From Candidatus Hydrogenedens sp. (GTDB lineage Bacteria > Hydrogenedentota > Hydrogenedentia > Hydrogenedentales > Hydrogenedentaceae), in NCBI GenBank assembly GCA_035361075.1, contig DAOSBX010000013.1, positions 10,160 to 74,159 on the forward strand: DNA of 64,000 nucleotides, read 5' to 3'. Under the pieces are notes generated by a model. The model was given only the letters and a program-made list of their open reading frames with translations. It did not search any database and was not told where the DNA came from. This document shows positions 1-64,000 of this stretch, in pieces. Each line of letters starts with the position of its first letter. Position 1 is the first letter of the stretch. A program made the translations under genes and the position numbers.

Positions 1-610
1 GGCATTGAAATTGTATGAAGCACCTGAGTTTTCTGTCGAAGTCGTGTTTCAGAAAGGTCAGAATCAGCAGACATTCCCCATTGCAACGACAGTGAAGTAT
101 TCCTTTGTAGCCCGGGGGGATATGGGCCCTGTTGATGTTTACTGGTATGATGGACACTGGAAGGATGAAGCCACCGGTCAGGAAGTATATAATCGTCCCA
201 AACGCCCGGAAGGTATTCCGGAAGACGAAGTATTAGGTGATGATAACATGAATGGCTCATTGTTTATCGGTGATAAAGGGATGTTAACTGCAGGAGAATA
301 TGGTGGTGAACCGCGATTATTACCTTCATCTATCATGAAAGACTACAAAATGCCACCGGAAACGATTGAGCGTATCCCGATGGAAAGCCCGTATTTTGAT
401 TGGCTTCGCGCCTGCAAAGAAGATAAACTGGCATGCTCAAATTTCAATTATTCCGGTCCATTTACAGAAATGGTGCAATTTGGCAATCTGGTGGTTAAGT
501 CTGGACAGAAATTGATTTGGGATAATGTTAAAGGTGTTGTGAAAAATGTCTCTAATCCGCAGGCAATTATAAGTAAAGAGTATCGCAAAGGTTGGGAACT
601 TCCCTGCTAA
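1..610 (+). CDS. C-terminal fragment (5' end cut by the window edge) of a probable Gfo/Idh/MocA-like oxidoreductase
   Basis: ORF runs in from the window edge. The tail motifs (VDVYWYDG, NGSLFIGDKGMLTAGEYGG, RLLP) resemble C-termini of secreted Gfo/Idh/MocA-type oxidoreductases common in Planctomycetes-like genomes. Recognition by eye only. Confidence 0.45.
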   Translation, partial: ALKLYEAPEFSVEVVFQKGQNQQTFPIATTVKYSFVARGDMGPVDVYWYDGHWKDEATGQEVYNRPKRPEGIPEDEVLGDDNMNGSLFIGDKGMLTAGEYGGEPRLLPSSIMKDYKMPPETIERIPMESPYFDWLRACKEDKLACSNFNYSGPFTEMVQFGNLVVKSGQKLIWDNVKGVVKNVSNPQAIISKEYRKGWELPC

Positions 611-638
611 AGTAGGAAATAGTAGATATTGAGGTCAA

Positions 639-672
639 GGCCAAAGGTTTTTAACCTTTGGCCATATTTTTT
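639..672. terminator. Rho-independent terminator hairpin between convergent genes
   Basis: Perfect 11-bp inverted repeat GGCCAAAGGTT / AACCTTTGGCC (639-649 and 653-663) with a 3-nt loop, followed by ATATTTTTT. It sits between the stop of the + gene (610) and the stop of the - gene (680). Confidence 0.6.
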
Positions 673-679
673 ATGGCTA

Positions 680-1885
680 TTATTCATATCGCAATGCTTC
701 AACAGGGTCAACACTTGCCGCTTTCAAGGCAGGATAGACGCCAGAGACGACGCCCACAGCGGAACTGAAAAAGAACGCTGTAAGTATTGACCAAAGTGAT
801 AAGCCAATAGGCAGACTGGGATATAATGCGCGAATAACTGTTGACCCGATAAAACCTAAAAAGATACCTGTCATACCTCCGAGCACACTTAATGTGATGG
901 ACTCAACAAGGAACTGAAAACCGATATCCGCACGAGTTGCACCGACCGCCATACGGATACCCACTTCCCGAGTTCGTTCGCGTACAGATACAAGCATAAT
1001 ATTCATAATTCCTATCCCACCGACCAGCAGTGAAATACATGCAATCCCGACAAGCATTAGACGTAGCATACTGAATATTCGGGAAAATGCGGAAAGCATA
1101 CTATCCTGATTAGTGATTGTAAAATCTTCTTCATTGTCATGGGCGGAACGGACAATTCTTCTTGATTCTTCAGTTGCTCTCGGAATATCTTCCTGAGTGC
1201 GAGCCCCAACAAGGATTTCCATAACCTCTTCTATGTTAAAAATGCGTTGTGCACTGGGTAGTGGAACAATTACCAAATCGCCAAGGTCGATACCTAAAGC
1301 CATTCCACGTTCCTCTAATATTCCTACGATGGTATGTTTAGAGCCGTTGATTGAAATTTTTTCATACAGGGCACGATGTGTGCCAAAGAGTTCTTTTTTT
1401 ACAGTAGTACCGATGATACAAACTCTGCTATTGCGTTCAATATCTTCTTCCGATAGAAATCGTCCAATTTGTGTGTAAAGTTGTCGAACCTTCTCAAAAT
1501 CAGGAGTTGTCCCAATAAGCAGTACATTCCGCTGTCGGTTCTTATAGCGAATATTTGCTAATCCTAAGGTATTTGAGGCAACTCCGATAATGCCAGGTAC
1601 TTTCCTTTTAATCTGTCTTGCTATTTCGTATGTGAGTTTGCGGTGACTCCCAGCACTTATGGGAAACATACCAGTTGTTTCCTGCCTACCTGGGGTTATG
1701 ATGATAACATTACTACCCATGATTGCGAATTCGCGTTCCACGTAGGCTTGTGCCGATTCGCCTAATGCAATAAGAAGTATAACTGACATCACCCCAATAA
1801 TGACCCCTAATGCGGTAAGTGCTGCGCGCATCTTATTCTGATTGAGTGCGATGATAGCAGTTCGTATTAATTCCCAGAAGGTCAT
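680..1885 (-). CDS. ABC transporter permease, FtsX/MacB family
   Basis: 401 aa. N-terminal TM helix, large periplasmic domain, then a C-terminal cluster of 3 TM helices, as in MacB/LolC-type permeases. Last gene of an ATPase-adaptor-permease operon. Confidence 0.85.
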   Translation of the reverse strand: MTFWELIRTAIIALNQNKMRAALTALGVIIGVMSVILLIALGESAQAYVEREFAIMGSNVIIITPGRQETTGMFPISAGSHRKLTYEIARQIKRKVPGIIGVASNTLGLANIRYKNRQRNVLLIGTTPDFEKVRQLYTQIGRFLSEEDIERNSRVCIIGTTVKKELFGTHRALYEKISINGSKHTIVGILEERGMALGIDLGDLVIVPLPSAQRIFNIEEVMEILVGARTQEDIPRATEESRRIVRSAHDNEEDFTITNQDSMLSAFSRIFSMLRLMLVGIACISLLVGGIGIMNIMLVSVRERTREVGIRMAVGATRADIGFQFLVESITLSVLGGMTGIFLGFIGSTVIRALYPSLPIGLSLWSILTAFFFSSAVGVVSGVYPALKAASVDPVEALRYE

Positions 1886-1888
1886 AAA

Positions 1889-3136
1889 CTACTCTCCCAG
1901 CGAAGAGACTACGTCAACACGAGAACCGTCTACCAGTCCTTTTATACCAACAGATGTGATAATAGTTTCTCCTTCTTTAAGACCCTTTATGATTTCTCGT
2001 GTTTCCCAATTACCAATGCCGATGGTAACAGGTCGACGGATAGCCTTTCCTTGTTCCAATACGAAGGCATATTCATCGCGGATAAGGCTTTCACTTGGTA
2101 CGTATAGTACGTCATCTTTCTCCGATACTATAATGGTAACATCAGCAGACATGCCAGGCATAAAGTTTTCCTGCTCTAAAAATCGAACTTTCACTGTAAA
2201 TGTTCGTGTAAATTCCTTACTGATAGTGATAGTCGGAGAAATCTCGATTATCTCGCCTTGAAATACTTTCCCAGGAAATGCATCTAATTCAATCCGCGCT
2301 TTTTGGTTAAGAGAGACTTGACCGGCATTGGCTTCGTCAAATGGTGCTTCTACATAGAGGTCTTTATCATCTATGAGGTACATTAAAGGTAGTCCCATTG
2401 CAACACCTTCCCCTTCATGGATGTTAATAGTGGCAACAACCCCATCAAACGGTGCCCTAATAATAGCCTTATCACGGGTAGCCTGTGCTGCAAGAAGTGA
2501 CGCTTTTGCTTGTGCAACTGCGGTCTCCCCTGCTTTTACTTCCTGTTCACGAACTTTAATCTCTTTTACTCCGACTAATGCTGATTGATAACCCTCTTGA
2601 GCGACTCGATATGCTAACTCTATTTTTTCCTGTTCACCGGGGGAAAGAATCCCCTGTTCCCGTAGTTTGTTAGCCCGTTCATAATCAGCCTCTGCCTGCT
2701 TTAACTGTGCTTGAGTTTGCTTCAAACGTGATTCTGAAAGTTCCTTCGCTACTTCGTAGCTAACGCGTGCCTGTTCCAGTCGCGTCTCTGCAACGAGTAG
2801 GTTTGCTTCGGATAGGGCAACTTGGGCATCTAAATCCTCATGGTTTAACTCAAGCAATATATCGTTTTTAGAGACGCGCTGACCTTCTTTTACATGTACT
2901 ATGGAAACAGTCCCGAGTGTTCCTCCTGCAATCATAGAACGTCGGGTTGATGTAACTGTTCCAGAAGCGAAGGCAGAAACGGTTTGCTGAACCTTTCCCC
3001 TCTTAACAGTATCCACAGTTACCTGAATGGGTGGTGTGTAAAAAAGGAAATAATACAAGGGTACGAAGATTAATGAAAGAAGGACAAGAATAAGAAATAT
3101 TCTTATGACATAGGTTTTGTACTTTGTTTTTGCCAT
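1889..3136 (-). CDS. Efflux periplasmic adaptor / membrane fusion protein (HlyD/MacA family)
   Basis: 415 aa. N-terminal TM anchor, long coiled-coil region (LEQARVSYEVAKEL...QAEADYERANKL) flanked by beta-barrel/lipoyl-like segments. Sits between the ABC ATPase and the permease. Confidence 0.8.
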   Translation of the reverse strand: MAKTKYKTYVIRIFLILVLLSLIFVPLYYFLFYTPPIQVTVDTVKRGKVQQTVSAFASGTVTSTRRSMIAGGTLGTVSIVHVKEGQRVSKNDILLELNHEDLDAQVALSEANLLVAETRLEQARVSYEVAKELSESRLKQTQAQLKQAEADYERANKLREQGILSPGEQEKIELAYRVAQEGYQSALVGVKEIKVREQEVKAGETAVAQAKASLLAAQATRDKAIIRAPFDGVVATINIHEGEGVAMGLPLMYLIDDKDLYVEAPFDEANAGQVSLNQKARIELDAFPGKVFQGEIIEISPTITISKEFTRTFTVKVRFLEQENFMPGMSADVTIIVSEKDDVLYVPSESLIRDEYAFVLEQGKAIRRPVTIGIGNWETREIIKGLKEGETIITSVGIKGLVDGSRVDVVSSLGE

Positions 3137-3822
3137 GTATCTGATATCACCTTTCCATCTCTAAATCGTATTATTCGTTGAGCCCGTGAAGCCACATCGC
3201 TTTCGTGGGTCACCATTACAATAGTATGTCCTTTCCTGTGGAGTTCATCAAAAATTTCTAATATGTTTTCACCACTAACGGTGTCTAAATTTCCTGTAGG
3301 TTCATCTGCTAAAATAGTTGATGGGTTATTAACCAAAGCCCGTGCAATAGCCACTTTTTGTCTCTGTCCACCGGAAAGTTCATTTGGTCTATGATAGATA
3401 CGGTCTTTTAATCCGACAGCGACCAATGCTTCCATTGCTCTCTGCCGTCGCTCTTTTCTGGGGATGCGGTCATAAATAAGAGGGAGTTCCACATTTTCTA
3501 ATGCGGTTGCTCGACTTAACAGATTAAAGTTCTGGAACACAAAACCTATCTCATGATTGCGTAGTTGAGCCAGTCTTTTTTCAGAGAATCTATGAACTTC
3601 TTCTCCAAAGTATCGGTAAGATCCGGAAGTGGGTCTATTTAAACAACCAATAATATCCAAGAAGGTCGTTTTCCCCGAACCCGACGGCCCCATAATTGCC
3701 ACGTACGTGCCCACGTCGATTGTTAGTGAAATTGAATCTAATGCAATAACTTTATTATCCCCAACTTCGTAAATTTTTGTAAGATTTTCGACTTCGATCA
3801 AAATCGACGAATTGTGTTTCAC
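3103..3822 (-). CDS. ABC transporter ATP-binding protein (MacB/LolD-like)
   Basis: Walker A GPSGSGKTT, ABC signature LSGGQRQKVAIARAL, Walker B ILADEPTGNLD, H-loop. 239 aa. Overlaps the downstream adaptor gene by 34 nt, suggesting translational coupling. Confidence 0.9.
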   Translation of the reverse strand: MKHNSSILIEVENLTKIYEVGDNKVIALDSISLTIDVGTYVAIMGPSGSGKTTFLDIIGCLNRPTSGSYRYFGEEVHRFSEKRLAQLRNHEIGFVFQNFNLLSRATALENVELPLIYDRIPRKERRQRAMEALVAVGLKDRIYHRPNELSGGQRQKVAIARALVNNPSTILADEPTGNLDTVSGENILEIFDELHRKGHTIVMVTHESDVASRAQRIIRFRDGKVISDTWQKQSTKPMS

Positions 3823-3894
3823 AAAACCCTCCTGTTGAGGATTGTAAGTATCTAACAGTAATATTATATCAACAAAATGAAGTCAACAAATGTT

Positions 3895-5370
3895 TTATTT
3901 ATTTAAAAACCCTTTAGGTAATTCTGTTGGGGGTTCATACTTATATGGTTCTGTGTCAGGGACAATTCGAACAGGAGTCGTGAAAGTAAAGGTGGTGTTG
4001 TCCGGTCCGGCAAATTCCATCTCGACAAGATAGGCTTTCCACCCTTTTTCAGGTGGACTGACTTTTCCTACATAAGTCCCATCTCCTTGGTCTGTAAGTG
4101 GTGTTGGCTGATAGGCTTTGCCTAAGACATTAAGTCGGAAGTCACGTGCGTTGGGATTCGTTGCTTCCCAAAGAGTTACCTTTGTTGGTTTATCTTTGGT
4201 TTTCACGATAGTTGTATAGTCGTCTGGAAATGACCATGAATATTGAGGGATTGGTTTTTCAAATATAATTGCCTTATAAAATGCAATGACACTGTTAATA
4301 ACCTGTGGGGTTAAGCCATGCCCTGTGTTCGGAACATAGCGTATATAGGTTGGTGATGGCAAATCAGATAGGTAGAATTTCCAAGAGTCAGGCAAAAAGA
4401 ATTCGTCTCCACAGGAATTAATTAAGAATTTAGGCATTGTGAGACGGTCTTTGTAACTATAGGGGTCTACAATTTTTAACATTGATGCGAATTCGGGAAC
4501 AACTAACCAATCCATGATGTTCATCTCTACATAATCGTTAATTGCAGGTGCCCAACCGCCATAAACAGCATAATGATGTTTAAATGAAGGAACCAAATTT
4601 AACAAATCGATTACAATGGGTACACATGCAACAACTCGGTTATCTACTATTGTCGTTGTCCACGTAGTCCAGCCACGTTTTGATGCCCCTGCCACAACGA
4701 ACTCTTTTATCTTAACTTTTCCCCCTTCTTTCGTTTCGCAGAGCGTTTGGATAGTGTCCATTGCACGAACTACCGCTTTGGTCATAGGCATCCGTGTTAA
4801 CCATTCTGGGTCACCTGTTTTTAAGTATTTGTCCCAGTTATAAGCAATGATGCTATCCTCTGAACGCTTTCTATTATTATCATTTGCGAATACTAATGGT
4901 TGGTTAGGAATTTGTCTGATTTCTGCGACAACAGTTTCTACTTCTTTGGCTACTTTACGGAGCAATGGGCTGGATGATGTTGGAGGCTCATCTGTATTTT
5001 TACCACCTGAAATGATTAACAGGGCAGAAGGCTTTTTTACTTTTTTGGGCACTACAATCGTTAACCAATGCGTCCATACGGTTCGGTCAACCTCTTCAGG
5101 TTTTCTCCATGTTTGCGATGTCATTTTAATGTAATGAATACTTACATCTTCGACTTTCTCACTCTTTATTAATTGATAATTATAAGTTGGGTCTGGTTTA
5201 TAGACATATATGTCGAGAGGAGAAGGACTCGTTGTTTCTCTTGCATGAGTAATCTCTCCTTGATGTGATGTAGTGAGAGGAGACCTGGTTGCACAACCTA
5301 ATGAAAAAGTGACTAACGCTACCAGGAGAATAAGTTGTGAAAAATACATTTTTTTCATAATGGGCTTCAT
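3895..5370 (-). CDS. Lipoprotein, alpha/beta-hydrolase-like. Resembles the PhoPQ-activated pathogenicity-related protein family (PF10142).
   Basis: Signal peptide with lipobox (LGC). GASKRGW motif and size about 490 aa resemble PF10142 members. Not verified by search. Confidence 0.45.
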   Translation of the reverse strand: MKPIMKKMYFSQLILLVALVTFSLGCATRSPLTTSHQGEITHARETTSPSPLDIYVYKPDPTYNYQLIKSEKVEDVSIHYIKMTSQTWRKPEEVDRTVWTHWLTIVVPKKVKKPSALLIISGGKNTDEPPTSSSPLLRKVAKEVETVVAEIRQIPNQPLVFANDNNRKRSEDSIIAYNWDKYLKTGDPEWLTRMPMTKAVVRAMDTIQTLCETKEGGKVKIKEFVVAGASKRGWTTWTTTIVDNRVVACVPIVIDLLNLVPSFKHHYAVYGGWAPAINDYVEMNIMDWLVVPEFASMLKIVDPYSYKDRLTMPKFLINSCGDEFFLPDSWKFYLSDLPSPTYIRYVPNTGHGLTPQVINSVIAFYKAIIFEKPIPQYSWSFPDDYTTIVKTKDKPTKVTLWEATNPNARDFRLNVLGKAYQPTPLTDQGDGTYVGKVSPPEKGWKAYLVEMEFAGPDNTTFTFTTPVRIVPDTEPYKYEPPTELPKGFLNK

Positions 5371-5479
5371 TGTTTATCCTTTCCTTGAAAAAAAATTAAC
5401 GCCTGTAAAATCTTTATCTGTTATTTTATCTTAATAACTCTATGGACTACAATAAGAACATATTTGTTTCGCGAAAAAG

Positions 5480-5514
5480 AATATAGCCGATACATTATCT
5501 GTATCGGCTATATT
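5480..5514. terminator. Rho-independent terminator for the minus-strand DUF1573 gene
   Basis: 15-bp perfect inverted repeat AATATAGCCGATACA / TGTATCGGCTATATT (5480-5494 and 5500-5514), loop TTATC. It has an A-run (GAAAAAGA) on the lower side and a T-run (TTTTTTATTT) on the upper side, 27 nt past the stop at 5541. Confidence 0.6.
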
Positions 5515-5540
5515 CTGATATTTTTTATTTCTTAAAAGTC

Positions 5541-6887
5541 TTATTTCTGTGGCTGAGCCTGTCCAGGTTGGGCTGGTGGCTGAGCGGGTTGAGCTGGCGG
5601 AAGTGCTTTTTTCATTTTCTCTTGCATCTCCTTCAGTTTCTCAATATCGGGAGGTGTGTTAGGAGGGAATTTTGGTCTGTCAATTTTTGGAAGACGTATA
5701 ACCTTAAACGGGATTTTCACCTCGGGAGTAGATTTAGAGGTGGTTTTAACAATCAATTCCTTATCTTTCAAACTTTCATTCATCGGGATATCTTTAACCA
5801 GTAATAAATAATCAGAAGGTGCACGTTCTTTAACTTCTACCTGAATTTCAGGAGTTGGTGGAACTACCTCTGTAATCTGAAACTCTTTTTCACGACCTGC
5901 TTTAACGCGTAGATATTGCTGTGTTTTTGCATTCGGGTCTTCGTCGTCTACACGAACATTAATTGTATCAGGAGCGACATCAATAGGACCGATAGAACGT
6001 CCATAAACAGTCACTGTAATTTTCTTGAATGAATTTACAGCGTTGGGGTCTTGTCCTGGTTTTTGTGGAAGTGTCGCATCTGTCTCGATATACAAAGGTT
6101 TATTAAATGTTATTCCTGGTTCAATAGGTTTTGTAGGTGTTAACGTGATTTTATAATGTTTACCTTGTTCCACCGTCTCTAAAGTGTGTTGAAACTCGGG
6201 AAGTTGTGACATGTCAACGTTAGTAATGTTGAAGGTTAAAGTGGGAATATTTGATTTTATTTCTATCGTTTGAGGTTGGGGCATATCCTCCATAATTTGC
6301 CCTAAATTAATAACACGTGGTTCAACCAAGATGGCGGATGTTGCAGTTCCTTTCAAGGTTAATGTCAATTGCGGTGTTGCTGGGTCATTAGAGTCAACTG
6401 TAATTTGTTTTGCAATAGGTCCTTGTCTTCCTGCTAAGGTAAGTGTTGCTTTTATTTTTGTAGTATCGCCTGGCGCAATCTCTTTTTTCTCAGGCTGGGC
6501 TACTGTGCATCCACAGGTTGTCTTTACATTTGAGATTTTCAGAAGTCCATCACCTGCATTTTTGATAACGAATTCATGTTCTACCTTTTCATCATTACTG
6601 CGTTCACCGAAATCAAATTCAGGTTCATCACACGTAATTTTTGGAGTTCCACCAGTCGATTCCACCGAAGCAGTTGCCTCTTTCTGAGCAGGGGGTTGCT
6701 GTGCCTGTGGTTTTTCAGCAGGTGCCTCTTTCGCTGGTGATGGTGCAGGAGTTGTCTGTGCTGGTTTCTGTTCTGGCGTGGGTGGAGTTGGTGTAGGTGT
6801 GCTCTTCTGCCCACCGCAAGAACTTAATAAACCAATCATTAAAAACAGAACAAACAGCCCGAGAAAAACTTTTAAACCCTTACTCAT
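5541..6887 (-). CDS. DUF1573-domain lipoprotein with Pro/Ala/Gln-rich N- and C-terminal tails
   Basis: Lipobox LSSCGG. CGC-containing beta-sandwich motif (KTTCGCTVAQP...LTLAG) typical of DUF1573. Low-complexity PTPTPPTPEQKPAQTTPAPSP... at the N-terminus and PAQPAQPPAQPGQAQPQK at the C-terminus. Confidence 0.6.
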   Translation of the reverse strand: MSKGLKVFLGLFVLFLMIGLLSSCGGQKSTPTPTPPTPEQKPAQTTPAPSPAKEAPAEKPQAQQPPAQKEATASVESTGGTPKITCDEPEFDFGERSNDEKVEHEFVIKNAGDGLLKISNVKTTCGCTVAQPEKKEIAPGDTTKIKATLTLAGRQGPIAKQITVDSNDPATPQLTLTLKGTATSAILVEPRVINLGQIMEDMPQPQTIEIKSNIPTLTFNITNVDMSQLPEFQHTLETVEQGKHYKITLTPTKPIEPGITFNKPLYIETDATLPQKPGQDPNAVNSFKKITVTVYGRSIGPIDVAPDTINVRVDDEDPNAKTQQYLRVKAGREKEFQITEVVPPTPEIQVEVKERAPSDYLLLVKDIPMNESLKDKELIVKTTSKSTPEVKIPFKVIRLPKIDRPKFPPNTPPDIEKLKEMQEKMKKALPPAQPAQPPAQPGQAQPQK

Positions 6888-7055
6888 AACATTTACCCTT
6901 TCTGGTTAAGATTTAATTATTATGGTTAATTGTATTCAGAATAAACTCTGAACAATAATAAAAAATATACCCTACTAAAAAGTAGAGATTTTTTAGTAGA
7001 AACGATTCTAATATACAATATTGTTGACATTAGATTAAAATCAAAGGAAAGTCAA

Positions 7056-8333
7056 ATGAAATGTATCCTAAAATCTATTTTCCTATTATTTTTACACCTT
7101 TCAATTATTGGTTATACAGATGTGATCATTGGCAATAGTTATATATTATCCCAATCGGGTGCATATTGTTGGTTTCAGGATCCACGTGCCGTATTTGTAG
7201 AAGGGAAATTTCTTAGAACCTACGTCGGTTGGGTAACTGCAGATGGTAAACTACAAGTAGGTTATTATGACCATAAAAGTAGAGAAATAAAAGTATATAC
7301 CATAAGGGAAGATTGGGACATTGACGACCATAACGTCCCCTCTTTTCTTGTCCTACCTGACTTGAGGTTAATGATTTTCTATGCAAAGCATAATAAGGAA
7401 AATCTATATGCCCGCAGGACACTCCGCCCTGAGGATATTTCTGAATGGGAAAGCGAAATCATCGTTTCCAACATGAGTAAAGTTACGTACAGTCACCCCG
7501 TATTTTTAGCTAAAGAAAACCGATATTATGTTTTCTGGCGAGGTGAAAGTTGGAAACCTACCTTTGCTACGTCTGTAGACGGGATACACTGGTCAGAACC
7601 TAACATTTTATTCCAAGATAAAGGGAAAGAATCAAAGGATATTCGACCTTATCTTAAAGTAGTTTCTGACAATAAAAAAACGATACATTTTGCATTTACA
7701 GATGGACATCCAAGAAACGAGCCTCTCAATTCTGTTTATTATGCCTTCTATAAAGAAGGGAGTCTTTACCGTGCGAATGGGGAAAAAATTGGAGCAATGG
7801 ATAATCTGCCAGTGCCTCATTCCGCTTGTGATAGGGTCTATGATGCTAAGACAACAGGGGCTCGGGCTTGGGTTTGGGATATTGCACTAAATAAGAAGGG
7901 GAACCCAGTGATTGTATATACACGATTACCAGAAGAGACGAAACATTATTATCATTATGCTTTCTGGAATGGTACACAGTGGGAAGACCATGAAATAACT
8001 CTTGCTGGACCGTGGTTTCCCGAAACTCCAACAGGGAAAAAGGAAACGGAACCCCACTATTCTGGGGGAATTTCTTTAAATCACGCAAACCCTAACGAAG
8101 TGTATTTGTCGAGAAAAGTAGGTGAATTTTTTGAAATCGAACGATGGCGTACTGAAGATGGGGGTAAAACGTGGACGACAAAGTCAATAACGACAAATTC
8201 GTCTTGTATCAACGTTAGGCCTATTGTGCCTTGGGGCTATAATAAAGAGGTAAGCCATATCATCTGGATGCGCGGACATTATAAAAGTTACACCCAATTT
8301 AATACTGCTATTGTTTGTTGGTTTGACGAATAA
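7056..8333 (+). CDS. Secreted BNR/Asp-box repeat protein (sialidase-like beta-propeller fold)
   Basis: Signal peptide. Asp-box motifs SVDGIHWSEP and TEDGGKTWTTKS. 425 aa. Function not assignable. Confidence 0.45.
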   Translation: MKCILKSIFLLFLHLSIIGYTDVIIGNSYILSQSGAYCWFQDPRAVFVEGKFLRTYVGWVTADGKLQVGYYDHKSREIKVYTIREDWDIDDHNVPSFLVLPDLRLMIFYAKHNKENLYARRTLRPEDISEWESEIIVSNMSKVTYSHPVFLAKENRYYVFWRGESWKPTFATSVDGIHWSEPNILFQDKGKESKDIRPYLKVVSDNKKTIHFAFTDGHPRNEPLNSVYYAFYKEGSLYRANGEKIGAMDNLPVPHSACDRVYDAKTTGARAWVWDIALNKKGNPVIVYTRLPEETKHYYHYAFWNGTQWEDHEITLAGPWFPETPTGKKETEPHYSGGISLNHANPNEVYLSRKVGEFFEIERWRTEDGGKTWTTKSITTNSSCINVRPIVPWGYNKEVSHIIWMRGHYKSYTQFNTAIVCWFDE

Positions 8334-8413
8334 AGATGCATGTAGGTCAGTGTCAAACTTAAGAATAATATTATCGTTTTTAATCATATCTATGGTTATG
8401 TTACTCGGGTAGT

Positions 8414-8442
8414 TTGACTTGTTAACAGGCTCTTGATATACT
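8414..8442 (+). promoter_or_regulatory. Near-consensus sigma70-type promoter upstream of the Hsp70-like gene
   Basis: TTGACT (8414-8419), 17-nt spacer, TATACT (8437-8442). AAGGGGA RBS about 8 nt before the start at 8489. Confidence 0.45.
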
Positions 8443-8488
8443 TTTTAATTTTACAAATTATTAAAAACAAAGATAAGGGGATATATAT

Positions 8489-9913
8489 TTGGGAAATTCT
8501 ATAGTAACCTGCGGGATTGATTATGGTACGACTAATACCAGTGTTGCTATTGTAGATGAAAAAGGCAAAGAACATGTTTTAGATTTAGATGAAGATAATG
8601 ACCCTTCCACATCTCTTCCTTCATTGGTCTATATAGGTTCAGATGGGGCTATTTTTACAGGGAGAAAAGCGGCCAATATTTTTATTGAGCGAAATGTCGG
8701 TCGGGAGGTTATCTTAAAATCGGAAGAGACGGGCATAGAAGTGTCTGTTATAAGTCGTGGTGAGCCCGATAAAAGCGAGTTCTACAATCCAAATTTAACT
8801 GACCCTGACCTACTGGAATCTATCTCGATTAGAACACAGGTAGATGTTAACCTGCCAGGCCGTTTATTTCAGTCCTTGAAAACACAATTGAAATATGTGA
8901 ATTTTAAGGGGACAGATGTCTTCGGTAAACACTACCAAATTGAGGAATTGGTATCGTTAATACTAAAACGATGCAAACAAAAAGCAGAAGAGGCATTAAA
9001 AGCACCTATTGATGTCGCGGTTGTGGGAAGACCCGTTCATTTTTCGATGAATGAATTTGAAGATGAAATAGCAGAACGACGCCTTCGGAATGCAGGTTTA
9101 ATTGCAGGTTTTAGTGACGTCGTTTTCTTCTATGAACCTGTTGCCGCCTCTGTAGAGTATATTAGCACCTCGGAAACCGAAGAGAAGATTGTTATGGTTG
9201 TAGATATTGGTGGGGGGACTTGTGATGTGTGTATCATGAAATTTGAGTCTGCGGATACAGTGGAAGAGCGGTTGAAACGAAGTCAAGTATTGGCTGTATC
9301 TGGTGATACGGTTGCTGGCGATATGATTGATAAAGAAATTATAAGGAAACGACTTTTCAGCTACTTTGGAAGTAATGCCCGCTATGGACCTACCCGTTTA
9401 CCTCTCCCAAAAAATATTTTGAACGTTGTTCTGGATTGGCAGAATCTATACCGCTTGAATACAGAGGAAACCATAAATTGGCTTATTGCAGTAGAAACAT
9501 TTAGCGACCAACCTGAGGCTATCCGAGCCTTGCGAATGTTAATTCAAAAAAACTGCGGTTATCCATTATCGCTTGCTGTTGAGAATGCAAAAAAAAGACT
9601 AAGTTTTTTTGAAGAATCCATGATCCAATTTCAGTATGATGAATTGTTTATACAGGAGATGATTAACAGAAGCGAATTTAAAACTATTATCGAGGATATA
9701 TTAGAGCAAATACAGGAATTACTTATTGAGGCAGAAGATAAAGCAGGAGTGAAACCAGAACAGATTCACCTTGTTCTAACTACTGGCGGGACATGTCTAA
9801 TTCCAGCAATTCAACAAATGTTAAAGGAACGTTATAGCCCAGAAAAAATTGTCCTTCGTGACACATTTACCAGTGTAGCCCGTGGATTAGCGGTGGTTAG
9901 CCGTTATCTATAA
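8489..9913 (+). CDS. Hsp70-family ATPase, nucleotide-binding domain only (YegD-like), TTG start
   Basis: DnaK-like phosphate-1 motif GIDYGTTNTSVAIV, phosphate-2 DIGGGTCDVCIM, adenosine motif LVLTTGGTCLIPAIQQ. 474 aa with no recognisable substrate-binding beta-sandwich/lid domain. Confidence 0.75.
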   Translation: MGNSIVTCGIDYGTTNTSVAIVDEKGKEHVLDLDEDNDPSTSLPSLVYIGSDGAIFTGRKAANIFIERNVGREVILKSEETGIEVSVISRGEPDKSEFYNPNLTDPDLLESISIRTQVDVNLPGRLFQSLKTQLKYVNFKGTDVFGKHYQIEELVSLILKRCKQKAEEALKAPIDVAVVGRPVHFSMNEFEDEIAERRLRNAGLIAGFSDVVFFYEPVAASVEYISTSETEEKIVMVVDIGGGTCDVCIMKFESADTVEERLKRSQVLAVSGDTVAGDMIDKEIIRKRLFSYFGSNARYGPTRLPLPKNILNVVLDWQNLYRLNTEETINWLIAVETFSDQPEAIRALRMLIQKNCGYPLSLAVENAKKRLSFFEESMIQFQYDELFIQEMINRSEFKTIIEDILEQIQELLIEAEDKAGVKPEQIHLVLTTGGTCLIPAIQQMLKERYSPEKIVLRDTFTSVARGLAVVSRYL

Positions 9914-9959
9914 ATCAATTTCAATATTTTTAAATCTAAACATCAATTGAGGTCTTTAA

Positions 9960-11333
9960 ATGAACATGCCCGATGCACACACCACTACAAAGGTTCGTTT
10001 AATTCAAACAACTGCAGGCGATTGGGAGCGAGAACGATATTCACGGAAACAAAATTTTATTGAAGCCATGACTGTTATGCTCGTTATTTTATGTGCCTTG
10101 TGGCTTGTGGCTTATCCATTTGGGGTTGTTTTACAAATTAAGTCCATAAATGTATTAGTAAATCTTCTATTAGTTTTTGGGGGTGCTTATTTGCTATTAG
10201 TAGCACCTGCTGTACATAAAGACACAACACAATCGTGGGGATTGGGTAATCCAATGCAGTATTGGCGACTTGTATCTACAGGTTCTGTATACCGACGAAT
10301 AGCAATTATTGTTATCTCACTAATCGTTTTCGTTGGATTAAATATTATCAATTACCAACAATGGTACCATGTAGCACGGTTTTTCCAACTCCAGGTAATA
10401 ATTCGTTTCTTTGGTTTTCAGGTAGACGTATATAAACTTCCGACACAGTTTCCTGGTGTGATATTCGTACTTGTGTTTGGAAGTGTCATCTCATTCTTAA
10501 TCACGTTTTGTGCTATCCGATACGACAATTTTCATACTGCCTTTCGCACTGCAATGATTGTATCCCTTCCATTGTTATTTGTTATCTTTATTTCTGCGTA
10601 TATTCAACGTGGTTCGTCAGCCTTTGAGCATTTAAGCGTATCGCAATGGGCTTTGGGTGTGTTTGGGTATGTTTTTTGGGGTTTTGTCCAACAGTTGTTG
10701 TTTAGTTCCTACTTCGGCACACGATTTCGCAAAGCGTTTGCTCCTTCCACACATTCCGAAAACGTGATCACTGGAAAAAAGCAGTTAATTAAAACATTAT
10801 ATTTTGGGATATTAGGTGCTTTAGGAGCCATTGCCTTTGCTTTTATAAGTATATCCATTGCTTATGGACCAGAGGCGATTCCTTCACCGTCTATCTGGGC
10901 ACGCCTTGCTCTATGGTTGGCAGTCTTCTTTTTCCCTATGGGGCTTGTCTATGGATATTTTTATTGTAGGGATAAAAAAAGGATGTTGGTAGCGACATTA
11001 AGTGCATCATGCTTCGGAATGATTCACATCGATTCTTACGGACTGGTGGCTGCAACATGGATTTTAGGGATTGTATTAGTCTATGTTTTTATGGAAGATA
11101 GAAATCGTAATCTTGTGGCCCTGGGTTTTATCCATGGATTGTTAGGGAGCACTTTAGGTACTCTGTTTTCAAAAAGTAATGCTGGCGTTTTAGAAATTGA
11201 TTATTCTGTGGGTCCCTGGAATGTGGAAAATCCCACTTGGGGCACAATGATTATACCTGTTGTTGTTATCCTTATTTATATTACGATTTTAGTAGCGTAT
11301 TTGAAAAAAGCACCTGAAGCACACGAAGGATAA
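9960..11333 (+). CDS. Polytopic integral membrane protein (about 12 predicted TM segments), function unknown
   Basis: Hydrophobic throughout. Lies 46 nt after the Hsp70-like gene on the same strand. FGMIH and IHGLLGS faintly recall the FxxxH/HxxxN motifs of CPBP/Abi intramembrane proteases, but the EExxxR motif is absent (QQLLFSS) and spacing is atypical. Confidence 0.55.
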   Translation: MNMPDAHTTTKVRLIQTTAGDWERERYSRKQNFIEAMTVMLVILCALWLVAYPFGVVLQIKSINVLVNLLLVFGGAYLLLVAPAVHKDTTQSWGLGNPMQYWRLVSTGSVYRRIAIIVISLIVFVGLNIINYQQWYHVARFFQLQVIIRFFGFQVDVYKLPTQFPGVIFVLVFGSVISFLITFCAIRYDNFHTAFRTAMIVSLPLLFVIFISAYIQRGSSAFEHLSVSQWALGVFGYVFWGFVQQLLFSSYFGTRFRKAFAPSTHSENVITGKKQLIKTLYFGILGALGAIAFAFISISIAYGPEAIPSPSIWARLALWLAVFFFPMGLVYGYFYCRDKKRMLVATLSASCFGMIHIDSYGLVAATWILGIVLVYVFMEDRNRNLVALGFIHGLLGSTLGTLFSKSNAGVLEIDYSVGPWNVENPTWGTMIIPVVVILIYITILVAYLKKAPEAHEG

Positions 11334-11390
11334 CACCAAGCTTATCTAATTGCTCTTTTCTAACATATTTGAGATAGTCTGGAAAACTAT

Positions 11391-12170
11391 TTATTGCTTT
11401 GGCAATTCAACTGTATTTGTGTCAGTTTGCTCTTCCGCAGGTTTAATCTCTAACAGTTCTACCTCAAATTGAAGTAAGGCATTTGGTGGGATACGTTGAT
11501 TTCCATCTTTGCCATAAGCGAGATTTGGCGGGATGTAAAGCATCCATTTCGAACCTACAGGCATAAGTTGTAAGGCTTCAACCCAACCTTTAATAACACG
11601 GTTTAGAGGGAATGTTGCAGGTTCACCACGGTCATAAGAACTATCAAACTGAGTACCATCCATTAAGGTTCCTTTGTAATGAACAGTTACCGTGTCCGTT
11701 TCTTTCGGTTTCGGTCCTGTTCCTTCTTTTAAAACCTTATATTGAAGCCCACTTGGAAGAGTGACGACACCTTCCTTTGTTTTATTTTCTTCTAAAAACT
11801 TATTTGCTTCCTGCTCATTCTTCACTGCTTCTTCTTCTCGTTTCTTCATCTGGGCGTTCATTAAGTTCTGCTGGAAAGAACGGATACAATTTTGCATCTC
11901 TTCCTCAGTCATCGCTATTTCTTTGTTTTCTAAAACATCGTTGATGGCTCGAACTAACATATCTAAGTTTGGTTTTGTATCTAACATCTGGAATGTTTTT
12001 GCAACATTAACACCTAAGGTATAACAAAGTTTGTCCACATCTGTTTCAAATTTTGGCTTTTCCGATTTCGGCTCATCTTGAGCTAATACTAAACCACTGA
12101 ACAACATAGCAACACATAGAACAACACTTGAAACAATCATTAAACACTTACTTTTTTCCGACATTAACAT
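11391..12170 (-). CDS. fkpA: FKBP-type peptidyl-prolyl cis-trans isomerase (FkpA-like, periplasmic)
   Basis: Signal peptide, N-terminal dimerisation helix, C-terminal FKBP domain (GLQYKVLKEGTG...VHYKGTLMDGTQFDSSYDRGEPATFPLNRVIKGW...LAYG). Confidence 0.85.
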   Translation of the reverse strand: MLMSEKSKCLMIVSSVVLCVAMLFSGLVLAQDEPKSEKPKFETDVDKLCYTLGVNVAKTFQMLDTKPNLDMLVRAINDVLENKEIAMTEEEMQNCIRSFQQNLMNAQMKKREEEAVKNEQEANKFLEENKTKEGVVTLPSGLQYKVLKEGTGPKPKETDTVTVHYKGTLMDGTQFDSSYDRGEPATFPLNRVIKGWVEALQLMPVGSKWMLYIPPNLAYGKDGNQRIPPNALLQFEVELLEIKPAEEQTDTNTVELPKQ

Positions 12171-12543
12171 GTAGTTATCTCCTTTAAAATGGCTTATTTT
12201 TAAATTTACTGGGAAGTCTCAACCATAAACGAAACAGCCCAATTTTACATTAGCATACTCCTAATCCCATGCAGAAATCAAATCCTTCATTTTTGGGTTC
12301 ATTTTGTAATGTGTGTAATGTAAATGCTAAATAAATATTAAGAGGATAAAACGAGTTATTTCAGAATTCAAAAATAAAGGAATTACTTAACAATTTATGT
12401 GGAGTTTTAAAAAGATATATCTTCTGCTGTCACGAATATGAAATTATGAAAGTGATAAAATCAAGATGATTTGTTTTTGTGGTTTTTGTTAAACTTTATT
12501 TGGAATAGTTAGAATAATAATAAATATTAACAAGGAGTTGTTT

Positions 12544-13326
12544 ATGAGTTATCAGTTTTTAATTACTGAAAAGGTTAATTCCTGTTTTTGGATTACATTA
12601 AATCGGCCTAAGGTTAATGCTCTATCCCGTGAGTTGTTGGCTGAAATTTATCATGCGATTGAAGAAGCAGAGACAAGTCCTGATATTAAGGTTGTAATAA
12701 TTACGGGAGGAGAAAGTAAGTTTTTTGCAGCTGGGGCAGATATTCCAACCATTGCTCAGGATTTAGATGACCCGATGGGAGAAGGGAAAATGTTATCCCA
12801 AGGAATTAAAACGATGAATCGGATAGAGGCATGCTTAAAACCTGTTATTGCGGTAGTAAATGGCTTTGCATTAGGTGGTGGATGCGAACTTGCATTAGCA
12901 TGTCATATCCGTATAGCTTCGACCAATGCTAATTTTGGACAGCCAGAGATTAACTTAGGTATTATCCCTGGTTGGGGTGGAACGTTCCGATTACCACGGG
13001 TTATTGGAGAAGGAAGAGCAATGGATTTATTGTTAACAGGTAGAAGTATCACAGCAGATGAGGCTCTAAAATATGGGTTAATTACTAAATTGGTAGCCCC
13101 TGAAGAACTAAAGAAAACTGCACTGGAATTAGCAGACCTTCTTGCCAGCAAGCCTCCTGTTTGTATCCGCCAACTTATTAAGTTACAGCAAAAGCGTATA
13201 GCAGACCCTGCCCATGCTTGTGAACTTGAGAAATTAGCCTTTGAACGATGTGCCAAAACGACAGATGCTCGTGAGGGAATTGAAGCCTTCTTAAATAAGA
13301 GACAGCCTCAATATAAGGGTCGATAA
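12544..13326 (+). CDS. Enoyl-CoA hydratase/isomerase (crotonase family)
   Basis: Crotonase-fold motifs ITGGESKFFAAGADI and VNGFALGGGCELALACHIRIA. ATG at 12544 is 6 nt after AGGAG, preferred over the TTG at 12538 in the ORF track. Confidence 0.85.
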   Translation: MSYQFLITEKVNSCFWITLNRPKVNALSRELLAEIYHAIEEAETSPDIKVVIITGGESKFFAAGADIPTIAQDLDDPMGEGKMLSQGIKTMNRIEACLKPVIAVVNGFALGGGCELALACHIRIASTNANFGQPEINLGIIPGWGGTFRLPRVIGEGRAMDLLLTGRSITADEALKYGLITKLVAPEELKKTALELADLLASKPPVCIRQLIKLQQKRIADPAHACELEKLAFERCAKTTDAREGIEAFLNKRQPQYKGR

Positions 13327-13492
13327 AAAGAAGTTAAGAATATTATAATTTCATCTTTCCATTACATTATATTGCTATTTGTGCTGATTTGTGTTAGATA
13401 TAATTAAAAATACAAATTATATATAACGCTATTCTGATACGGTATTAAAATAAAATGATATATTTATAATATCTGTAAATTTATTTATTGGT

Positions 13493-13515
13493 AAGGACAT
13501 TTGTCCTTTTTGTTT
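13493..13515 (+). terminator. Rho-independent terminator after the enoyl-CoA hydratase gene
   Basis: AAGGACA tt TGTCCTT hairpin (13493-13508) followed by TTTGTTTGTT. Confidence 0.5.
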
Positions 13516-13577
13516 GTTCAGTCGATTCTTAATGATAGGTAGTGCTAAAATAGGAAAGTAAACCCTGAGACCGAAAG

Positions 13578-15959
13578 ATGAAAAATTATTATTGGAAGCT
13601 TTTTTTATACGTCAAAAAAATTTTTTTGTGCATTACCATACTTCTAATTCTAATCTACCCATTGAAAGCATATCCCTTGAAAGCAGGGTCTGCCAAGGCG
13701 GAGATTACACCTGATTTAGGTGTGCCATTAAATGGGTATGGTGCACGGTTAGGGAAAGGTGCACGTGCCGTTCATGACCCACTCTGGGTACATGTCCTTT
13801 ATTTGAATGATGACCAAACAGAGGTATTTATTGTATCGTTAGACCTTTGTGTTATTGACCGTGAACTTCGTGACCGCGTTATTGCAATGGCACCTGACAA
13901 TATTTCACCTACAAACATTATCATGACCGCAACGCATACACATAATGGCTTTGGTGGAATGTGTAAGTATTACCCAATTCGATTTGTTTCAGGAAGATAC
14001 ATACCCGAACTAATTGAACGTACTGCACGAATTATTGCCCAAACCCTTCGAGAAGCGAAAAATAACGCAAAAAATGCAGTATTAGGATATGGGACTATCC
14101 AGCAGACAGATTTAACATGTAACCGACGCTATTCAGGTGGTCCTATGGACCCTCAAGTCGGTTTTATCGTTTCGGAAGATGCAAATGGGAATGAGATTGC
14201 TATTGTAGCGAATATGGCAGGTCACCCAACGTCTATTGGTGATGAGGATTTTTTCTCCTTCTCTGCTGATTATCCAGGCTATTTTTATCGTGAAATAGAA
14301 AAATTAGCCAGTCCAGGATGTGTACCCCTATTTTTGAATGGAGCGGAAGGAAACCAAACTATTCAAGCACCAGAAAATACTTCAGGGTGGGCAAGAACAG
14401 AGAAGGTAGGTCAATTATTAGCCCAACGGATTTATGACGCTCAAAAGAGCATACCGTTTTCAGATGTAAAACTAAAATTCAATTCACAAGAAATTGATTT
14501 GCCCATGAGCATTGCTGAGTTTTTCCCAAAAAAAATAGTGTTCCAATCATTACAGATCAATGACCTCGCGATTTCTTTCTTTCCTGGTGAGCTATGTGTT
14601 GAATATGCACTTCAGTTAAGAGAACTTGCGATTATGGCAGGGTTCAAAGCCCATTTTACTGTGGGCTTGTCTAATGATTACCTTTTATATTTTGTGCCCA
14701 AGCACCTTTTATTTGACCGCACTTATGAAGCAGGGATGCATTTCTTTGGACCGCAAGCGGAACAATGGGTTATTAATTCCTGTCTTAACGTATTAGGAGC
14801 GGAGCAGTTCAAACAGCAGATAGATAACACCACTCTACCTGAGAGAGAACAGACAGATATTGGGATAAGTATCATGCGGTTAACTGGAACACCTTACCAG
14901 AGAGGACTTACACGGGGAAGATTATATAAAGAGATTGTTCAGAAACGATATGAACAACTTATTTTATCCCCAGTAAAAGAAGGCAAATATCTGCCCGAAG
15001 AAGGATTATTATCTTCCTTGCCAACTTCATGGATTGATGCAAGTAGTATTATCCTACCAGCAATGGCTATTAGCATTCGTCCATGGGCTTCTATGGTGCA
15101 TCCAGATGTAATTGAAGAGCTGACAGGTCTTTCTGACGGGACAGAAGTAGCCTTCGATAAAATATGGCTTTTACAAAATGCACTCAATATAAAAACTGCC
15201 CAGACTTATAACCCATTATTTGACACGCCTTTATGCACTGCTATCGCAGTATTTGGAGAACGCGCTGGAGCAAAAGATTTATTGATAGGGCATACAATTG
15301 ACTGGGCTGAAAGTGAAACGCCAACTGTTTTTTACCATCAACCAAACGATGGTATTAAGTTTGTAGAAGTAAGTTTCCCATGGTTTTATGGTACCTTATG
15401 TGGGATGAATGAAGCAGGAATTGTACTATCAGTCACACGTGATACGAGCAAATTGGATTTATCTGAGAAAAACCCAGGACCTGAATTTACATTGAAACAT
15501 ATCTTGTCAAAGTTAACAAACTTTGAAACTGTGATTAGTGAAGTAGAAAAAATAAAATTTCCAGCTGGGTATCACACTATCATTGCTGGTAAAAGCGCAA
15601 AAGGAAAATGGGTAGCCCAAACGTTCCCCTCACATCCTTCGGAAGATATTTCTACGGAGGCATTGAAAAATCAAGGTGTTGTATTGGGGTGTGGTTCATT
15701 AGTGTCTTCATCTGAAACTACAGTAAAGAGATATTCGATATTACTTAAGAAGGTTGAGGAGGAGCGAATTATAAGTACGGACGAATTAAAAGCCATAATG
15801 ACATTTTCTGATGAGGAGGACGTTTCACTTCCTCAGATATGGAATGAACAAAGTAGGTGCACTGTAATTTTTGAACCTACTGAAAAAAAGATATGGATAA
15901 CGATAAGAAGAGATGATGGAAAACCATCAAGTTATATATCAATGGAGTTAAACAACTAA
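13578..15959 (+). CDS. Fusion protein: N-terminal neutral/alkaline-ceramidase-like domain plus C-terminal peptidase-C45 (acyl-CoA:6-APA acyltransferase-type Ntn hydrolase) domain
   Basis: N-terminus: signal/TM then GYGARLGKGARAVHDPLWV...ATHTHNGFGG, matching the neutral ceramidase catalytic domain (ATHTHSGPGG-type motif). C-terminus: PLCTAIAVFG (candidate autoproteolytic Cys nucleophile) and GMNEAGIVLSVT, typical of the C45 family. Confidence 0.7.
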   Translation: MKNYYWKLFLYVKKIFLCITILLILIYPLKAYPLKAGSAKAEITPDLGVPLNGYGARLGKGARAVHDPLWVHVLYLNDDQTEVFIVSLDLCVIDRELRDRVIAMAPDNISPTNIIMTATHTHNGFGGMCKYYPIRFVSGRYIPELIERTARIIAQTLREAKNNAKNAVLGYGTIQQTDLTCNRRYSGGPMDPQVGFIVSEDANGNEIAIVANMAGHPTSIGDEDFFSFSADYPGYFYREIEKLASPGCVPLFLNGAEGNQTIQAPENTSGWARTEKVGQLLAQRIYDAQKSIPFSDVKLKFNSQEIDLPMSIAEFFPKKIVFQSLQINDLAISFFPGELCVEYALQLRELAIMAGFKAHFTVGLSNDYLLYFVPKHLLFDRTYEAGMHFFGPQAEQWVINSCLNVLGAEQFKQQIDNTTLPEREQTDIGISIMRLTGTPYQRGLTRGRLYKEIVQKRYEQLILSPVKEGKYLPEEGLLSSLPTSWIDASSIILPAMAISIRPWASMVHPDVIEELTGLSDGTEVAFDKIWLLQNALNIKTAQTYNPLFDTPLCTAIAVFGERAGAKDLLIGHTIDWAESETPTVFYHQPNDGIKFVEVSFPWFYGTLCGMNEAGIVLSVTRDTSKLDLSEKNPGPEFTLKHILSKLTNFETVISEVEKIKFPAGYHTIIAGKSAKGKWVAQTFPSHPSEDISTEALKNQGVVLGCGSLVSSSETTVKRYSILLKKVEEERIISTDELKAIMTFSDEEDVSLPQIWNEQSRCTVIFEPTEKKIWITIRRDDGKPSSYISMELNN

Positions 15960-15967
15960 AAACAGAT

Positions 15968-17545
15968 ATGAGCGAAACGTTACGGGTATATTCAACCCCG
16001 AAATATGGTACGCGAAGGCATAGCCGAGGAATTTTTAAGTTTTTACTTAATCTATTTATTGTGTTGATTTTACTTGCAATTATTTTAACCCTCTGGCTAT
16101 CAAGAGATTCATATCCTGCAGAAAATTTTATTCCAAAGCAGACAAATTTCCAGATTTTCAGTCCTCGATTAATGCAAAATCGGATGCTTCTCGCAAATAC
16201 GCCGTTATGGAACTTAGTTGAACCAAATTCTCCAGCTATAAAGGTAAAGCAGTTATTATCAGACCAAGAGCAGATTCCTTTATGGGTCGTCAAACATTTA
16301 ATCTATGACTTCTTCTATTTTTCTATTAATGATCTCGATACATTTAATGATTATTTAATTATCGTTCGCTTATCCAGAGTCGGCTGTGTCCTTGAAACGT
16401 TATTTACCTTATCCCACACAGTAGAAACAGATTGGGCAGGTGGGTTAAATTTAAAATTTTTACCTGACCAAAAACTTTATTACACACGAAAAGGACGAGT
16501 TCTATTATTATCTCCAAACAGGCAAACAATGATTAATTCCATTACCCAAGATATCAGAACGCAATCCGAAACAATCCTTTCTGCAGAAATCTCAAAAAAT
16601 CAGGAAAAACACCTCGCATGGGGGACAATAAAAATACCTTGGGAAAATATAAAATCTTTAATTCCCGAAGTAAAATTCTATATAGGATTAACAGAAACTC
16701 AGTTAGGTGTGAAAAGTGAAGCCACTATCCATCCTGACCCTGAAAAACCATGGACTTTATTATTAGCTCAATTAATTTCAAAACCTATTCGGGAACCGAT
16801 AGAGGGCTCATTTTCATGTGCAATTGACACAGGAGTCCCCTTAAAGACATGGATTCGGGCTTTTGAAACAATTCCTACAACAACGGATATACTTGTTCCT
16901 CCAATAGAAAAAGAAATTTCTCTATTGGATTGGATAAAAACCTTTTCTCCTTTAGTCAATAATCAGTTCTATCTTTCGCTGGATGGCTTTTATGTAGATG
17001 AAATTATCCCGTTTATGCCTAAATATTGTATAGTTGCAACAACACAGCCCAATATATGCGAAAGTTTTACCCAATCACTTACACGTATAAATGTGAACAT
17101 ATTGGGAGAAAAAAATAAAATATTGCCGACTGAGAAAGCAAATGAATTTATTTTCCCGATGTTCGGAAGTTCGCAGACAGATTTACATATTAATTGCTCA
17201 GAGAATCAACTAATCTTTTATACCAATGCGGAACTTGGAAACTTACTTACTGAGCACCTCAAATCCCAGATATCTAACCAAGAAAACAGTTCATCTTTTA
17301 TCCTCCAGTTGAAACCTGAAAAACTAATAACGGAGTTTGAAAATTCTTTACTACCATTACAAGAGTCAAACATGTTCAAATTTCGTAACCCTGAGAAAAT
17401 AAATAATCTGTTCAGTAAAATCAAGATATTCAAAGAATTTAAGATTAAAATCAACCTAAATCAGGGGCAGGTTAAGGCAATAAGTATCTTAAATTTTGGT
17501 ACTGAAGTAAGTCAAACAAATATGGAAAGTTCAAAACAAAAATAA
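15968..17545 (+). CDS. Hypothetical membrane-anchored protein (single N-terminal TM, large extracytoplasmic domain)
   Basis: 525 aa. TM helix at residues about 24-44. No recognisable motifs. Strongly AT-rich codon usage. Starts 8 nt after the ceramidase/C45 fusion gene. Confidence 0.5.
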   Translation: MSETLRVYSTPKYGTRRHSRGIFKFLLNLFIVLILLAIILTLWLSRDSYPAENFIPKQTNFQIFSPRLMQNRMLLANTPLWNLVEPNSPAIKVKQLLSDQEQIPLWVVKHLIYDFFYFSINDLDTFNDYLIIVRLSRVGCVLETLFTLSHTVETDWAGGLNLKFLPDQKLYYTRKGRVLLLSPNRQTMINSITQDIRTQSETILSAEISKNQEKHLAWGTIKIPWENIKSLIPEVKFYIGLTETQLGVKSEATIHPDPEKPWTLLLAQLISKPIREPIEGSFSCAIDTGVPLKTWIRAFETIPTTTDILVPPIEKEISLLDWIKTFSPLVNNQFYLSLDGFYVDEIIPFMPKYCIVATTQPNICESFTQSLTRINVNILGEKNKILPTEKANEFIFPMFGSSQTDLHINCSENQLIFYTNAELGNLLTEHLKSQISNQENSSSFILQLKPEKLITEFENSLLPLQESNMFKFRNPEKINNLFSKIKIFKEFKIKINLNQGQVKAISILNFGTEVSQTNMESSKQK

Positions 17546-17551
17546 CATATA

Positions 17552-17582
17552 TTGACACAATTTAGCAAGTATAAGGTATAAT
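17552..17582 (+). promoter_or_regulatory. Candidate sigma70-type promoter for the small 120-aa gene
   Basis: TTGACA (17552-17557), 19-nt spacer, TATAAT (17577-17582). AGGAG 7 nt before the GTG at 17709. Confidence 0.3.
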
Positions 17583-17708
17583 TTTAATAATAGAGATATA
17601 AAATATTGACAAAAAAACTTGATTTTTAATTTTAGATATGTTAAATTATTTAAAGACTTTATATATATCGTTAAGTATAAAATGGATTTATAGTTAAGGA
17701 GTTATGTT

Positions 17709-18071
17709 GTGAATGATGACTGTTGTTATGGTAAAGCCTTCCTATCAGTAGGTTGTAATCGTGATTTGTTTCTCTCCAATCTTTATCAATTTATCGAGTT
17801 TTCCATCGAAGACGATATCATTAATGAAATGATACAATACCTATGCGAATTTTCACCCCATCACATTAAAGTGCTTCATAAAAATATCTTGCAAAAACGT
17901 GAGATTGAGCGACATGTTTGGATTGAGTCTGAAAAGCATGGTAGAGACATGAAATACGAAGCCACCTATGAGTGGATTATAAAGTATGCCCCCATATTTA
18001 ATAATTGGTATGAACAAGAATACGGGAGTAAGTTTCGTTATTTCTCTCTTGTAGCCAGCGTTTCAAATTAA
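17709..18071 (+). CDS. Hypothetical small cytoplasmic protein (120 aa, GTG start)
   Basis: ORF with AGGAG RBS at correct spacing. Cys/His-containing N-terminal half (CCYGK...C...H.HH). No recognisable family. Confidence 0.4.
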   Translation: MNDDCCYGKAFLSVGCNRDLFLSNLYQFIEFSIEDDIINEMIQYLCEFSPHHIKVLHKNILQKREIERHVWIESEKHGRDMKYEATYEWIIKYAPIFNNWYEQEYGSKFRYFSLVASVSN

Positions 18072-18184
18072 ATTACATCCTTTAATAATACACCGACCTT
18101 CGTAATAACATGTTTCGTTAATTATGTATGCATGTTTTGTCCCTTTTGTTGTAGAATATAGGGAGGATATATAAAGGGATAGTT

Positions 18185-19129
18185 ATGACTAATTGCAACA
18201 CACGAAATACAATAATTCTCCTCGCCATATTCATATTTACATTGCACCTGTTTTTAGCGGGGGAAAACATAGTCAAAGTAAAGGTCATAGAAATTTCTGA
18301 AGGAGACCTGTTTACTGCTCAAGGTATCGATGATTCACAAGAATTCAAGATAAGAATATACGGTATAGATAGCCCTGAACAAGGCCAAAACTATTTTGAG
18401 GAGGCAAAAAAAATTCTTTCAGACCTTATAAAAGATAAAGAAGTAAACATTGATATTTTGACACAAGATAGTATCGGCAATAAGGTTGCTCATGTTCAGA
18501 CAGACGATGCTACTAATGTTGAAGAATTGATGGTTAAGGAAGGTTATGCGTGGTGGGATGAGGAGAACGCAAAAGAAGCAATTGAACTGAAAAAACTTTG
18601 TGCAGAGGCTATTCGACAGAAAAAAGGTTTATGGGCTGATATGTCTCCATTATCTCCATGGGATTATCGTAGAGGTAAAGGGTTAGCACAGATAACCTAT
18701 AAAGTGGAAAAGAAAGAAGAGAAGAAAACGGAAGAAAAAGAGGAAAAGAAGGTGCTAAAAGCCAAGGGGAATGAAGTATACAAAGGCACATTTTCTACTT
18801 CGAATGCACCCTTTGTAGATGTTTCAAAAATCAATTTTAATGAAGTAAAAGTAGACCCAAATGAATTGTTAAGCAAGCATCTGCCTACAGTGGCAAAAGA
18901 TTCGTCAGGAAATGCTATCGGCTTGGCAGTCCCAAATATTAACCAAATCCCTTATGCTAATGCTCTTGGTTTCCAAGATGGTGATATTATTTCGTCTGTG
19001 AATGGTATTCAAATAAATGACTTCTCTCAAATTATGCCAATATATGAACAGCTTAAAGGTGTGAAGGAATTATCTGTTCAGGTAATACGGAATGGAAAGC
19101 CGATAACACTTAATTTCCGCCTCCCCTAA
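18185..19129 (+). CDS. Secreted staphylococcal-nuclease (SNase/thermonuclease)-like nuclease with a C-terminal PDZ-like domain
   Basis: Signal peptide. SNase core (KVKVIEISEGDLFTAQG...IRIYGIDSPEQGQ...AKKILSDLIKDKEVNI...EELMVKEGYAWW). KE-rich linker. C-terminal GLAV...GFQDGDIISSVNGIQIND...ITLNFRL PDZ-like segment. Confidence 0.7.
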   Translation: MTNCNTRNTIILLAIFIFTLHLFLAGENIVKVKVIEISEGDLFTAQGIDDSQEFKIRIYGIDSPEQGQNYFEEAKKILSDLIKDKEVNIDILTQDSIGNKVAHVQTDDATNVEELMVKEGYAWWDEENAKEAIELKKLCAEAIRQKKGLWADMSPLSPWDYRRGKGLAQITYKVEKKEEKKTEEKEEKKVLKAKGNEVYKGTFSTSNAPFVDVSKINFNEVKVDPNELLSKHLPTVAKDSSGNAIGLAVPNINQIPYANALGFQDGDIISSVNGIQINDFSQIMPIYEQLKGVKELSVQVIRNGKPITLNFRLP

Positions 19130-19197
19130 ATTGTATCAAGGTTTACACCTGAATTTTTGCACTTATTTTTTATAAGCATCACTAAGGAATTGGGACA

Positions 19198-20415
19198 TTA
19201 ATCTTTTTTGCCAAAATCATATCTAATTCCTGCGGAAAGTCTATGTTCCCAAGGTTCAATGCGTCGTTCTTGATGTTCGCTATCGTAATCATTGGATAAA
19301 GTTAGGTCGATACTTAAATTTTTAGAGACAGGTGTTACGAGAGTTGTGAGAGAGCAAAGCCGGTAATTATCAATATGTTCGAGATTAGGTTCAAACGTTA
19401 GTGAGTGAGACAATTCTGAATTAAATATCTTTCTTGTATAGTTGCTCCCAAGTTTTAAGCTGGTATAATCCTGATTTGTCTTTTCATTATTGCCTAATGG
19501 ATTTAACATGTTGATTGTTCCCCCAATTATATCCCCCAAACTTGTTATATCTTCTGGAGACTGAATTAATCTTTGGGAAGCCTGTGTAATTTTGTTAAGT
19601 CCATCTTGAAAATTTTGTTCCTTAACCTTATCCTTTTCATAAGGGACATAAGGAAGCCATTCTTCGTGGGTTAACATTAACGCACCTTCCAGAGCCCATG
19701 TCTGACGTGGTTGTGAAATAATTTCATATCCAGTCCCACCACCTATTTGCCCCCGCAAACCTAATTTTCTGCTTTCATCTCGTTCCGCATTTGTGTCTGT
19801 ATATATATACCACTTCTCTTTAGGGTAGTATTGATAACGAAACTTTCCACCATATCTACGAGTATTAATCTGTTGTTCCACTTCTCCATAGGCACCGTCT
19901 AATTCTATATTTATCGAATCCTTTCTCTTTCTTCCAGAAATAGCGATCCCGCTTTCCATAGTTATAGTGTCCGTTGTTCCTTTTTGAAGTGTAGCGGAGG
20001 CCCGAATGTTTCCTGACCATTTCCGTTTATCTTTCTGAATAAGTGGGTCTCCTTCTGCATCTTCATTTGTTGATAAAGGTGCAATCTTTTTTACTTCTTC
20101 CCATAGAATTGTCTTTTTCTCTTTCCCTTCCTGAACAATATATTTATCTCCCGATACATGCAGTGTTCCTTGAAAGGTTTCTCCTGACGAGTAAGTCACC
20201 TCAACAAGCGAAGTAGATTCTATTTTCTTTATATCTTTACGTTTTATAGTCAAAACGCCCGCAATGTCTGTATTGATAACCAAATAATTCTCATTAATCT
20301 CTACAATAGTTCCTGTAAGAATATCGCCATTAGAAAACTCAACACGGTCTGCATAAGTAATTTCTTGCAAGAAGATTACAAAGAAACTTGTCAAAACCAA
20401 CAAATATGCTCGCAT
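19198..20415 (-). CDS. Putative outer-membrane beta-barrel protein (DUF481-like C-terminal region) with a distinct N-terminal domain
   Basis: Signal peptide. Alternating hydrophobic/polar beta-strand pattern and aromatic-rich C-terminus ending IRYDFGKKD. Assignment weak. Confidence 0.35.
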   Translation of the reverse strand: MRAYLLVLTSFFVIFLQEITYADRVEFSNGDILTGTIVEINENYLVINTDIAGVLTIKRKDIKKIESTSLVEVTYSSGETFQGTLHVSGDKYIVQEGKEKKTILWEEVKKIAPLSTNEDAEGDPLIQKDKRKWSGNIRASATLQKGTTDTITMESGIAISGRKRKDSINIELDGAYGEVEQQINTRRYGGKFRYQYYPKEKWYIYTDTNAERDESRKLGLRGQIGGGTGYEIISQPRQTWALEGALMLTHEEWLPYVPYEKDKVKEQNFQDGLNKITQASQRLIQSPEDITSLGDIIGGTINMLNPLGNNEKTNQDYTSLKLGSNYTRKIFNSELSHSLTFEPNLEHIDNYRLCSLTTLVTPVSKNLSIDLTLSNDYDSEHQERRIEPWEHRLSAGIRYDFGKKD

Positions 20416-20674
20416 ATATTTTCCCTATTTCTGCTTTGATTTGTAACTGTGCTGTTTAATCAAATAAACGAAAATGTATAGGTATTTATTTAACAATCCC
20501 TAATTAGATAAAACAAACCATAAGATAAAGTTAACAAAGGTAAGCAAAAGAAGTATAATTATCTTGCTGGATATTATAAAATATTAAAGTAACTATTCAA
20601 TATTACTTAATCTCGATACTATCTTGGAGTAGTTAAGAAACGTATAAACAATAAATAGTTTTTTAAGGAAGGTT

Positions 20675-21433
20675 TTGTATTTTATGGAATGGGAACGATT
20701 GAAGGGTAAAATCTCAAATGTAGTTTTGTTGGGAGTCACCTATGTTGCCCTTCACAGCTTATTATTTCTTTTCTATGAATTATTTTCATTATATTTAGGT
20801 CTTTCTGGTGAAGGATTCCCTGATAGTCTTATCCTTTCTGTAATAGACATTATAAAAGAGATTATCTTATGTGCTATTCTGGCGATTATCCAATCTATTA
20901 TTTTTTCACGATTAGGAGTTTTGTTAGATTTCCCCGTATGGCGTTGTAAGAGTGACCTTGAGGCATTGCGCCGTTTCTTTCTGCTCTGGTTCGGTGTAAA
21001 TATTGCTTTGATTACAATAACAAGGGTTTCAGTTGTATTAGTAGATTATGGTTACTCAAACCTTGCCGATTTATTTAGTGTCTTAGGAATTATTGCAAAT
21101 ATTATATATTTGCCCTTATCTATCTGCTGGATGTATTCAGGGGAAAAGTTATCGGAGGATGACCCAATGACACGTCCTTTTCGTGCCATCACAAGGCAGT
21201 TCGGTGAGACAGTCGGGATGTGGGTTATCATCGCCATGTCGTTATTTACTTCATTATTTGTCCTTAGTTTGCCAGTGTTCGAGGAACAAACTATTTTAAC
21301 AGCCCTCCTAAAGACAGTTATAATTATTCCTTTAGCGGCTGTAGATATTATTGTTTTTTGTTGGACATGGTTATTATGTATTCAATGTCGAATGCAAGGA
21401 TTAGATGAAGATTATTCATTAGACGAATGGTAA
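20675..21433 (+). CDS. Hypothetical integral membrane protein (about 6 TM)
   Basis: Hydrophobic ORF. No motifs recognised. Confidence 0.45.
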   Translation: MYFMEWERLKGKISNVVLLGVTYVALHSLLFLFYELFSLYLGLSGEGFPDSLILSVIDIIKEIILCAILAIIQSIIFSRLGVLLDFPVWRCKSDLEALRRFFLLWFGVNIALITITRVSVVLVDYGYSNLADLFSVLGIIANIIYLPLSICWMYSGEKLSEDDPMTRPFRAITRQFGETVGMWVIIAMSLFTSLFVLSLPVFEEQTILTALLKTVIIIPLAAVDIIVFCWTWLLCIQCRMQGLDEDYSLDEW

Positions 21434-21442
21434 AAAGGAGTC

Positions 21443-22663
21443 TTGTTTGGAATGAAAGCAATTATTCTTTGTGCAGGTAAAAGCACACGGACTTACCCGC
21501 TCACTGTAACACGTCCAAAACCACTACTCCCTCTATTAAACCGACCTATTATTGAATTTCAATTAGAAGGACTTTACTCTTTTGTTGATGAGTTTATTCT
21601 CGTTGTTGGGTATCGTCAGGAAATGATACAGCAACGATTGGGCGATAACTGGAAAGGGAAAAAGATTACTTATGTTATTCAGGAAGAACAGCGAGGAACA
21701 GGACACGCTGTATTGATGTGCGAAAAAGAAGTTCAAGGACCATTTATTGCGATAAATGGAGATGACCTCTTTGACCCTAACGATTTGAAAAATCTTGCCC
21801 AGCAAAAGCGTCCTTCCGCATTAGTAAAAGAAGTGCCAAATCCCAAAGATTACGGAATATATGAACTTGATAGTGATAACAAAGTAAAAAAACTTGTCGA
21901 AAAACCGAAAGTTATATTCTCCAACATTGCAAATATCGGTGCTTATCTTTTTACATCAGAGATTTTTCCGATTCTACATAATACACCTTTATCTGAACGC
22001 GGAGAAATTGAAATTACTTCTGCAATACAAATAATGGCGGAACAAAAGGGTTTCTGGGTATTACCAGCGGAGGGATATTGGCTACCTATTGGCTACCCGT
22101 GGGACTTGCTTCGGGCTAACGCTTTTTTGTTAGACCGTATAGAAGAGCCTAAGGTCTTGGGAACGATAATGTCAGGTGCATGGATCGAAGGAAAAGTCTT
22201 TATTGATGAAGGGACAGTTGTTCGGCCAGGTAGTTATATTGAGGGACCAGCTTACATTGGGAAAAATTGTATGATAGGTCCGAACTGCTGGATAAGACCT
22301 TATACAACTATCGGGGATAACTGTCGTGTTGGTCAGGCTTCTGAAATAAAAAACTCGATTTTATTTAACCATGCCTATGCCCCTCATCAGAATTATGTTG
22401 GTGATAGCATTTTGGGTGAGGGGGTCAACCTTGGATGTGGAACGGTAACTGCAAATGTCCGTCATGATGGACAAGCACCTAAATCCGTTGTGAATGGTGT
22501 CTTGATTGAAACAGGATTAAAAAAGTTAGGAGCGGTTTTAGGAGATAATGTCCACACAGGAATCTTGACTGCAATTTACCCAGGTCGCAAAATGTGGCCT
22601 GGCACATTTACACGACCAGCAGAGATAGTTGAGCGAGACATCATTGGTGAAGAAAATGGCTAA
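21443..22663 (+). CDS. Sugar-1-phosphate nucleotidyltransferase with C-terminal left-handed beta-helix (GlmU/RmlA-like bifunctional type)
   Basis: N-terminal AIILCAGKSTR...PKPLLPL nucleotidyltransferase motif, EQRGTGHAV. C-terminal hexapeptide-repeat region (IGKNCMIGPNCWI..IGDNCRVG). True start may be the internal Met (MKAIIL) at 21452. Confidence 0.8.
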   Translation: MFGMKAIILCAGKSTRTYPLTVTRPKPLLPLLNRPIIEFQLEGLYSFVDEFILVVGYRQEMIQQRLGDNWKGKKITYVIQEEQRGTGHAVLMCEKEVQGPFIAINGDDLFDPNDLKNLAQQKRPSALVKEVPNPKDYGIYELDSDNKVKKLVEKPKVIFSNIANIGAYLFTSEIFPILHNTPLSERGEIEITSAIQIMAEQKGFWVLPAEGYWLPIGYPWDLLRANAFLLDRIEEPKVLGTIMSGAWIEGKVFIDEGTVVRPGSYIEGPAYIGKNCMIGPNCWIRPYTTIGDNCRVGQASEIKNSILFNHAYAPHQNYVGDSILGEGVNLGCGTVTANVRHDGQAPKSVVNGVLIETGLKKLGAVLGDNVHTGILTAIYPGRKMWPGTFTRPAEIVERDIIGEENG

Positions 22664-22680
22664 TAAAGGATAAAAAAAGG

Positions 22681-23760
22681 ATGAAAATAGTATTTTTCGG
22701 GAACGCCACTGAAAAAATTGCCGCTATCAGATATCGTGTACAAAAATTTGCGGATATGTTTGAAGCGGAAGGGCACCAATGTGTAATTTGCTTACATTCT
22801 TCTGTGGATTTCTACCTAAAATATTTTGAGAACCAACCAAAGTATAAAAAAGCAATTTATTGGCTATGTGTGTGGTTTAATCGCTGGTTCCAACTACGAC
22901 ACATTTTTAATGCAGATGTCATATTTTTAAGAGGACCTATATTTAAATACGGACCACCCATATTTGAATACATCATCCATGTATTTAATAAAAACATGGT
23001 TTTTGATATTGACGATGCGGTATGGGAAAAACCAGCTTTCGTAAACAATTTTTTACTTCGTTTTGTTGATTTTGATTGGGCTAAAAAGATGTGCAAAATA
23101 TGTGCGGGAGCAGTCGTTGGCAATCGTTATCTGGAAGAACATGTGAAACCATGGGGAGCCAAGAAAATCGTTATCGTTCCTACATGTATTGATATGGAAA
23201 AGCATCAACAAAAGAAAGATTACCCAAAACATAATAATCCAGTAATTATAGGTTGGACAGGGCTACATACTAATTTAGGATACCTGGATATACTCAAAGA
23301 CCCTTTGAAAGAGTTATCTAAAAAATATCCGATACAATTGTTTATTGCCTCTAATGGCTTGGATTACAATATGGATGGAGTAAATGTTGTATTCGAAAAT
23401 TGGAAATTTGAAAAGGAATTTGAATATCTACAAAAACCGGATATCGGTTTAATGCCACTGATAGATACACCACGGGCACGAGGAAAATGTGCCTTTAAGG
23501 CGTTGCAATACATGGGTGTGGGGACACCTGTTGTTATCTCACCTGTGGGGATGAATGCAGAAGTAATAGAGGATGGCGTTCACGGTTTCTTTGCACAAAC
23601 CCCCGAAGAGTGGTATGACCGATTAGAAAGGTTGATAATGGACCCAGATTTACGAGAACAAATGGGCAGAAAATCGCGACAACGCGTTATAGAATTATAT
23701 TCATTTGAAGCAAACTATCCTCGACTGAAAGAATTCCTATTGGATATTGCAAAGGGATAA
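22681..23760 (+). CDS. Glycosyltransferase, GT-B fold (GT4/GT1-like)
   Basis: C-terminal GT-B signature (E...FKALQYMGVGTPVVISPVGMNAEVIEDGVHGF). 359 aa. Lies in the glycan-biosynthesis locus. Confidence 0.65.
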   Translation: MKIVFFGNATEKIAAIRYRVQKFADMFEAEGHQCVICLHSSVDFYLKYFENQPKYKKAIYWLCVWFNRWFQLRHIFNADVIFLRGPIFKYGPPIFEYIIHVFNKNMVFDIDDAVWEKPAFVNNFLLRFVDFDWAKKMCKICAGAVVGNRYLEEHVKPWGAKKIVIVPTCIDMEKHQQKKDYPKHNNPVIIGWTGLHTNLGYLDILKDPLKELSKKYPIQLFIASNGLDYNMDGVNVVFENWKFEKEFEYLQKPDIGLMPLIDTPRARGKCAFKALQYMGVGTPVVISPVGMNAEVIEDGVHGFFAQTPEEWYDRLERLIMDPDLREQMGRKSRQRVIELYSFEANYPRLKEFLLDIAKG

Positions 23761-23765
23761 ACCAA

Positions 23766-25076
23766 ATGAAAGAAACAAACAATCCGGATGTGGCTCTGGC
23801 GTGGGAGTGGATAGAAGAATTAGATAACTGGATTGAAGAAAACGGCTTGTATGGCTATGACCGTTTCGATGTAAAAGACCATCCTCTATTTCGTTCCGTA
23901 CAGACCATTCCTCTTCTACGCAAATTAAGTTCCGGCTATTCTGAATTATTTCCTAAATTTACACGATGGCTCCTGCGTGTGAAGAAAACAGAAAATCCTA
24001 AAGCCCATGCATTAATGGCAACGGGGTATCTGCGGTTGCACTCAATAGAGCCTGAAAAGGGACATTTAGAAAAAGCGAAAACGCATTTGTTATGGCTCCG
24101 TTCTCAAAGAACACCCGGTATTGATGGCTGGGCATGGGGATATCCCTTTGCTTATACTGGCAAAGGAGTACATGTCCCTGCGAAAACTCCTGTTAGCGTT
24201 GTTACCGCTATTGCAGGTCAAGCCTTTTTATCCGCTTATCAGATGACACAAGAAGAACAATATCTCTCCGCTATACTTGAAATTGCAGAATTTTTTACTA
24301 AAGAACTCCCTCACTGGAAACTGAAAAATGGCGGATTGTGTTTTGGCTATGCGCTTAAAGGGGACCCACGAAAAGTTCATAACGCAAACCTGCTTGTAGC
24401 AGAATATCTATATTATGTCTCCCATATTACAGGAGAGAAAATATATAAGGAGATCGCACAACCCGCATTAGAATTTTCTCTTAATGCACAAAACGAAAAC
24501 GGTTCATGGTATTATGGATATTGGGAGGATGGCGACCCCTCTGAAAAAGAATTACATAAAATCATAGATAATCATCATACAGGGTTTGTTTTAAGGTCCT
24601 TATATGGAATTTATAAGTTAGAACCCAATGAAGTGCTCAAAGAAAAAATTTTGAAAGGGTTCCAGTTTTACGCTACTTTATTTGAAGAATTCGGTCAACC
24701 TTACTTTGCAGAAAATAAGAAATGGCCCGTAGATATACACGCTTGTGCAGAGGGGATTTTGTGCCCTTCAATTTTGGCTGAGGTTATTCCTGCAGCACAT
24801 GTTCTTGCAGTGTTTGTTCTGCGCTGGGCATGGTTCCACATGCGGAACTTAAAAACAGGTGAGCTATATTATCGGCGTTATCCATTTTTTACATCTAAAA
24901 TCACCTTTCCAAGGTGGGGCGTAGCGTGGATGTTTCGGGCTATCGCAGAATATCTATCCCGTTTCTATGAAGTCAAAGAACGGGTTGAAAGATTAAAAAT
25001 GCAAGCCATCCGATGGATGGAACCCACCACTACCGCTGGAAATACATCAAATAACAATTCAACAGAAAGAACATAA
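23766..25076 (+). CDS. Hypothetical protein, possibly (alpha/alpha)6-toroid fold (glycan epimerase/lyase-like)
   Basis: Trp/Tyr-rich helical repeats (NGSWYYGYWEDGD, HHTGFVLRSLYG). Sits between the GT and the oxidoreductase. Assignment speculative. Confidence 0.4.
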   Translation: MKETNNPDVALAWEWIEELDNWIEENGLYGYDRFDVKDHPLFRSVQTIPLLRKLSSGYSELFPKFTRWLLRVKKTENPKAHALMATGYLRLHSIEPEKGHLEKAKTHLLWLRSQRTPGIDGWAWGYPFAYTGKGVHVPAKTPVSVVTAIAGQAFLSAYQMTQEEQYLSAILEIAEFFTKELPHWKLKNGGLCFGYALKGDPRKVHNANLLVAEYLYYVSHITGEKIYKEIAQPALEFSLNAQNENGSWYYGYWEDGDPSEKELHKIIDNHHTGFVLRSLYGIYKLEPNEVLKEKILKGFQFYATLFEEFGQPYFAENKKWPVDIHACAEGILCPSILAEVIPAAHVLAVFVLRWAWFHMRNLKTGELYYRRYPFFTSKITFPRWGVAWMFRAIAEYLSRFYEVKERVERLKMQAIRWMEPTTTAGNTSNNNSTERT

Positions 25077-25099
25077 TTATTTATAATTTGGAGATTACC

Positions 25100-27232
25100 A
25101 TGCTTCAGGGAATTATTAAAAAAGGAAAAGCACTGACCATTGATGTTCCTGCTCCGCAGGTAGGCAAAGGAATGGTGCTAATAAAAGTTATTTTTAGTTG
25201 CATTTCAGCAGGGACTGAATTGAGCGGACTTGCCCGCAGTAAGAAACCATTAATTCAACGGGCATGGGAACAACCGGATAAAGTAAAAAAAGTGCTCGAT
25301 ATATTGAGAGATGAAGGTTTTACAGTTGCCTATGCAAAAGTTAAGAATAAATTAGAATCCGGCACACCTATCGGTTATTCAGTTAGTGGTATTGTTATAG
25401 CAGTCGGTGAAGGGATTAGCCGATTTCAACCCGGAGATAAAGTTTCTGCAGCAGGTGTAGGATATGCTCATCATGCAGAGTTTGTTACTGTCCCTGAAAA
25501 TCTCGTGGTTAAGGTTCCCGAGGAAGTATCGTTCGAAGAGGCTTCCACTGTAGCATTGGGAGGAATAGCAATACAAAGTATACGACGGGCAAACCTACAA
25601 CTGGGTGAGTTTGGGGTGGTTTTTGGAGCAGGAATTTTAGGTTTGTTAACTACACAGATGCTCATTGCTTCCGGTATAAGGACAGCAGTAATTGATATTG
25701 ACCCACATCGTTTAAACATTGCTAAAGAATTGGGGGCAGAATTGGTTATTAACTCTAATGATGAAAATCATGTTGATAAAGTAATCAATTGGAGTGATGG
25801 TTACGGAGCAGATGCAGTTATTTTTACCGCGTCTACCCAGCAAAACGAACCGTTATCTCAATGCTTCCGTATGACACGAAAGAAAGGAAAAGTTGTATTG
25901 GTAGGTGTGTCAGGTTCCGAAATTAAGCGTGAAGATATTTACTCCAAAGAATTGGATTTTCTTATTTCCACATCTTATGGACCCGGCAGATATGATACCC
26001 AATATGAAGAAAAAGGGGTTGATTATCCGTATGCCTATGTTCGCTGGACAGAGAACAGGAACATGAAAGAATACTTGAGATTAATACACAGTAAGCACAT
26101 AAAACTTGACAGATTGATAGAAAAAACATACCCCATTGAACAAATTGCGGATGCTTTTGACTGTCTTTCTTCACAAATACCGCGCCCGTTAATCGTCCTT
26201 CTCCAATATGGATTACCTGAGGAAAAACCTTTACTCCCGGACATATCACAACAAATAATTCATGTGAATACGAGCTATACCCCAAAATCCGTTATTAATG
26301 TTGCTATTATTGGTACGGGGGGCTTTGCTACAAATATGCATTTACCAAACCTGGCCAAACTTAAAGATAAATATTCTATTTACGCAACTATGGACCGTTC
26401 CGCACAACAGGCAAAGTTCGTAGCAGAACAATATCAAGCCAAATATACCACAACCAATCTGGATGAAATATTAAGTGATAAGCAGGTGGACCTTGTTTTG
26501 ATAACTACAAGACACGACTCTCATGCGGAATACTGTTTGAAAGCATTACAGGCAGGAAAACATGTTTTTGTGGAAAAACCCTTAGCCATATCTCAGGAGG
26601 AATTGGATAAAATAAAGGACTTCTATTTACAAGGAAGTGGGCCTAAACCTGTATTACTTGTCGGTTTTAATCGCCGTTTCAGTAAATATCTTACAGAGAT
26701 AAAAAAACATACCGACAAACGAATTAACCCTTTGCTTATCCATTATCGAATGAATGCAGGACTTTTACCTCCAGACCATTGGGTTTTTGAAACAGGCGGT
26801 AGGATTATTGGGGAAGCATGCCATATTATAGATACCATTTCCTTCCTTACAAAAAGCCCCATAGAGAGTATCTCAGTAGAATCAATAACACCAACGACAG
26901 ACCGATATAGCCCAGTGGATAATAAAATCGTGATATTAAAATATAAAGATGGTTCCATTGCTTGTTTTGAATATTTCTCTGTGGGAAGTACAGAATTTGG
27001 TAAAGAGTACATGGAGGTTCATTTCGATGGAAAAACCCTCGTGATGGATGATTATAAATCTTTGAAAGGTTATGGTCAGAAAATCAATGAAATACAAACT
27101 CGAACCAGCCAGAAAGGTCACTTTGAAGAACTGCTGGCCCTTCATGATTCCATAACCGGTAAAAATCCAAATTGGCCTATTCCCCTCCCTGAATTGCTCC
27201 AAACCACAGAAGCAACTTTTATAATAAAGTAA
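25100..27232 (+). CDS. Bi-domain oxidoreductase: N-terminal MDR/zinc-ADH-like domain plus C-terminal Gfo/Idh/MocA NAD(P)-binding oxidoreductase domain
   Basis: MDR-like GxGxxG (VFGAGILGLLTTQMLIASG). Second Rossmann region VAIIGTGGFATNMHLPNL followed by EKPLA (Gfo/Idh/MocA signature). ATG at 25100 preferred (GGAG 6 nt upstream). Confidence 0.7.
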   Translation: MLQGIIKKGKALTIDVPAPQVGKGMVLIKVIFSCISAGTELSGLARSKKPLIQRAWEQPDKVKKVLDILRDEGFTVAYAKVKNKLESGTPIGYSVSGIVIAVGEGISRFQPGDKVSAAGVGYAHHAEFVTVPENLVVKVPEEVSFEEASTVALGGIAIQSIRRANLQLGEFGVVFGAGILGLLTTQMLIASGIRTAVIDIDPHRLNIAKELGAELVINSNDENHVDKVINWSDGYGADAVIFTASTQQNEPLSQCFRMTRKKGKVVLVGVSGSEIKREDIYSKELDFLISTSYGPGRYDTQYEEKGVDYPYAYVRWTENRNMKEYLRLIHSKHIKLDRLIEKTYPIEQIADAFDCLSSQIPRPLIVLLQYGLPEEKPLLPDISQQIIHVNTSYTPKSVINVAIIGTGGFATNMHLPNLAKLKDKYSIYATMDRSAQQAKFVAEQYQAKYTTTNLDEILSDKQVDLVLITTRHDSHAEYCLKALQAGKHVFVEKPLAISQEELDKIKDFYLQGSGPKPVLLVGFNRRFSKYLTEIKKHTDKRINPLLIHYRMNAGLLPPDHWVFETGGRIIGEACHIIDTISFLTKSPIESISVESITPTTDRYSPVDNKIVILKYKDGSIACFEYFSVGSTEFGKEYMEVHFDGKTLVMDDYKSLKGYGQKINEIQTRTSQKGHFEELLALHDSITGKNPNWPIPLPELLQTTEATFIIK

Positions 27233-27300
27233 TACTGTAATTCCTCTTTGATACCGACTTTATAAACTCTTTTTTACTTTAATTTAATAGGAGAATATTT

Positions 27301-28908
27301 TTACTTATTAGTCGGATTTTTTACTTTATAAATGGAATTCCATAACAACGAATGATGCTTCCATAAAGTATCTTTAGAACTATACACAGGAATCCCATTT
27401 TCAATTCGAAACAACTCAGGATTTAACAATACAGGATTTGTTGCTACCTTCGTAAGTACAATATCAGAAAGTATGTATTGAGAACCGATAGGACTTGATA
27501 AATCAAATTTAAATATTCGCGAAAAGAAAGTATCTTTGTAAATATTTCTATATTTGAAAGCATTAGATACAACAATATAGTCAATATCGTATTGTTTAAT
27601 AAACTCTTCTTCATTTTGTTCTTTTAATAAACATGGAAGAATTTCTCCACCTACAATACCATCTGCACTTACTAATTGGGCACTCGTGTTGAACTGAAAC
27701 TGTATTTCATAAATTAATATTTTGCTTTTTTCATGCACATCCAATCTCCGAATTTCTTCTGCAAAATCATTCCCTAAGATACGGTCAAAACTATACTTAT
27801 AGTTTTCGGGTTTATTTAATTGCAAATGTTGATATAGAGCAAATAAAAACAGGGGCAACATAATAACAATTGCTATCTTTGAATATTTTGAAAAATGTCT
27901 TACTATTTCCATTGTAATCCATGGGAACAATACAGGGACTAATGTTAGCAAATATCTGCCTGAATAATTCATAGGGGGAAAAATAAAGTAAATAAACACC
28001 AGAAGTACACTAGTAAAAAACATAATATTTTTTATTCTATCCACGGAACGGAATTTAGAAAAATTTAGAACAACAAAGAAAATAAATAGGGGTAAGATAA
28101 AGAGTAAAGAGGGAGCAAACCGGTATAAATCACCAATGGATATAAATAATTTCTCTATATAGGAAATATTTTTGTTTTCTAAGGAACGGACAATTCGCCC
28201 TAAAAATGAGGATGGGAGAAGAGTCCCTGTCATAAAGAATAGATAGCCATAAACAACCCCAGTACTCGATATACCTACAAGAAGATATTTCCAGAAATTT
28301 TTTTTATTCTCTGAAATAAAAAAGATTGCACTAAGAAAAAACAAAAGATATTCTGGCCGAATAAGCATAGAACATCCTGCTAAAAATATACCTGTATTTT
28401 TCCAATTTATTTTTAATAAGAATAAAGCAAATGGTGGAAGAAATATTAACAATGCAGTTTCGTATAACTGGGTAGAGGATATAAAAAGAGAATAAAGAAA
28501 CATGTAAGCTAAAACTAAAAACAAGATACTAAATAGATTTTCTTTTTCTGATATCGGAGATTTTTTATTGCCAATGCATATATAAACATTCAGTAGTATT
28601 CCCCCAAAAATAAAAATCTTATTCAAACAGGTAGCAAAAACCAACCATTTGTCAAAACCTAAAAGAGAATATGGAACAGAATTCAATATAACCCAAAGAG
28701 GAGAAGTTGCTCCATGTTTTACTTCATAACCGTAGGTAAAAGGCTTTTTGAAAAAGTCACGAATAAAAGTAAAATATATAGAAGCGTCCCCATGAATTCG
28801 TGTTTTGTGAAGATAAAGAACAATAAAAAGAAATATAAATGGGGTAATTGCAGATATACGATATATAATTCTTTCTTTTTTAAAAAGATAAGTATCTAAA
28901 TAAAACAT
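27301..28908 (-). CDS. Polytopic membrane protein, GT-C-fold glycosyltransferase-like (ArnT/PMT-like architecture)
   Basis: About 11 TM helices in the N-terminal 340 aa, plus a soluble C-terminal domain of about 190 aa. Extremely AT-rich relative to its neighbours. Confidence 0.45.
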   Translation of the reverse strand: MFYLDTYLFKKERIIYRISAITPFIFLFIVLYLHKTRIHGDASIYFTFIRDFFKKPFTYGYEVKHGATSPLWVILNSVPYSLLGFDKWLVFATCLNKIFIFGGILLNVYICIGNKKSPISEKENLFSILFLVLAYMFLYSLFISSTQLYETALLIFLPPFALFLLKINWKNTGIFLAGCSMLIRPEYLLFFLSAIFFISENKKNFWKYLLVGISSTGVVYGYLFFMTGTLLPSSFLGRIVRSLENKNISYIEKLFISIGDLYRFAPSLLFILPLFIFFVVLNFSKFRSVDRIKNIMFFTSVLLVFIYFIFPPMNYSGRYLLTLVPVLFPWITMEIVRHFSKYSKIAIVIMLPLFLFALYQHLQLNKPENYKYSFDRILGNDFAEEIRRLDVHEKSKILIYEIQFQFNTSAQLVSADGIVGGEILPCLLKEQNEEEFIKQYDIDYIVVSNAFKYRNIYKDTFFSRIFKFDLSSPIGSQYILSDIVLTKVATNPVLLNPELFRIENGIPVYSSKDTLWKHHSLLWNSIYKVKNPTNK

Positions 28909-28926
28909 ATTATCTCCGAGTAAGCT

Positions 28927-30486
28927 CTATTCCGGGAAGAGACCGATGGGAGCAGATAGAGATTGATTGATTATCGCCTGTATGTCAGAGGCTCCCAACC
29001 CATTACCGTCAACATCTATATCTTTATCAATTGGTGTAATGCCCAAAATGACCTCTACTGCAAGGTCTACATCTTCATCGTTTACTTTATCATCTCCATT
29101 AATGTCACCATCGCTCAGGGGAACATCTTGACGCGTTGCCCATCCATCAACGACCTCAACCCCATTTACACGGTAGGGAATATATCCGGGTACAGTAAAA
29201 GCAAGGTTGTATATGCCGGGTAATAATAGTCGGTGATAATTCCCAACACGCGGATGAGTAAATACGGGTTGTGTGTTCCCCTGCACTAAAACTTTTGTCC
29301 AGACAGGATTTCCCGTTTTTCTATCATATACAAGTCCTCGCACTCCTCGTAAAATACACTCTAAATAAGACAGCATAGATTCTCGATTATTATTCCACAG
29401 TGTCGGTATCCATGACCCTGCTGGAAATTTAGTATTGTATAACTCTATTGTCATTTCAATACATCCTGTAAAGCGATAATTCCAGTCTTGCATACCCCCC
29501 GTAATAACATACCATGCTGCGCCATTTGTTATCCCACCGGGAAATTGGGAACTGTTATACATAGGTGTGTTATACATAGCATATTGCGTGGCTATCCACT
29601 TCATTAGAGCATCATCTGGTGTAGGTGCTTCCACACCACTGGGTCCTCCGTCGTTATCGTAGGGATAATTCACAACCATAGCACCTGTATGAAAATTTGC
29701 GGATAGACTAAAATTATGTTCTAATGACCATCGCATAATATGCTGTGTCTCAGGTTGCCGTGTTTCAATAGATATGTTACCCCCATCATAATAAAATGTG
29801 TCAAAGTCGGTAGGATAACGAGGAAAAGAACGGTTTAAATCCACTCCGTTAGCATTATATCGTGATACCGTCTCACGTCCATCTGGATTTATCAAAGGCA
29901 CAATCCATATAGAAACCTCATCAACAACATTTTTTATTCTCGTATCTGTGGAATAGTTTTGTAGAAGATATTCCGCAAAAAGCAAACACAATTCCGTTCC
30001 AATGGGTTCATCTCCATGTATTGTGGAAATATACTTAAACTCTGGTTCATCTTCTTCTATATCTGGGTTATCTGTAATGTGAAGTGCCCATAACTCTCGC
30101 CCCTGTACAGATTGTCCCAATGAAGTTAGGCGGGTAAGATCTGGATACGTATTAGTGAGGCTTTGTAAAAATTGTGTTAATTCCGCATAGTTATGATACC
30201 CCGAAGGTGTTTTTTCTAAGTGAGGTGAAGGGTCTGTTCCTATAACTTGTAGTTCAAAACCCTCGTTTTTTAGTTTTTCCATTGCGGATTCTGGAATATA
30301 AACATGTGCATATCGTCCATCAAACGAATCAACAGAATAACCTTGTTGCTCAAGATAATCAATATCCGACATGTTTTCAATGTTTACTTTCACAATATAT
30401 CGGACAGGTAAAGATGCCTTCTGTGCAAAAGATTCGTTTTCTAACAAGTAACAAATAAGTAATAAAATAAATGCTAACTTCTTCAC
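28927..30486 (-). CDS. Secreted M14-family zinc carboxypeptidase with C-terminal dockerin-like module
   Basis: Signal peptide. HGDEPIGTE (HxxE zinc site). C-terminal tandem Ca-binding dockerin-type repeats DINGDDKVNDEDVDLAVEVILG and DVDGNGLGASDIQAIINQSL. Confidence 0.75.
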   Translation of the reverse strand: MKKLAFILLLICYLLENESFAQKASLPVRYIVKVNIENMSDIDYLEQQGYSVDSFDGRYAHVYIPESAMEKLKNEGFELQVIGTDPSPHLEKTPSGYHNYAELTQFLQSLTNTYPDLTRLTSLGQSVQGRELWALHITDNPDIEEDEPEFKYISTIHGDEPIGTELCLLFAEYLLQNYSTDTRIKNVVDEVSIWIVPLINPDGRETVSRYNANGVDLNRSFPRYPTDFDTFYYDGGNISIETRQPETQHIMRWSLEHNFSLSANFHTGAMVVNYPYDNDGGPSGVEAPTPDDALMKWIATQYAMYNTPMYNSSQFPGGITNGAAWYVITGGMQDWNYRFTGCIEMTIELYNTKFPAGSWIPTLWNNNRESMLSYLECILRGVRGLVYDRKTGNPVWTKVLVQGNTQPVFTHPRVGNYHRLLLPGIYNLAFTVPGYIPYRVNGVEVVDGWATRQDVPLSDGDINGDDKVNDEDVDLAVEVILGITPIDKDIDVDGNGLGASDIQAIINQSLSAPIGLFPE

Positions 30487-30723
30487 TTCTACATAAAACC
30501 TTAAAATATAACTTCAAATGTAAATGATATAAAAAATATATAATATTATAACCTTTAAATAATATCTAACAGCATATTATTCCTTAAAATACTGTGTTAA
30601 TCTTCTTAGCATAACCAAGAGTTTGCTTTAAGGTCTTACTACATATAGTTTGACAATGGTCAATACTATCTCTCCTCCATTTCAAAAGCGAGTTAAGGAG
30701 GACTTATAAGTTAGTCAATCTTT

Positions 30724-32754
30724 TTATTTTACAATTAACACATAGGTTTTTGTTTGAACTTGTTTATCAGCACCCTGTACCTGTAACTCCAAAGTATATT
30801 CACCTGATAAAGGAAAAGAGTACGTAAAGGAGGACTCTTTGAACCTGTCTTTCCCTTGAATAGTCCATTCACATTTTTTTATTAATGTTTCTACTTGATA
30901 ACTTAGACTTGCCCCTTCTGGAAAATCTTCACCGATAGATATCGGCAATCTACCAGGTGGCATAGCTACTAATTCTTTTAATGAAAAAGTATACTCACGA
31001 TTTGCCTCCAATATAGAATCCTCAATAACTGAACGAAAGCGGAATGATGGGAAACCGACCAATGTTTCCGCTAATGCCTTTATTGCAATTTGATAAGCAG
31101 GAGGTTCTGCATAGGTAATTAGGATTGCATCTGCTTTTTTGGCACATACAAGTGCCTGAGGATGTCCCAAAACTAAGGCAATAACTTTGGCTCCTGTCTC
31201 TTTTATACGATTTATGAATTCTTCTTGTTCTTTTAGCCGAAGAGAAGAGACAATAGTACATATCGCAATCGGGAATTTACCAACATTTTTCACCGCACGT
31301 TCAATGTCAAAATCCTGAATATAACCTAAACGAAGTGATGATGTCATCGGTTGCAATCCGATGTTTTTATGGTACTTCTGTAAATACTCATCTAATTCCT
31401 TAACACCAACAGGACCAGCAATACCTATCCCTTGAGTAGAGCCTTTGACGATTGGCAGTATATCCCCATGATTACGAACCAGTGTAATGGAATTTTTGAT
31501 AATAAAGTAGGAATAGTCGTACAAATCACCTTTTTGTTTCGTTAGTTCTGTTGGCTTAATCGGTTTTTCTTTACTCACTACAGCAATTTGAGCGTTCTTC
31601 AATGATTTAATATTATTATAGGCTTGTTCTATCCGTTCGATTGGAATTTCATTCCGCTGAACTGCGAGGGTGATACGATCGATGGCTCGGCTTGCTGTAT
31701 TAGCAGGTCCGCGATAATAAAGCACATCGGCACCATATCGTAACGCCTCTACACCCGCCTCAGATGAATCCATAAACTCTACTACTTCAGGTGCATCTAA
31801 GGGACCTGCAATAACCACACCAGTAAAATTTAATTGTTTCCTTAGTAAATCTGACAAGACATAACGTGAAATACAAGCAGGTTTCCCCTGTGGGTCTAAA
31901 GTTGGCACTAACGTTGTCCCAACATGAATTATTGGAACCCCTTCCTCCATCAGCATTTTATAAGGTAGAATATCATTCTCTGCAAGGTATTGTTCTGGGG
32001 TGAGCAACACTGCAGGTTGAACTCCTTCACGATTGGTTTGTCCCCCTGGAAAATCCATCGGCACCATCAGTGCGGAAGGGGTATTCCATAGGTGGTACAT
32101 CTGTACCGCAATGTCAGCTGATATTTTTGCATTAGACCCGAAACATTGCAGATCCCTACGGGCTTTGGGCAATGTCGACGCTAAGCTTAAATGTGGACCT
32201 AACATCATGTTTAATCCCAAACCCTGAATATAACTACGCCAAAGCTGAACTATTTTTTCTATATTTTGGGTCTCAGGGTTGGCTGACAAAGACAAAAGTG
32301 GAGGCAAATTAATATATGGCGAAGGAGCACCTCGTTCTCGCTCCGTCACCTCATATATATCGCCTGCTAACCATAGCGGTAATCCTGGATTCCGAACCGC
32401 AAAACGTATCCCCGCCAAATAATCTTCTGCCCACTTCGGTTCAAGAATCCGTGGAACAACCACACCTGCAGGTGTATATTGATTTAGAAAAATACGGTCA
32501 CCAGAAATAGTACCATGTGTCCCTTGTAGGGTAATTAGAAATAACTGACCAATCTTTAACTGGAGCGTTTCTTCTTGCTTTGGTGATTTATCTGCGTCCG
32601 TCTCGATTTGTTTATTCTCTTCCTTCTCCTGAATTTGTATCTCATCGCTATGTATTGCAATAGGTGGCTTATTATCAATATTTTCAACGCCAAAAATCCC
32701 TAATAGAGTTAATAATATTAGGAACATAAAATCTCCTAATGAGTTATTTTGCAA
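30724..32754 (-). CDS. Glycoside-hydrolase-family-3-like protein with substituted catalytic residues and a 330-aa C-terminal extension
   Basis: Collinear with NagZ/GH3 N-domain blocks (GQLFLITLQG, LWLAGDIYEVTERERG, MMLGPHLSLAS, IIHVG...FTGVVIAGPLD). The KHFPGHG block reads MDFPGGQ, and the SDDL nucleophile block reads AGPLD. Confidence 0.5.
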   Translation of the reverse strand: MQNNSLGDFMFLILLTLLGIFGVENIDNKPPIAIHSDEIQIQEKEENKQIETDADKSPKQEETLQLKIGQLFLITLQGTHGTISGDRIFLNQYTPAGVVVPRILEPKWAEDYLAGIRFAVRNPGLPLWLAGDIYEVTERERGAPSPYINLPPLLSLSANPETQNIEKIVQLWRSYIQGLGLNMMLGPHLSLASTLPKARRDLQCFGSNAKISADIAVQMYHLWNTPSALMVPMDFPGGQTNREGVQPAVLLTPEQYLAENDILPYKMLMEEGVPIIHVGTTLVPTLDPQGKPACISRYVLSDLLRKQLNFTGVVIAGPLDAPEVVEFMDSSEAGVEALRYGADVLYYRGPANTASRAIDRITLAVQRNEIPIERIEQAYNNIKSLKNAQIAVVSKEKPIKPTELTKQKGDLYDYSYFIIKNSITLVRNHGDILPIVKGSTQGIGIAGPVGVKELDEYLQKYHKNIGLQPMTSSLRLGYIQDFDIERAVKNVGKFPIAICTIVSSLRLKEQEEFINRIKETGAKVIALVLGHPQALVCAKKADAILITYAEPPAYQIAIKALAETLVGFPSFRFRSVIEDSILEANREYTFSLKELVAMPPGRLPISIGEDFPEGASLSYQVETLIKKCEWTIQGKDRFKESSFTYSFPLSGEYTLELQVQGADKQVQTKTYVLIVK

Positions 32755-32877
32755 ATTACTTTGTTAGTATTAATTCTTTTACAAAATATAATAACAAAAT
32801 TATATGCAATAATAGAGATTCATACCCTTAAAAAATAGAGATACATATACTATAGAATTACAGTAAATCCTCAACCC

Positions 32878-33360
32878 TTAAAAACCAATTATCATACGGA
32901 GTTTTTTCAAAAAATAAGAATATTCATCAACCGTCATACTTTTTTGATTTCTATTTAATGCGAAAACAGCATCCCCTATCTTCGGGTCTAATGAGTCAGA
33001 TGGTGGATACTCATTAATTTTCTCACTAATGCTCATATATAAAGAACCAGACTCTTGAATTTTATAAATCCCCCAATCAAAATAAGCAACATTTCCTTCT
33101 GTACCCCAGTCAAATTTTATTCTATGTGGGTCAACCGATGTGTCAGTTGTGTAAAAACCATTCTTTGATTTTCCAAATACGTTTACACTTGTTTTGCCGT
33201 CTTTGAAATAAAAACTTGACTCACCTAACAATTGACCTTTGCGGAATGTCTGTCCTTTCCAATTTCCATTCAAATCTGGGTCTGGTGGTCCAGAACAACC
33301 AACTAATATCAACATAAAAAAACACACGATGAGCAGAGGCAAGTAACGGTTCCTCAACAT
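32878..33360 (-). CDS. Small lipoprotein, hypothetical
   Basis: Signal peptide with lipobox LVGCSG. 160 aa. Confidence 0.5.
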   Translation of the reverse strand: MLRNRYLPLLIVCFFMLILVGCSGPPDPDLNGNWKGQTFRKGQLLGESSFYFKDGKTSVNVFGKSKNGFYTTDTSVDPHRIKFDWGTEGNVAYFDWGIYKIQESGSLYMSISEKINEYPPSDSLDPKIGDAVFALNRNQKSMTVDEYSYFLKKLRMIIGF

Positions 33361-33891
33361 AATTACCTCCTTACTAATTATTTTAAGTTTACTTAAATTA
33401 TCACCGCTTTTATCTTAAAGGTTTATTACGTATATTTTATTATTTCAATTGTATAAATAAAAATATGAATTTTGCATCTTTGATGCTCTTTTTATCTTGT
33501 ATGTGTTGATAAATATTTTGGTTATAGTTTTATTTGTATTTATTTGTGGCCATTCATGGCTAAAAGAACAACGAAGCCATCTCATCTGTTTTATGTAGTT
33601 GTAAAAGTTTTGTAATGATCTAATTAGGGTGAGCATCGTTTCTCTAACCATACACATTTCTTAATGTTCATGTAGGAGCAAACCTATGTGTTTGCCCTGA
33701 CGTATGTAGTTAATCAAAACGTATGTATTTGCCTCTACTAAATTTCCCTTTTAATTTAAATTAAATATGAGGTATTTCAAGTGATAAAATAAGCAGATAC
33801 TCAATAAAAGAGAGTGATATTAGAAAACGGCTATCTTTATGGTATCCTATATTCATAAAGTATGGTAATACTTAAAACAAAGTCATAGTTT

Positions 33892-35610
33892 ATGGTTGCT
33901 TTTTATATTTTATTTTGTGTTTCATGTGCAAATGATGTTGGGCAGATTTATTCTTCTTTAGCGGAGAAAAATGATAGTGCTCGTCTTTGGCTTGTTGCAG
34001 ACCCACAAATAGGACCAGCGGATAGCGATTCTGGCTATGAACGAGAATTGGAATTGTTATTAGAAAAGTTTGTTGAGTTAGCAAATCAGGAACAACCCGA
34101 TGTTGTAATATTTAACGGCGATTTAGTTGCCTTTCCTAAGCCTAATTATTTTGCAGGTTTCGAGAAGGCAGTGAAACCGTTAAAGATGCCGATAGCATTA
34201 GTTCATGGAAATCATGATGGAAAATATAACGATGGTTTGTTCTTAGATTTGCAGGAGCATCTATGTGGTTTTCGTGCACCGAATTATGCTTTTGATATTG
34301 GAACATGGCGGATGGTGATTTTATGTGCACCTGAATTACTGTCACCGAACGGTGGTTTTGAGGAGCAATTAAGCTGGCTTGAGAATGAATTGCATGAGGC
34401 ATGGCGTCGACCTGTAGTAGTATTTTTACACTATCATTTACTGCCTGTAGGTCTATCACAATTGGAATATTACACATACCCAAAAGATAAGAAAAACAAA
34501 TTGTTAGATGTTCTTGTCCGCTATGGCAATGTCCAATATGTGTTTATGGGGCATGTTCATAATGGAGTTAAAGCTTCAGTCAGAACTGCTTGGGAGTATC
34601 AGGGCACAACGTTTGTGGTTCTTCCAACGTTAGTTAACGGTAGAGCCTTTGGAGAAGAGTACCCACAATTTAATACTAATCAAGATCGGGGTTATTTCGC
34701 AGAGGCAGAAATATCCCAATCAAAATTAAAACTATATGGTAGGCAATTAGGTTGTTCTGCAAAATATGAATTTCCTGAACGATTTCCTATCTTCACCCGT
34801 GACATGGACCCTCGTGCATTTGAACATTGGTGTAAAATTGCGAATACACCAGAGATTGTAAATGGAGATTTTGAAAATAAGTCGAAAGGTTGGTTTTTCC
34901 CATATCGGTATCAATCAGAGCAGGAATCAGGATTTATTTGGGAAACAAAATCATGCGACCAGTTTTCAGGTACCACAGCATTACATCTCTACACTCGATA
35001 TAAGGGACATGCATGGCAATATGACGAGACAATGGATGTCTATCAGGTATTACGAGTTCCTAATAACAATGTAAAGCCTACATGTAAGTTGCAATATTAT
35101 GTTCCAAATAACGAAAAGAGCTTTTATGGTGGGGGTTATATCCGTATCGCATTATTTGCAGACACGGAGCTTCGTTGGATGTGGGTAGGTCATTGGGGAG
35201 CCCGTGAGGAGCGAGTAAAACACATTCCAAAAATATGGAATTATCACGACGAATATCCAAAAAAAGCGAGGACATTAGACCAATATAGGGAACAAGGAAT
35301 TATGGTATCAATGCGGTTACCCGATTATGGATACAGGTCGCATCAAATCAGCCTTAACCTTCCAGAAATCTACCAATTAATAAATGTGGACAAATCATTT
35401 GATTCGTTAAACTTCGATACAATGCTTGTTATGCTTGGAGTCTGGTGTGGTAATGAAGAAGGTTCATTTAGCGGTGCATGGTTCGACAACATCACCGTAG
35501 ATTGGCAAGGGAACACCAATTCGACCATAGATAATAAATCTATATCACTTGAAATGTTTTCACTTCCTCTACCATACGGTAAATGGTATTCTATGGGTCA
35601 CGACAAATAA
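33892..35610 (+). CDS. Calcineurin-like metallophosphoesterase with large C-terminal domain
   Basis: Metallophosphoesterase motifs (WLVADPQIG, GDLV, VHGNHD, GHVH). 572 aa. Confidence 0.7.
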   Translation: MVAFYILFCVSCANDVGQIYSSLAEKNDSARLWLVADPQIGPADSDSGYERELELLLEKFVELANQEQPDVVIFNGDLVAFPKPNYFAGFEKAVKPLKMPIALVHGNHDGKYNDGLFLDLQEHLCGFRAPNYAFDIGTWRMVILCAPELLSPNGGFEEQLSWLENELHEAWRRPVVVFLHYHLLPVGLSQLEYYTYPKDKKNKLLDVLVRYGNVQYVFMGHVHNGVKASVRTAWEYQGTTFVVLPTLVNGRAFGEEYPQFNTNQDRGYFAEAEISQSKLKLYGRQLGCSAKYEFPERFPIFTRDMDPRAFEHWCKIANTPEIVNGDFENKSKGWFFPYRYQSEQESGFIWETKSCDQFSGTTALHLYTRYKGHAWQYDETMDVYQVLRVPNNNVKPTCKLQYYVPNNEKSFYGGGYIRIALFADTELRWMWVGHWGAREERVKHIPKIWNYHDEYPKKARTLDQYREQGIMVSMRLPDYGYRSHQISLNLPEIYQLINVDKSFDSLNFDTMLVMLGVWCGNEEGSFSGAWFDNITVDWQGNTNSTIDNKSISLEMFSLPLPYGKWYSMGHDK

Positions 35611-35663
35611 ACATCAGGGCTCGGCTCGTGTTTGAAAATATATTTTATTTTACTTTGTAAAAA

Positions 35664-37094
35664 TTAGGTTCTATATGCCCTTAATACACGAGGAAGGTCA
35701 AATAATTCGTGGGCATTACGATTCATAATACGTTGAACCAAGGTAGGTACTTCGGACTCGCTAAGCCAGCCTTCTTGTAATAGGTGCATTATTGCCAGAG
35801 CAATTCCTTTGCGGGCAATTTTAGCATGCCCTGGAACAAGTTCTACAGGAATATAATCACCACCGAAGGTGAATATCTTATGTGCAGGTGCTGTAGTAAG
35901 GAACTCCTTCAAAAATCGTGTTGCAGAAGCAGGGTCAATAATCCACGACCAGCACATGTCCGCATAGACATTGTGGTAATGTTTGCATAAGGCTATTAAT
36001 TCATGTTGATATGGATATGAAATATGCATCAGCACAAAAGTTGTATTCGGGAAGTCTTTGATTAGCGATACGAGGTCAGATAGGTTATCACGAACTCGTG
36101 ATAAATCCATTCCATCATATCCAGCGAAATATCCCGTGTGCAATTTTACAGGCAAATGATATTCTGTAGCACATTGCAAGCACTTGCGGAATAAGTTGTC
36201 TTGAATGGCTTTAAGTTCTTCAGGCTTTAAGGAACTCGGTTTTTGAACAAATTGTTTAAAGATGGACTCTATATCCTTATCCTTAACATTTTCGTATAAG
36301 AGCCGTCTCCTGTAAGCGGACTGGTCTTTTATAGCAATTGCCTTCTGCCCGAATCGTTCGAAGATATGTTCAATTGTGGTATGGGCTTGTTTTAATGTCT
36401 TTATTGGTTTCTCTGCAAATTTATTCAGATTAGAAATTTTAGAAATAGAACTGGCAATGCCAACTGTGGATATATCGAAACATAACAGGTCTGAAGCAGG
36501 TTCACTTTCCCTAAAGGTTCCACTTTGTAGGCAATTAACCTGTGCATAATCGATATGTGCTACGTCACGTAATATTCGGCGATAGAAACCAGATTGAATT
36601 TGTTCATTTAACTGCTGGCTTATGGTTTCACAATTTTCTTCACAAATATCGTCTTCTCCGTAAAGGGCTTTTACACTTTCACGAACACACAGTAAATAGC
36701 CGGTATTTCTGCATCGTTCATAAAATGGTGCTATCAATTTCCATTTATCCTTAGGGGATAATTCCCATGAAATAAGTTTTTTATAATCATCTCGGGATAG
36801 TCCAGATACCTGTAGGTCAGAATCCGCATAGTGGCTAAAAAGCATTCCAAAATCAGGAGCAGGTGTTTTGTCCTTATTCCCTTTGTTTGCAATTCGGTCG
36901 CTCTCAGGAGGCAGATGTTCATGAGTATCTACAAAAGGTGTCTTTTCAACTAAGCCATATACATCCGATAAAAGTTCTGTGGATAGATTACTGGTGGCAA
37001 TAATTGACGGTGAATTAGTACCACCAAGCATACTTAAACTAAAAGTAGAGCCTGTTATGCCGATAAAGTCTCGGCGATTTATGTTTTCACTCAT
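35664..37094 (-). CDS. Tat-exported amidohydrolase-superfamily protein (TIM-barrel metal-dependent hydrolase)
   Basis: Twin-arginine signal NRRDFIGITG. FVDTHEHL metal-binding motif near the N-terminus. Confidence 0.55.
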   Translation of the reverse strand: MSENINRRDFIGITGSTFSLSMLGGTNSPSIIATSNLSTELLSDVYGLVEKTPFVDTHEHLPPESDRIANKGNKDKTPAPDFGMLFSHYADSDLQVSGLSRDDYKKLISWELSPKDKWKLIAPFYERCRNTGYLLCVRESVKALYGEDDICEENCETISQQLNEQIQSGFYRRILRDVAHIDYAQVNCLQSGTFRESEPASDLLCFDISTVGIASSISKISNLNKFAEKPIKTLKQAHTTIEHIFERFGQKAIAIKDQSAYRRRLLYENVKDKDIESIFKQFVQKPSSLKPEELKAIQDNLFRKCLQCATEYHLPVKLHTGYFAGYDGMDLSRVRDNLSDLVSLIKDFPNTTFVLMHISYPYQHELIALCKHYHNVYADMCWSWIIDPASATRFLKEFLTTAPAHKIFTFGGDYIPVELVPGHAKIARKGIALAIMHLLQEGWLSESEVPTLVQRIMNRNAHELFDLPRVLRAYRT

Positions 37095-37225
37095 AAAATC
37101 ATCCCTTCTTAAATGAACAATGTTATTATAATACTGTTTTTAAAAATACTATGTAAATATTCAAAAGTGAAAGATATTATTGCTCCATTAAAAAGACATA
37201 GGGTATATATAGTTTGTATATATTT

Positions 37226-38311
37226 TTACTTTAGGTAGAATAGAAATTCTTTTAGGAGAGTAGGCAATTCGGAAAACAAAGTTTTTGCATTAAGACGTAG
37301 GCTAAATTCAGTATTGGTTGTATCCCAGCAGTACTTTTTACAACGGCAGACCTGCATCCGATACTGATGAAATTCTTGCGAATGCCATATATCTTCAAGG
37401 GATTTATTTCTTACGGACAATGTACTTTCAATATCACAACAAGCACCTATGTTCCCTTCTGGTGTAATTATGCAATCCAAAAAACCTGCATAGCACGTGA
37501 ATTTATTAGGTTGAATAAACGTTCTCGGAATTCCTTTATAAAAATTATCGGAGGTCGTAAGTATTTTTTCCTGTTTGCAAAGTGCCTGTGTCTGTTTCAG
37601 TTCTTCCTCAAGCTCTTTAATATCATTTGCATCGAAAAAGTATTCTGTCCATGAATCCTCACGTTTAAATCGATGGAGTAAATTTTTATGTACTGGGGCA
37701 AACTTAATTTGATGAACCCCTGCTTCTTTTGCCAGTTTAACAAGGTTGGACATTCCTCGAAAGTTTTTCCGCGTTATCACAACATTAATGCTCGTTCTTA
37801 TCTCAGGTGCAATTTTATGAATCCATAGTATCCCTTCCATTGTTCGTTTAAACTGTCCTTTACCTCTGATAGAGTCATGGACTTCTTCCGAAGCACTATC
37901 CAAAGAAAAGGAAATGGTTTTTACACCAGCCTCTTTTAAGGATTGGGCTCTTGATTTGTCAATAAGTGTGCCATTTGTGCAAAGGTGTGTAGAAATATTA
38001 TTTTTGTCCGCACATGCTATGATTTCTTCAAGGTCTTTTCGTAGTAGTGGTTCTCCACCAGATATTGAAATAATCATTGTCCCCAATTTCTTTGCAGAAT
38101 GGATAACGTTCTTCCACTCTTCTGTATTCAATTCTTTTGGATTGTAAATTTCTCTCAGTTCACAAAGACCACACATAACACAACGAAGATTACAGCGGTA
38201 CGTAACAAAGGCAATAAGAATAGGTAAATAGTAAGGGATAGACTCCCTCCATCGACTCCAAATGATATTTGCTACCTTAACACCTGTTTTTATTGGGGTT
38301 ATAATATTCAT
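37226..38311 (-). CDS. Radical SAM enzyme with C-terminal SPASM/twitch-type Cys-rich domain
   Basis: CNLRCVMC (CxxxCxxC). Glycine-rich SAM motif ISISGGEPLL. C-terminal Cys cluster CYAGFLDCIITPEGNIGACCDIE...CRCKKYC. Confidence 0.8.
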   Translation of the reverse strand: MNIITPIKTGVKVANIIWSRWRESIPYYLPILIAFVTYRCNLRCVMCGLCELREIYNPKELNTEEWKNVIHSAKKLGTMIISISGGEPLLRKDLEEIIACADKNNISTHLCTNGTLIDKSRAQSLKEAGVKTISFSLDSASEEVHDSIRGKGQFKRTMEGILWIHKIAPEIRTSINVVITRKNFRGMSNLVKLAKEAGVHQIKFAPVHKNLLHRFKREDSWTEYFFDANDIKELEEELKQTQALCKQEKILTTSDNFYKGIPRTFIQPNKFTCYAGFLDCIITPEGNIGACCDIESTLSVRNKSLEDIWHSQEFHQYRMQVCRCKKYCWDTTNTEFSLRLNAKTLFSELPTLLKEFLFYLK

Positions 38312-38332
38312 TTTCTAATCAAATCATGAATG

Positions 38333-39583
38333 TTATTTGTTTGTATCTAATACTGTCGTTGAGAAAGAAGATAGAGATTTACACACTTCTTCAAAAACGT
38401 TGTCTACCGATATCATTTGTACACATAAATTGTTATTACAGAAAGAAAACCGATAATTATGAGCGTTCAGGCATGGGCTACATGCGAGGTTTGTATATAA
38501 CACATGCACATTATCTCCAATAGGTGCAAACAGGACGGGGGTTTCAGGCCCAAATAATACAACAATTCCTATCGTTGATGTTGTCGCAAAATGAGCTGGT
38601 CCACTATCATTTGTTACCAAAACATCACAAAGGTTGTATAACGTTAGCAAGTCCTCAAAATCTGTCTCACCTGCTGTATTGATAAAGTAATCGGTTCCGA
38701 ACGTTCTTTCAAACTTTGATAGTTCTTCACGTTCTTCAGCAAAACCTGTTAGCACGAACACAATTTCAGGATATCGTTGAATGAGTTTTTCGCATAGACT
38801 AAAATAATTTTCAAATGGCCATTTACGAACACGAAGCAAATCACATGGATTAGGAGTTAGAATAACATAAGGCTTCTTTTTCCCGTGTGTTGGGTCGATA
38901 CCAAGCCGTTGTTCCCATTTCCGCTTTCGTTCTGGATGTGGGACATAACGCGGAATGATTAATGGTTCATGCAAGAAGGGGATTTTTAGTAAAGGTATTT
39001 CAAATGGTTTTTCCTTAATTGCCTCTACCATAAGGAGATATACATAAGCAGTGTGTATATAAGGGTTATAGGTTACCTTATGTGTCATTAGATTGCCCCG
39101 ATAAGGCGTATCGTTCAAGAATCCATGCATTCCAACCCGTGCTCGGGCTCCACTAAGGTAGGTAATAATTGCGGAACCCCTTGAGAAAAATTCGCAGTCT
39201 ATAGCCGTGTCTATTTTTATCCGACGGCATTTACACATGTATCTAAACACATCACGGAGAAGCCTGAAAACATTTGATGTGTCAATCTCAATGATATTTT
39301 CTTTTGGCAGTATTTCTAATGTCGGCAAAACAAAACTATTTTTCTTAAACACACACGCATAAACATTCTCTTTACCAACCCATTGTTTTGCTCTCTCTAA
39401 TGCTGGAATTGCTAATACCATAGCCCCTTGTTCAATTAATTTTACGAAAATAATCTTTTTGGGGTTATGAATTTCCCCCTTTACCCTTGAAAATAAAGAG
39501 CATATTTTATTGAAGATAGTTAACAGAAAACAGAGAAGTATGCCGACCCATCGGTCAAGAAGACGAATTGTTTCGGATTGCAA
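38333..39583 (-). CDS. GT9-family glycosyltransferase (heptosyltransferase-like)
   Basis: Signature VTNDSGPAHFATTSTIGIVVLFGPETP (compare NDSGPMHLAAA of WaaC/WaaF/TibC). 416 aa. Lies 21 nt upstream of the radical-SAM gene on the same strand. Confidence 0.8.
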   Translation of the reverse strand: MQSETIRLLDRWVGILLCFLLTIFNKICSLFSRVKGEIHNPKKIIFVKLIEQGAMVLAIPALERAKQWVGKENVYACVFKKNSFVLPTLEILPKENIIEIDTSNVFRLLRDVFRYMCKCRRIKIDTAIDCEFFSRGSAIITYLSGARARVGMHGFLNDTPYRGNLMTHKVTYNPYIHTAYVYLLMVEAIKEKPFEIPLLKIPFLHEPLIIPRYVPHPERKRKWEQRLGIDPTHGKKKPYVILTPNPCDLLRVRKWPFENYFSLCEKLIQRYPEIVFVLTGFAEEREELSKFERTFGTDYFINTAGETDFEDLLTLYNLCDVLVTNDSGPAHFATTSTIGIVVLFGPETPVLFAPIGDNVHVLYTNLACSPCLNAHNYRFSFCNNNLCVQMISVDNVFEEVCKSLSSFSTTVLDTNK

Positions 39584-39629
39584 GGGTTAATTCCTTTTTT
39601 CTCAAAATATGAGTTATTTTACCGAATGT

Positions 39630-40262
39630 TTATTTGTTTTCAGATGTTTGAATAACACAGTCAAGTGTTCCTATCACTGGCTTAACAGTTCCGTCCGACA
39701 TTTTCTGCTGGATTATTTTACCTTTGTCATCAAAGGCAGTTAACAAGATGGTTTTACTACCATAAACATCAACAGGTAGGGTAATCATTCCTGTCCAAAT
39801 ACCATCTCCTGCTGTCTCATCCCCATTCTGTCCATCATCTCTCAAATCGGCATTAATGTTTGTCCCAAAAATATTTGCTGAAATAGTGTCTATTATCTTT
39901 AAAGGGTCAATTGGTTTTGCAAAAATTTTCAATGATGTCCCTGCAACAGGATTTTCAGGTTCACCTCGAATTTCTTGAAAGCCTAACGAAGGACTCTCTT
40001 TTACCTCTTCTTGAACTGCTTCACTTGAACTGTAAATGTGGATGCGAAAAGGGTCTTCCGAACTTTGTTGGGTTGAGTATCCAATTCCAGCCTGTCGGAG
40101 AAGTTCAATTATCCTCGAAATGTCATCTATTGAACCCTGAATGCTAAGGGTTAGCTCCACTGCGTAAGCCAAACGTGAACATAAAATAACTACCAGAACC
40201 GTTAATATTAAATACCTTCTCATATCAATTGTCCTCCATCGTGAAATTAATCTTAAAATCAT
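39630..40262 (-). CDS. Secreted hypothetical protein (about 200 aa)
   Basis: Probable true start at the internal Met (MRRYLILTVLVVILCSRLAYA signal peptide). Asp/Gly-rich loop DGQNGDETAGDGIWTG. First gene of the GT9/rSAM cluster. Confidence 0.5.
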   Translation of the reverse strand: MILRLISRWRTIDMRRYLILTVLVVILCSRLAYAVELTLSIQGSIDDISRIIELLRQAGIGYSTQQSSEDPFRIHIYSSSEAVQEEVKESPSLGFQEIRGEPENPVAGTSLKIFAKPIDPLKIIDTISANIFGTNINADLRDDGQNGDETAGDGIWTGMITLPVDVYGSKTILLTAFDDKGKIIQQKMSDGTVKPVIGTLDCVIQTSENK

Positions 40263-40367
40263 GTTGTTAATTAATACTATAATTATTTATACTTAAAAAT
40301 CATATCTACTATATAAAAAAGGAGTAATAATTTCAAAGAAAAAATAATTAAAAGGGTGAAATAATCT

Positions 40368-41180
40368 ATGAATAAAATCGTTTTTATCCCTATCGTGCTG
40401 GTTTTAGGCATCGTTTCCATCGGTTTTTACTCATGGTTCTTTGCTCAACCACGATTAACACGGGTTCAAATGGCACAGGCAGAAGAGGCATTAAAAAAAC
40501 TTGAACAAGCAAAAGAAATCTCAAAAGAAAATGAGGAGACTGGAAAAATGGAAAACGAAAATACAAAAAAAAATACAAGTGTAGTTGAAAAAAAGGAAGA
40601 GACAAACCCAAACACAATCCCTTCCGCTCAGGAAATACCCCTTGAACAAATGCCAGAGAAAGCACCAGATGTTTTTAAAGTCCGCTTCGAATGCTCAAAT
40701 GGGAACTTTACTATAGAATGTCACAAAGACTGGGCACCTATCGGCGTTGAACATTTTTACGAATTATTGAAGGTAAAATTTTATGATTCCGCACGTTTTT
40801 TCCGAGTTGTCCCGGGCTTTGTTGTTCAATTTGGGTTAGCTGGAGACCCGCAGTTAAATATGAAATATGGCGAAAAAACGATAAAAGACGACCCCGTAAA
40901 ACAGAGTAACTTAAAAGGGACTGTTACGTACGCAAAAAGTTCGCTACCCAATTCCCGTTCCACACAACTATTTATCAATCTTGCAGATAATGTTCGGTTA
41001 GATTCAATGGGTTTTGCACCTTTTGCCCGTGTGATTGAAGGGATGGAGGTTGTGGAAAGTATCAATCCAAAACATGGCGAGGCACCCGACCAAAGAATGA
41101 TAAGAATGCAAGGAAACACATATCTGAACAGCATGTTCCCTGATTTAGACTATATCAAGCGTGCTTATTTTGTAAAGTAA
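40368..41180 (+). CDS. ppi: Cyclophilin-type peptidyl-prolyl cis-trans isomerase, membrane-anchored
   Basis: N-terminal TM, KE-rich linker, cyclophilin core (FKVRFECSNGNFTIECHKDWAP...FHRVVPGFVVQFG...TQLFINL). Confidence 0.85.
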   Translation: MNKIVFIPIVLVLGIVSIGFYSWFFAQPRLTRVQMAQAEEALKKLEQAKEISKENEETGKMENENTKKNTSVVEKKEETNPNTIPSAQEIPLEQMPEKAPDVFKVRFECSNGNFTIECHKDWAPIGVEHFYELLKVKFYDSARFFRVVPGFVVQFGLAGDPQLNMKYGEKTIKDDPVKQSNLKGTVTYAKSSLPNSRSTQLFINLADNVRLDSMGFAPFARVIEGMEVVESINPKHGEAPDQRMIRMQGNTYLNSMFPDLDYIKRAYFVK

Positions 41181-41206
41181 TCCATTCTTTTTAAGAACCC
41201 CGCAAA

Positions 41207-42052
41207 TTATTTTTTCTCATCATCAAATGGGTGAACAGGTAATGGGAGTTTTATTGCTTTTTTGAGAGGTACAAGACCTACTAAAAAACGGTATGTCCTT
41301 GGAAAGTGTCTTGCAAAGAAAATAGAAAGTTTCCCGTGCATTGTGATGACGACTTCAGGTTTCCTTCGATATATCGCACAAACAATCTGTTTTGCTGTTT
41401 TGTCAACGGGATAGACCAAAAAAGAAGGGACAGGGTCGGGGCGACTTGTAAGTTCACCATATTTGTTCTTCTGTCGAATTTCTGTGCCAATAAAGCCTGG
41501 ATTTATACATGTTACCGAAACCCCAAGAGGTTTCAAGTCAAAATAACTGCATTCTGACAAGGCTACCACTGCATATTTACTACTACAATATGGTGCTGAA
41601 AAAGGTGTACATACCCTTCCTGCAACACTGCCTACGATGCCAAGTCTCCCTTTTTGTTGTATCAAATATGGTAGGGTTAATTCCATCGTGTTCAATACAC
41701 CAAAAAAATTAACTTCAAATTGCCTCCGAAAATCTTCAACCTTCAATTTAGCAATGTGTCCAGGAATACCCATGCCTGCATTTGCCAGTACAACGTCAAT
41801 TTTTCCCCACAATTTAATAATTTCTGCTACTGCATTTGTCATCTGATTATAGTCAGTTACATCAGCAACAAAATATTCAGCACTACCTCCTGCTTTTAAA
41901 ATTTCATCCTTTACCTGTTCAAGTTTCTCTTTTCTGCGGGCAATGAGAGCCACTTTTGCCCCTTCTTGTGCAAAGACTTTTGCAGTTGCAGAACCAATAC
42001 CTTCCGACGCACCAGTAATAAGTACTACCTGCTCCGAAAATCTTTTACCCAT
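41207..42052 (-). CDS. Short-chain dehydrogenase/reductase (SDR)
   Basis: TGASEGIG cofactor motif, NAG, catalytic YCSSK. 281 aa. Confidence 0.85.
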   Translation of the reverse strand: MGKRFSEQVVLITGASEGIGSATAKVFAQEGAKVALIARRKEKLEQVKDEILKAGGSAEYFVADVTDYNQMTNAVAEIIKLWGKIDVVLANAGMGIPGHIAKLKVEDFRRQFEVNFFGVLNTMELTLPYLIQQKGRLGIVGSVAGRVCTPFSAPYCSSKYAVVALSECSYFDLKPLGVSVTCINPGFIGTEIRQKNKYGELTSRPDPVPSFLVYPVDKTAKQIVCAIYRRKPEVVITMHGKLSIFFARHFPRTYRFLVGLVPLKKAIKLPLPVHPFDDEKK

Positions 42053-42077
42053 AAATTAGTCCTTCTTAATGGTATAT

Positions 42078-42566
42078 TTATCGTAATCTTTGTAAAGGTT
42101 GACCATTATAACAAAGAGTATTCCCGCAAATGTCAGCCGCTACTGTTTGTGTTTGACCCATGAAAGAAACAGTCGCCACTATCTTGTTCCCTTGCACCCG
42201 CCAATTGCCTGTGATATTCCCTACCATGGGATGTGAAGCGACTGCTTGTCCCCCAGGATTTAAACTCACCTGTACCATACCATAAGGCGTAGGAACACTC
42301 CACATCGTCCCTGTAAAGTCTGGCGGTCCTTGTGGAATCTGTGGAACCTGATATTGTACTTGTGGGATGGCTTCTTGTGTCGGTGGGGGAACTAATTTGT
42401 TGGGATTTGGCTCCAGATTAGACGCCGTCGTTTGTTGGTTTGATTTTGACGTTGTTGGAGCCGAAGGTGTCGAAGTTGGTAAGAATTGATTTTTCAATCC
42501 AGCCAGAATTGGAACTCCTATTACCAATACAAGAATTACAATAAAAATTATCAAGCCCCGATTCAT
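42078..42566 (-). CDS. Membrane-anchored small protein, paralog A of a tandem pair
   Basis: N-terminal signal-anchor IIFIVILVLVIGVPILAGLKN, Pro/Gln-rich linker, conserved 80-aa C-terminal domain (GNW.V.G.K.A..F.G.T..V..DI.G). Confidence 0.5.
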   Translation of the reverse strand: MNRGLIIFIVILVLVIGVPILAGLKNQFLPTSTPSAPTTSKSNQQTTASNLEPNPNKLVPPPTQEAIPQVQYQVPQIPQGPPDFTGTMWSVPTPYGMVQVSLNPGGQAVASHPMVGNITGNWRVQGNKIVATVSFMGQTQTVAADICGNTLCYNGQPLQRLR

Positions 42567-42601
42567 TACAAAATCTCCTTGTCAATAGCACTGTAATATG
42601 T

Positions 42602-43066
42602 TTATTGGGCTCGTTTAATTTCCTTATCCTGAAAATAAATTTTGTCTCCGTAAATATCACATTCCACTGAGTGTGTTTTCCCTTGGAAATTAATTGATGC
42701 GATAAGTTTTCCACCATTGACCTGCCAATTCCCAACTAAATGGTCTGTACCTAACATTTGTATTGCAAGCGCTCTCAACTCTGGCGGAACCGTCGCAACA
42801 GCCTGTCCCCCTGCATTTAGGGTTATGGTGACAGGGGCTGGGATTGAAGGGTGTTTTACAATCCACGACGTCCCTACAAGATTCGATTCGTTAAGCAATG
42901 GTGGAGCAGGTTTCGGCTTCGTTGTCGGACCAGATGCCTCTTCTTTAGTATCTGCGGAATTCATCATCATCTGAACCATGATAATATTTTTTATTACCGC
43001 TAAAAAGGGAACTCCAATAACAAGAAATAGAATTAGGAAAAAAATTCCCAATATTTTTTTATTCAC
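42602..43066 (-). CDS. Membrane-anchored small protein, paralog B of a tandem pair
   Basis: Same N-terminal anchor motif (FLILFLVIGVPFLAVIKN) and C-terminal domain (LNAGGQAVA...GNWQVNGGKLIASINFQGKTHSVECDIYG) as paralog A. Confidence 0.5.
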   Translation of the reverse strand: MNKKILGIFFLILFLVIGVPFLAVIKNIIMVQMMMNSADTKEEASGPTTKPKPAPPLLNESNLVGTSWIVKHPSIPAPVTITLNAGGQAVATVPPELRALAIQMLGTDHLVGNWQVNGGKLIASINFQGKTHSVECDIYGDKIYFQDKEIKRAQ

Positions 43067-43268
43067 TTCAAATTTCTCCTTTTATTTCACAATACTAATT
43101 TATACATTCTTGATAGATTTCTTAATATTATATACAATAATTTAATACCAAATATAAAAAAGATAGTTTTAAAATTCAGATGATATTCTTTGCTTACCTT
43201 TTATATAATCTAATGTTAATTGTCTAACAATTTTTTGATAACTTAACTCTGTCGAGAAAATAATATTC

Positions 43269-44057
43269 ATGAAACATAAACCATTATACAAGCCGAGTTC
43301 AAAGTTAAGGGCATTTTTTCGTCTTACATTGCTTTTCTTTGTCATTGCACCCATATTATTTTCAGTTCGATGCTTAATATATCCTACAGCATTGTTTTCA
43401 GAACGTACTGACCGTAAAGTACGCAGATATTTATTGCATACATGGTCTGTCATATTCGTAAAACTAACAGGTATTCAAGTAGAAATTAAAGGGACTGTGC
43501 CCCGTGTTCCTTGTTTTCTTGTGGCAAATCACATTAGCTATATCGACGCATTATTATTGCATTATGCAACCAGATGTATTTTCGTTGCTCGTGGCGATGT
43601 TCAACACTGGCCAGTAATTGGTTTTGTTGCTAAAATGCTTTACATCATTTTTATTGACCGAACAAACCGACTGGATACCAAAAGAGTTAGTGAAGAGATT
43701 AAACATGCACTAAGAATGGGCGATGGGGTTGCAGTTTTTGCAGAGAGTCGAATTTCTTGTGGAAAAGATGTCCAGACATTTCGGCCAGCTTTACTTAGTG
43801 TCCCAGTAGAATTTAATATCCCCGTCTATTATGCAAGTATTACTTATGAAAAGATAGAAGGGACACCACCTGTAAGTTATTTTGTTGCATGGTGGCGACC
43901 AGAACCTTTTGCATACCATTTATTCCGCTTGTTAGGGTATCGCGGGTTTAAGGCACGAGTTATCTTTGGAGAAGAACCACTTTTTGGAACAGACCGAAAA
44001 GAACTGGCAAATCAACTTTGGCAAAATGTGCGAAAAAACTTTACACCTATACAATAG
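43269..44057 (+). CDS. 1-acyl-sn-glycerol-3-phosphate acyltransferase family (PlsC/LPLAT)
   Basis: HX4D motif NHISYID. Acceptor-binding block VAVFAESR. N-terminal TM. Confidence 0.75.
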   Translation: MKHKPLYKPSSKLRAFFRLTLLFFVIAPILFSVRCLIYPTALFSERTDRKVRRYLLHTWSVIFVKLTGIQVEIKGTVPRVPCFLVANHISYIDALLLHYATRCIFVARGDVQHWPVIGFVAKMLYIIFIDRTNRLDTKRVSEEIKHALRMGDGVAVFAESRISCGKDVQTFRPALLSVPVEFNIPVYYASITYEKIEGTPPVSYFVAWWRPEPFAYHLFRLLGYRGFKARVIFGEEPLFGTDRKELANQLWQNVRKNFTPIQ

Positions 44058-44069
44058 GAAAGTAAGGAA

Positions 44070-45368
44070 ATGATAAATAAAATTCTTATATCAGAGGGAG
44101 AAAGTCTACAGATTTCTAAAGAAATCATTAAAACAGTCCAGTATATTTTAGAAAATATTGGTCCCCGTGAACCTGGCTCTGAAAGTGAGTATAGAACGCA
44201 AAAATATCTGGCAGAGGAATTAAGTAACTATGCAAACTCTGTGGTGATAGAACCATTTACAGTGGCTCCCATGGGACTACTCTTCTTTTTCCCAGTAACA
44301 GGCATTCTGGTCTTTTTCTCATCCGCAGTACTTCATCGTTACCCTCTTCTCGGACTTTTAGGAATTGTAACATCGTTGATAATTATATGGTTCCAATTTG
44401 GGCAGTACCGACAATTATTAGACCCATTTCTCCCTAAGAAAGAGTCCAACAATGTTTATGCTAAATGGACTCCATCAAATAAAAATATAACTCAAAGGAT
44501 TATCCTTTGTGGGCATGCAGATAGCGCCTATGAAATGCGATACAATCAATGGGGAAAATTATACCTTAAATTAGCAGTTTTATCTATGATATTAAGTATA
44601 CTCATTCTGCTCTTTTTATCATTATTGTTTTCCTATGAATATTTCAAAGGTGAGGAAATTTTATTTATCCCTGAACGTATAAGGGAGTTAAGCATTATAT
44701 TTGGGATTATTTATGGTATTATTGCTATTTCCTTCATAAGATTCTCACGGGTAGTTCCCGGAGCCAATGATAATTTAAGTGGAAGCATTACTGCACTTGA
44801 AGTATTAAAATGGTTTTCCAAACATCCATTTGAGATACAGAACACAGAAATTGCATGTTTAATCACTGGCAGTGAGGAAGCAGGCTTACGTGGTGCTATG
44901 GCTTTCGTCCAGCGTCATAAAGACGAATTACAAAGTATTCCAACAGTTGTAGTTACTATTGATACATTGGGAGATTTGGCAGAGTTGGGAATAGTTATTC
45001 GAGACCTAAATGGCTTGCTCCACCACCACAGGGGAGCCATATCCCTTTTATATCAGGCAGGTTTAGACTGTGGAATCGCCTTAAAACCAGTTTCTATATT
45101 CTTAGGTTCCTCTGATGCAACTGCTTTTACCCGTGCTGGTATCCCTGCCTCTGGATTGGTTGCTATGGACCCCAGTCCTGCAAAGTATTACCATACTCGG
45201 TATGACACTGTTGATGCCATGAGCGAAGAAACATTGTCCGCAGGCTTAACTGTCTTGATACAAACCATTAAAAATTATGATACTTACGGACTTCCACAGA
45301 ATGGACCTATTCCAGTTCTCCAGAAAAAACATGCTTTAGAAAAATCAAAAGAGTTAGCAATCGGTTAA
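44070..45368 (+). CDS. M28-family metallopeptidase with inserted TM segments
   Basis: Zinc-ligand blocks CGHADSAYE and ITGSEEAGLRGAMAF. Several hydrophobic helices between the blocks. Confidence 0.6.
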   Translation: MINKILISEGESLQISKEIIKTVQYILENIGPREPGSESEYRTQKYLAEELSNYANSVVIEPFTVAPMGLLFFFPVTGILVFFSSAVLHRYPLLGLLGIVTSLIIIWFQFGQYRQLLDPFLPKKESNNVYAKWTPSNKNITQRIILCGHADSAYEMRYNQWGKLYLKLAVLSMILSILILLFLSLLFSYEYFKGEEILFIPERIRELSIIFGIIYGIIAISFIRFSRVVPGANDNLSGSITALEVLKWFSKHPFEIQNTEIACLITGSEEAGLRGAMAFVQRHKDELQSIPTVVVTIDTLGDLAELGIVIRDLNGLLHHHRGAISLLYQAGLDCGIALKPVSIFLGSSDATAFTRAGIPASGLVAMDPSPAKYYHTRYDTVDAMSEETLSAGLTVLIQTIKNYDTYGLPQNGPIPVLQKKHALEKSKELAIG

Positions 45369-45510
45369 ACGTTACTCCATAAAATTGCAATTATCTACGC
45401 AGAAGGTGGATAATATATCATATTTTCAATTCTTTTGTTAATCTCGGCAAGAGGGATTGTTGTTTTTACTAAATTTTAATATAAATAAAACTGTTTAATG
45501 GAGTAAAACA

Positions 45511-48500
45511 ATGAGTAGACCAATGCATACGTTAGATGGTAACGAGGCGGTAGCAACCATAGCCTATCAGGTTAACGATGTTGCCGCTATTTATCCTATT
45601 ACCCCGTCTTCTCCTATGGGCGAGTTTATGGACCAATGGGCAGCAGAAGGTAGAAAAAATATGTGGGGCAACATCCCACAAGTGGTAGAAATGCAAAGTG
45701 AAGCAGGAGCCGCAGGTGCTGTCCACGGTGCCTTACAAGCAGGTGCCCTTACAACCACATTTACCGCATCACAAGGTTTAATGTTGATGCTACCAAATAT
45801 GTATAAAATCGCTGGGGAGCTAACACCAACAGTCTTTCATGTCTCTGCCCGTTCACTTGCTATTCATGCCCTCTCCATTTTCGGCGACCATTCCGATGTT
45901 ATGGCAGCACGTACTACAGGTTTCGCCCTTTTAGCTTCCGCTTCTGTGCAGGAGGCTATGGATTTCGCATTAATAGCCCAGTCCGCAACACTAAAATCGA
46001 GAGTTCCATTTCTCCACTTTTTTGATGGTTTCCGCACATCCCATGAAGTGGTGAAAATTGAGATGCTCACAGACAAAGATATAAAGGCTATGATAGATGA
46101 AGAATATGTCCGAGCACATCGTGAGAGAGCATTAAATCCCGACAAGCCAGTAATCCGTGGAACTGCACAAAATCCAGATGTATATTTCCAGGGTAGAGAA
46201 ACCTGCAACCCATATTATTTAGCTTGCCCTGCAATTGTTCAGGAATATATGGATCGTTTCGCAAAAATTACAGGCAGGCAATATCATCTTTTTGATTATA
46301 TTGGGGCACCCGATGCAGAACGAATAGTAATCTTGATGGGCTCCGGTTGTGAAGCAGTAACAGAAACGATTGATTATCTCGTAAACCATGGCGAAAAAGT
46401 CGGTGCTATCAAAGTCCGTCTCTACCGTCCATTCGATGCAGAAGCACTTATCAAAGCAATACCTGCTTCTGTAAAGAAAATAGCGGTATTAGACCGTTGC
46501 AAAGAATCCGGTGCCCCGGGCGAACCTCTCTATTTAGATGTTGTCAATGCAGTTAGCGAGGCATATATGAATGGTGAAATTAAAGCCATTCCCAAAATCG
46601 TCGGCGGTAGATATGGGCTATCCTCTAAAGAATTTACCCCAGCAATGATTAAGGGGGTCTTAGATGAATTATCTAAAGACCAGCCCAAAAATCATTTCAC
46701 AGTTGGGATTAAGGATGATGTTACAAACACCAGCATTGATTATGACCCCAATTTTTCAACAGAAGACCCCAATGTAGTTCGGGCTGTATTTTATGGCTTG
46801 GGCTCTGACGGTACCGTAGGTGCGAATAAGAATTCTATCAAAATTATTGGTGAAGATACTCCAAATTATGCTCAGGGCTACTTCGTTTACGACTCAAAAA
46901 AATCAGGGTCGATGACGGTGTCCCATTTGCGATTCGGACCAAAAGAAATTCATTCCAATTACCTTATAACACGTGCCAATTTTGTGGCATGTCATCAATT
47001 CAGTTTCATTGAAAAATACGACGTATTGAAAGTAGCAGAAAATAATGCTATATTCTTATTAAATAGCCCTTATGGACCCGATACTGTATGGGACCACTTA
47101 CCAAAAATCACCCAAAAACGAATTATTGAAAAGAAAATTAAGTTTTACGTTATCGATGCTGTGAAAGTTGCCCGCGAAGCTGGCATGGGTGGAAGAATAA
47201 ATACCATCATGCAAACATGCTTCTTTGCTATCAGCGGAATCTTACCGCGAGAAGAAGCAATTAAAGCTATCAAAGAATCCATCAAGAAAACGTATGGAAA
47301 ACGTGGAGAAGCCATTGTCCAGAAGAATTGGCAAGCTGTAGACATGACATTAGACCATCTTCATGAAGTGCAGGTCCCTGATAACGTGACCAGCACATTT
47401 GATTTGGCTCCACCAGTTCCAGATGAAGCCCCCGAATTTGTTAAAGACGTGTTAGCAAAAATTATATCAGGAGAAGGAGATGAACTCCCTGTTAGCAAAT
47501 TACCAGCAGATGGGACATTCCCCACTGGCACAACTAAATGGGAAAAACGGAATATCGGTCTCGAAATCCCTGTTTGGGACCCCGACGTTTGTATCCAATG
47601 TGGAAAATGTGTGATGGTTTGTCCACACGCAGTTATTCGGGCAAAAATATATGACCCGAAATATTTGGAAAAAGCACCGCCAACCTTCAAGTCTACCGAG
47701 CCAAAGTGGAAGGAATATAAACATCTTCGCTATACATTACAAGTATCTCCAGAAGATTGCACAGGTTGCGGTTTATGTTACGAAGTATGTATTGCAAAAA
47801 GCAAGAAAGAAGTGAAAAATCGCGGTGTCACAATGCAACCACAAGCACCTCTCCGCGAAGCAGAACGGGAAAACTGGGAGTTCTTTGAAAGTATTCCTTA
47901 TTTTGATAGGTCGCACGTAAATTTGAATCTGGTTAAAGATATCCAATTACTTCAACCCCTATTCGAATTTTCAGGTGCCTGTGCTGGTTGTGGTGAAACA
48001 CCGTATGTAAAATTAATTTCTCAGTTATTTGGCGACCGTATGTTAGTTGCCAATGCTACAGGTTGCTCCTCAATTTACGGTGGTAATCTGCCTACAACAC
48101 CATGGACGACCAATGCGGAAGGAAAAGGTCCTGCATGGTGCAACTCATTATTTGAAGATAATGCCGAATTTGGAATGGGAATGCGAGTGGCTATCGATAC
48201 ACAACTGAGTTATGCCCAATATCTCCTAAAACAATTAGAAACACAAATAGGGACAGAGTTCGTTTCCGCCTTATTAACAGCAAACCAGACCACAGAAGAA
48301 GGTATTAAAGCACAAAGAGAACGTGTAACTCTGCTCAAACAAAAACTAAGTGGCTTAGACAATCCATTAGCAAAAGAACTATTGTGTGTCGCAGATGTCT
48401 TTGTTAAGAGAAGTGTATGGGTCCTTGGTGGTGATGGTTGGGCGTATGACATCGGTTATGGTGGTCTTGACCATGTTATTGCTTCCAATCGTGATATAAA

Positions 48501-49116
48501 CATATTGGTGATGGATACAGAAGTATATTCCAACACAGGTGGACAGTGTTCCAAAGCAACACCTCGTGCCGCAGTAGCAAAATTTGCTGCCGGCGGAAAG
48601 CCCGCACCCAAAAAGGACCTTGCTCTGATGGCTATGTCCTACGGAACTTGCTATGTCGCAAAAGTTGCAATGGGTGCTAATGATGCACAGGCTATAAAAG
48701 CCTTCCGTGAAGCAGAAGCCTATCCTGGCCCTTCTTTAATTATTGCCTATTGCCATTGCATTGCTCACGGGTATAACCTTATGATGGGCTTAGAACAACA
48801 AAAGAAAGCAGTTGCCACAGGACACTGGCAATTAGTGCGATTTAATCCACTTCTGTTAAACGAAGGGAAAAATCCTCTTCAATTAGACTCAAAAGGTCCT
48901 ACCATGCCATTACAAGATTATGTTTATAATGAGACCCGCTACAAAATGCTGTCATTGAGTAATCCAGAAATGGCAAAGATGCTATTAGATGAAGCTCAAA
49001 AAGATGTACGTATCCGTTGGAAATTATATGAATACCTCGCTTCAATGAGTTGTGAAGAGTTACAAGAAGGTATGAAAAATATCCAAGAATCCGCAGTAGA
49101 AAACCAGACTAAATAA
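45511..49116 (+). CDS. nifJ: Pyruvate:ferredoxin (flavodoxin) oxidoreductase, single-polypeptide PFOR
   Basis: 1201 aa. Two ferredoxin-type clusters CIQCGKCVMVCPH / CTGCGLCYEVC. TPP motif GGDGWAYDIGYGGLDH. Domain order matches PorA-PorC-PorD-PorB fusions. Confidence 0.95.
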   Translation: MSRPMHTLDGNEAVATIAYQVNDVAAIYPITPSSPMGEFMDQWAAEGRKNMWGNIPQVVEMQSEAGAAGAVHGALQAGALTTTFTASQGLMLMLPNMYKIAGELTPTVFHVSARSLAIHALSIFGDHSDVMAARTTGFALLASASVQEAMDFALIAQSATLKSRVPFLHFFDGFRTSHEVVKIEMLTDKDIKAMIDEEYVRAHRERALNPDKPVIRGTAQNPDVYFQGRETCNPYYLACPAIVQEYMDRFAKITGRQYHLFDYIGAPDAERIVILMGSGCEAVTETIDYLVNHGEKVGAIKVRLYRPFDAEALIKAIPASVKKIAVLDRCKESGAPGEPLYLDVVNAVSEAYMNGEIKAIPKIVGGRYGLSSKEFTPAMIKGVLDELSKDQPKNHFTVGIKDDVTNTSIDYDPNFSTEDPNVVRAVFYGLGSDGTVGANKNSIKIIGEDTPNYAQGYFVYDSKKSGSMTVSHLRFGPKEIHSNYLITRANFVACHQFSFIEKYDVLKVAENNAIFLLNSPYGPDTVWDHLPKITQKRIIEKKIKFYVIDAVKVAREAGMGGRINTIMQTCFFAISGILPREEAIKAIKESIKKTYGKRGEAIVQKNWQAVDMTLDHLHEVQVPDNVTSTFDLAPPVPDEAPEFVKDVLAKIISGEGDELPVSKLPADGTFPTGTTKWEKRNIGLEIPVWDPDVCIQCGKCVMVCPHAVIRAKIYDPKYLEKAPPTFKSTEPKWKEYKHLRYTLQVSPEDCTGCGLCYEVCIAKSKKEVKNRGVTMQPQAPLREAERENWEFFESIPYFDRSHVNLNLVKDIQLLQPLFEFSGACAGCGETPYVKLISQLFGDRMLVANATGCSSIYGGNLPTTPWTTNAEGKGPAWCNSLFEDNAEFGMGMRVAIDTQLSYAQYLLKQLETQIGTEFVSALLTANQTTEEGIKAQRERVTLLKQKLSGLDNPLAKELLCVADVFVKRSVWVLGGDGWAYDIGYGGLDHVIASNRDINILVMDTEVYSNTGGQCSKATPRAAVAKFAAGGKPAPKKDLALMAMSYGTCYVAKVAMGANDAQAIKAFREAEAYPGPSLIIAYCHCIAHGYNLMMGLEQQKKAVATGHWQLVRFNPLLLNEGKNPLQLDSKGPTMPLQDYVYNETRYKMLSLSNPEMAKMLLDEAQKDVRIRWKLYEYLASMSCEELQEGMKNIQESAVENQTK

Positions 49117-49139
49117 AGGAAAAATAAGGAGTAAAAACC

Positions 49140-50141
49140 ATGGCAGATTTAACAACGAATTATCTCGGAATTAAATTGAAAAACCCTCTCGTTGTGTCAC
49201 CGTCTCCTTTGTGTGACAACATTGATAACATAAAACGGATGGAAGACAGAGGTGCCTCCGCAATCGTTTTACATTCATTGTTTGAAGAACAAATTACCTT
49301 ATTAAGCCATGAATTGGATAGTAACCTTTCCTACGGCACTGAGAGTTTTGCCGAAGCCATTACCTATTTCCCCGATGTCGGCGATTTTAGGATGGGTCCC
49401 GATGCCTATTTAGAACATATACAAAAGGCAAAACAAGCTGTTTCCATTCCAATCATGGGTAGCTTAAACGGAGTATCTAAAGGTGGTTGGGTCGAATACG
49501 CCAAAAAAATTCAAGATGCAGGTGCCGATGCCCTTGAACTTAATATTTACTTTATTCCAACGGACCCCAACATGACAAGTGATTACGTCTCCAATATGTA
49601 TGTAGACTTGGTTAAAGAAATTAGAAAAGAAGTTACCATCCCATTAGCAGTAAAAATAGGTCCTTATTTCAGTTCTTTGCCCAATGTTGCCAAAAGGCTT
49701 GCGGAAGCTGGTGCAAACGCTCTGGTCTTCTTTAATCGCTTTTATCAGCCCGATTTCGATCTGGACAATCTGGAAGTAGTACCACATATTAACTTAAGCA
49801 CTTCCAACACTTTATTACTTCGTTTGCGTTGGGTTGCTATCCTGTACGGTAGAATTCCTATTGACTTCGCTATTACTGGCGGTGTTCATACTGCAGAAGA
49901 CGTCATAAAGTCCATGATGGCGGGTGCCAAAGTAGCCATGATGACTTCCGCTCTTCTTAAATATGGCATCCCTCATTTGACAACGGTGCTGAAAAAATTG
50001 GAGCAGTGGTTAAACGAACACGAGTATGACTCCATCGAGATAATGCAGGGGAGCATGAGTCAAAAGTCCGTCACCGAACCTACTGCATTTGAACGAGCAA
50101 ATTATATGCACGCACTTACTCGATATACCGCTGGTAGTTAA
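49140..50141 (+). CDS. Dihydroorotate-dehydrogenase-like TIM-barrel flavoprotein
   Basis: [19 protein letters not shown]-terminus and overall length fit the PyrD-like family. AGGAG RBS 8 nt upstream. 23 nt after PFOR. Confidence 0.6.
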
Positions 50142-50196
50142 TTAAGTATAATCTGTTTTAATAGCATTCTTTTAATCGTTAATAATTTGTCATAAA

Positions 50197-52344
50197 ATGG
50201 CTTCTTTAAACCCTGACCAAATAAAGGCTGTTCATGCTGGAGAACCAGCAGTGTTGGTTCTGTCAGGGGCGGGAACTGGAAAAACAAGAGTTATTGTTGA
50301 ACGTATTGTTTGGCTTATTAATGAAAAGGGAGTACCTCCAGAGCGGATTCTTGCAGTTACATTTACAAACAAATCCGCTGGCGAAATGAAAAGAAGAGTA
50401 CTTGCCCGCATTGCTCATACTGAGAGACAACCTTGGGTAGGAACATTCCATTCATTTGGCTTACAATTCCTACGAAAATATGCCTCATATGCAAATCTTA
50501 AAAATAATTTTATCCTTATAGACGATGATGACCAGATTTCACTCTTGAAAAAAATACTAAAATCAGACCCTATCCTGTTAGAACAATTTACCCCTCGTGA
50601 TGCTCAGGTTTGGATTAGTAGGTACAAACAAAATATTGCGGAACCGAAAGACAGTTCAATCACCCCACCCAATTCCCATTTCCTTAAACTTTGGGATATA
50701 TATCACGATACCTTACAGACACAAAACACGGTGGATTTTGATGATTTAATTTCCTTACCTGTAAAAATATTAGAAGAACAGAGTTCTATTCGTGAGAGAA
50801 TACAACATTACTTTTCAGACATATTAGTTGATGAATTTCAAGATACAAATCATGCCCAATTCCGTCTTGTGCAGGCATTAAAAGGGACTGATAATTCCAT
50901 TTTCGTAGTAGGTGATGAAGACCAATGTATTTACTCATGGCGTGGAAGTGATTTGAATAATATACTAAACTTCGCAGAAACTTTTTCTGGAACTGCCATA
51001 TATCGTTTAGAGCAAAACTACCGTAGCACAAAAAACATCCTCTTATTAGCCAATAAATTAGTTGAACATAACGAAAACCGTTTAGGCAAAATACTATGGA
51101 CAAAAAATAATGAGGGCGAAAAAGTCCAATTTTACTGGGCTAAGACAGATGAAGATGAGGCAGAATGGATTGCCAATGATATACAAAAAAATCAATACCC
51201 ACTGGATGAAGTAGCTATCCTATTCCGAACCAATCATCAATCCCGTCCTTTTGAAGAGGTTTTTCGAAGGAGAGGCATTCCTCATATTGTTATTGGTGGC
51301 ATCCGCTTCTACGCACGGAGAGAAATAAAAGACATAGTTGCATACCTCCGATTAATAACCAATGAAGAAGACGATGACGCCCTACGTAGAATTATCAATA
51401 TTCCTCCACGCAATTTAGGTCAGATAAGCCTACAACAAATTGAAGACTACGCAACACAAAGGAAAAAACCACTATTTCAGATGCTTCGTTTTATAGAACA
51501 CGACGAGACATTCTCTACACGAACTCGCAAATCTGTTAAAGAATTTGTAGACCTTATCGATGAAGTCAAACTATTTTCAAAAGATAAATCCGTAGGAGAA
51601 ACTGTTAAATATATAATTGAGAAGTTAGACTATCTGGAATATATAAATAACATTGCAGAAAAAGAAGGGAAAGACCGTGAAAAAAACATACAGGAATTTA
51701 TCGCCATCTGCGAACAAAATTCTACCAAAGAAAAATCGCTCCTTGAATTTCTGCAAGAATTTGCCCTGTTGTCTGATTTAGATACACAACAACCCCAAAG
51801 TAATGCGGTTCTCCTCTTAACCTGTCATAGTGCCAAGGGACTTGAATTTGATTATGTATATGTTACAGGTTTAGAGGAAGGATTATTCCCGTATCTTGAT
51901 GAAGATGACCCGTATGCAGATATAGAAGAAGAACGACGCCTCTGTTATGTGGCTATGACCCGTGCCCGAAAACGACTCGTTCTTTCAGGGTCCGAATCAA
52001 GATTATATTACGGTAGAGTTATTCCCGATAGAGTGATGTCTCGCTTCCTGTTTGAAATGGACCTCCAAAATGTAGAAGTATATGGTATAAAGAAAGATAC
52101 AGAGCCCTACAAAACAACAAATCATTTGCCCGAAGATAAAATGGTAACTACGAAAGAAGAGAAGAAAAAGGAATATCGATTAGGCACAAGAGTGCGTCAC
52201 GCTAAATTTGGATACGGCGTCGTTTTAAATACAGAAGGGAGTGGCGATAAAATGAGAGTACGAGTTCGTTTTGACTCCGGGAAAACAGCTGTTCTCGTTG
52301 TTAGTATGGCACCTATGGAAATTATTGAGAGGAGAAAAAATTGA
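50197..52344 (+). CDS. pcrA: ATP-dependent DNA helicase, UvrD/PcrA/Rep family
   Basis: Walker A GAGTGKT. Helicase motifs (ILVDEFQDTN, VGDEDQCIYSWRG, YRST, LLTCHSAKGLEFDYVYV, VAMTRARKRL). 715 aa. Confidence 0.9.
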   Translation: MASLNPDQIKAVHAGEPAVLVLSGAGTGKTRVIVERIVWLINEKGVPPERILAVTFTNKSAGEMKRRVLARIAHTERQPWVGTFHSFGLQFLRKYASYANLKNNFILIDDDDQISLLKKILKSDPILLEQFTPRDAQVWISRYKQNIAEPKDSSITPPNSHFLKLWDIYHDTLQTQNTVDFDDLISLPVKILEEQSSIRERIQHYFSDILVDEFQDTNHAQFRLVQALKGTDNSIFVVGDEDQCIYSWRGSDLNNILNFAETFSGTAIYRLEQNYRSTKNILLLANKLVEHNENRLGKILWTKNNEGEKVQFYWAKTDEDEAEWIANDIQKNQYPLDEVAILFRTNHQSRPFEEVFRRRGIPHIVIGGIRFYARREIKDIVAYLRLITNEEDDDALRRIINIPPRNLGQISLQQIEDYATQRKKPLFQMLRFIEHDETFSTRTRKSVKEFVDLIDEVKLFSKDKSVGETVKYIIEKLDYLEYINNIAEKEGKDREKNIQEFIAICEQNSTKEKSLLEFLQEFALLSDLDTQQPQSNAVLLLTCHSAKGLEFDYVYVTGLEEGLFPYLDEDDPYADIEEERRLCYVAMTRARKRLVLSGSESRLYYGRVIPDRVMSRFLFEMDLQNVEVYGIKKDTEPYKTTNHLPEDKMVTTKEEKKKEYRLGTRVRHAKFGYGVVLNTEGSGDKMRVRVRFDSGKTAVLVVSMAPMEIIERRKN

Positions 52345-53417
52345 ATATCGATGAATTAAGAAAAAAAATTGATGAAATCGACCAAAAAATTATCGCTCTT
52401 CTTAATGAGAGAGCAACGTTTGCTCAAGAGATTGGTCGAATCAAAAACACTTCACAAGCACCTATCTATGTGCCTGAACGTGAAAAAGCAGTTATAGAAA
52501 AGTTAATACAATGTAATCATGGTCCCTTAGACGAACGGGCTATTCGTTCCATCTACCGCGAAATTATGAGTGCTATCCGTTCACTCGAAAAACCAACCAG
52601 TGTCGCTTTCTTAGGACCCCGCGATACCTTTAGCCACATGGCAGCACTACGTGTGTTTGGCACCTCTGCCGAATATCACCCCCTACCCTCATTTGCCGAT
52701 GTCTTCACAGAAGTAGAGCGACGACGCATTGACTATGGTGTTGTGCCTATCGAAAGTTCAACAGGTGGGTCGGTAAGCGATACCCTTGACCTTTTTATCC
52801 AATCCGAACTTAAAATCATTAATGAAGTACTACTCCGTATCTCACAAAATCTTCTTGCCAATTGCCCATTAGACCAGATACGTCGTGTGTATTCCAAAGA
52901 TAATGCCTTACTCCAATGTAGGAACTGGCTTAGGGCTAACCTGCCAGGGGTGGAACTTATCGAAGTTTCAAGTACCGCGGAAGCAGCAAGACGAGCCGCT
53001 CAAGAACCAAATACCGCAGCTATTGCCAGTAAATTAGCATCACAAACCTACAATCTTGAAATCGTCGCAGAACGGATTGAAGATATACCCCACAACTACA
53101 CACGATTTGTTGTTCTCGGACACCAGATTGTCGAACCCACTGGCGACGATAAAACATCATTGCTTTTATCTGTGAAAGACAAACCTGGTGCTCTTTACAA
53201 TTTGTTAGTACCATTTGCAGAAGTAGGCATTAACTTAACCCGTATCGAATCACGACCTTCCAGAGAAAAACCATGGGAATATGTGTTCTTTATCGATTTT
53301 CTCGGACACATCAAAGATGAAAAAGTCCAACATGTAATTGAAGATGTCAGCGACAGAGCAAGAAACCTAAAAATTTTAGGTTCCTTCCCTCGTGCCACCC
53401 TCGAACTTGAAACATAA
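52341..53417 (+). CDS. pheA: Bifunctional chorismate mutase / prephenate dehydratase
   Basis: N-terminal CM helix (LRKKIDEIDQKIIALLNERA), PDT domain (VAFLGPRDTFSH...TRFVVLG), C-terminal ACT (ESRPS). TTG start overlaps the helicase stop by 4 nt. Confidence 0.85.
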   Translation: MNIDELRKKIDEIDQKIIALLNERATFAQEIGRIKNTSQAPIYVPEREKAVIEKLIQCNHGPLDERAIRSIYREIMSAIRSLEKPTSVAFLGPRDTFSHMAALRVFGTSAEYHPLPSFADVFTEVERRRIDYGVVPIESSTGGSVSDTLDLFIQSELKIINEVLLRISQNLLANCPLDQIRRVYSKDNALLQCRNWLRANLPGVELIEVSSTAEAARRAAQEPNTAAIASKLASQTYNLEIVAERIEDIPHNYTRFVVLGHQIVEPTGDDKTSLLLSVKDKPGALYNLLVPFAEVGINLTRIESRPSREKPWEYVFFIDFLGHIKDEKVQHVIEDVSDRARNLKILGSFPRATLELET

Positions 53418-53469
53418 AGCCACTTCAATAACCCATATTTTTATTTCATAATAAACAGAAGGGTTTAAA

Positions 53470-54165
53470 TTACTTTCCATTCAGATAAGGAAGCGGGTCG
53501 TTACGTCCTATAGCCTCAAATGCTTTTAATCGCTCAATACAGGTAGGACAAGTTCCACATGCGTTCTCTTCCCCACGATAACAACTCCATGTATGCGAGT
53601 AATCAACCCCTAAAGAGAATCCTATCTGAAGTATCTCCTTTTTGGAAAAGGAAATAAAAGGTGCATTAACTCTTATCTTATGTTTCCTATTCAAAGAAAG
53701 TACCGCATTTATATTGGTTACAAAAGGTTCTGTGCAGTCCCAATAACCATACTCATCATGTGCTTGTGCAGAATAATATACATCCTGAATATGAAGAGTT
53801 TCTGCCCAAGCCGAAGCAATAGATAAAAATATCATGTTGCGATTGGGAACATACGTACTCGGTTGAACTTTATCTTCCTCTCGTATCTCATCCAATCGAG
53901 GAACATCACCTCCACCAGTAATAAGTGTTGAGCTTCCTTGTAAAAGCACAGACAAGAAACTCAAATCAACAACAAAATGTCCCTTCATCTCTAACACATT
54001 CATCTGCCATTCTGCACATCGAATTTCTTTTAAATGTTTCTGTCCATACAAAAAACTTATTGCATATACCTGTCGATACTTCTCTCTCTTTACTAAATAG
54101 TGAAGAAGAGTAACAGAGTCAAGACCTCCACTCAACAATAATATACACGAATCTTTCAACATCAT
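53470..54165 (-). CDS. queC: 7-cyano-7-deazaguanine synthase
   Basis: PP-loop SGGLDS, YGQKH, PSTYVPNRNMIFLSIA, C-terminal zinc ribbon CGTCPTC. 231 aa. Confidence 0.8.
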   Translation of the reverse strand: MMLKDSCILLLSGGLDSVTLLHYLVKREKYRQVYAISFLYGQKHLKEIRCAEWQMNVLEMKGHFVVDLSFLSVLLQGSSTLITGGGDVPRLDEIREEDKVQPSTYVPNRNMIFLSIASAWAETLHIQDVYYSAQAHDEYGYWDCTEPFVTNINAVLSLNRKHKIRVNAPFISFSKKEILQIGFSLGVDYSHTWSCYRGEENACGTCPTCIERLKAFEAIGRNDPLPYLNGK

Positions 54166-54325
54166 AACACCATTCCTTCATTGAATATCATAAACACAAT
54201 GTCCCTATGTAAAAATAATATATATATTTATATTATAAAACGAAAGACCCAAAAGAATATGAATAAAACACAAGGAACGTATCTTATTACGTAGGTAATA
54301 ATTGTGCACAGCCCACATTCCACCT

Positions 54326-55249
54326 CTATTCTAAAGTCTGAATATTCTTATCTGATTTAGTAAATAAAACTAAAATACAACCGACAAGCAAAATCGCCGT
54401 GCCTATCCATTGGATTGAGTTCAACCCTTCATTCTTCCATAAAAGCAGAGCAAAAAAATGTGTTATCAACGGATTTAACGTAAGCAAGGTATTACAAAAA
54501 GCAGAACCTAAGTGCCATTGGGCGTAATGAAATGACGAATGGGCTATAGCAATTGGAAGTAACCCTGAAAATAATGCTATTCCGTACGTGGTGTAAGAAG
54601 CGTGAAACGCTTTCCCCATATCTCCAAAAAAGTAGCCCAGGGTCAGCAACCCTATCGTAGTGTAAATTGATATAACCCCAAACATTGGGATTGGATGCAA
54701 CGTCCGTTCTACTGTATATTTTCCATATACACAATAGACACCCCATAACAATGCAGATAGAAACAGAGCACCAACAGCATAATAAAGATAAGGAAATTCT
54801 TCCTTGCCTGACGGTTGATAGATAAGTAATATTGACCCCAAAATGCCAAACAACGAACCAATAATAAATTGAGGATGTTTAATAAGGGACCGTTCTTCCG
54901 AAAATACAACAAACGAAAACAAAGCAACAATCGGAATTTGTATCTTAACTAAAATTTGCCCAAGACTTGCAGTAGAATAATAGATACCGATTGTCCATGC
55001 TGACTGCATAATCACATTAGTTGCTGACAGAACGATAGTCGGTATAGGATTAGCAAACGCTTTGAGCAATGCATCTCGGTAAAACGCAAAACAATAAGGA
55101 ACAAGAAACAGAACCGCCCCAAAATAACGAATCCCCGCCTGAGTAAATGGGTCATAAGCGTCCTGTAAATAGCGAATAAAAATAGGAGAAAAAGACCAAC
55201 CCAATATCGCTAAGGAAAGGGCTATACCTGCCTTATGTTTCGCTAACAT
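54326..55249 (-). CDS. EamA/DMT-superfamily transporter
   Basis: 10-TM duplicated EamA architecture. 307 aa. Confidence 0.65.
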   Translation of the reverse strand: MLAKHKAGIALSLAILGWSFSPIFIRYLQDAYDPFTQAGIRYFGAVLFLVPYCFAFYRDALLKAFANPIPTIVLSATNVIMQSAWTIGIYYSTASLGQILVKIQIPIVALFSFVVFSEERSLIKHPQFIIGSLFGILGSILLIYQPSGKEEFPYLYYAVGALFLSALLWGVYCVYGKYTVERTLHPIPMFGVISIYTTIGLLTLGYFFGDMGKAFHASYTTYGIALFSGLLPIAIAHSSFHYAQWHLGSAFCNTLLTLNPLITHFFALLLWKNEGLNSIQWIGTAILLVGCILVLFTKSDKNIQTLE

Positions 55250-55325
55250 AAAATACCTGTAATTAAATATTAAATTTTAGAAATACCCCATCTTTAAGTT
55301 CATTACGATAGTTGTCGGATATTTC

Positions 55326-56411
55326 TTATAAAGAAGCTACATTATTTGCAATGGCATCACCAATCTTCGTTGTAGACCAACCAGAATCGTTTATTTCCTT
55401 TGCAGATAAACCAGGTAATACTTTCGACTCAAAAAATTTAACAACTGCTTGCTCAAGAATCTCCGCACCTTTACTCTCACCAATGTGGTCTAACAACATT
55501 TGACCTGCCAAAATACAAGCGATCGGATTGATGATATTCATCCCCGTATATTTCGGAGCACTTCCACCTATTGGCTCAAACATAGATACACCCTCAGGAT
55601 TGATATTTCCACCAGCCGCAACACCCATACCACCCTGTATCATAGCTCCTAAATCAGTGATAATATCTCCAAACATATTATCTGTAACAATAACATCAAA
55701 CCATTCTGGATTTTTAACCATCCACATTGTTGTCGCATCCACATGCGCATAATCCCTCTTAATGTCAGGATATTCTTTCTCACCCATTTCATGAAAGGCA
55801 CGTTCCCATAAGTCAAACACAAACGTTAATACATTGGTTTTCCCAACCAACGTCAATTTCTTATCTTTATTCCGTTTACGGGTTAACTCATACGCATATC
55901 TTAAACAACGGTCTACTTCAAAACGAGTATAAACCATCTCTTGGATTGCTACCTCATTAGGTGTCCCCTTCTTTTGAATACCACCGCAACCTGTATAAAG
56001 CCCACCTGAATTCTCACGAACTACCACAAAATCAATCTCTTTCGGGCCCTTATCCTTGATAGGTGTATATACATTAGGATATAACTTTACAGGGCGAAGG
56101 TTAATATATTGATCCAACTCAAAACGCAACCGAAGTAAAATGCCTTTTTCTAAGATGCCCGGCTTGACATCCGGATGGCCAATAGCACCTAAATAAATTG
56201 CATCATATTTCTTTAACTCATCTACCGCTGAATCAGGAAGTACTTCACCCGTCTTCAAATATCTATCACCACCAAAATCATATTCGACCGTATCTATTGT
56301 AAACCCTAACTTTTGAGCCACTGCATTCAAAACTTTTACACCTTCTCTTAATACTTCTGGACCAGTACCATCACCCGGTAACAATGCAATCCGATACTTT
56401 GCCATATACAA
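55326..56411 (-). CDS. leuB: 3-isopropylmalate/isocitrate/tartrate dehydrogenase-family enzyme
   Basis: [15 protein letters not shown]-terminus, [20 protein letters not shown]. Subfamily (LeuB versus tartrate/isocitrate DH) not resolvable by eye. Confidence 0.75.
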
Positions 56412-56765
56412 ATCTCCTGTTAATAAAATTTTGGAAATTAACGAAACACTATAAAGTCAAGAAACACGCTTTTTATAAGAGATGTATTTTAACATAAATA
56501 CTTATGTTAATTCACTTTCTTGTCCAGAAAATAAACAATTTCCAATTAGTTAGACAGTATTTGCTCAGAAAGACAAAATAAAAATCATTTCTTATTAAAA
56601 TTGTAATATATGTGGCTAAACAAATAGTTCCCTCTCAAATCAAATATTTAATGTGTCTATACTTACTTGCTTGTATGGATTTTTAGTATGTAAAAATGAT
56701 ATGCTTTTTAGATATTTAGAGGTTGGTTTGAAAACAAATTAAATAGAATCATAAGGAGTAAAACT

Positions 56766-58079
56766 ATGGCAAAATTAGCAATTTTTGGTGGTAAACCCGT
56801 CCGTTCGAAAAATCAGAAGTTAGCAACATGGCCTATCAGTGATAAAAAAGATGCAGAACTGCTCAAGAAAATAACATTGTCAAATCGCTGGTCTTTCGAT
56901 GGTGAGTATGAATGGAAATTTGCTGAAGCATTCACCAAATATCAAGGAGCAAACTATGGACTTTGCTGTGCCAATGGAACTGTGGGCATTCAATTGGCTC
57001 TCGAAGCTTTAGATATCGGTGCGTATGATGAAGTGATCGTTCCAGGAATGACATGGCAAGCAACAGCCGCCGCATGTTTAGATGTAAATGCAATTCCTGT
57101 GTTAACAGATATCGAACCCGATTCATGGAATTTGGACTTAGATGCCGTTGAAGCAAATATCACACCAAAAACAAAAGCGATTATTGTTGTTCATCTTTAC
57201 GGTTCAACAACAGATTTAGACCGTTTACAAAAAATATGTAAAAAACATAATGTGTTCCTGATAGAAGATTGTGCCCATCAACATGGAACATTCTGGAAGG
57301 GAAAAGGTGTCGGCTCAATCGGCGATGTAAGCTCCTGGAGTTTTCAGGAATCAAAAGTATTATCCTGTGGTGAAGGTGGTTTTAATATGTGCAAAACCAA
57401 AGACCTGTTCTATAAGATATACAGTTTAAGAAATTGTGGTAGACCCTATCCTGCATCCCCTGCCGTTTTTGGACTAAAAAAACCCGTAGGTATGGATAAA
57501 ACCTTACAATCAGGCAATTTCCGTCTGACAGAATGGCAAGCAGCAATACTATTAGGTGGACTCTCCCGTCTGGACAAACAAGTAAAATTCCGCGATGCAA
57601 ATGCCATCTACTTAAATTCGCTTTTGGCAAAAATTCCAGGGATAAAACCGATGATACGAAGACCACAAATCACTCAGCAAAGTTATTTCAATTTTGCGTT
57701 TCGGATAGACCCAGATGAATTAAAAGTTACAAATGCTCAGTTCTGCACCGCATTAAATGCCGAGTTAAGCGTTGGCGATGCGTTTGAACCACCATATGAA
57801 CCATTAAATGCATGCGGGCTATATAAACCTCTTACGAAAAAACGGTATCGCCTCAATGATGAGTACTGGAAGGCAATAGACCCGAAACGGTTTAATTTAC
57901 CCGTTTGTACCGAAGCCCATACCCGTAGTGGAATTGTCGTGCATCATGTTATGCTTATGAATCCACGCTCTGTAATGGATCAGGTAGCGGAGGCGGTTAA
58001 GAAGGTCGTTGATAATATCTCCGAAGTACGCAAAATTAAAGCTGGCGGTGGAAGAAAATATAGACCATTGGCAGTATAA
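56766..58079 (+). CDS. DegT/DnrJ/EryC1/StrS-family PLP-dependent sugar aminotransferase/dehydratase
   Basis: Fold-type I motifs including SFQESKVLSCGEGG (Lys-containing PLP site). 437 aa. Confidence 0.75.
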   Translation: MAKLAIFGGKPVRSKNQKLATWPISDKKDAELLKKITLSNRWSFDGEYEWKFAEAFTKYQGANYGLCCANGTVGIQLALEALDIGAYDEVIVPGMTWQATAAACLDVNAIPVLTDIEPDSWNLDLDAVEANITPKTKAIIVVHLYGSTTDLDRLQKICKKHNVFLIEDCAHQHGTFWKGKGVGSIGDVSSWSFQESKVLSCGEGGFNMCKTKDLFYKIYSLRNCGRPYPASPAVFGLKKPVGMDKTLQSGNFRLTEWQAAILLGGLSRLDKQVKFRDANAIYLNSLLAKIPGIKPMIRRPQITQQSYFNFAFRIDPDELKVTNAQFCTALNAELSVGDAFEPPYEPLNACGLYKPLTKKRYRLNDEYWKAIDPKRFNLPVCTEAHTRSGIVVHHVMLMNPRSVMDQVAEAVKKVVDNISEVRKIKAGGGRKYRPLAV

Positions 58080-58121
58080 GCAGTTGGAAATATTAAGAGA
58101 TAAATTTACGTTACATACTTA

Positions 58122-59093
58122 ATGTTTGATATAAGGGAGCTCTTTTATATGGAGAATGTTGTTATTTTAGGTGCGGGTCCTGCTGGATGTACCGCAGCAC
58201 TCTATACAGCCCGTGCAGATTTAACCCCGCTTGTACTGGAAGGTGAACCAAGTGGAGATATTCTCCCTGGTGGTCAATTAATGACTACGACCGAGGTTGA
58301 AAATTTCCCTGGCTATCCTGAGGGTGTATCAGGCCAACAACTAATGGCGGACCTGAAAAGACAAGCGGAACGATTCGGTGCAAGATTCGAATACAAGACA
58401 GCAACCGCTGTTGATCTGAGTAAACATCCCTTTGTAGTGTTTGTTGGCAATGAAATAATTGAAACAAAATCAATTATTATTGCCACAGGTGCAAGTGCTA
58501 AATATTTAGGATTACCTGCTGAACAAAAATATTTAAATCGTGGTGTGTCTGCATGTGCTACCTGTGATGGAGCACTACCAAGATTCCGCAATAAACCAGT
58601 AGTCGTTGTAGGAGGTGGAGATAGTGCCATGGAAGAAGCCTTGTTTCTATCGCGATTTGCAGAACGCGTTCATATAATCCATCGCAGAGATAAATTCCGT
58701 GCAAGTAAAATCATGGCAGACCGTGTCCTTGCTCATCCAAAAATCGTTGTAGAATGGAACTCTGTTGTTGAAGATATTTTAGGAAATGACAAGGATGGCG
58801 TTACGAGTGTCCTCATAAAAGATGTTAAAACTGGCGAAGTGCGAGAAATTCAATGTTCTGGTTATTTCTGTGCTATCGGACACAAACCCAACACAGACCT
58901 ATTCAAAGGTAGTTTAGAATTAGATGAACAAGGATATATCATCACGAAACCCAACAGAACAGCCACTAACGTCGAAGGTGTTTTCGCTTGTGGTGATGTT
59001 CAGGACTCTTATTATCGACAGGCAATTACAGCCGCAGGTAGCGGTTGTATGGCAGGTATCGAGGCAACTCGTTGGCTTGAATCCCAAGAATAA
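58122..59093 (+). CDS. trxB: Thioredoxin-disulfide reductase
   Basis: FAD motif ILGAGPAG, redox-active CATCDG, NADPH motif VVGGGDSAMEEA. Confidence 0.9.
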   Translation: MFDIRELFYMENVVILGAGPAGCTAALYTARADLTPLVLEGEPSGDILPGGQLMTTTEVENFPGYPEGVSGQQLMADLKRQAERFGARFEYKTATAVDLSKHPFVVFVGNEIIETKSIIIATGASAKYLGLPAEQKYLNRGVSACATCDGALPRFRNKPVVVVGGGDSAMEEALFLSRFAERVHIIHRRDKFRASKIMADRVLAHPKIVVEWNSVVEDILGNDKDGVTSVLIKDVKTGEVREIQCSGYFCAIGHKPNTDLFKGSLELDEQGYIITKPNRTATNVEGVFACGDVQDSYYRQAITAAGSGCMAGIEATRWLESQE

Positions 59094-59282
59094 CTATTGC
59101 CCGCTCGTACTAAAAAGACCCATCACCCGAAAGATAGACTCAATAATGTTTATGATTTGCAAGATAACATCTAAAGCCAATAATAGTTCCATACGTAACG
59201 CTCCTTCTTTATAATTTTCTCTTATTATTATACCTTAAAAAAGTAAAAATATTACAAATATTTTTATATATTTATCAATATT

Positions 59283-59320
59283 TTGCAGGGACCTAAAACT
59301 TTAGGTCCCTGCAATTTTTG
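59283..59320. terminator. Bidirectional rho-independent terminator between trxB and the convergent surface-protein gene
   Basis: 15-bp perfect inverted repeat TTGCAGGGACCTAAA / TTTAGGTCCCTGCAA with a 2-nt loop, followed by TTTTTG. Confidence 0.6.
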
Positions 59321-59356
59321 ATATTACACAACTTTATTTAACAAAAGTTGTTAGAT

Positions 59357-61645
59357 CTATTTACGTTCCTGCCTTTTTATAGCACTCAAAGAGATTAGAG
59401 CAACACATATCAATGCAAGGTCTAATAACCCTTTCCCTTTATTCTGGCTTGTTGTTGTTTCTTCTGCGGATTTACTTCCAGCACAACCTTTAATAACATT
59501 TGGAATTCTAATCAGAGCATCTCTACATGAATCACAATTTAACCAATCAAGTATGAATGCAGAAACAATAAAAATAGCACCAAATCCAGGTATATCTCTT
59601 AACAATACCTGTTGAATATTTCCTGTCGGAGTAGCGGATTGATTCGGTGTACGAGGTGTATTGGTGATGTTAGTAGTGGTTTCTCCTTCACCAGGAACCG
59701 CCGTACTTCCCCCTGTCCCTGCTCCACCACTACCTCCACCAGTGCCACTTCCACCTCCACCACTTCCACCTCCTCCACCTCCACCACTACCACCACCTCC
59801 ACCACCACTTGAAGCACCGCTGAAATTAAATGTTGTTGTATTTGAGGTGAATTGACTTCCTGATGATAATATGTAAGAAAGAATTGTTTGAATTGAACAT
59901 GAAGAGGTAGCGGTAGAAGGAACACCTGCATTTATATCGAAGGTAAATGGTATCGATGGAATGGTTGTCCATACAAATTCAAGTGGAGTTACCCCGTCTG
60001 ATATTGTTCCAACCGTAGGAGATACTTGGGGTCCATTTGTACAACCTAAATATTGCCATCCCGCAGGTATATAACAAGTCAAAGTTAAACTTGTAATATC
60101 TCCCCCTGAAGTACCATTGCATGTAATTCTAACTGTTACATTACTCCCAGGAACATAATAATCTCCAGAAACAGTCCCAATAATTTGCTGATTAATCACA
60201 ATATTTGTCTCGACTGCACCTTCTGGAGTTCCTTCTGGAATACCTTCATTAATTCCTTCAGGTTGCCCTTCAGGACAGGGTCCTGTAGATACTAAGATAC
60301 TTACAGAACTATTCTGTATCGCTTGTGTTCCCGCTTGTGGATTCTGGTCTATTATAATTCCAGCACTTACATTATTGTTACACTGATATGTTATTGTTCC
60401 CACATTCAGGTCTGCCCCTGCAAGTGTATTCCCTGCTGTAGTAATATCTGACCCAATAACATTTGGTACAGTAGTAAGACAAGGTCCTGTTGATACAACA
60501 ATATTTACTGCACTTCCTGGCAATACTTGCTCTCCTGGTTCAGGATACTGGTCTATTACTCTACCTACTGCTACTGAATTACTACACTGTTCGGTTGCAG
60601 TCCCTACTATTAACCCTGACGAAATGATTGTATTCTCCGCAGAACTTCTCTCCATACCTACAACATTAGGTACAGTATACTGCCATCCAAAGTAAGGGTA
60701 GGTCTCATTTTCTACAATGTCCCATACATTAATAAAATCCCATCCTGTAAAAGTCATTTGTTTTTTCATATCAATTGTCGTTTTACCTATCCCCTCATCT
60801 GAATTACTCTGACCCGAAGCGTTTATATCCCAATAACTATTATTTACTGCTCCATATTCGTTATACCCAACAAAACCTCCAACACGATTCATACCCGAAA
60901 CAAGTCCAGCCGAATAACATTCTGTTATTGAACCATCATTCAATCCAACAAAACCACCAATGTTATAAGACGCTCCAGAAATTGCTCCTAATGCGTAGCA
61001 TTGCACCACAGTTCCTACGTTCCAGCCTATCAATCCACCAGCATTATCCGCACCAGAAAGTGAACACGTAGAAAAAGATCGCGAAATGTTTCCATTACCA
61101 CTACTATAACTAATATTTACCCCGACCAGACCGCCAAGGTAATTTACTCCTGATACGGCCCCAGAAGAAGAACACTTTGTTATATTCCCTCCACTATTCC
61201 AACCAACTAAACTACCAACAAAATAATTTCCCGATACATTGGCATTGTCTAACTTTAAGTCAGATACCCAACCACCAGGACCTACATATCCAAACAAACC
61301 AATATTATCTTGATTTGAATCATTAATATATAAATTTTTTATAACATGCCCTTTCCCATTAAATCCACCAGTGAATGGTTTTAACGCTGTCCCTATGGGG
61401 GCAAAACCTTTGCCACCATTCCAATTGACTGTATCACTTGCGTCAATGTCTTGAGTTAATTCATACGCACCATCTATTGGATATGACACATCATTACCTA
61501 TTTTTTGCAAATTATCAATACTGTTGATAGGAATAACTGCATATCCTTGCAAACTTATACAAATCAAAGAAATCCCAAACCAAACAGCACAAATACACTT
61601 ACTGCTTAAAAATACCGTTTCTCTTCCCTTCGAAAAGTAATTCAT
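59357..61645 (-). CDS. Large secreted/surface protein: GLUG repeats, 2 PASTA domains, PEG repeats, Ig-like region, (GGS)n linker, hydrophobic C-terminal tail
   Basis: Signal peptide. Repeated GLUG-type motifs (GLFGYVG, GGLVGVN, GGLIGWNVG, GGFVGLNDG, GGFVGYNEYG). Two PASTA-like units VPNVVGM...IVVSTGPC and VPNVIGS...ILVSTGPC. PEGQPEGINEGIPEGTPEG. 60-aa Gly/Ser tract. C-terminal ...IPGFGAIFIVSAFIL...LLDLALICVALISLSAIKRQERK. Confidence 0.7.
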   Translation of the reverse strand: MNYFSKGRETVFLSSKCICAVWFGISLICISLQGYAVIPINSIDNLQKIGNDVSYPIDGAYELTQDIDASDTVNWNGGKGFAPIGTALKPFTGGFNGKGHVIKNLYINDSNQDNIGLFGYVGPGGWVSDLKLDNANVSGNYFVGSLVGWNSGGNITKCSSSGAVSGVNYLGGLVGVNISYSSGNGNISRSFSTCSLSGADNAGGLIGWNVGTVVQCYALGAISGASYNIGGFVGLNDGSITECYSAGLVSGMNRVGGFVGYNEYGAVNNSYWDINASGQSNSDEGIGKTTIDMKKQMTFTGWDFINVWDIVENETYPYFGWQYTVPNVVGMERSSAENTIISSGLIVGTATEQCSNSVAVGRVIDQYPEPGEQVLPGSAVNIVVSTGPCLTTVPNVIGSDITTAGNTLAGADLNVGTITYQCNNNVSAGIIIDQNPQAGTQAIQNSSVSILVSTGPCPEGQPEGINEGIPEGTPEGAVETNIVINQQIIGTVSGDYYVPGSNVTVRITCNGTSGGDITSLTLTCYIPAGWQYLGCTNGPQVSPTVGTISDGVTPLEFVWTTIPSIPFTFDINAGVPSTATSSCSIQTILSYILSSGSQFTSNTTTFNFSGASSGGGGGGSGGGGGGGSGGGGSGTGGGSGGAGTGGSTAVPGEGETTTNITNTPRTPNQSATPTGNIQQVLLRDIPGFGAIFIVSAFILDWLNCDSCRDALIRIPNVIKGCAGSKSAEETTTSQNKGKGLLDLALICVALISLSAIKRQERK

Positions 61646-62110
61646 AGCATCTTTCCTATATTGATTTTTTATTTATAATAAGAAAATTAAAGTTAACTGT
61701 TTTAAATAAACTAACTTTATATTATCTATTAAGGGGGGTGAAAATATAACTTACAATAAGTAATCAAAATATATTTGACTGCCTTCCTACCATATTATTA
61801 TGGCAACTATTTTTTTATTATACAAATACGTTCCTTTATGTGAGAAAGAAATAAGATAAATAATCTCACCTTTTTCCATCGATTTATCTACATTACTTTA
61901 TATCATATCGTGTCAGGAATTTCAAATTACAGTCTTGAAAGAGATGTTACCATAATCATAATAGAAATTTTTTATAAAGATATGTTATAACAATCGTCAT
62001 TCAAAAAATAGAATTTAGTTCTAAAAAGCAGTTGTTAGTAAAAAAATCGAATAAATAGGGATATTGACCAATAATTTTTTACAAATATGAAATCAGGATG
62101 TTTTTAAGAT

Positions 62111-62683
62111 ATGGGAATAAAGGTTGTTCATTTTAAGTGCCATCATTGTGGTCATTGTTGCCGAGATGTTATTTGTTGTCCGACACCATTCGATGTAATT
62201 CAGATAGTTAAGGCAACAAATTTAAGTCCAAAAGAGTTTTTAGAATTTGTAACGCCTGAAGATATTCAGGGTATTGCCAAGTCTGACCCGACATGGCTTA
62301 AAGTTAATGGTAAAAAGTATATGATGGCTCTGAAACGAACTCAGAAAGGATGTTTTTTCCGCGACACTAAAAATGGTTTTTGCAAGGTATATCACCACCG
62401 CCCTTTATTATGCAGGTTATTTCCATTTAAATTGAGACAAAAAAGGTCTGGCGAGGTTCATTCATTCTCATTACACAAAGATGTTGGCTGTCCAAAACAT
62501 CGTGATGGTCTGGTAAATGTTGAAGAACTAACAAAAATATGGGAAGAAGACCAAGAACACCAACAGGATTACCAGGAGTTAGTCGCATATTTTAATAGTC
62601 AACATAAATCTGCAAACACACCATTTGACTTTATTGATTTATTCGTGGTGATAATAAAAAGTAAACGAATAAGTACAAAATAA
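62111..62683 (+). CDS. YkgJ-family Cys-cluster protein (putative Zn/Fe-chelating domain, UPF0153)
   Basis: CHHCGHCC (CxxCxxCC) near the N-terminus, further Cys (CFF..C, CRLFPF). 190 aa. Confidence 0.6.
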   Translation: MGIKVVHFKCHHCGHCCRDVICCPTPFDVIQIVKATNLSPKEFLEFVTPEDIQGIAKSDPTWLKVNGKKYMMALKRTQKGCFFRDTKNGFCKVYHHRPLLCRLFPFKLRQKRSGEVHSFSLHKDVGCPKHRDGLVNVEELTKIWEEDQEHQQDYQELVAYFNSQHKSANTPFDFIDLFVVIIKSKRISTK

Positions 62684-62721
62684 AGAAAAGAAAACGAAAA
62701 ATTAACAGAAGGAATTTAACA

Positions 62722-63561
62722 ATGAAGACCATCCTCATACTCACATTAGCCATTGCCTTTTTATTATCCACCAATGTCGGTGGTGCAGAACCATTAAAGG
62801 TTCTTTATCTCACCAAATCTTCAGGTTTCGAACATAGTGTAGTGAAACGAGAAAACAATCAACTTTCCTTTTCCGAAAAAATTTTAGTAGAGTTGGGAAA
62901 TAAAAATGGTTGGCAGGTCGAGTGCACTAAAGATGCCTCAAAAATCAATGCTGAGAATTTAAATAATTACGATGTCGTAATTTTTTATACCTCTGGCGAT
63001 TTAACAGAAGCAGGTACTGATGGACAACCCCCTATGAAGTCCGAAGGGGAACAAGAACTAATTAAATGGATACAGAATGGAGGTGGTTTTATTGGTATAC
63101 ATCCAGCAAACGACAGTTTCCATTCTAAGGGGGATAAAATAAGTGATTATGTAAAAATGTTAGGAGGTGAATTCGCAACACATGGCAAACAATTCAAAGG
63201 AAAACTCGAAATTGTAAGTAAAGGACATCCCGCCTTAGGAAACTTCCCCGATGGCTGGGAAACAGAAGAAGAATGGTATTTGATGAAAAATATGAACAAA
63301 GAAATCATGCATGTGTTGATATTACTAAATCCAGGTGAAGAACGGAAGAAACAGGAAATGTATAATGTCCCGAGTTATCCGATTGTTTGGTGTCATGAAT
63401 TTGGAAAGGGACGAGTAGTATATAATGGATTGGGTCATCGCGAAGATGTTTGGGAAAGTTCCCAATATCAAGAACTCCTAAAGTCAAATATCATTTGGGC
63501 AAGTGGACAAGGTCCTGCTCAGGCAGAACCCAACTACCAAAAGGTGATGCCAGAAAAATAA
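62722..63561 (+). CDS. ThuA-domain (class-I glutamine-amidotransferase-like) secreted protein
   Basis: Signal peptide. KVLYLTKSSGFEH, GGGFIGIHPA, YPIVWCHEFGKGRVVYNGLGH are conserved ThuA blocks. Confidence 0.75.
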   Translation: MKTILILTLAIAFLLSTNVGGAEPLKVLYLTKSSGFEHSVVKRENNQLSFSEKILVELGNKNGWQVECTKDASKINAENLNNYDVVIFYTSGDLTEAGTDGQPPMKSEGEQELIKWIQNGGGFIGIHPANDSFHSKGDKISDYVKMLGGEFATHGKQFKGKLEIVSKGHPALGNFPDGWETEEEWYLMKNMNKEIMHVLILLNPGEERKKQEMYNVPSYPIVWCHEFGKGRVVYNGLGHREDVWESSQYQELLKSNIIWASGQGPAQAEPNYQKVMPEK

Positions 63562-63614
63562 AGACTAAGCCAATCCTTGCTCTTTATATTGTTTTCAAAA
63601 AAATTCTGCCTGCT

Positions 63615-64000
63615 TTAACTAATAAAATTTGAGAGCAGGATTATTGTTGTTGCCTCGTATAAAGCAGCGATAGCAAGCAAACATGCAGAGGCAAGAGTCG
63701 CAGAGATTAGAATACGGAAACCCTTTGTAAATTTCATCAAACAATTTTTCCGTGTAAATAAAACGTTCCAGACATAATATGTCCAGAGTAAAACGGCAAA
63801 AACAGCCAATATATATGCCTCTAATTCCAAAACAATAGTTATAGAATGAAATGTCAGTCGCACAGCCGTTCCTGCCCAAATAGGAGCCATTGCATAACCT
63901 GCAAATGCAAAGCTAACCAAATTCTTCAATACCCCTAATAGAAATGGAGGGATAGAAATAAGTATTGTTAATAAAAATGTTTGAACCCAGAAATTGTTGT
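63615..64000 (-). CDS. Integral membrane protein, 3' portion (gene probably starts beyond the window end)
   Basis: Hydrophobic minus-strand ORF that continues to the window boundary. Confidence 0.3.
   Translation of the reverse strand, partial: NNFWVQTFLLTILISIPPFLLGVLKNLVSFAFAGYAMAPIWAGTAVRLTFHSITIVLELEAYILAVFAVLLWTYYVWNVLFTRKNCLMKFTKGFRILISATLASACLLAIAALYEATTIILLSNFIS

Follow-up and report, generated by a model that had tools for sequence, protein, structure and literature searches.

The window, a 64,000-nucleotide stretch of a Candidatus Hydrogenedens sp. genome, carries a gene that joins a ceramidase-type domain and a C45-type Ntn proenzyme behind a putative signal peptide, followed by a gene for a membrane-anchored protein of an orphan family and preceded by an enoyl-CoA hydratase gene (Table 1).

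Table 1. Features of the locus; positions are those of the window.
Feature	Coordinates	Strand	Basis or remark
Enoyl-CoA hydratase (crotonase) gene	12538..13326	+	PF00378, E 1.6e-66; membership of the system uncertain
Terminator-like hairpin and T-run between the hydratase and fusion genes	13493..13518	+	Pattern scan
Fusion gene, 793 aa	13578..15959	+	Signal peptide, Zn amidase domain, C45 Cys-Ntn proenzyme; single uninterrupted frame with ATG start (ORF listing)
Sec-type signal peptide, residues 1-31, MKNYYWKLFLYVKKIFLCITILLILIYPLKA	13578..13670	+	Basic n-region, then hydrophobic h-region; putative cleavage site
Ceramidase-type catalytic domain, residues 32-420	13671..14837	+	Alignment to 2zws/4wgk, Foldseek
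C45 pro-region (alpha-subunit), residues 425-552, mostly helical, with disordered linker end 544-550	14850..15233	+	NF040521, AlphaFold, Foldseek
C45 beta-subunit, residues 553-793	15234..15956	+	Residue conservation, 3gvz alignment, Foldseek
Partner gene, 525 aa, orphan family	15968..17545	+	Directly downstream of the fusion gene

All the motifs on which the first-pass annotation had based its reading of a ceramidase-like domain fused to a C45 domain were found in the translation (GYGAR at residues 53-57, HDPLWV at 66-71, ATHTHNGFGG at 118-127, PLCTAIAVFG at 551-560 and GMNEAGI at 609-615). The AlphaFold model of the whole protein (pLDDT 90.5, pTM 0.87) contains a single disordered segment, residues 544-550 (pLDDT <50), just N-terminal of Cys553, and in Foldseek searches it matches 2zws with the ceramidase half and 2x1c with the C45 half. 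Within the limits of a model, so high a pTM implies that the halves are packed against each other in a fixed way. The protein had also been described as secreted, which agrees with the Sec-type signal peptide present in 64 of 66 family members, with the consensus AxA|LEAGAAK immediately ahead of the fold; public gene calls for this protein use alternative start codons that yield 760, 765 or 777 aa. By its signal the protein is predicted to be exported to the periplasm. The host encodes LPS-core machinery (a GT9 heptosyltransferase) and is therefore probably diderm, with a periplasm.

The N-terminal half matches the Pfam model Ceramidase_alk (PF04734) at residues 36-184 (E 2.9e-15, 56.4 bits against a cut-off of 32.1), and the same model is matched by 49 of 50 diverse relatives. 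PF04734 is noted to yield many partial HMM matches (PMC4443539), which accounts for the coverage of these residues only, though the whole domain is there. When the protein was aligned residue by residue to the neutral ceramidases of Pseudomonas aeruginosa (PaCD, 2zws) and human (4wgk), the putative Zn ligands H120, H216, E338 and Y371 fell on H97, H204, E411 and Y448 of PaCD, the putative catalytic residues H122, R183 and Y383 on H99, R160 and Y460, and G53-Y54 on G25-Y26. G53 and the Zn-site and catalytic set are invariant in 66 sequences, Y54 is nearly so (Phe in two loci), and the residue set is kept in nearly all of 84 loci. Foldseek aligns the model to 2zws over 479 columns (E 1.8e-26, rmsd 3.8 Å) and to neutral ceramidases overall with E-values of 1e-24 to 1e-26. 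By HMM, modelled fold and aligned residue set, the N-terminal half is a member of the neutral/alkaline ceramidase superfamily, and the catalytic domain claimed at first pass is thus upheld by the PF04734 match, the structural match to 2zws and an intact Zn site. To judge from its sequence, it lies outside the bona fide neutral ceramidases both by equivalog score (26.5 bits on NCBIfam NF041649, far below the cut-off of 1200) and by its lack of the tail domain: as already remarked for this gene, the ceramidase C-terminal domain is absent, and domain searches found it neither in the window protein nor in 50 diverse relatives. The catalytic domain is also some 80-90 residues shorter at the stretch equivalent to P. 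aeruginosa residues 250-390. Because of this shortening and the missing tail domain, the substrate pocket may differ from that of true neutral ceramidases.

The C-terminal half is detected by two profiles, Pfam AAT (PF03417), barely above its cut-off (residues 566-777, 24.1 bits against 23.2), and NCBIfam C45_proenzyme (NF040521), which spans residues 436-772 and the entire 313-position profile (E 9.6e-24, 84.3 bits against a cut-off of 85) and is matched at E<=1e-5 by 49 of 50 diverse relatives; the Pfam search proposed at first pass therefore recovers both PF04734 and PF03417. In the AlphaFold model the helices of the pro-region occupy residues 439-539, and since this region of about 120 residues ahead of Cys553 belongs to the C45 unit, the unit begins at about residue 425-436 and not at about 540. 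Of the original description of this domain, the Cys at the nucleophile position stands, by alignment to 3gvz and by its place after the disordered linker, and the starting point has to be moved. Across 66 sequences there is no variation at C553, T554, D575, R718 or N611, the last lying within GMNEAG; the 'lCT' motif aligns with 'aCT' of the C45 structure 3gvz, and GMNdaGL with GMNEKGL of choloylglycine hydrolase. Foldseek matches this half to the AAT precursor 2x1c (E 2.7e-14, TM (target) 0.71), with much the same result for precursor and mature forms taken together (2x1c/2x1d; E about 1e-14, TM (target) 0.71), and also to the NAAA precursor (E 1.6e-10) and to acid ceramidase (E about 1e-8); the uncleaved precursors of all three align with the C45 domain. 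Sequence and model together make Cys553 the likely nucleophile, and self-cleavage is predicted between Leu552 and Cys553. NF040521 falls 0.7 bits short of its cut-off, and public annotation names the ceramidase half only: pipelines call the protein 'neutral/alkaline non-lysosomal ceramidase N-terminal domain-containing protein'.

More than 120 clusters (90% identity), drawn from JGI, NCBI, ENA and Logan assemblies, show the full-length fusion architecture, and so do about 65 of the 150 top-ranking representatives at 50% identity. One protein, P0001, is 100% identical over 98% of the ORF and, with close relatives, is present in at least ten independent records on contigs of up to 82 kb, and the same single ORF occurs at 36 further loci (35 distinct contigs) in genomes of Hydrogenedentota species; the fusion seems to be the norm throughout the phylum. 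A false join of two genes in this assembly, by frameshift or chimerism, against which the first-pass annotation had cautioned, has almost no chance of explaining the gene: split versions in other phyla prove that the units can be separate genes, nothing else speaks for it, and misassembly and frameshift are ruled out by the continuous ORF, the independent clusters and records, the further loci and a confident AlphaFold model across the junction.

Outside Hydrogenedentota, in Omnitrophota and Planctomycetota, 15 loci carry the two units as split adjacent genes and five carry them fused. The split genes follow the order of the domains in the fusion, often with a 4-nt overlap, and each of the two proteins has its own signal peptide; the C45 Cys, Asp and Asn are also present in these distant forms, both split and fused. 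At 27 of 47 loci outside the phylum a ceramidase-like protein is encoded and the vicinity holds no C45 gene. A rough tree points to two or more events of fusion or fission. The recurrence of the two units across three phyla, either fused or as adjacent separate genes, argues that the two enzymes work together; no kind of genomic evidence for a functional tie is stronger than units that are fused in some lineages and neighbours in others, and the coupling of the two halves proposed at first pass is strengthened by it. It had been left open whether the architecture was common and already annotated. Common it is, but it is annotated only by its ceramidase half and is uncharacterised in the literature: our literature search turned up nothing about the two domains in combination, PF04734 with PF03417, or ceramidases of Hydrogenedentes. 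Both domain families are well studied; their obligate pairing is not described.

Five Hydrogenedentota loci (L028, L029, L032, L034 and L036) lack the C45 Cys and Asp and retain the domain, with its GMNE/D fold signature, and the partner gene; by sequence they form a putative pseudo-enzyme subclade. C45 catalysis is therefore not essential everywhere, and the second active site would be dispensable in some lineages. Such loci could mean that only the Zn site carries the conserved function and that the C45 half is mainly structural or regulatory, its hydrolase chemistry being secondary; it might, for example, stand in for the tail domain, dock the partner or act as a self-cleaving maturation switch. 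The loss of Cys553 and Asp575 while the GMNE/D signature, the N-domain and the partner gene are kept is what this reading would expect, the fixed packing of the halves (pTM 0.87) fits it, and the 27 of 47 loci without a nearby C45 gene imply that the Zn enzyme can work alone. However, the invariance of C553, T554, D575, N611 and R718 in 66 diverse sequences would be unexpected for a scaffold, and the distant forms, whether split or fused, retain the Cys, Asp and Asn. L029 and L034, two of the five, moreover deviate in the N-domain residue set too, so that some of the Cys-less loci may be decaying genes or alignment problems. We consider a purely Zn-based function rather unlikely.

The partner gene starts 8 nt past the stop codon of the fusion gene, and in every one of the 34 Hydrogenedentota loci that leave room for it a partner gene follows the fusion gene immediately, either after 8 nt or overlapping it. 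The protein has one N-terminal transmembrane helix (residues ~22-44, nt 16031-16099) with five K/R residues ahead of it, a conserved, putatively cytoplasmic N-terminus (MS[DE]xxRxY) and a predicted periplasmic alpha/beta body of ~480 aa. It belongs to no Pfam, NCBIfam or PADLOC family and has no sequence match in the PDB, profile search included; Pfam searches of 41 members of the partner family gave nothing consistent, and a deeper profile search for homologues returned none beyond the same 16 clusters. Its AlphaFold model, built from a 16-sequence alignment, is of moderate confidence (pLDDT 71, pTM 0.55), and the only structural match, a weak one, is the Treponema pallidum lipoprotein TP0453 (E 9e-4, TM 0.31-0.40). 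The 525-aa protein, which had been put forward as a membrane-anchored orphan that might act with the fusion protein, is a real partner, as its presence in 34 of 34 loci, its one helix and its lack of a family bear out. An ORF of ~500 aa upstream of the split pairs (L059, L046) was considered as the counterpart of the partner and rejected, since it is of the CCA-adding/poly(A) polymerase type with an HD domain and hhalign against the partner profile gave less than 1% probability.

Of 37 related loci, 16 have the crotonase gene upstream of the fusion gene, in some cases as close as ~8 nt to its start (for example L004). In the window the two are separated by a 251-nt AT-rich spacer with the terminator-like hairpin, and the crotonase gene here is probably a separate transcript; counts in the promoter and terminator pattern scan of the region were not clearly above the shuffled expectation. 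A search of this 251-nt leader for riboswitches and known RNAs matched no Rfam family. Except for the partner and the crotonase gene, the surrounding genes differ between loci, and the wider window holds no clue to a lipid pathway beyond the crotonase gene. The fusion protein, the partner and a 120-aa ORF had no match to PADLOC anti-phage models at E<=0.01.

We see about an even chance that the product of the fusion gene is exported to the periplasm, cleaves amides at two active sites and works with the membrane-anchored partner encoded downstream; such an enzyme would most likely be an N-acyl-amide (lipid) hydrolase with two sites, tethered to the membrane on the periplasmic side. Once exported, the C45 half would cut itself between Leu552 and Cys553 and expose the Cys553 nucleophile, and the two resulting chains, of about 58 and 27 kDa, would remain associated as they do in AAT, NAAA and acid ceramidase. 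At the Zn site an N-acyl amide would be hydrolysed by the mechanism of neutral ceramidases; the Cys site would hydrolyse a second amide through a thioester acyl-enzyme, or pass the acyl group on without CoA. The partner would have its N-terminus in the cytoplasm and most of its mass in the periplasm, and could tether the enzyme to the outer face of the inner membrane or present a membrane lipid to it. The likeliest candidate substrates are lipids with amide-linked acyl chains, either from the cell envelope or scavenged as membrane debris, which may include sphingolipid-like lipids, aminolipids, N-acyl amines and lipid A-type amides, and the freed fatty acid would enter beta-oxidation.

Acyl transfer of the AAT type requires acyl-CoA, and there is no acyl-CoA outside the cytoplasm. 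Since the fusion protein is exported, any acyl transfer would have to be CoA-independent, and a transacylase of this kind would take the acyl group off an N-acyl lipid, hold it as a thioester on the C45 Cys and hand it to a different amine acceptor, with a changed head-group or acyl composition in the envelope as the outcome. The closest structural relative of the C-terminal half, AAT, is itself an acyltransferase; neutral ceramidases also run the reverse, synthetic reaction, and Cys-Ntn bile-salt hydrolases double as amine N-acyltransferases. A channelled reaction would, in addition, suit two amide enzymes so closely tied in the genome and accompanied by a membrane-anchored partner. On the other hand, a periplasm without acyl-CoA is a poor setting for acyl transfer, and the loss of the Cys in a subclade speaks against an obligatory role as acyl carrier. 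Transacylation as the function is in our judgement doubtful.

A different class of substrate would be non-lipid, such as acyl-homoserine lactones (AHL), beta-lactam side chains, lipopeptides, or peptide or peptidoglycan-derived amides. Penicillin side-chain enzymes and AHL acylases do occur among C45 and other Ntn families, MacQ and cephalosporin acylase appear among the weak Foldseek matches, and the shortened ceramidase domain may not build a deep lipid pocket. These AHL and cephalosporin acylase matches reach TM-scores of just ~0.2, however, while lipid or acyl amidases are the best matches on both halves; a phylum-universal gene with a membrane-anchored partner resembles a housekeeping envelope function and not quorum quenching or resistance, and PADLOC gave no match. 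A non-lipid substrate therefore seems very doubtful.

The two-site hydrolase can be extended to a hitherto undescribed periplasmic machine of fusion protein and lineage-specific partner that remodels or recycles amide-linked envelope lipids, its Zn and Cys-Ntn sites acting in sequence or as a CoA-free acyl relay, a proposal that is speculative and quite unlikely to be right in all its parts. If true, it would reveal an unrecognised N-acyl-lipid (sphingolipid-like or aminolipid) metabolism common to Hydrogenedentota, Omnitrophota and Planctomycetota. The pairing gives access, through clonable genes, to lipid or acyl-amide metabolism in three phyla of which few members, if any, are in culture, and nature supplies the controls: ceramidase-only proteins, split pairs, fusions and Cys-less fusions.

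Among known proteins, T. pallidum TP0453 (3k8g-3k8j) is, like the partner, membrane-associated and periplasmic, but at a TM-score of 0.31-0.40 and with no sequence similarity it is a hint only. The closest non-fused relatives of the enzyme are the stand-alone 'ceramidase N-terminal domain' proteins of ~400-450 aa, for which our literature search found no characterisation; they share the short catalytic domain and the residue set, and differ in having no C45 unit, either fused or adjacent (the 27 of 47 loci). The neutral ceramidases (PaCD, 2zws/2zxc; ASAH2, 4wgk) are extracytoplasmic, as is the predicted location of the fusion protein, and have the same catalytic-domain fold and identical residues at the Zn-ligand positions and at those of the catalytic His, Arg and Tyr. 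Identity to them is 16-18%, however, and the fusion protein has a domain of ~390 residues instead of ~480, with a deletion of about 80 residues, lacks their C-terminal domain and remains at 26.5 against 1200 bits on the equivalog.

The C45 enzymes AAT (2x1c/2x1d/2x1e) and CV2077 (3gvz) are proenzymes in which a pro-region and a linker precede a Cys-Thr where the chain is cut, as the C-terminal half would be; this half shares with AAT the alpha-beta-beta-alpha Ntn fold (TM 0.71) and matches NF040521 end to end, and the Cys of CV2077 aligns with its own. In contrast to AAT and CV2077, to which it is ~12% identical, the fusion protein is predicted to be exported, so that acyl-CoA could not be its acyl donor; it is also joined to another amidase and has lost the nucleophile in a subclade. 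Acid ceramidase (ASAH1) and NAAA have the same precursor architecture and, at the level of the clan, the same fold (Foldseek TM up to 0.70), whereas in sequence the fusion protein is nearer to C45 (the NAAA beta-subunit gives a weak profile match, E 3.8e-5, and the C45 models score far better), and it has no saposin-type helper. ASAH1 and NAAA are Cys-Ntn enzymes that act on lipid amides, and this suggests, by analogy and not by family membership, how the C-terminal half may work.

The fusion gene is a single unbroken reading frame of 793 codons with an ATG start (see table), and the motifs that the first-pass annotation had quoted from it were all found where it placed them. Its proposal of two domains in one polypeptide was borne out by domain searches that matched both halves (PF04734, PF03417, NF040521); the protein is a member of the PF04734 superfamily and, narrowly, of C45. 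A C45 domain is indeed present in the C-terminal half, but it begins near residue 425-436 and not at about 540 as first proposed, and since NF040521 is matched over all 313 of its positions from residue 436, the C45 unit is an entire proenzyme. The score against this model lies 0.7 bits under the cut-off, which is probably why public records name the ceramidase half alone. The C-terminal ceramidase domain, described earlier as missing, was searched for and not detected in the fusion protein or in 50 diverse relatives. Given this absence, a deletion of about 80 residues in the ceramidase half and a score of 26.5 vs 1200 bits with the neutral-ceramidase equivalog model, the fusion protein is not orthologous to neutral ceramidase.

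Features of the fusion locus, residue correspondences and variant loci
Feature	Position	Strand	Details
Fusion gene	13578-15959	+	793 aa
Ceramidase_alk (PF04734)	residues 36-184		E 2.9e-15; 56.4 bits, cut-off 32.1
AAT (PF03417)	residues 566-777		24.1 bits, cut-off 23.2
C45_proenzyme (NF040521)	residues 436-772		E 9.6e-24; 84.3 bits, cut-off 85
Fusion protein residue = P. aeruginosa ceramidase residue	H120 = H97; H122 = H99; R183 = R160; H216 = H204; E338 = E411; Y371 = Y448; Y383 = Y460
Terminator-like hairpin and T-run	13493-13518	+	AAGGACATTTGTCCTT then TTTGTTTGTT; ~70 nt upstream of fusion start
Partner gene	15968-17545	+	525 aa; starts 8 nt past fusion stop codon
Fusions lacking C45 Cys and Asp	L028:5884-8358; L029:1907-4348; L032:2-2005; L034:312-2573; L036:902-3334

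When 5.8 billion proteins were searched by word index with the fusion protein as query, over 120 clusters at 90% identity were obtained (all 720-840 aa, E<1e-160, query coverage 91-100%), most of them with both Pfam domains, and one extra match, a 606-aa fragment. The source records, from Candidatus Hydrogenedentota or Hydrogenedens, carry the name 'neutral/alkaline non-lysosomal ceramidase N-terminal domain-containing protein', and at least 10 independent records hold near-identical copies. HMMER, run exhaustively against 1.84 billion 50%-identity representatives, gave 204 matches at E<=1e-30; about 65 of the best 150 have both domains at full length, with identities reaching down to about 25%, and the others are ceramidase-like (~400-450 aa) or C45 proteins that stand alone. 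When one genome per species was scanned, the fusion was found in 32 loci, most labelled Hydrogenedentota (L005-L037 minus L030, whose contig ends inside the ceramidase domain). Misassembly is thereby excluded, and the fusion is a real, widespread, uncharacterised variant of moderate interest, built from known parts. Our literature search found no publication on the combination. Hydrogenedentota-type fusion loci, with 37-46% identity to the window protein, also occur in MAGs labelled Nitrospirales or Nitrospiraceae (L008, L020, L024, L030, L033), with the partner in L008, L020 and L033 and the crotonase gene in L008, L020, L030 and L033 (L024 and L030 end too soon to judge their remaining neighbours); these MAGs may be mislabelled or misbinned.

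The catalytic hallmarks claimed for the ceramidase half hold in HMMER alignments to the neutral ceramidases of P. aeruginosa (2zws) and humans (4wgk), where seven residues fall on known functional positions, which in the structures published for ceramidases are Zn ligands and catalytic residues; none of the seven varies across a 66-sequence alignment. Also invariant there are C553, T554, D575, N611 and R718 of the C45 half, whose 'lCT' motif pairs with 'aCT' of the C45 structure 3gvz, placing a Cys at the nucleophile position as anticipated, and whose GMNdaGL pairs with GMNEKGL of choloylglycine hydrolase. In five Hydrogenedentota loci the C45 site has neither its Cys nor its Asp, and the domain with its GMNE/D motif is retained, as is the partner gene; two of these loci, L029 and L034, deviate at zinc-site positions too. 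C45 catalysis is thus dispensable in some lineages, and in this subgroup the C45 half may be a pseudo-enzyme. The same loci favour the rival reading that the role of the C45 half is in part a structural one.

Our preferred reading is that the fusion protein is most likely a Sec-exported, self-cleaving, two-site N-acyl-amide hydrolase. In 64 of 66 family members a basic and then hydrophobic N-terminal stretch (MKNYYWKLFLYVKKIFLCITILLILIYPLKA in the window protein) leads to AxA|LEAGAAK, and a GT9 heptosyltransferase encoded in the window is consistent with an LPS-bearing diderm cell; the enzyme would then be periplasmic. Acyl-CoA is unavailable in the periplasm, so CoA-dependent transfer of the AAT type is unlikely. 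The AlphaFold2 model, with the 66-sequence alignment as input, is confident (pLDDT 90.5, pTM 0.87), and its sole segment with pLDDT <50 is the loop directly ahead of Cys553 (residues 544-550), as expected of a self-cleaving Ntn linker. After export via Sec the enzyme would cleave itself, and its two active sites would hydrolyse N-acyl amides, probably amide-linked acyl lipids. What the analysis establishes is the architecture, the set of conserved residues, an export signal and the genetic coupling; self-cleavage, the partner's role and a lipid substrate are inferences.

The suggestion that the downstream membrane-anchored protein is a partner is strengthened by its presence at 34/34 Hydrogenedentota loci with room for it (33 distinct contigs, L002 and L005 being one). 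These homologues (17-58% identity) lie immediately 3' of the fusion gene, often overlapping it, and have in common the conserved N-terminal signature MS[DE]xxRxY, a run of basic residues, a single TM helix and a W-x-TRD-x-x-P motif; homologues were looked for and not found outside Hydrogenedentota, and the protein had no sequence match in Pfam, NCBIfam, PADLOC or PDB. Its AlphaFold model is moderate (pLDDT 71, pTM 0.55), and the sole Foldseek match with E<1e-3, the membrane-associated lipoprotein TP0453 of T. pallidum, has a low TM-score (0.31-0.40), a hint that allows no assignment. The partner probably holds the enzyme at the inner membrane, or supplies it from there. Its short cytoplasmic N-terminus (residues 1-21, window 15968-16030; the conserved motif and then an Arg/Lys-rich stretch) is among the best-conserved parts of the protein across ~40 species, which suggests a cytoplasmic contact or sorting signal.

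Of 37 related loci, 16 have a crotonase-type enoyl-CoA hydratase gene upstream, in some cases as little as ~8 nt ahead of the fusion start. In the window the two genes are separated by a 251-nt AT-rich spacer, in which no known RNA element was found; its terminator-like hairpin could be the end of the crotonase transcript or an attenuator. The remaining neighbours differ among genomes and are uninformative. Just 3' of the partner gene, a 120-aa ORF without family match (17709-18071, +) shows ~74% identity in the closest relatives (L002/L005, L006) and was undetected in more distant loci; beyond it, 18185-19129 (+) encodes an unusual pairing, a staphylococcal-nuclease domain and, C-terminally, a PDZ domain akin to that of type II secretion GspC. 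A PhoPQ-activated pathogenicity-related protein (PF10142; 3895-5370, -) adjoins a MacB-type ABC transporter with HlyD-type adaptor (680-3822, -); these are envelope functions with no relation to the fusion.

Among 47 loci compared outside Hydrogenedentota, 15 (Omnitrophota, Planctomycetia) are split, with a C45 gene (~410 aa) immediately downstream of a ceramidase-like gene (~425 aa), in the order of the fusion and frequently with a 4-nt overlap; five are fused (L039, L040, L042, L047, L052), and 27 have the ceramidase-like gene only and lack a C45 gene within 6 kb. At L059, a split locus, both proteins carry a signal peptide of their own. A second fused group sits among the split forms, apart from the Hydrogenedentota clade, in a rough neighbour-joining N-domain tree without support values, pointing to two or more events of fusion or fission. 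The distribution of fused and split forms is the strongest indication that the two enzymes act together. At one locus in each of two phyla, a gene of CCA-adding/poly(A) polymerase type with HD domain comes before the split pair, and its stop overlaps the ceramidase-like start (L059:4358-5914, Omnitrophota; L046:4490-5947, Planctomycetales). The fused form of an uncultured bacterium (L042:5596-8370, 924 aa) has an extra ~110-residue N-terminal extension before the hydrophobic segment; a FabF-like beta-ketoacyl synthase ORF (L042:3419-4657) precedes it by ~0.9 kb in the same orientation, with a 286-aa opposite-strand ORF intervening, and may connect it to fatty-acid metabolism.

When the model of the fusion protein was compared with the PDB by Foldseek, neutral ceramidases ranked first (2zws, E 1.8e-26), followed by precursor and mature forms of AAT (E ~3e-14, TM 0.71), the NAAA precursor (E 1.6e-10, TM 0.70) and acid ceramidase precursors (E ~1e-8), and then by bile-salt hydrolases and 3gvz.

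Follow-up and report, generated by a model that had tools for sequence, protein, structure and literature searches.

The 762-residue protein described here, encoded in a window of 64,000 nucleotides (the whole stretch of DNA that was analysed), appears on balance to be a Sec-exported, C-terminally anchored modular envelope protein and a paralogue within a large Candidatus Hydrogenedens family. Its GLUG-repeat and PASTA domains and their folds are readily recognised, and it joins a modular envelope family, abundant and already annotated, of an uncultured phylum. Its tail is not the PGF-CTERM-like signal that had been proposed in the first-pass annotation; the C-terminal half is collinear with that of two relatives ending in a tail conserved in Hydrogenedens, called here class B. 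The open reading frame and every sequence feature listed by that annotation were found as described, and are given below together with the elements that were added.

61817..61846, minus strand: promoter-like -35/-10 pair, about 170 nt 5' of the ATG (promoter-like sites in the region do not exceed the number expected by chance)
59357..61645, minus strand: complete coding sequence with ATG start, 762 aa and stop, exactly as placed in the first-pass annotation
61538..61645, minus strand: predicted Sec signal peptide, aa 1-36 (hydrophobicity profile and -3/-1 rule)
60680..61537, minus strand: GLUG right-handed beta-helix "head", aa 37-322 (Pfam Glug, AF2 pLDDT >90, Foldseek)
60476..60679, minus strand: PASTA unit 1, aa 323-390, Cys pair C354/C389 (Pfam, AF2, Foldseek)
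60272..60475, minus strand: PASTA unit 2, aa 391-458, Cys pair C422/C457 (Pfam, AF2, Foldseek)
60212..60271, minus strand: acidic linker of PEG/EG repeats, aa 459-478 (underlying 12-nt repeat at 60218-60247)
59810..60211, minus strand: lineage-restricted beta-sandwich, cohesin-/adhesin-Ig-like, aa 479-612 (AF2 and Foldseek)
59618..59809, minus strand: flexible stalk, a Gly/Ser run of 36 residues (aa 613-648) and a Thr/Pro/Asn-rich part (aa 649-676) (AF2 pLDDT <40)
59549..59593, minus strand: H1, the "PGF-like" hydrophobic segment IPGFGAIFIVSAFIL, aa 685-699 (orphan insertion)
59471..59539, minus strand: Cys-containing juxtamembrane segment NCDSC-RDALIRIPNVIK-GCAGSK, aa 703-725, with C704, C707 and C721 (alignment to P0026/P0028)
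59360..59431, minus strand: H2, the terminal anchor GLLDLALICVALISLSAI, aa 739-756, and the basic stop-transfer tail KRQERK, aa 757-762 (AF2 helix 738-761, class-B HMM)
59283..59314, no strand assigned: terminator-like hairpin of 14 bp, 7 of them G-C (consensus match only)

Signal peptide and beta-helix head

The predicted signal peptide has K6/R8 in the n-region, CICAVWFGISLICISL as the h-region and a predicted cleavage site between GYA and VI. A like layout is seen in the paralogues, where Ala directly precedes the conserved beta-helix start VIxIxSIxxLQKIGND, and AF2 confidence in the query is high from about residue 40 (97 for the first decade block), staying above pLDDT 90 across approximately residues 40-460 of the full-length model. 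The GLUG repeats reported earlier are borne out by Pfam Glug (PF07581), which scored 38.2 bits for the full-length sequence and, in five stretches, 54.5 bits for the N-terminal 324 residues, with a cutoff of 20.5.

By fold, the head matches BACOVA_03286 (3n6z, Foldseek TM 0.66 over 331 columns) and IgA1 proteases (7uvk, E 1.4e-4; 6xja, E 9.2e-4). What is shared with BACOVA_03286 and with the non-catalytic Peptidase_M26_N/GLUG domain of the streptococcal and Gemella IgA1 proteases is the GLUG repeats, a right-handed beta-helix of about 290 residues and the same capping motif, which closes the head at its C-terminal end as SYWD...GKTT..MK....F.GWDF..VW. In contrast to the IgA1 proteases, however, the query has no M26 metalloprotease domain and carries PASTA units and a beta-sandwich in place of the catalytic one. 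The NCBIfam ZmpA model reached 8.6 bits against a cutoff of 3000, and a catalytic motif was not found in the 762 residues, which have no HExxH and a single His. Of the earlier description as an "adhesin/enzyme", the first half is supported, in the form of an adhesin-like modular secreted envelope protein, and the second is not.

PASTA units

The two PASTA domains are confirmed by Pfam PF03793 with 98.6 bits against a cutoff of 23.2, in two stretches, the best of which spans positions 1-64 of the 64-position model; NCBIfam PknB_PASTA_kin aligns as well (aa 318-456), and a sequence search of the PDB retrieved 3py9 at E 7.7e-11. In Foldseek comparisons the modelled pair superimposes on PrkC/PknB arrays (3py9, 5e10, 5e12) with an rmsd of 2.1-2.5 A over about 133 columns, and on PBP2x with about 15 A. 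As modelled, each unit has an alpha-helix packing against a three-stranded beta-sheet, and the arrangement is extended, linear and kinase-like. The query has in common with the arrays of PknB/PrkC/Stk1 kinases (3py9, 3m9g, 5e10, 5e12) the Pfam family, the alpha+beta fold, the head-to-tail extension of consecutive units and the extracytoplasmic location. It differs from them in having neither a kinase nor a transpeptidase domain, in the central position of the units within an adhesin-like protein whose host is predicted to be Gram-negative, and in a conserved Cys pair per unit, with paralogues reaching up to 16 units.

The Cys pair is present as a pair in 121 of 185 homologous units, the two positions taken singly being Cys in 125 and 122, and the units are probably stapled by disulfides (C354-C389 and C422-C457). 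The first-pass annotation held PASTA domains to be classically restricted to penicillin-binding proteins and kinases, and regarded their presence in such a protein as unusual. This does not apply to the Hydrogenedens lineage, where 39 of the best 120 homologues have from 1 to 16 PASTA units and roughly 30 of the same 120 combine GLUG with PASTA. Such proteins are common in Hydrogenedens MAGs, and the NCBI deposit of this same 762-residue protein of Candidatus Hydrogenedens sp. is already named "PASTA domain-containing protein".

Linkers and beta-sandwich

The PEG repeats, the Ig-like segment and the long Gly/Ser linker of the earlier description are all present, the Ig-like segment being the beta-sandwich. 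The PEG linker is short here and far longer in paralogues, and the DNA of the Gly/Ser run is an imperfect tandem repeat (59722-59810). In the full-length AF2 model the C-terminal 300 residues are of low confidence. The beta-sandwich (aa 479-612), modelled as a cropped segment, gave a best model with pLDDT 90.7 and pTM 0.84, the five models spanning pLDDT 34-91. No Pfam family matched it, and its only homologues are P0026 and P0028 (about 100 bits). Its fold resembles cohesins (Foldseek TM 0.66 for 2vo8, 0.65 for 2jh2, 0.63 for 2w1n and 0.59 for 5nrm) and adhesin or pilin Ig-like sandwiches (0.67 for the pilin 5xcb), although neither the domain nor its profile has sequence-level similarity to cohesins.

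Probable terminal anchor and class-B tail

The Cys-containing segment, the second hydrophobic helix and the KRQERK tail pointed out in the first-pass annotation do resemble a sorting or anchoring signal. H2 (helix 738-761) has the highest AF2 confidence in the C-terminal half, and a basic cluster follows H2 only. A class-B tail is defined as CGC-x2-4-K-~10 residues-[WM]-K-Y-L-L-D-TM-basic; the conserved Hydrogenedens module reads CGC-x2-4-K-DMPSFDGFMKYLLD-TM-basic, with an invariant juxtamembrane stretch, KDMPSFDGFMKYLLD, between the CGC motif and the TM. In the class-B alignment (A1) G9, C10 and D28 are invariant, as are the CGC and LLD motifs. At least six copies occur in one MAG, on six contigs of DAOOVZ01, behind passengers consisting of GLUG, GLUG with PASTA, EF-hand only, or a protein without a Pfam match, and a low-complexity linker always precedes the tail. 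The class-B tail matches no Pfam or NCBIfam model, and no curated CTERM family matched the query tail or five class-B tails at E<=10.

Residues 720-738, H2 and KRQERK probably make up a diverged class-B tail. The relatives P0026 and P0028 are collinear with the query through the beta-sandwich, linker, Cys motif, LLD helix and basic tail; NCDSC..GCAGS of the query aligns to their NCGCCGCSCS with a 12-residue insertion in the query, and its K-G-LLD to their K-Y-LLD. In the query copy the best-conserved stretch, KDMPSFDGFMKY, is missing, and 12 residues interrupt the CGC motif. An HMM of eight class-B tails gave the query 3.9 bits, the best non-member score, with a non-significant E of about 0.9; because this is no significant database-level value, the homology of the tail rests on a shuffle test and on collinearity. 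In the shuffle test an HMM of 15 tails, the query excluded, scored 13.3 bits on the last 43 residues, which was reached by two of 2000 zone-preserving shuffles (mean 0.8 +/- 2.9 bits). By these comparisons the functional anchor is probably the last 43 residues, with the Cys motif, the LLD and hydrophobic helix and KRQERK, as a diverged class-B copy.

Alternative readings of the C-terminal half

According to the first-pass annotation, IPGFGAIFIVSAFIL, at about 60 residues from the C-terminus, would be a PGF-CTERM-like signal for an enzyme of the archaeosortase/exosortase family. The resemblance to substrates of archaeosortase A is literal: P-G-F-G abuts a hydrophobic run, a Thr/Pro/Ser-rich linker stands before it as in archaeal PGF-CTERM substrates, and archaeal GLUG homologues with C-terminal membrane anchors exist, P0114 being named at its source "PGF-pre-PGF domain-containing protein" and P0030 being similar. 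The segment is internal, however, with 63 residues after it; the PGF tripeptide occupies aa 686-688 of the 762, at a distance of 74 residues from the C-terminus. D684 and D700 flank its hydrophobic core of 15 residues, and what comes next is the net-negative, Cys-containing DWLNCDSCRD, not a basic cluster. TIGR04126 and every other NCBIfam CTERM model were without a match at E<=1 on the whole protein and at E<=10 on isolated fragments, in searches where the filters of HMMER discard most hits with E greater than about 0.1. In P0026 and P0028, the only proteins sharing the C-terminal half, an acidic linker occupies this position. In an exhaustive phmmer search of 1.84 billion representatives with the last 100 residues, the query and a spurious eukaryotic NLR were the only proteins recovered, and the two neighbouring GLUG paralogues of the same genome have other C-terminal endings. 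The shared C-terminal motif that the annotation proposed to look for was not found in these comparisons. The host is bacterial, and no exosortase, archaeosortase, sortase, rhomboid or CPBP gene was found in the window or in the rest of the 73.7-kb contig. H1 as a PGF-CTERM signal was rejected, and the reading is given hardly any credence. A membrane hairpin formed by the helices H1 and H2, with a cytoplasmic Cys-rich loop and the C-terminus outside, is improbable too, if less extremely so. The two 15-residue cores are equally hydrophobic (KD 2.3 and 2.5), they lie about 40 residues apart and AF2 draws both as helices, yet H1 has pLDDT <50, neither is a long classical TM helix, and the core between D684 and D700 is short for a span. 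The hairpin would moreover place the +3 charge of KRQERK outside and a nearly neutral loop inside, contrary to the positive-inside rule, and no relative has H1, the conserved design being H2 with its basic tail. Neither did H1 prove on comparison to be a duplicate of the terminal anchor. Judged from its sequence and that of its relatives, H1 is a species-specific hydrophobic insertion upstream of the class-B-like module and no sorting motif; it probably lies at the membrane interface, without being a recognition motif.

A more serious, though still doubtful, possibility is that class-B-type tails are processed sorting signals, with the query among the substrates: once exported by Sec, the protein would be cleaved within the membrane near the Cys motif, receive a lipid on the new C-terminus or on Cys, and be passed to the external side of the outer membrane, for instance by a T2SS, by analogy with MYXO-CTERM/myxosortase or GlyGly-CTERM/rhombosortase. 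Class-B tails do share with the Cys-containing tripartite signals (MYXO-, JDVT-, Synerg- and CGP-CTERM) a low-complexity linker, a Cys motif, often with two nearby Cys and here with an invariant one, a hydrophobic helix and a basic cluster, together with multiple copies per genome on diverse passengers; in the query C721, helix 739-756 and KRQERK stand at the extreme C-terminus. A surface location is implied by the T9SS CTDs or archaeal C-terminal anchors that homologous GLUG heads bear in other phyla. Paralogues with as many as 16 PASTA units would be too long to fit in a periplasm, two class-B loci have T2SS-type genes nearby, and a third has a CPBP gene in its vicinity. On the other hand, the motif directly adjoins the helix in every intramembrane-processed signal, whereas class-B tails have a conserved spacer of about 15-17 residues and the query one of 17 (C721 to G739); the basic tail of class B is Lys-rich, not Arg-rich; the search at E<=10 found no curated model for any class-B tail; and the query copy is degenerate. 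The CPBP gene (PF02517) belongs to a bacteriocin-like cluster, falls well short of the Mrt cutoffs (20 against 75 bits for MrtJ, 16 against 100 bits for Mrt_core), and did not recur at the other loci examined. In a wider and equally tentative form, the class-B tail would be an undescribed, phylum-restricted C-terminal sorting signal with its own processing enzyme, delivering giant beta-helix/PASTA fibrils to the diderm surface, and the query a decaying or neofunctionalised copy whose beta-sandwich may dock class-A tails. If this were true, a cellulosome-style surface assembly would exist in Hydrogenedentota, in which the beta-sandwich docks the class-A tails of secreted paralogues. The scaffoldin-like element taken by itself, with the beta-sandwich as a cohesin analogue that captures the dockerin-looking Ca-loop tails of class A and tethers secreted GLUG paralogues to the cell, is improbable, about as much as the hairpin or slightly more so. 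The class-A tail is a duplicated D-x-N-G-D-W-x-I-x-L-S-E-L-L-R-V-I-Q-F-F-N..C, and this twice-repeated module ends 18 of 120 homologues, including a neighbour of 1590 aa; cohesin modules are among the best fold matches of the beta-sandwich, which is seen only in membrane-anchored class-B proteins. Against this, Foldseek gives the cohesins modest E-values, from 3e-4 to 5e-3, and scores pilin or adhesin Ig-like folds equally well, no cohesin is matched at the sequence level, and class-A tails give EF-hand hits below threshold only and no Dockerin_1 match.

Proposed arrangement and cellular location

For the preferred reading, that of an exported protein with a C-terminal anchor, removal of the signal peptide would leave a mature protein composed, from the distal end inward, of head, PASTA units, PEG linker, beta-sandwich, stalk and anchor. 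The head presumably offers a ligand-binding surface and has no catalytic motif. The chief role of the two PASTA units would be that of rigid spacers, beads that may in addition contact peptidoglycan, and a disordered stalk, rich in Gly/Ser and Thr/Pro and some 65 residues long, would stand ahead of the anchoring region. H2, with approximately 15-18 residues, would span the membrane N-out/C-in, leaving KRQERK in the cytoplasm. A plain inner-membrane anchor would keep the head in the periplasm; a further export step may exist, because homologous heads carry T9SS or archaeal surface anchors and the paralogues with 16 PASTA units are too long for the periplasm.

Lineage context

The host is predicted to be a Gram-negative, diderm bacterium. 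Diderm markers are present in the window (a GT9 heptosyltransferase, a DUF481 protein and a MacB/adaptor pump), and the phylum has been predicted to have LPS and mDAP-type peptidoglycan (PMC11406978).

PASTA is evidently not confined to the penicillin-binding proteins and kinases of Gram-positives, and in a predicted LPS-bearing diderm it occurs as a Cys-paired bead, up to 16 in tandem. Binding of muropeptides, peptidoglycan or beta-lactams is known not to be a property of every PASTA domain. Since PASTA can be a bead in diderm adhesin-like proteins, caution is needed in reading "PASTA" as a sensor of peptidoglycan or beta-lactams. The PGF tripeptide of H1 shows likewise that literal resemblance can mislead and that position, basic cluster, HMM match and recurrence need checking. 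Hydrogenedens has at least two conserved C-terminal modules that Pfam and NCBIfam miss, the Cys-motif/TM tail and the duplicated Ca-loop dockerin-like tail, and both are candidate sorting or assembly signals.

Copies of the gene and flanking sites

The gene is no assembly artefact: contigs of independent samples carry it in an unchanged gene order, in copies that are identical or nearly so (0-4 nt differences). Five full-length copies (L006-L010) were compared, that of the NCBI MAG GCA_035359475.1 among them, and the MAG GCA_020216745.1 holds a copy of 614 aa truncated by the contig end. The Shine-Dalgarno-like AGGAAAG stands 6 nt 5' of the ATG, and the terminator-like hairpin lies 43 nt beyond the stop codon, between the gene and the convergent trxB. 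The adjacent CxxCxxCC gene is present on at least 23 contigs.

Gene, copies and architecture

The gene under study encodes an envelope protein with GLUG repeats and two PASTA domains, followed by a composite C-terminal half. Its limits were obtained by ORF reading and its C-terminal elements by sequence reading; each element described by the first-pass annotation (the PEG repeat, β-rich segment, Gly/Ser run, Thr/Pro stretch, both hydrophobic segments, the Cys stretch and the KRQERK end) is present in its place.

59357..61645, minus strand: query ORF, 762 residues
aa 459–478: PEG repeat
aa 479–612: β-rich segment
aa 613–648: Gly/Ser run
aa 649–676: Thr/Pro-rich stretch
aa 685–699: first hydrophobic segment (H1), IPGFGAIFIVSAFIL
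C704, C707, C721: Cys-containing stretch
aa 739–756: second hydrophobic segment (H2), then the KRQERK end

The gene is real and not an assembly artefact, since copies recur in independent assemblies with conserved gene order. Full-length copies with identical gene order are carried by five contigs (independent Logan, JGI and NCBI assemblies), and with 0–4 nt differences among them the population is clonal in the within-species comparison for selection. A sixth copy, in the NCBI MAG GCA_020216745.1, comprises 614 aa and is truncated at the contig end, and the adjacent CxxCxxCC gene is carried by at least 23 contigs. Exact sequence matches assign the gene to Candidatus Hydrogenedens sp. An I222V variant is already deposited in NCBI as “PASTA domain-containing protein” (HOK09176.1, HOL19230.1, HPP58943.1); proteins of this kind are known and already carry annotation, though they are uncharacterised. 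An Rfam scan of the locus gave no match. The origin of the tail by frameshift or from an alternative frame was rejected because stop codons abound in both other frames.

The DNA coding for the Gly/Ser linker (59722-59810) is an imperfect tandem repeat with a 15-nt period (5.8 copies, 73% matches), and no length polymorphism was seen among the five full-length copies compared. The MAG contig JAIWNQ010000200.1 (L011:1-1842) breaks exactly at this repeat, splitting the gene into partial proteins of 614 and 148 aa.

GLUG head and PASTA domains

The presence of GLUG repeats and two PASTA domains is confirmed at the level of both sequence and fold. Pfam PASTA was matched in two copies with 98.6 bits (cutoff 23.2), while Pfam Glug gave 38.2 bits with the whole protein and 54.5 bits over five stretches with its N-terminal part (cutoff 20.5). 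The AlphaFold2 model, built on a 44-sequence alignment, has pLDDT >90 for ~aa 40–460 and low confidence in the C-terminal half. In Foldseek comparisons the β-solenoid resembles BACOVA_03286 (3n6z; TM 0.66 over 331 columns) and also matches the β-helix domains of IgA1 protease (7uvk, 6xja). Unlike the M26 proteases, however, the query has no HExxH motif in its 762 aa and a single His, and therefore it is not an M26 protease.

According to Foldseek the PASTA pair superposes on PrkC/PknB arrays at 2.1–2.5 Å and on the bent PBP2x pair only at ~15 Å, so that the model shows the pair as an extended rod. Each PASTA unit of the query contains a pair of Cys (C354/C389 and C422/C457). Among 185 units of the homologues, Cys occupies one position in 125, the other in 122 and both in 121, so that the pair probably forms a disulfide. 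A signal peptide with cleavage at GYA|VI is predicted from the hydrophobic N-terminus and from the position of this site (A36|V37), which directly precedes the conserved beginning of the β-helix, as in paralogues.

It had been assumed that PASTA domains are restricted to penicillin-binding proteins and kinases. A word-index search with the query returned 4,356 hits, the best named ones mostly from Hydrogenedens/Hydrogenedentes MAGs. Among the best 120 of these, PF03793 and PF07581 occur together in ~30, and a local HMM located 185 PASTA units in 39 proteins (up to 16 per protein), so that PASTA within GLUG proteins is common in the Hydrogenedens lineage and the assumed restriction does not hold there. 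For the phylum Hydrogenedentota the literature predicts an envelope of the Gram-negative type, with LPS and mDAP-type peptidoglycan (PMC11406978); genes for a GT9 heptosyltransferase, a DUF481 protein and a MacB/adaptor pump lie in the window.

Linker and β-sandwich

The β-rich segment (aa 479–612) has no Pfam match. Its sole sequence relatives are the homologous proteins P0026 and P0028 (~100 bits in local phmmer), and a metagenome scan for further ones re-found only this lineage. Word-index searches started from either the tail or the β-rich segment gave no matches and missed even the query’s own entry, hence such negatives on 100-136-aa sub-fragments are unreliable, and the homologue searches for both regions rest on exhaustive and local phmmer instead. 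Cropped and modelled with a three-sequence alignment, the segment folds into a 10-strand β-sandwich (best model pLDDT 90.7, pTM 0.84; the five models span pLDDT 34–91). The nearest folds are the cohesins 2vo8 and 2jh2 (TM ~0.65) and pilin/adhesin Ig-like domains such as 5xcb (0.67), thus “Ig-like”, as the segment had been called, is a fair label. A cohesin/dockerin-like pairing of the β-sandwich with the dockerin-looking (class A) tails of homologues was also considered, but at the sequence level it proved negative or sub-threshold, and it is improbable.

H1, the proposed sorting motif

The first-pass annotation took H1 for a PGF-CTERM (archaeosortase) sorting motif. Sorting signals processed within the membrane consist of a signature motif abutting a TM helix and then a basic cluster at the extreme C-terminus, and they recur on many proteins together with a cognate enzyme (PMC11980579). 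H1 is internal, with 63 residues following it, and its 15-residue core lies between D684 and D700, beyond which the chain continues as an acidic Cys-containing stretch. The NCBIfam CTERM models matched neither the query nor the isolated H1 fragment even at E≤10; the scan, which covered the whole query, three fragments of its tail and the tails of five homologues, gave no CTERM match. When the last 100 residues were compared exhaustively by phmmer with 1.84 billion representatives, only the query itself and one eukaryotic NLR (P0121) were recovered; the latter, the sole non-self match, was rejected as a tail relative because it is a NACHT/LRR-type repeat protein, and the motif is thus shared with no other secreted protein found. 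In the only proteins having the query’s C-terminal half H1 aligns to an acidic EG linker, and the 73.7-kb contig carries no sortase-type, exosortase, rhomboid or CPBP gene. H1 is not a copy of the terminal anchor either: internal duplication was ruled out, as its DNA local score was reached by 341 of 1,000 codon shuffles, its protein score was lower than the mean of the shuffles, and with the class-B tail HMM it reached −1.5 bits. H1 fails every PGF-CTERM test applied, the query is not a PGF-CTERM protein, and it is highly unlikely that H1 acts as a PGF-CTERM-like signal for an archaeosortase/exosortase-family enzyme.

The class-B tail

The C-termini of the best 120 homologues fall into recurring classes: 18 end with a duplicated Ca-loop, dockerin-looking tail (class A), 9 with the tail designated class B, 6 with T9SS CTDs and 6, the query among them, with other TM anchors. 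Class B comprises a Cys motif, a ~15-residue spacer, LLDF with a hydrophobic helix, and a basic tail; its consensus is C-G-C-x2-4-K-D-M-P-S-F-D-G-F-M-K-Y-L-L-D-hydrophobic-K/R (as a module pattern, CGC-x2-4-K-DMPSFDGFMKYLLD-TM-basic). A scan of the genome collection with a 4-tail alignment yielded 11 loci (L013-L023), at least six of them on separate contigs from the same MAG. The loci all come from Hydrogenedens-type MAGs (DAOOVZ01, CAZJTZ01, CALLRP01, JBMFRC01, AWNW01); two share a MAG with the label Nitrospirales, and one belongs to a MAG that is unclassified. Since the carriers vary (GLUG, GLUG+PASTA, an EF-hand-only protein and a protein without Pfam match), class B is a portable, strongly conserved module, and, with neither Pfam nor NCBIfam offering a matching model, it may represent a new signal for sorting or anchoring.

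In P0026 and P0028, as in the query, the β-sandwich is followed by a linker and then the tail, and their NCGCC-GCSCS and K-Y-LLDF align to NCDSC-[12-residue insert]-GCAGS and K-G-LLDL of the query. An 8-tail class-B HMM gave the query 3.9 bits, the top non-member score and not significant, while a 15-tail HMM gave 13.3 bits versus 0.8 ± 2.9 for zone-preserving shuffles, 2 of 2,000 of which reached the real score. On the strength of collinearity and the shuffle test, and not of a database-level E-value, it is concluded that the last ~43 residues are probably a diverged class-B tail, one without the best-conserved juxtamembrane stretch of the class.

The contigs CAZJTZ010000007.1 (L016) and CAZJTZ010000004.1 (L018), labelled “uncultured Nitrospirales bacterium”, encode class-B-tailed GLUG/PASTA proteins of the Hydrogenedens type, the one on L018 being the same as P0028, which suggests that this genome is mislabelled or mis-binned.

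Anchor or processed signal

In the best-supported reading the query would be Sec-exported and held by H2 in the N-out/C-in orientation, with KRQERK in the cytoplasm; its β-helix head would serve in binding and be carried by a stalk formed from two rigid PASTA beads, the β-sandwich and ~65 disordered residues. A membrane hairpin of H1 and H2 is disfavoured: it would violate the positive-inside rule, and none of the relatives has H1. The class-B module could, on the other hand, be a processed sorting signal and not an anchor alone: it is tripartite, Cys-containing, multi-copy and portable, like MYXO-CTERM-type signals, in other phyla T9SS CTDs or archaeal anchors place the heads of this family at the surface, and paralogues with 16 PASTA units would be too long for a periplasm. 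This candidate role has to be set against the conserved spacer between Cys motif and helix, the lack of a curated model and the absence of a recurrent protease gene beside four class-B loci, which yielded just one CPBP gene, sub-threshold and seen at none of the others, besides scattered T2SS-type genes. That lone CPBP gene lies in the following cluster, downstream of the class-B gene P0040:

L027:12734-17612: four ORFs of 44-64 aa, two GNAT acetyltransferases, a PF02517 Rce1-like/CPBP protease and an ABC ATPase

The cluster looks like a bacteriocin/immunity-type one, and its CPBP protein matches MrtJ and Mrt_core only far below cutoff. No cognate sorting enzyme was found in the window or the contig neighbourhood, and the query differs from the four described Cys-CTERM families, of which it is not a member. 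An undescribed Hydrogenedens sorting signal, for which the evidence is indirect, is a less probable alternative to plain anchoring.

A T2SSE ATPase gene (L028:15123-16652) lies within a few kb of a class-B-tailed gene, and a 418-aa polytopic ORF (L017:5149-6405) equally near another one was judged GspF-like from its N-terminal sequence only; both may be coincidence.

Neighbouring genes

Two further GLUG paralogues, of 1,590 aa and 1,110 aa (P0019), are situated 5–14 kb from the query, just past the window end.

L005:4337-9109: 1590-aa GLUG paralogue; in L001:1-4038, immediately past window position 64000, this gene is truncated where the contig ends

Three large GLUG-family genes are thus placed within ~20 kb (window 59357-64000 into L005:1-13333), and they end differently: the query with a class-B-like tail, the 1590-aa protein with class A and P0019 with “LPLGGW-TM-RIGIKPK”. 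Between them are ThuA, a ceramidase-like gene and a conserved 514-aa polytopic protein with no NCBIfam match and no precomputed Pfam match on record. The class-A module, which ends 18 of the 120 homologues including this neighbour, is a twice-repeated “D-x-N-G-D-W-x-I-x-L-S-E-L-L-R-V-I-Q-F-F-N-x-G-x-Y-H-x-C...EDGYCPG”; it resembles a Cys-containing dockerin/EF-hand pair, with sub-threshold EF-hand matches and no Pfam family.

An M14 zinc carboxypeptidase (window 28927-30486, minus strand) has a signal peptide and two C-terminal DxNxDG-type repeats (GDINGDDKVN...DVDGNGLGASD), dockerin-like yet reaching only E=0.86 against Dockerin_1. The contig has two ceramidase-like (PF04734) genes, at window 13578-15959 (plus strand) and L001:4526-5926, the former fused to a PF03417 acyl-CoA:6-APA acyltransferase-like domain, an unusual bacterial pairing. 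Two adjacent paralogous small genes (window 42078-42566 and 42602-43066, both minus strand) encode 162 and 154 aa with similar N-terminal membrane/signal segments and similar C-terminal “...GNW.V.G.K..A...F.G.T..V..DI.G...” motifs.
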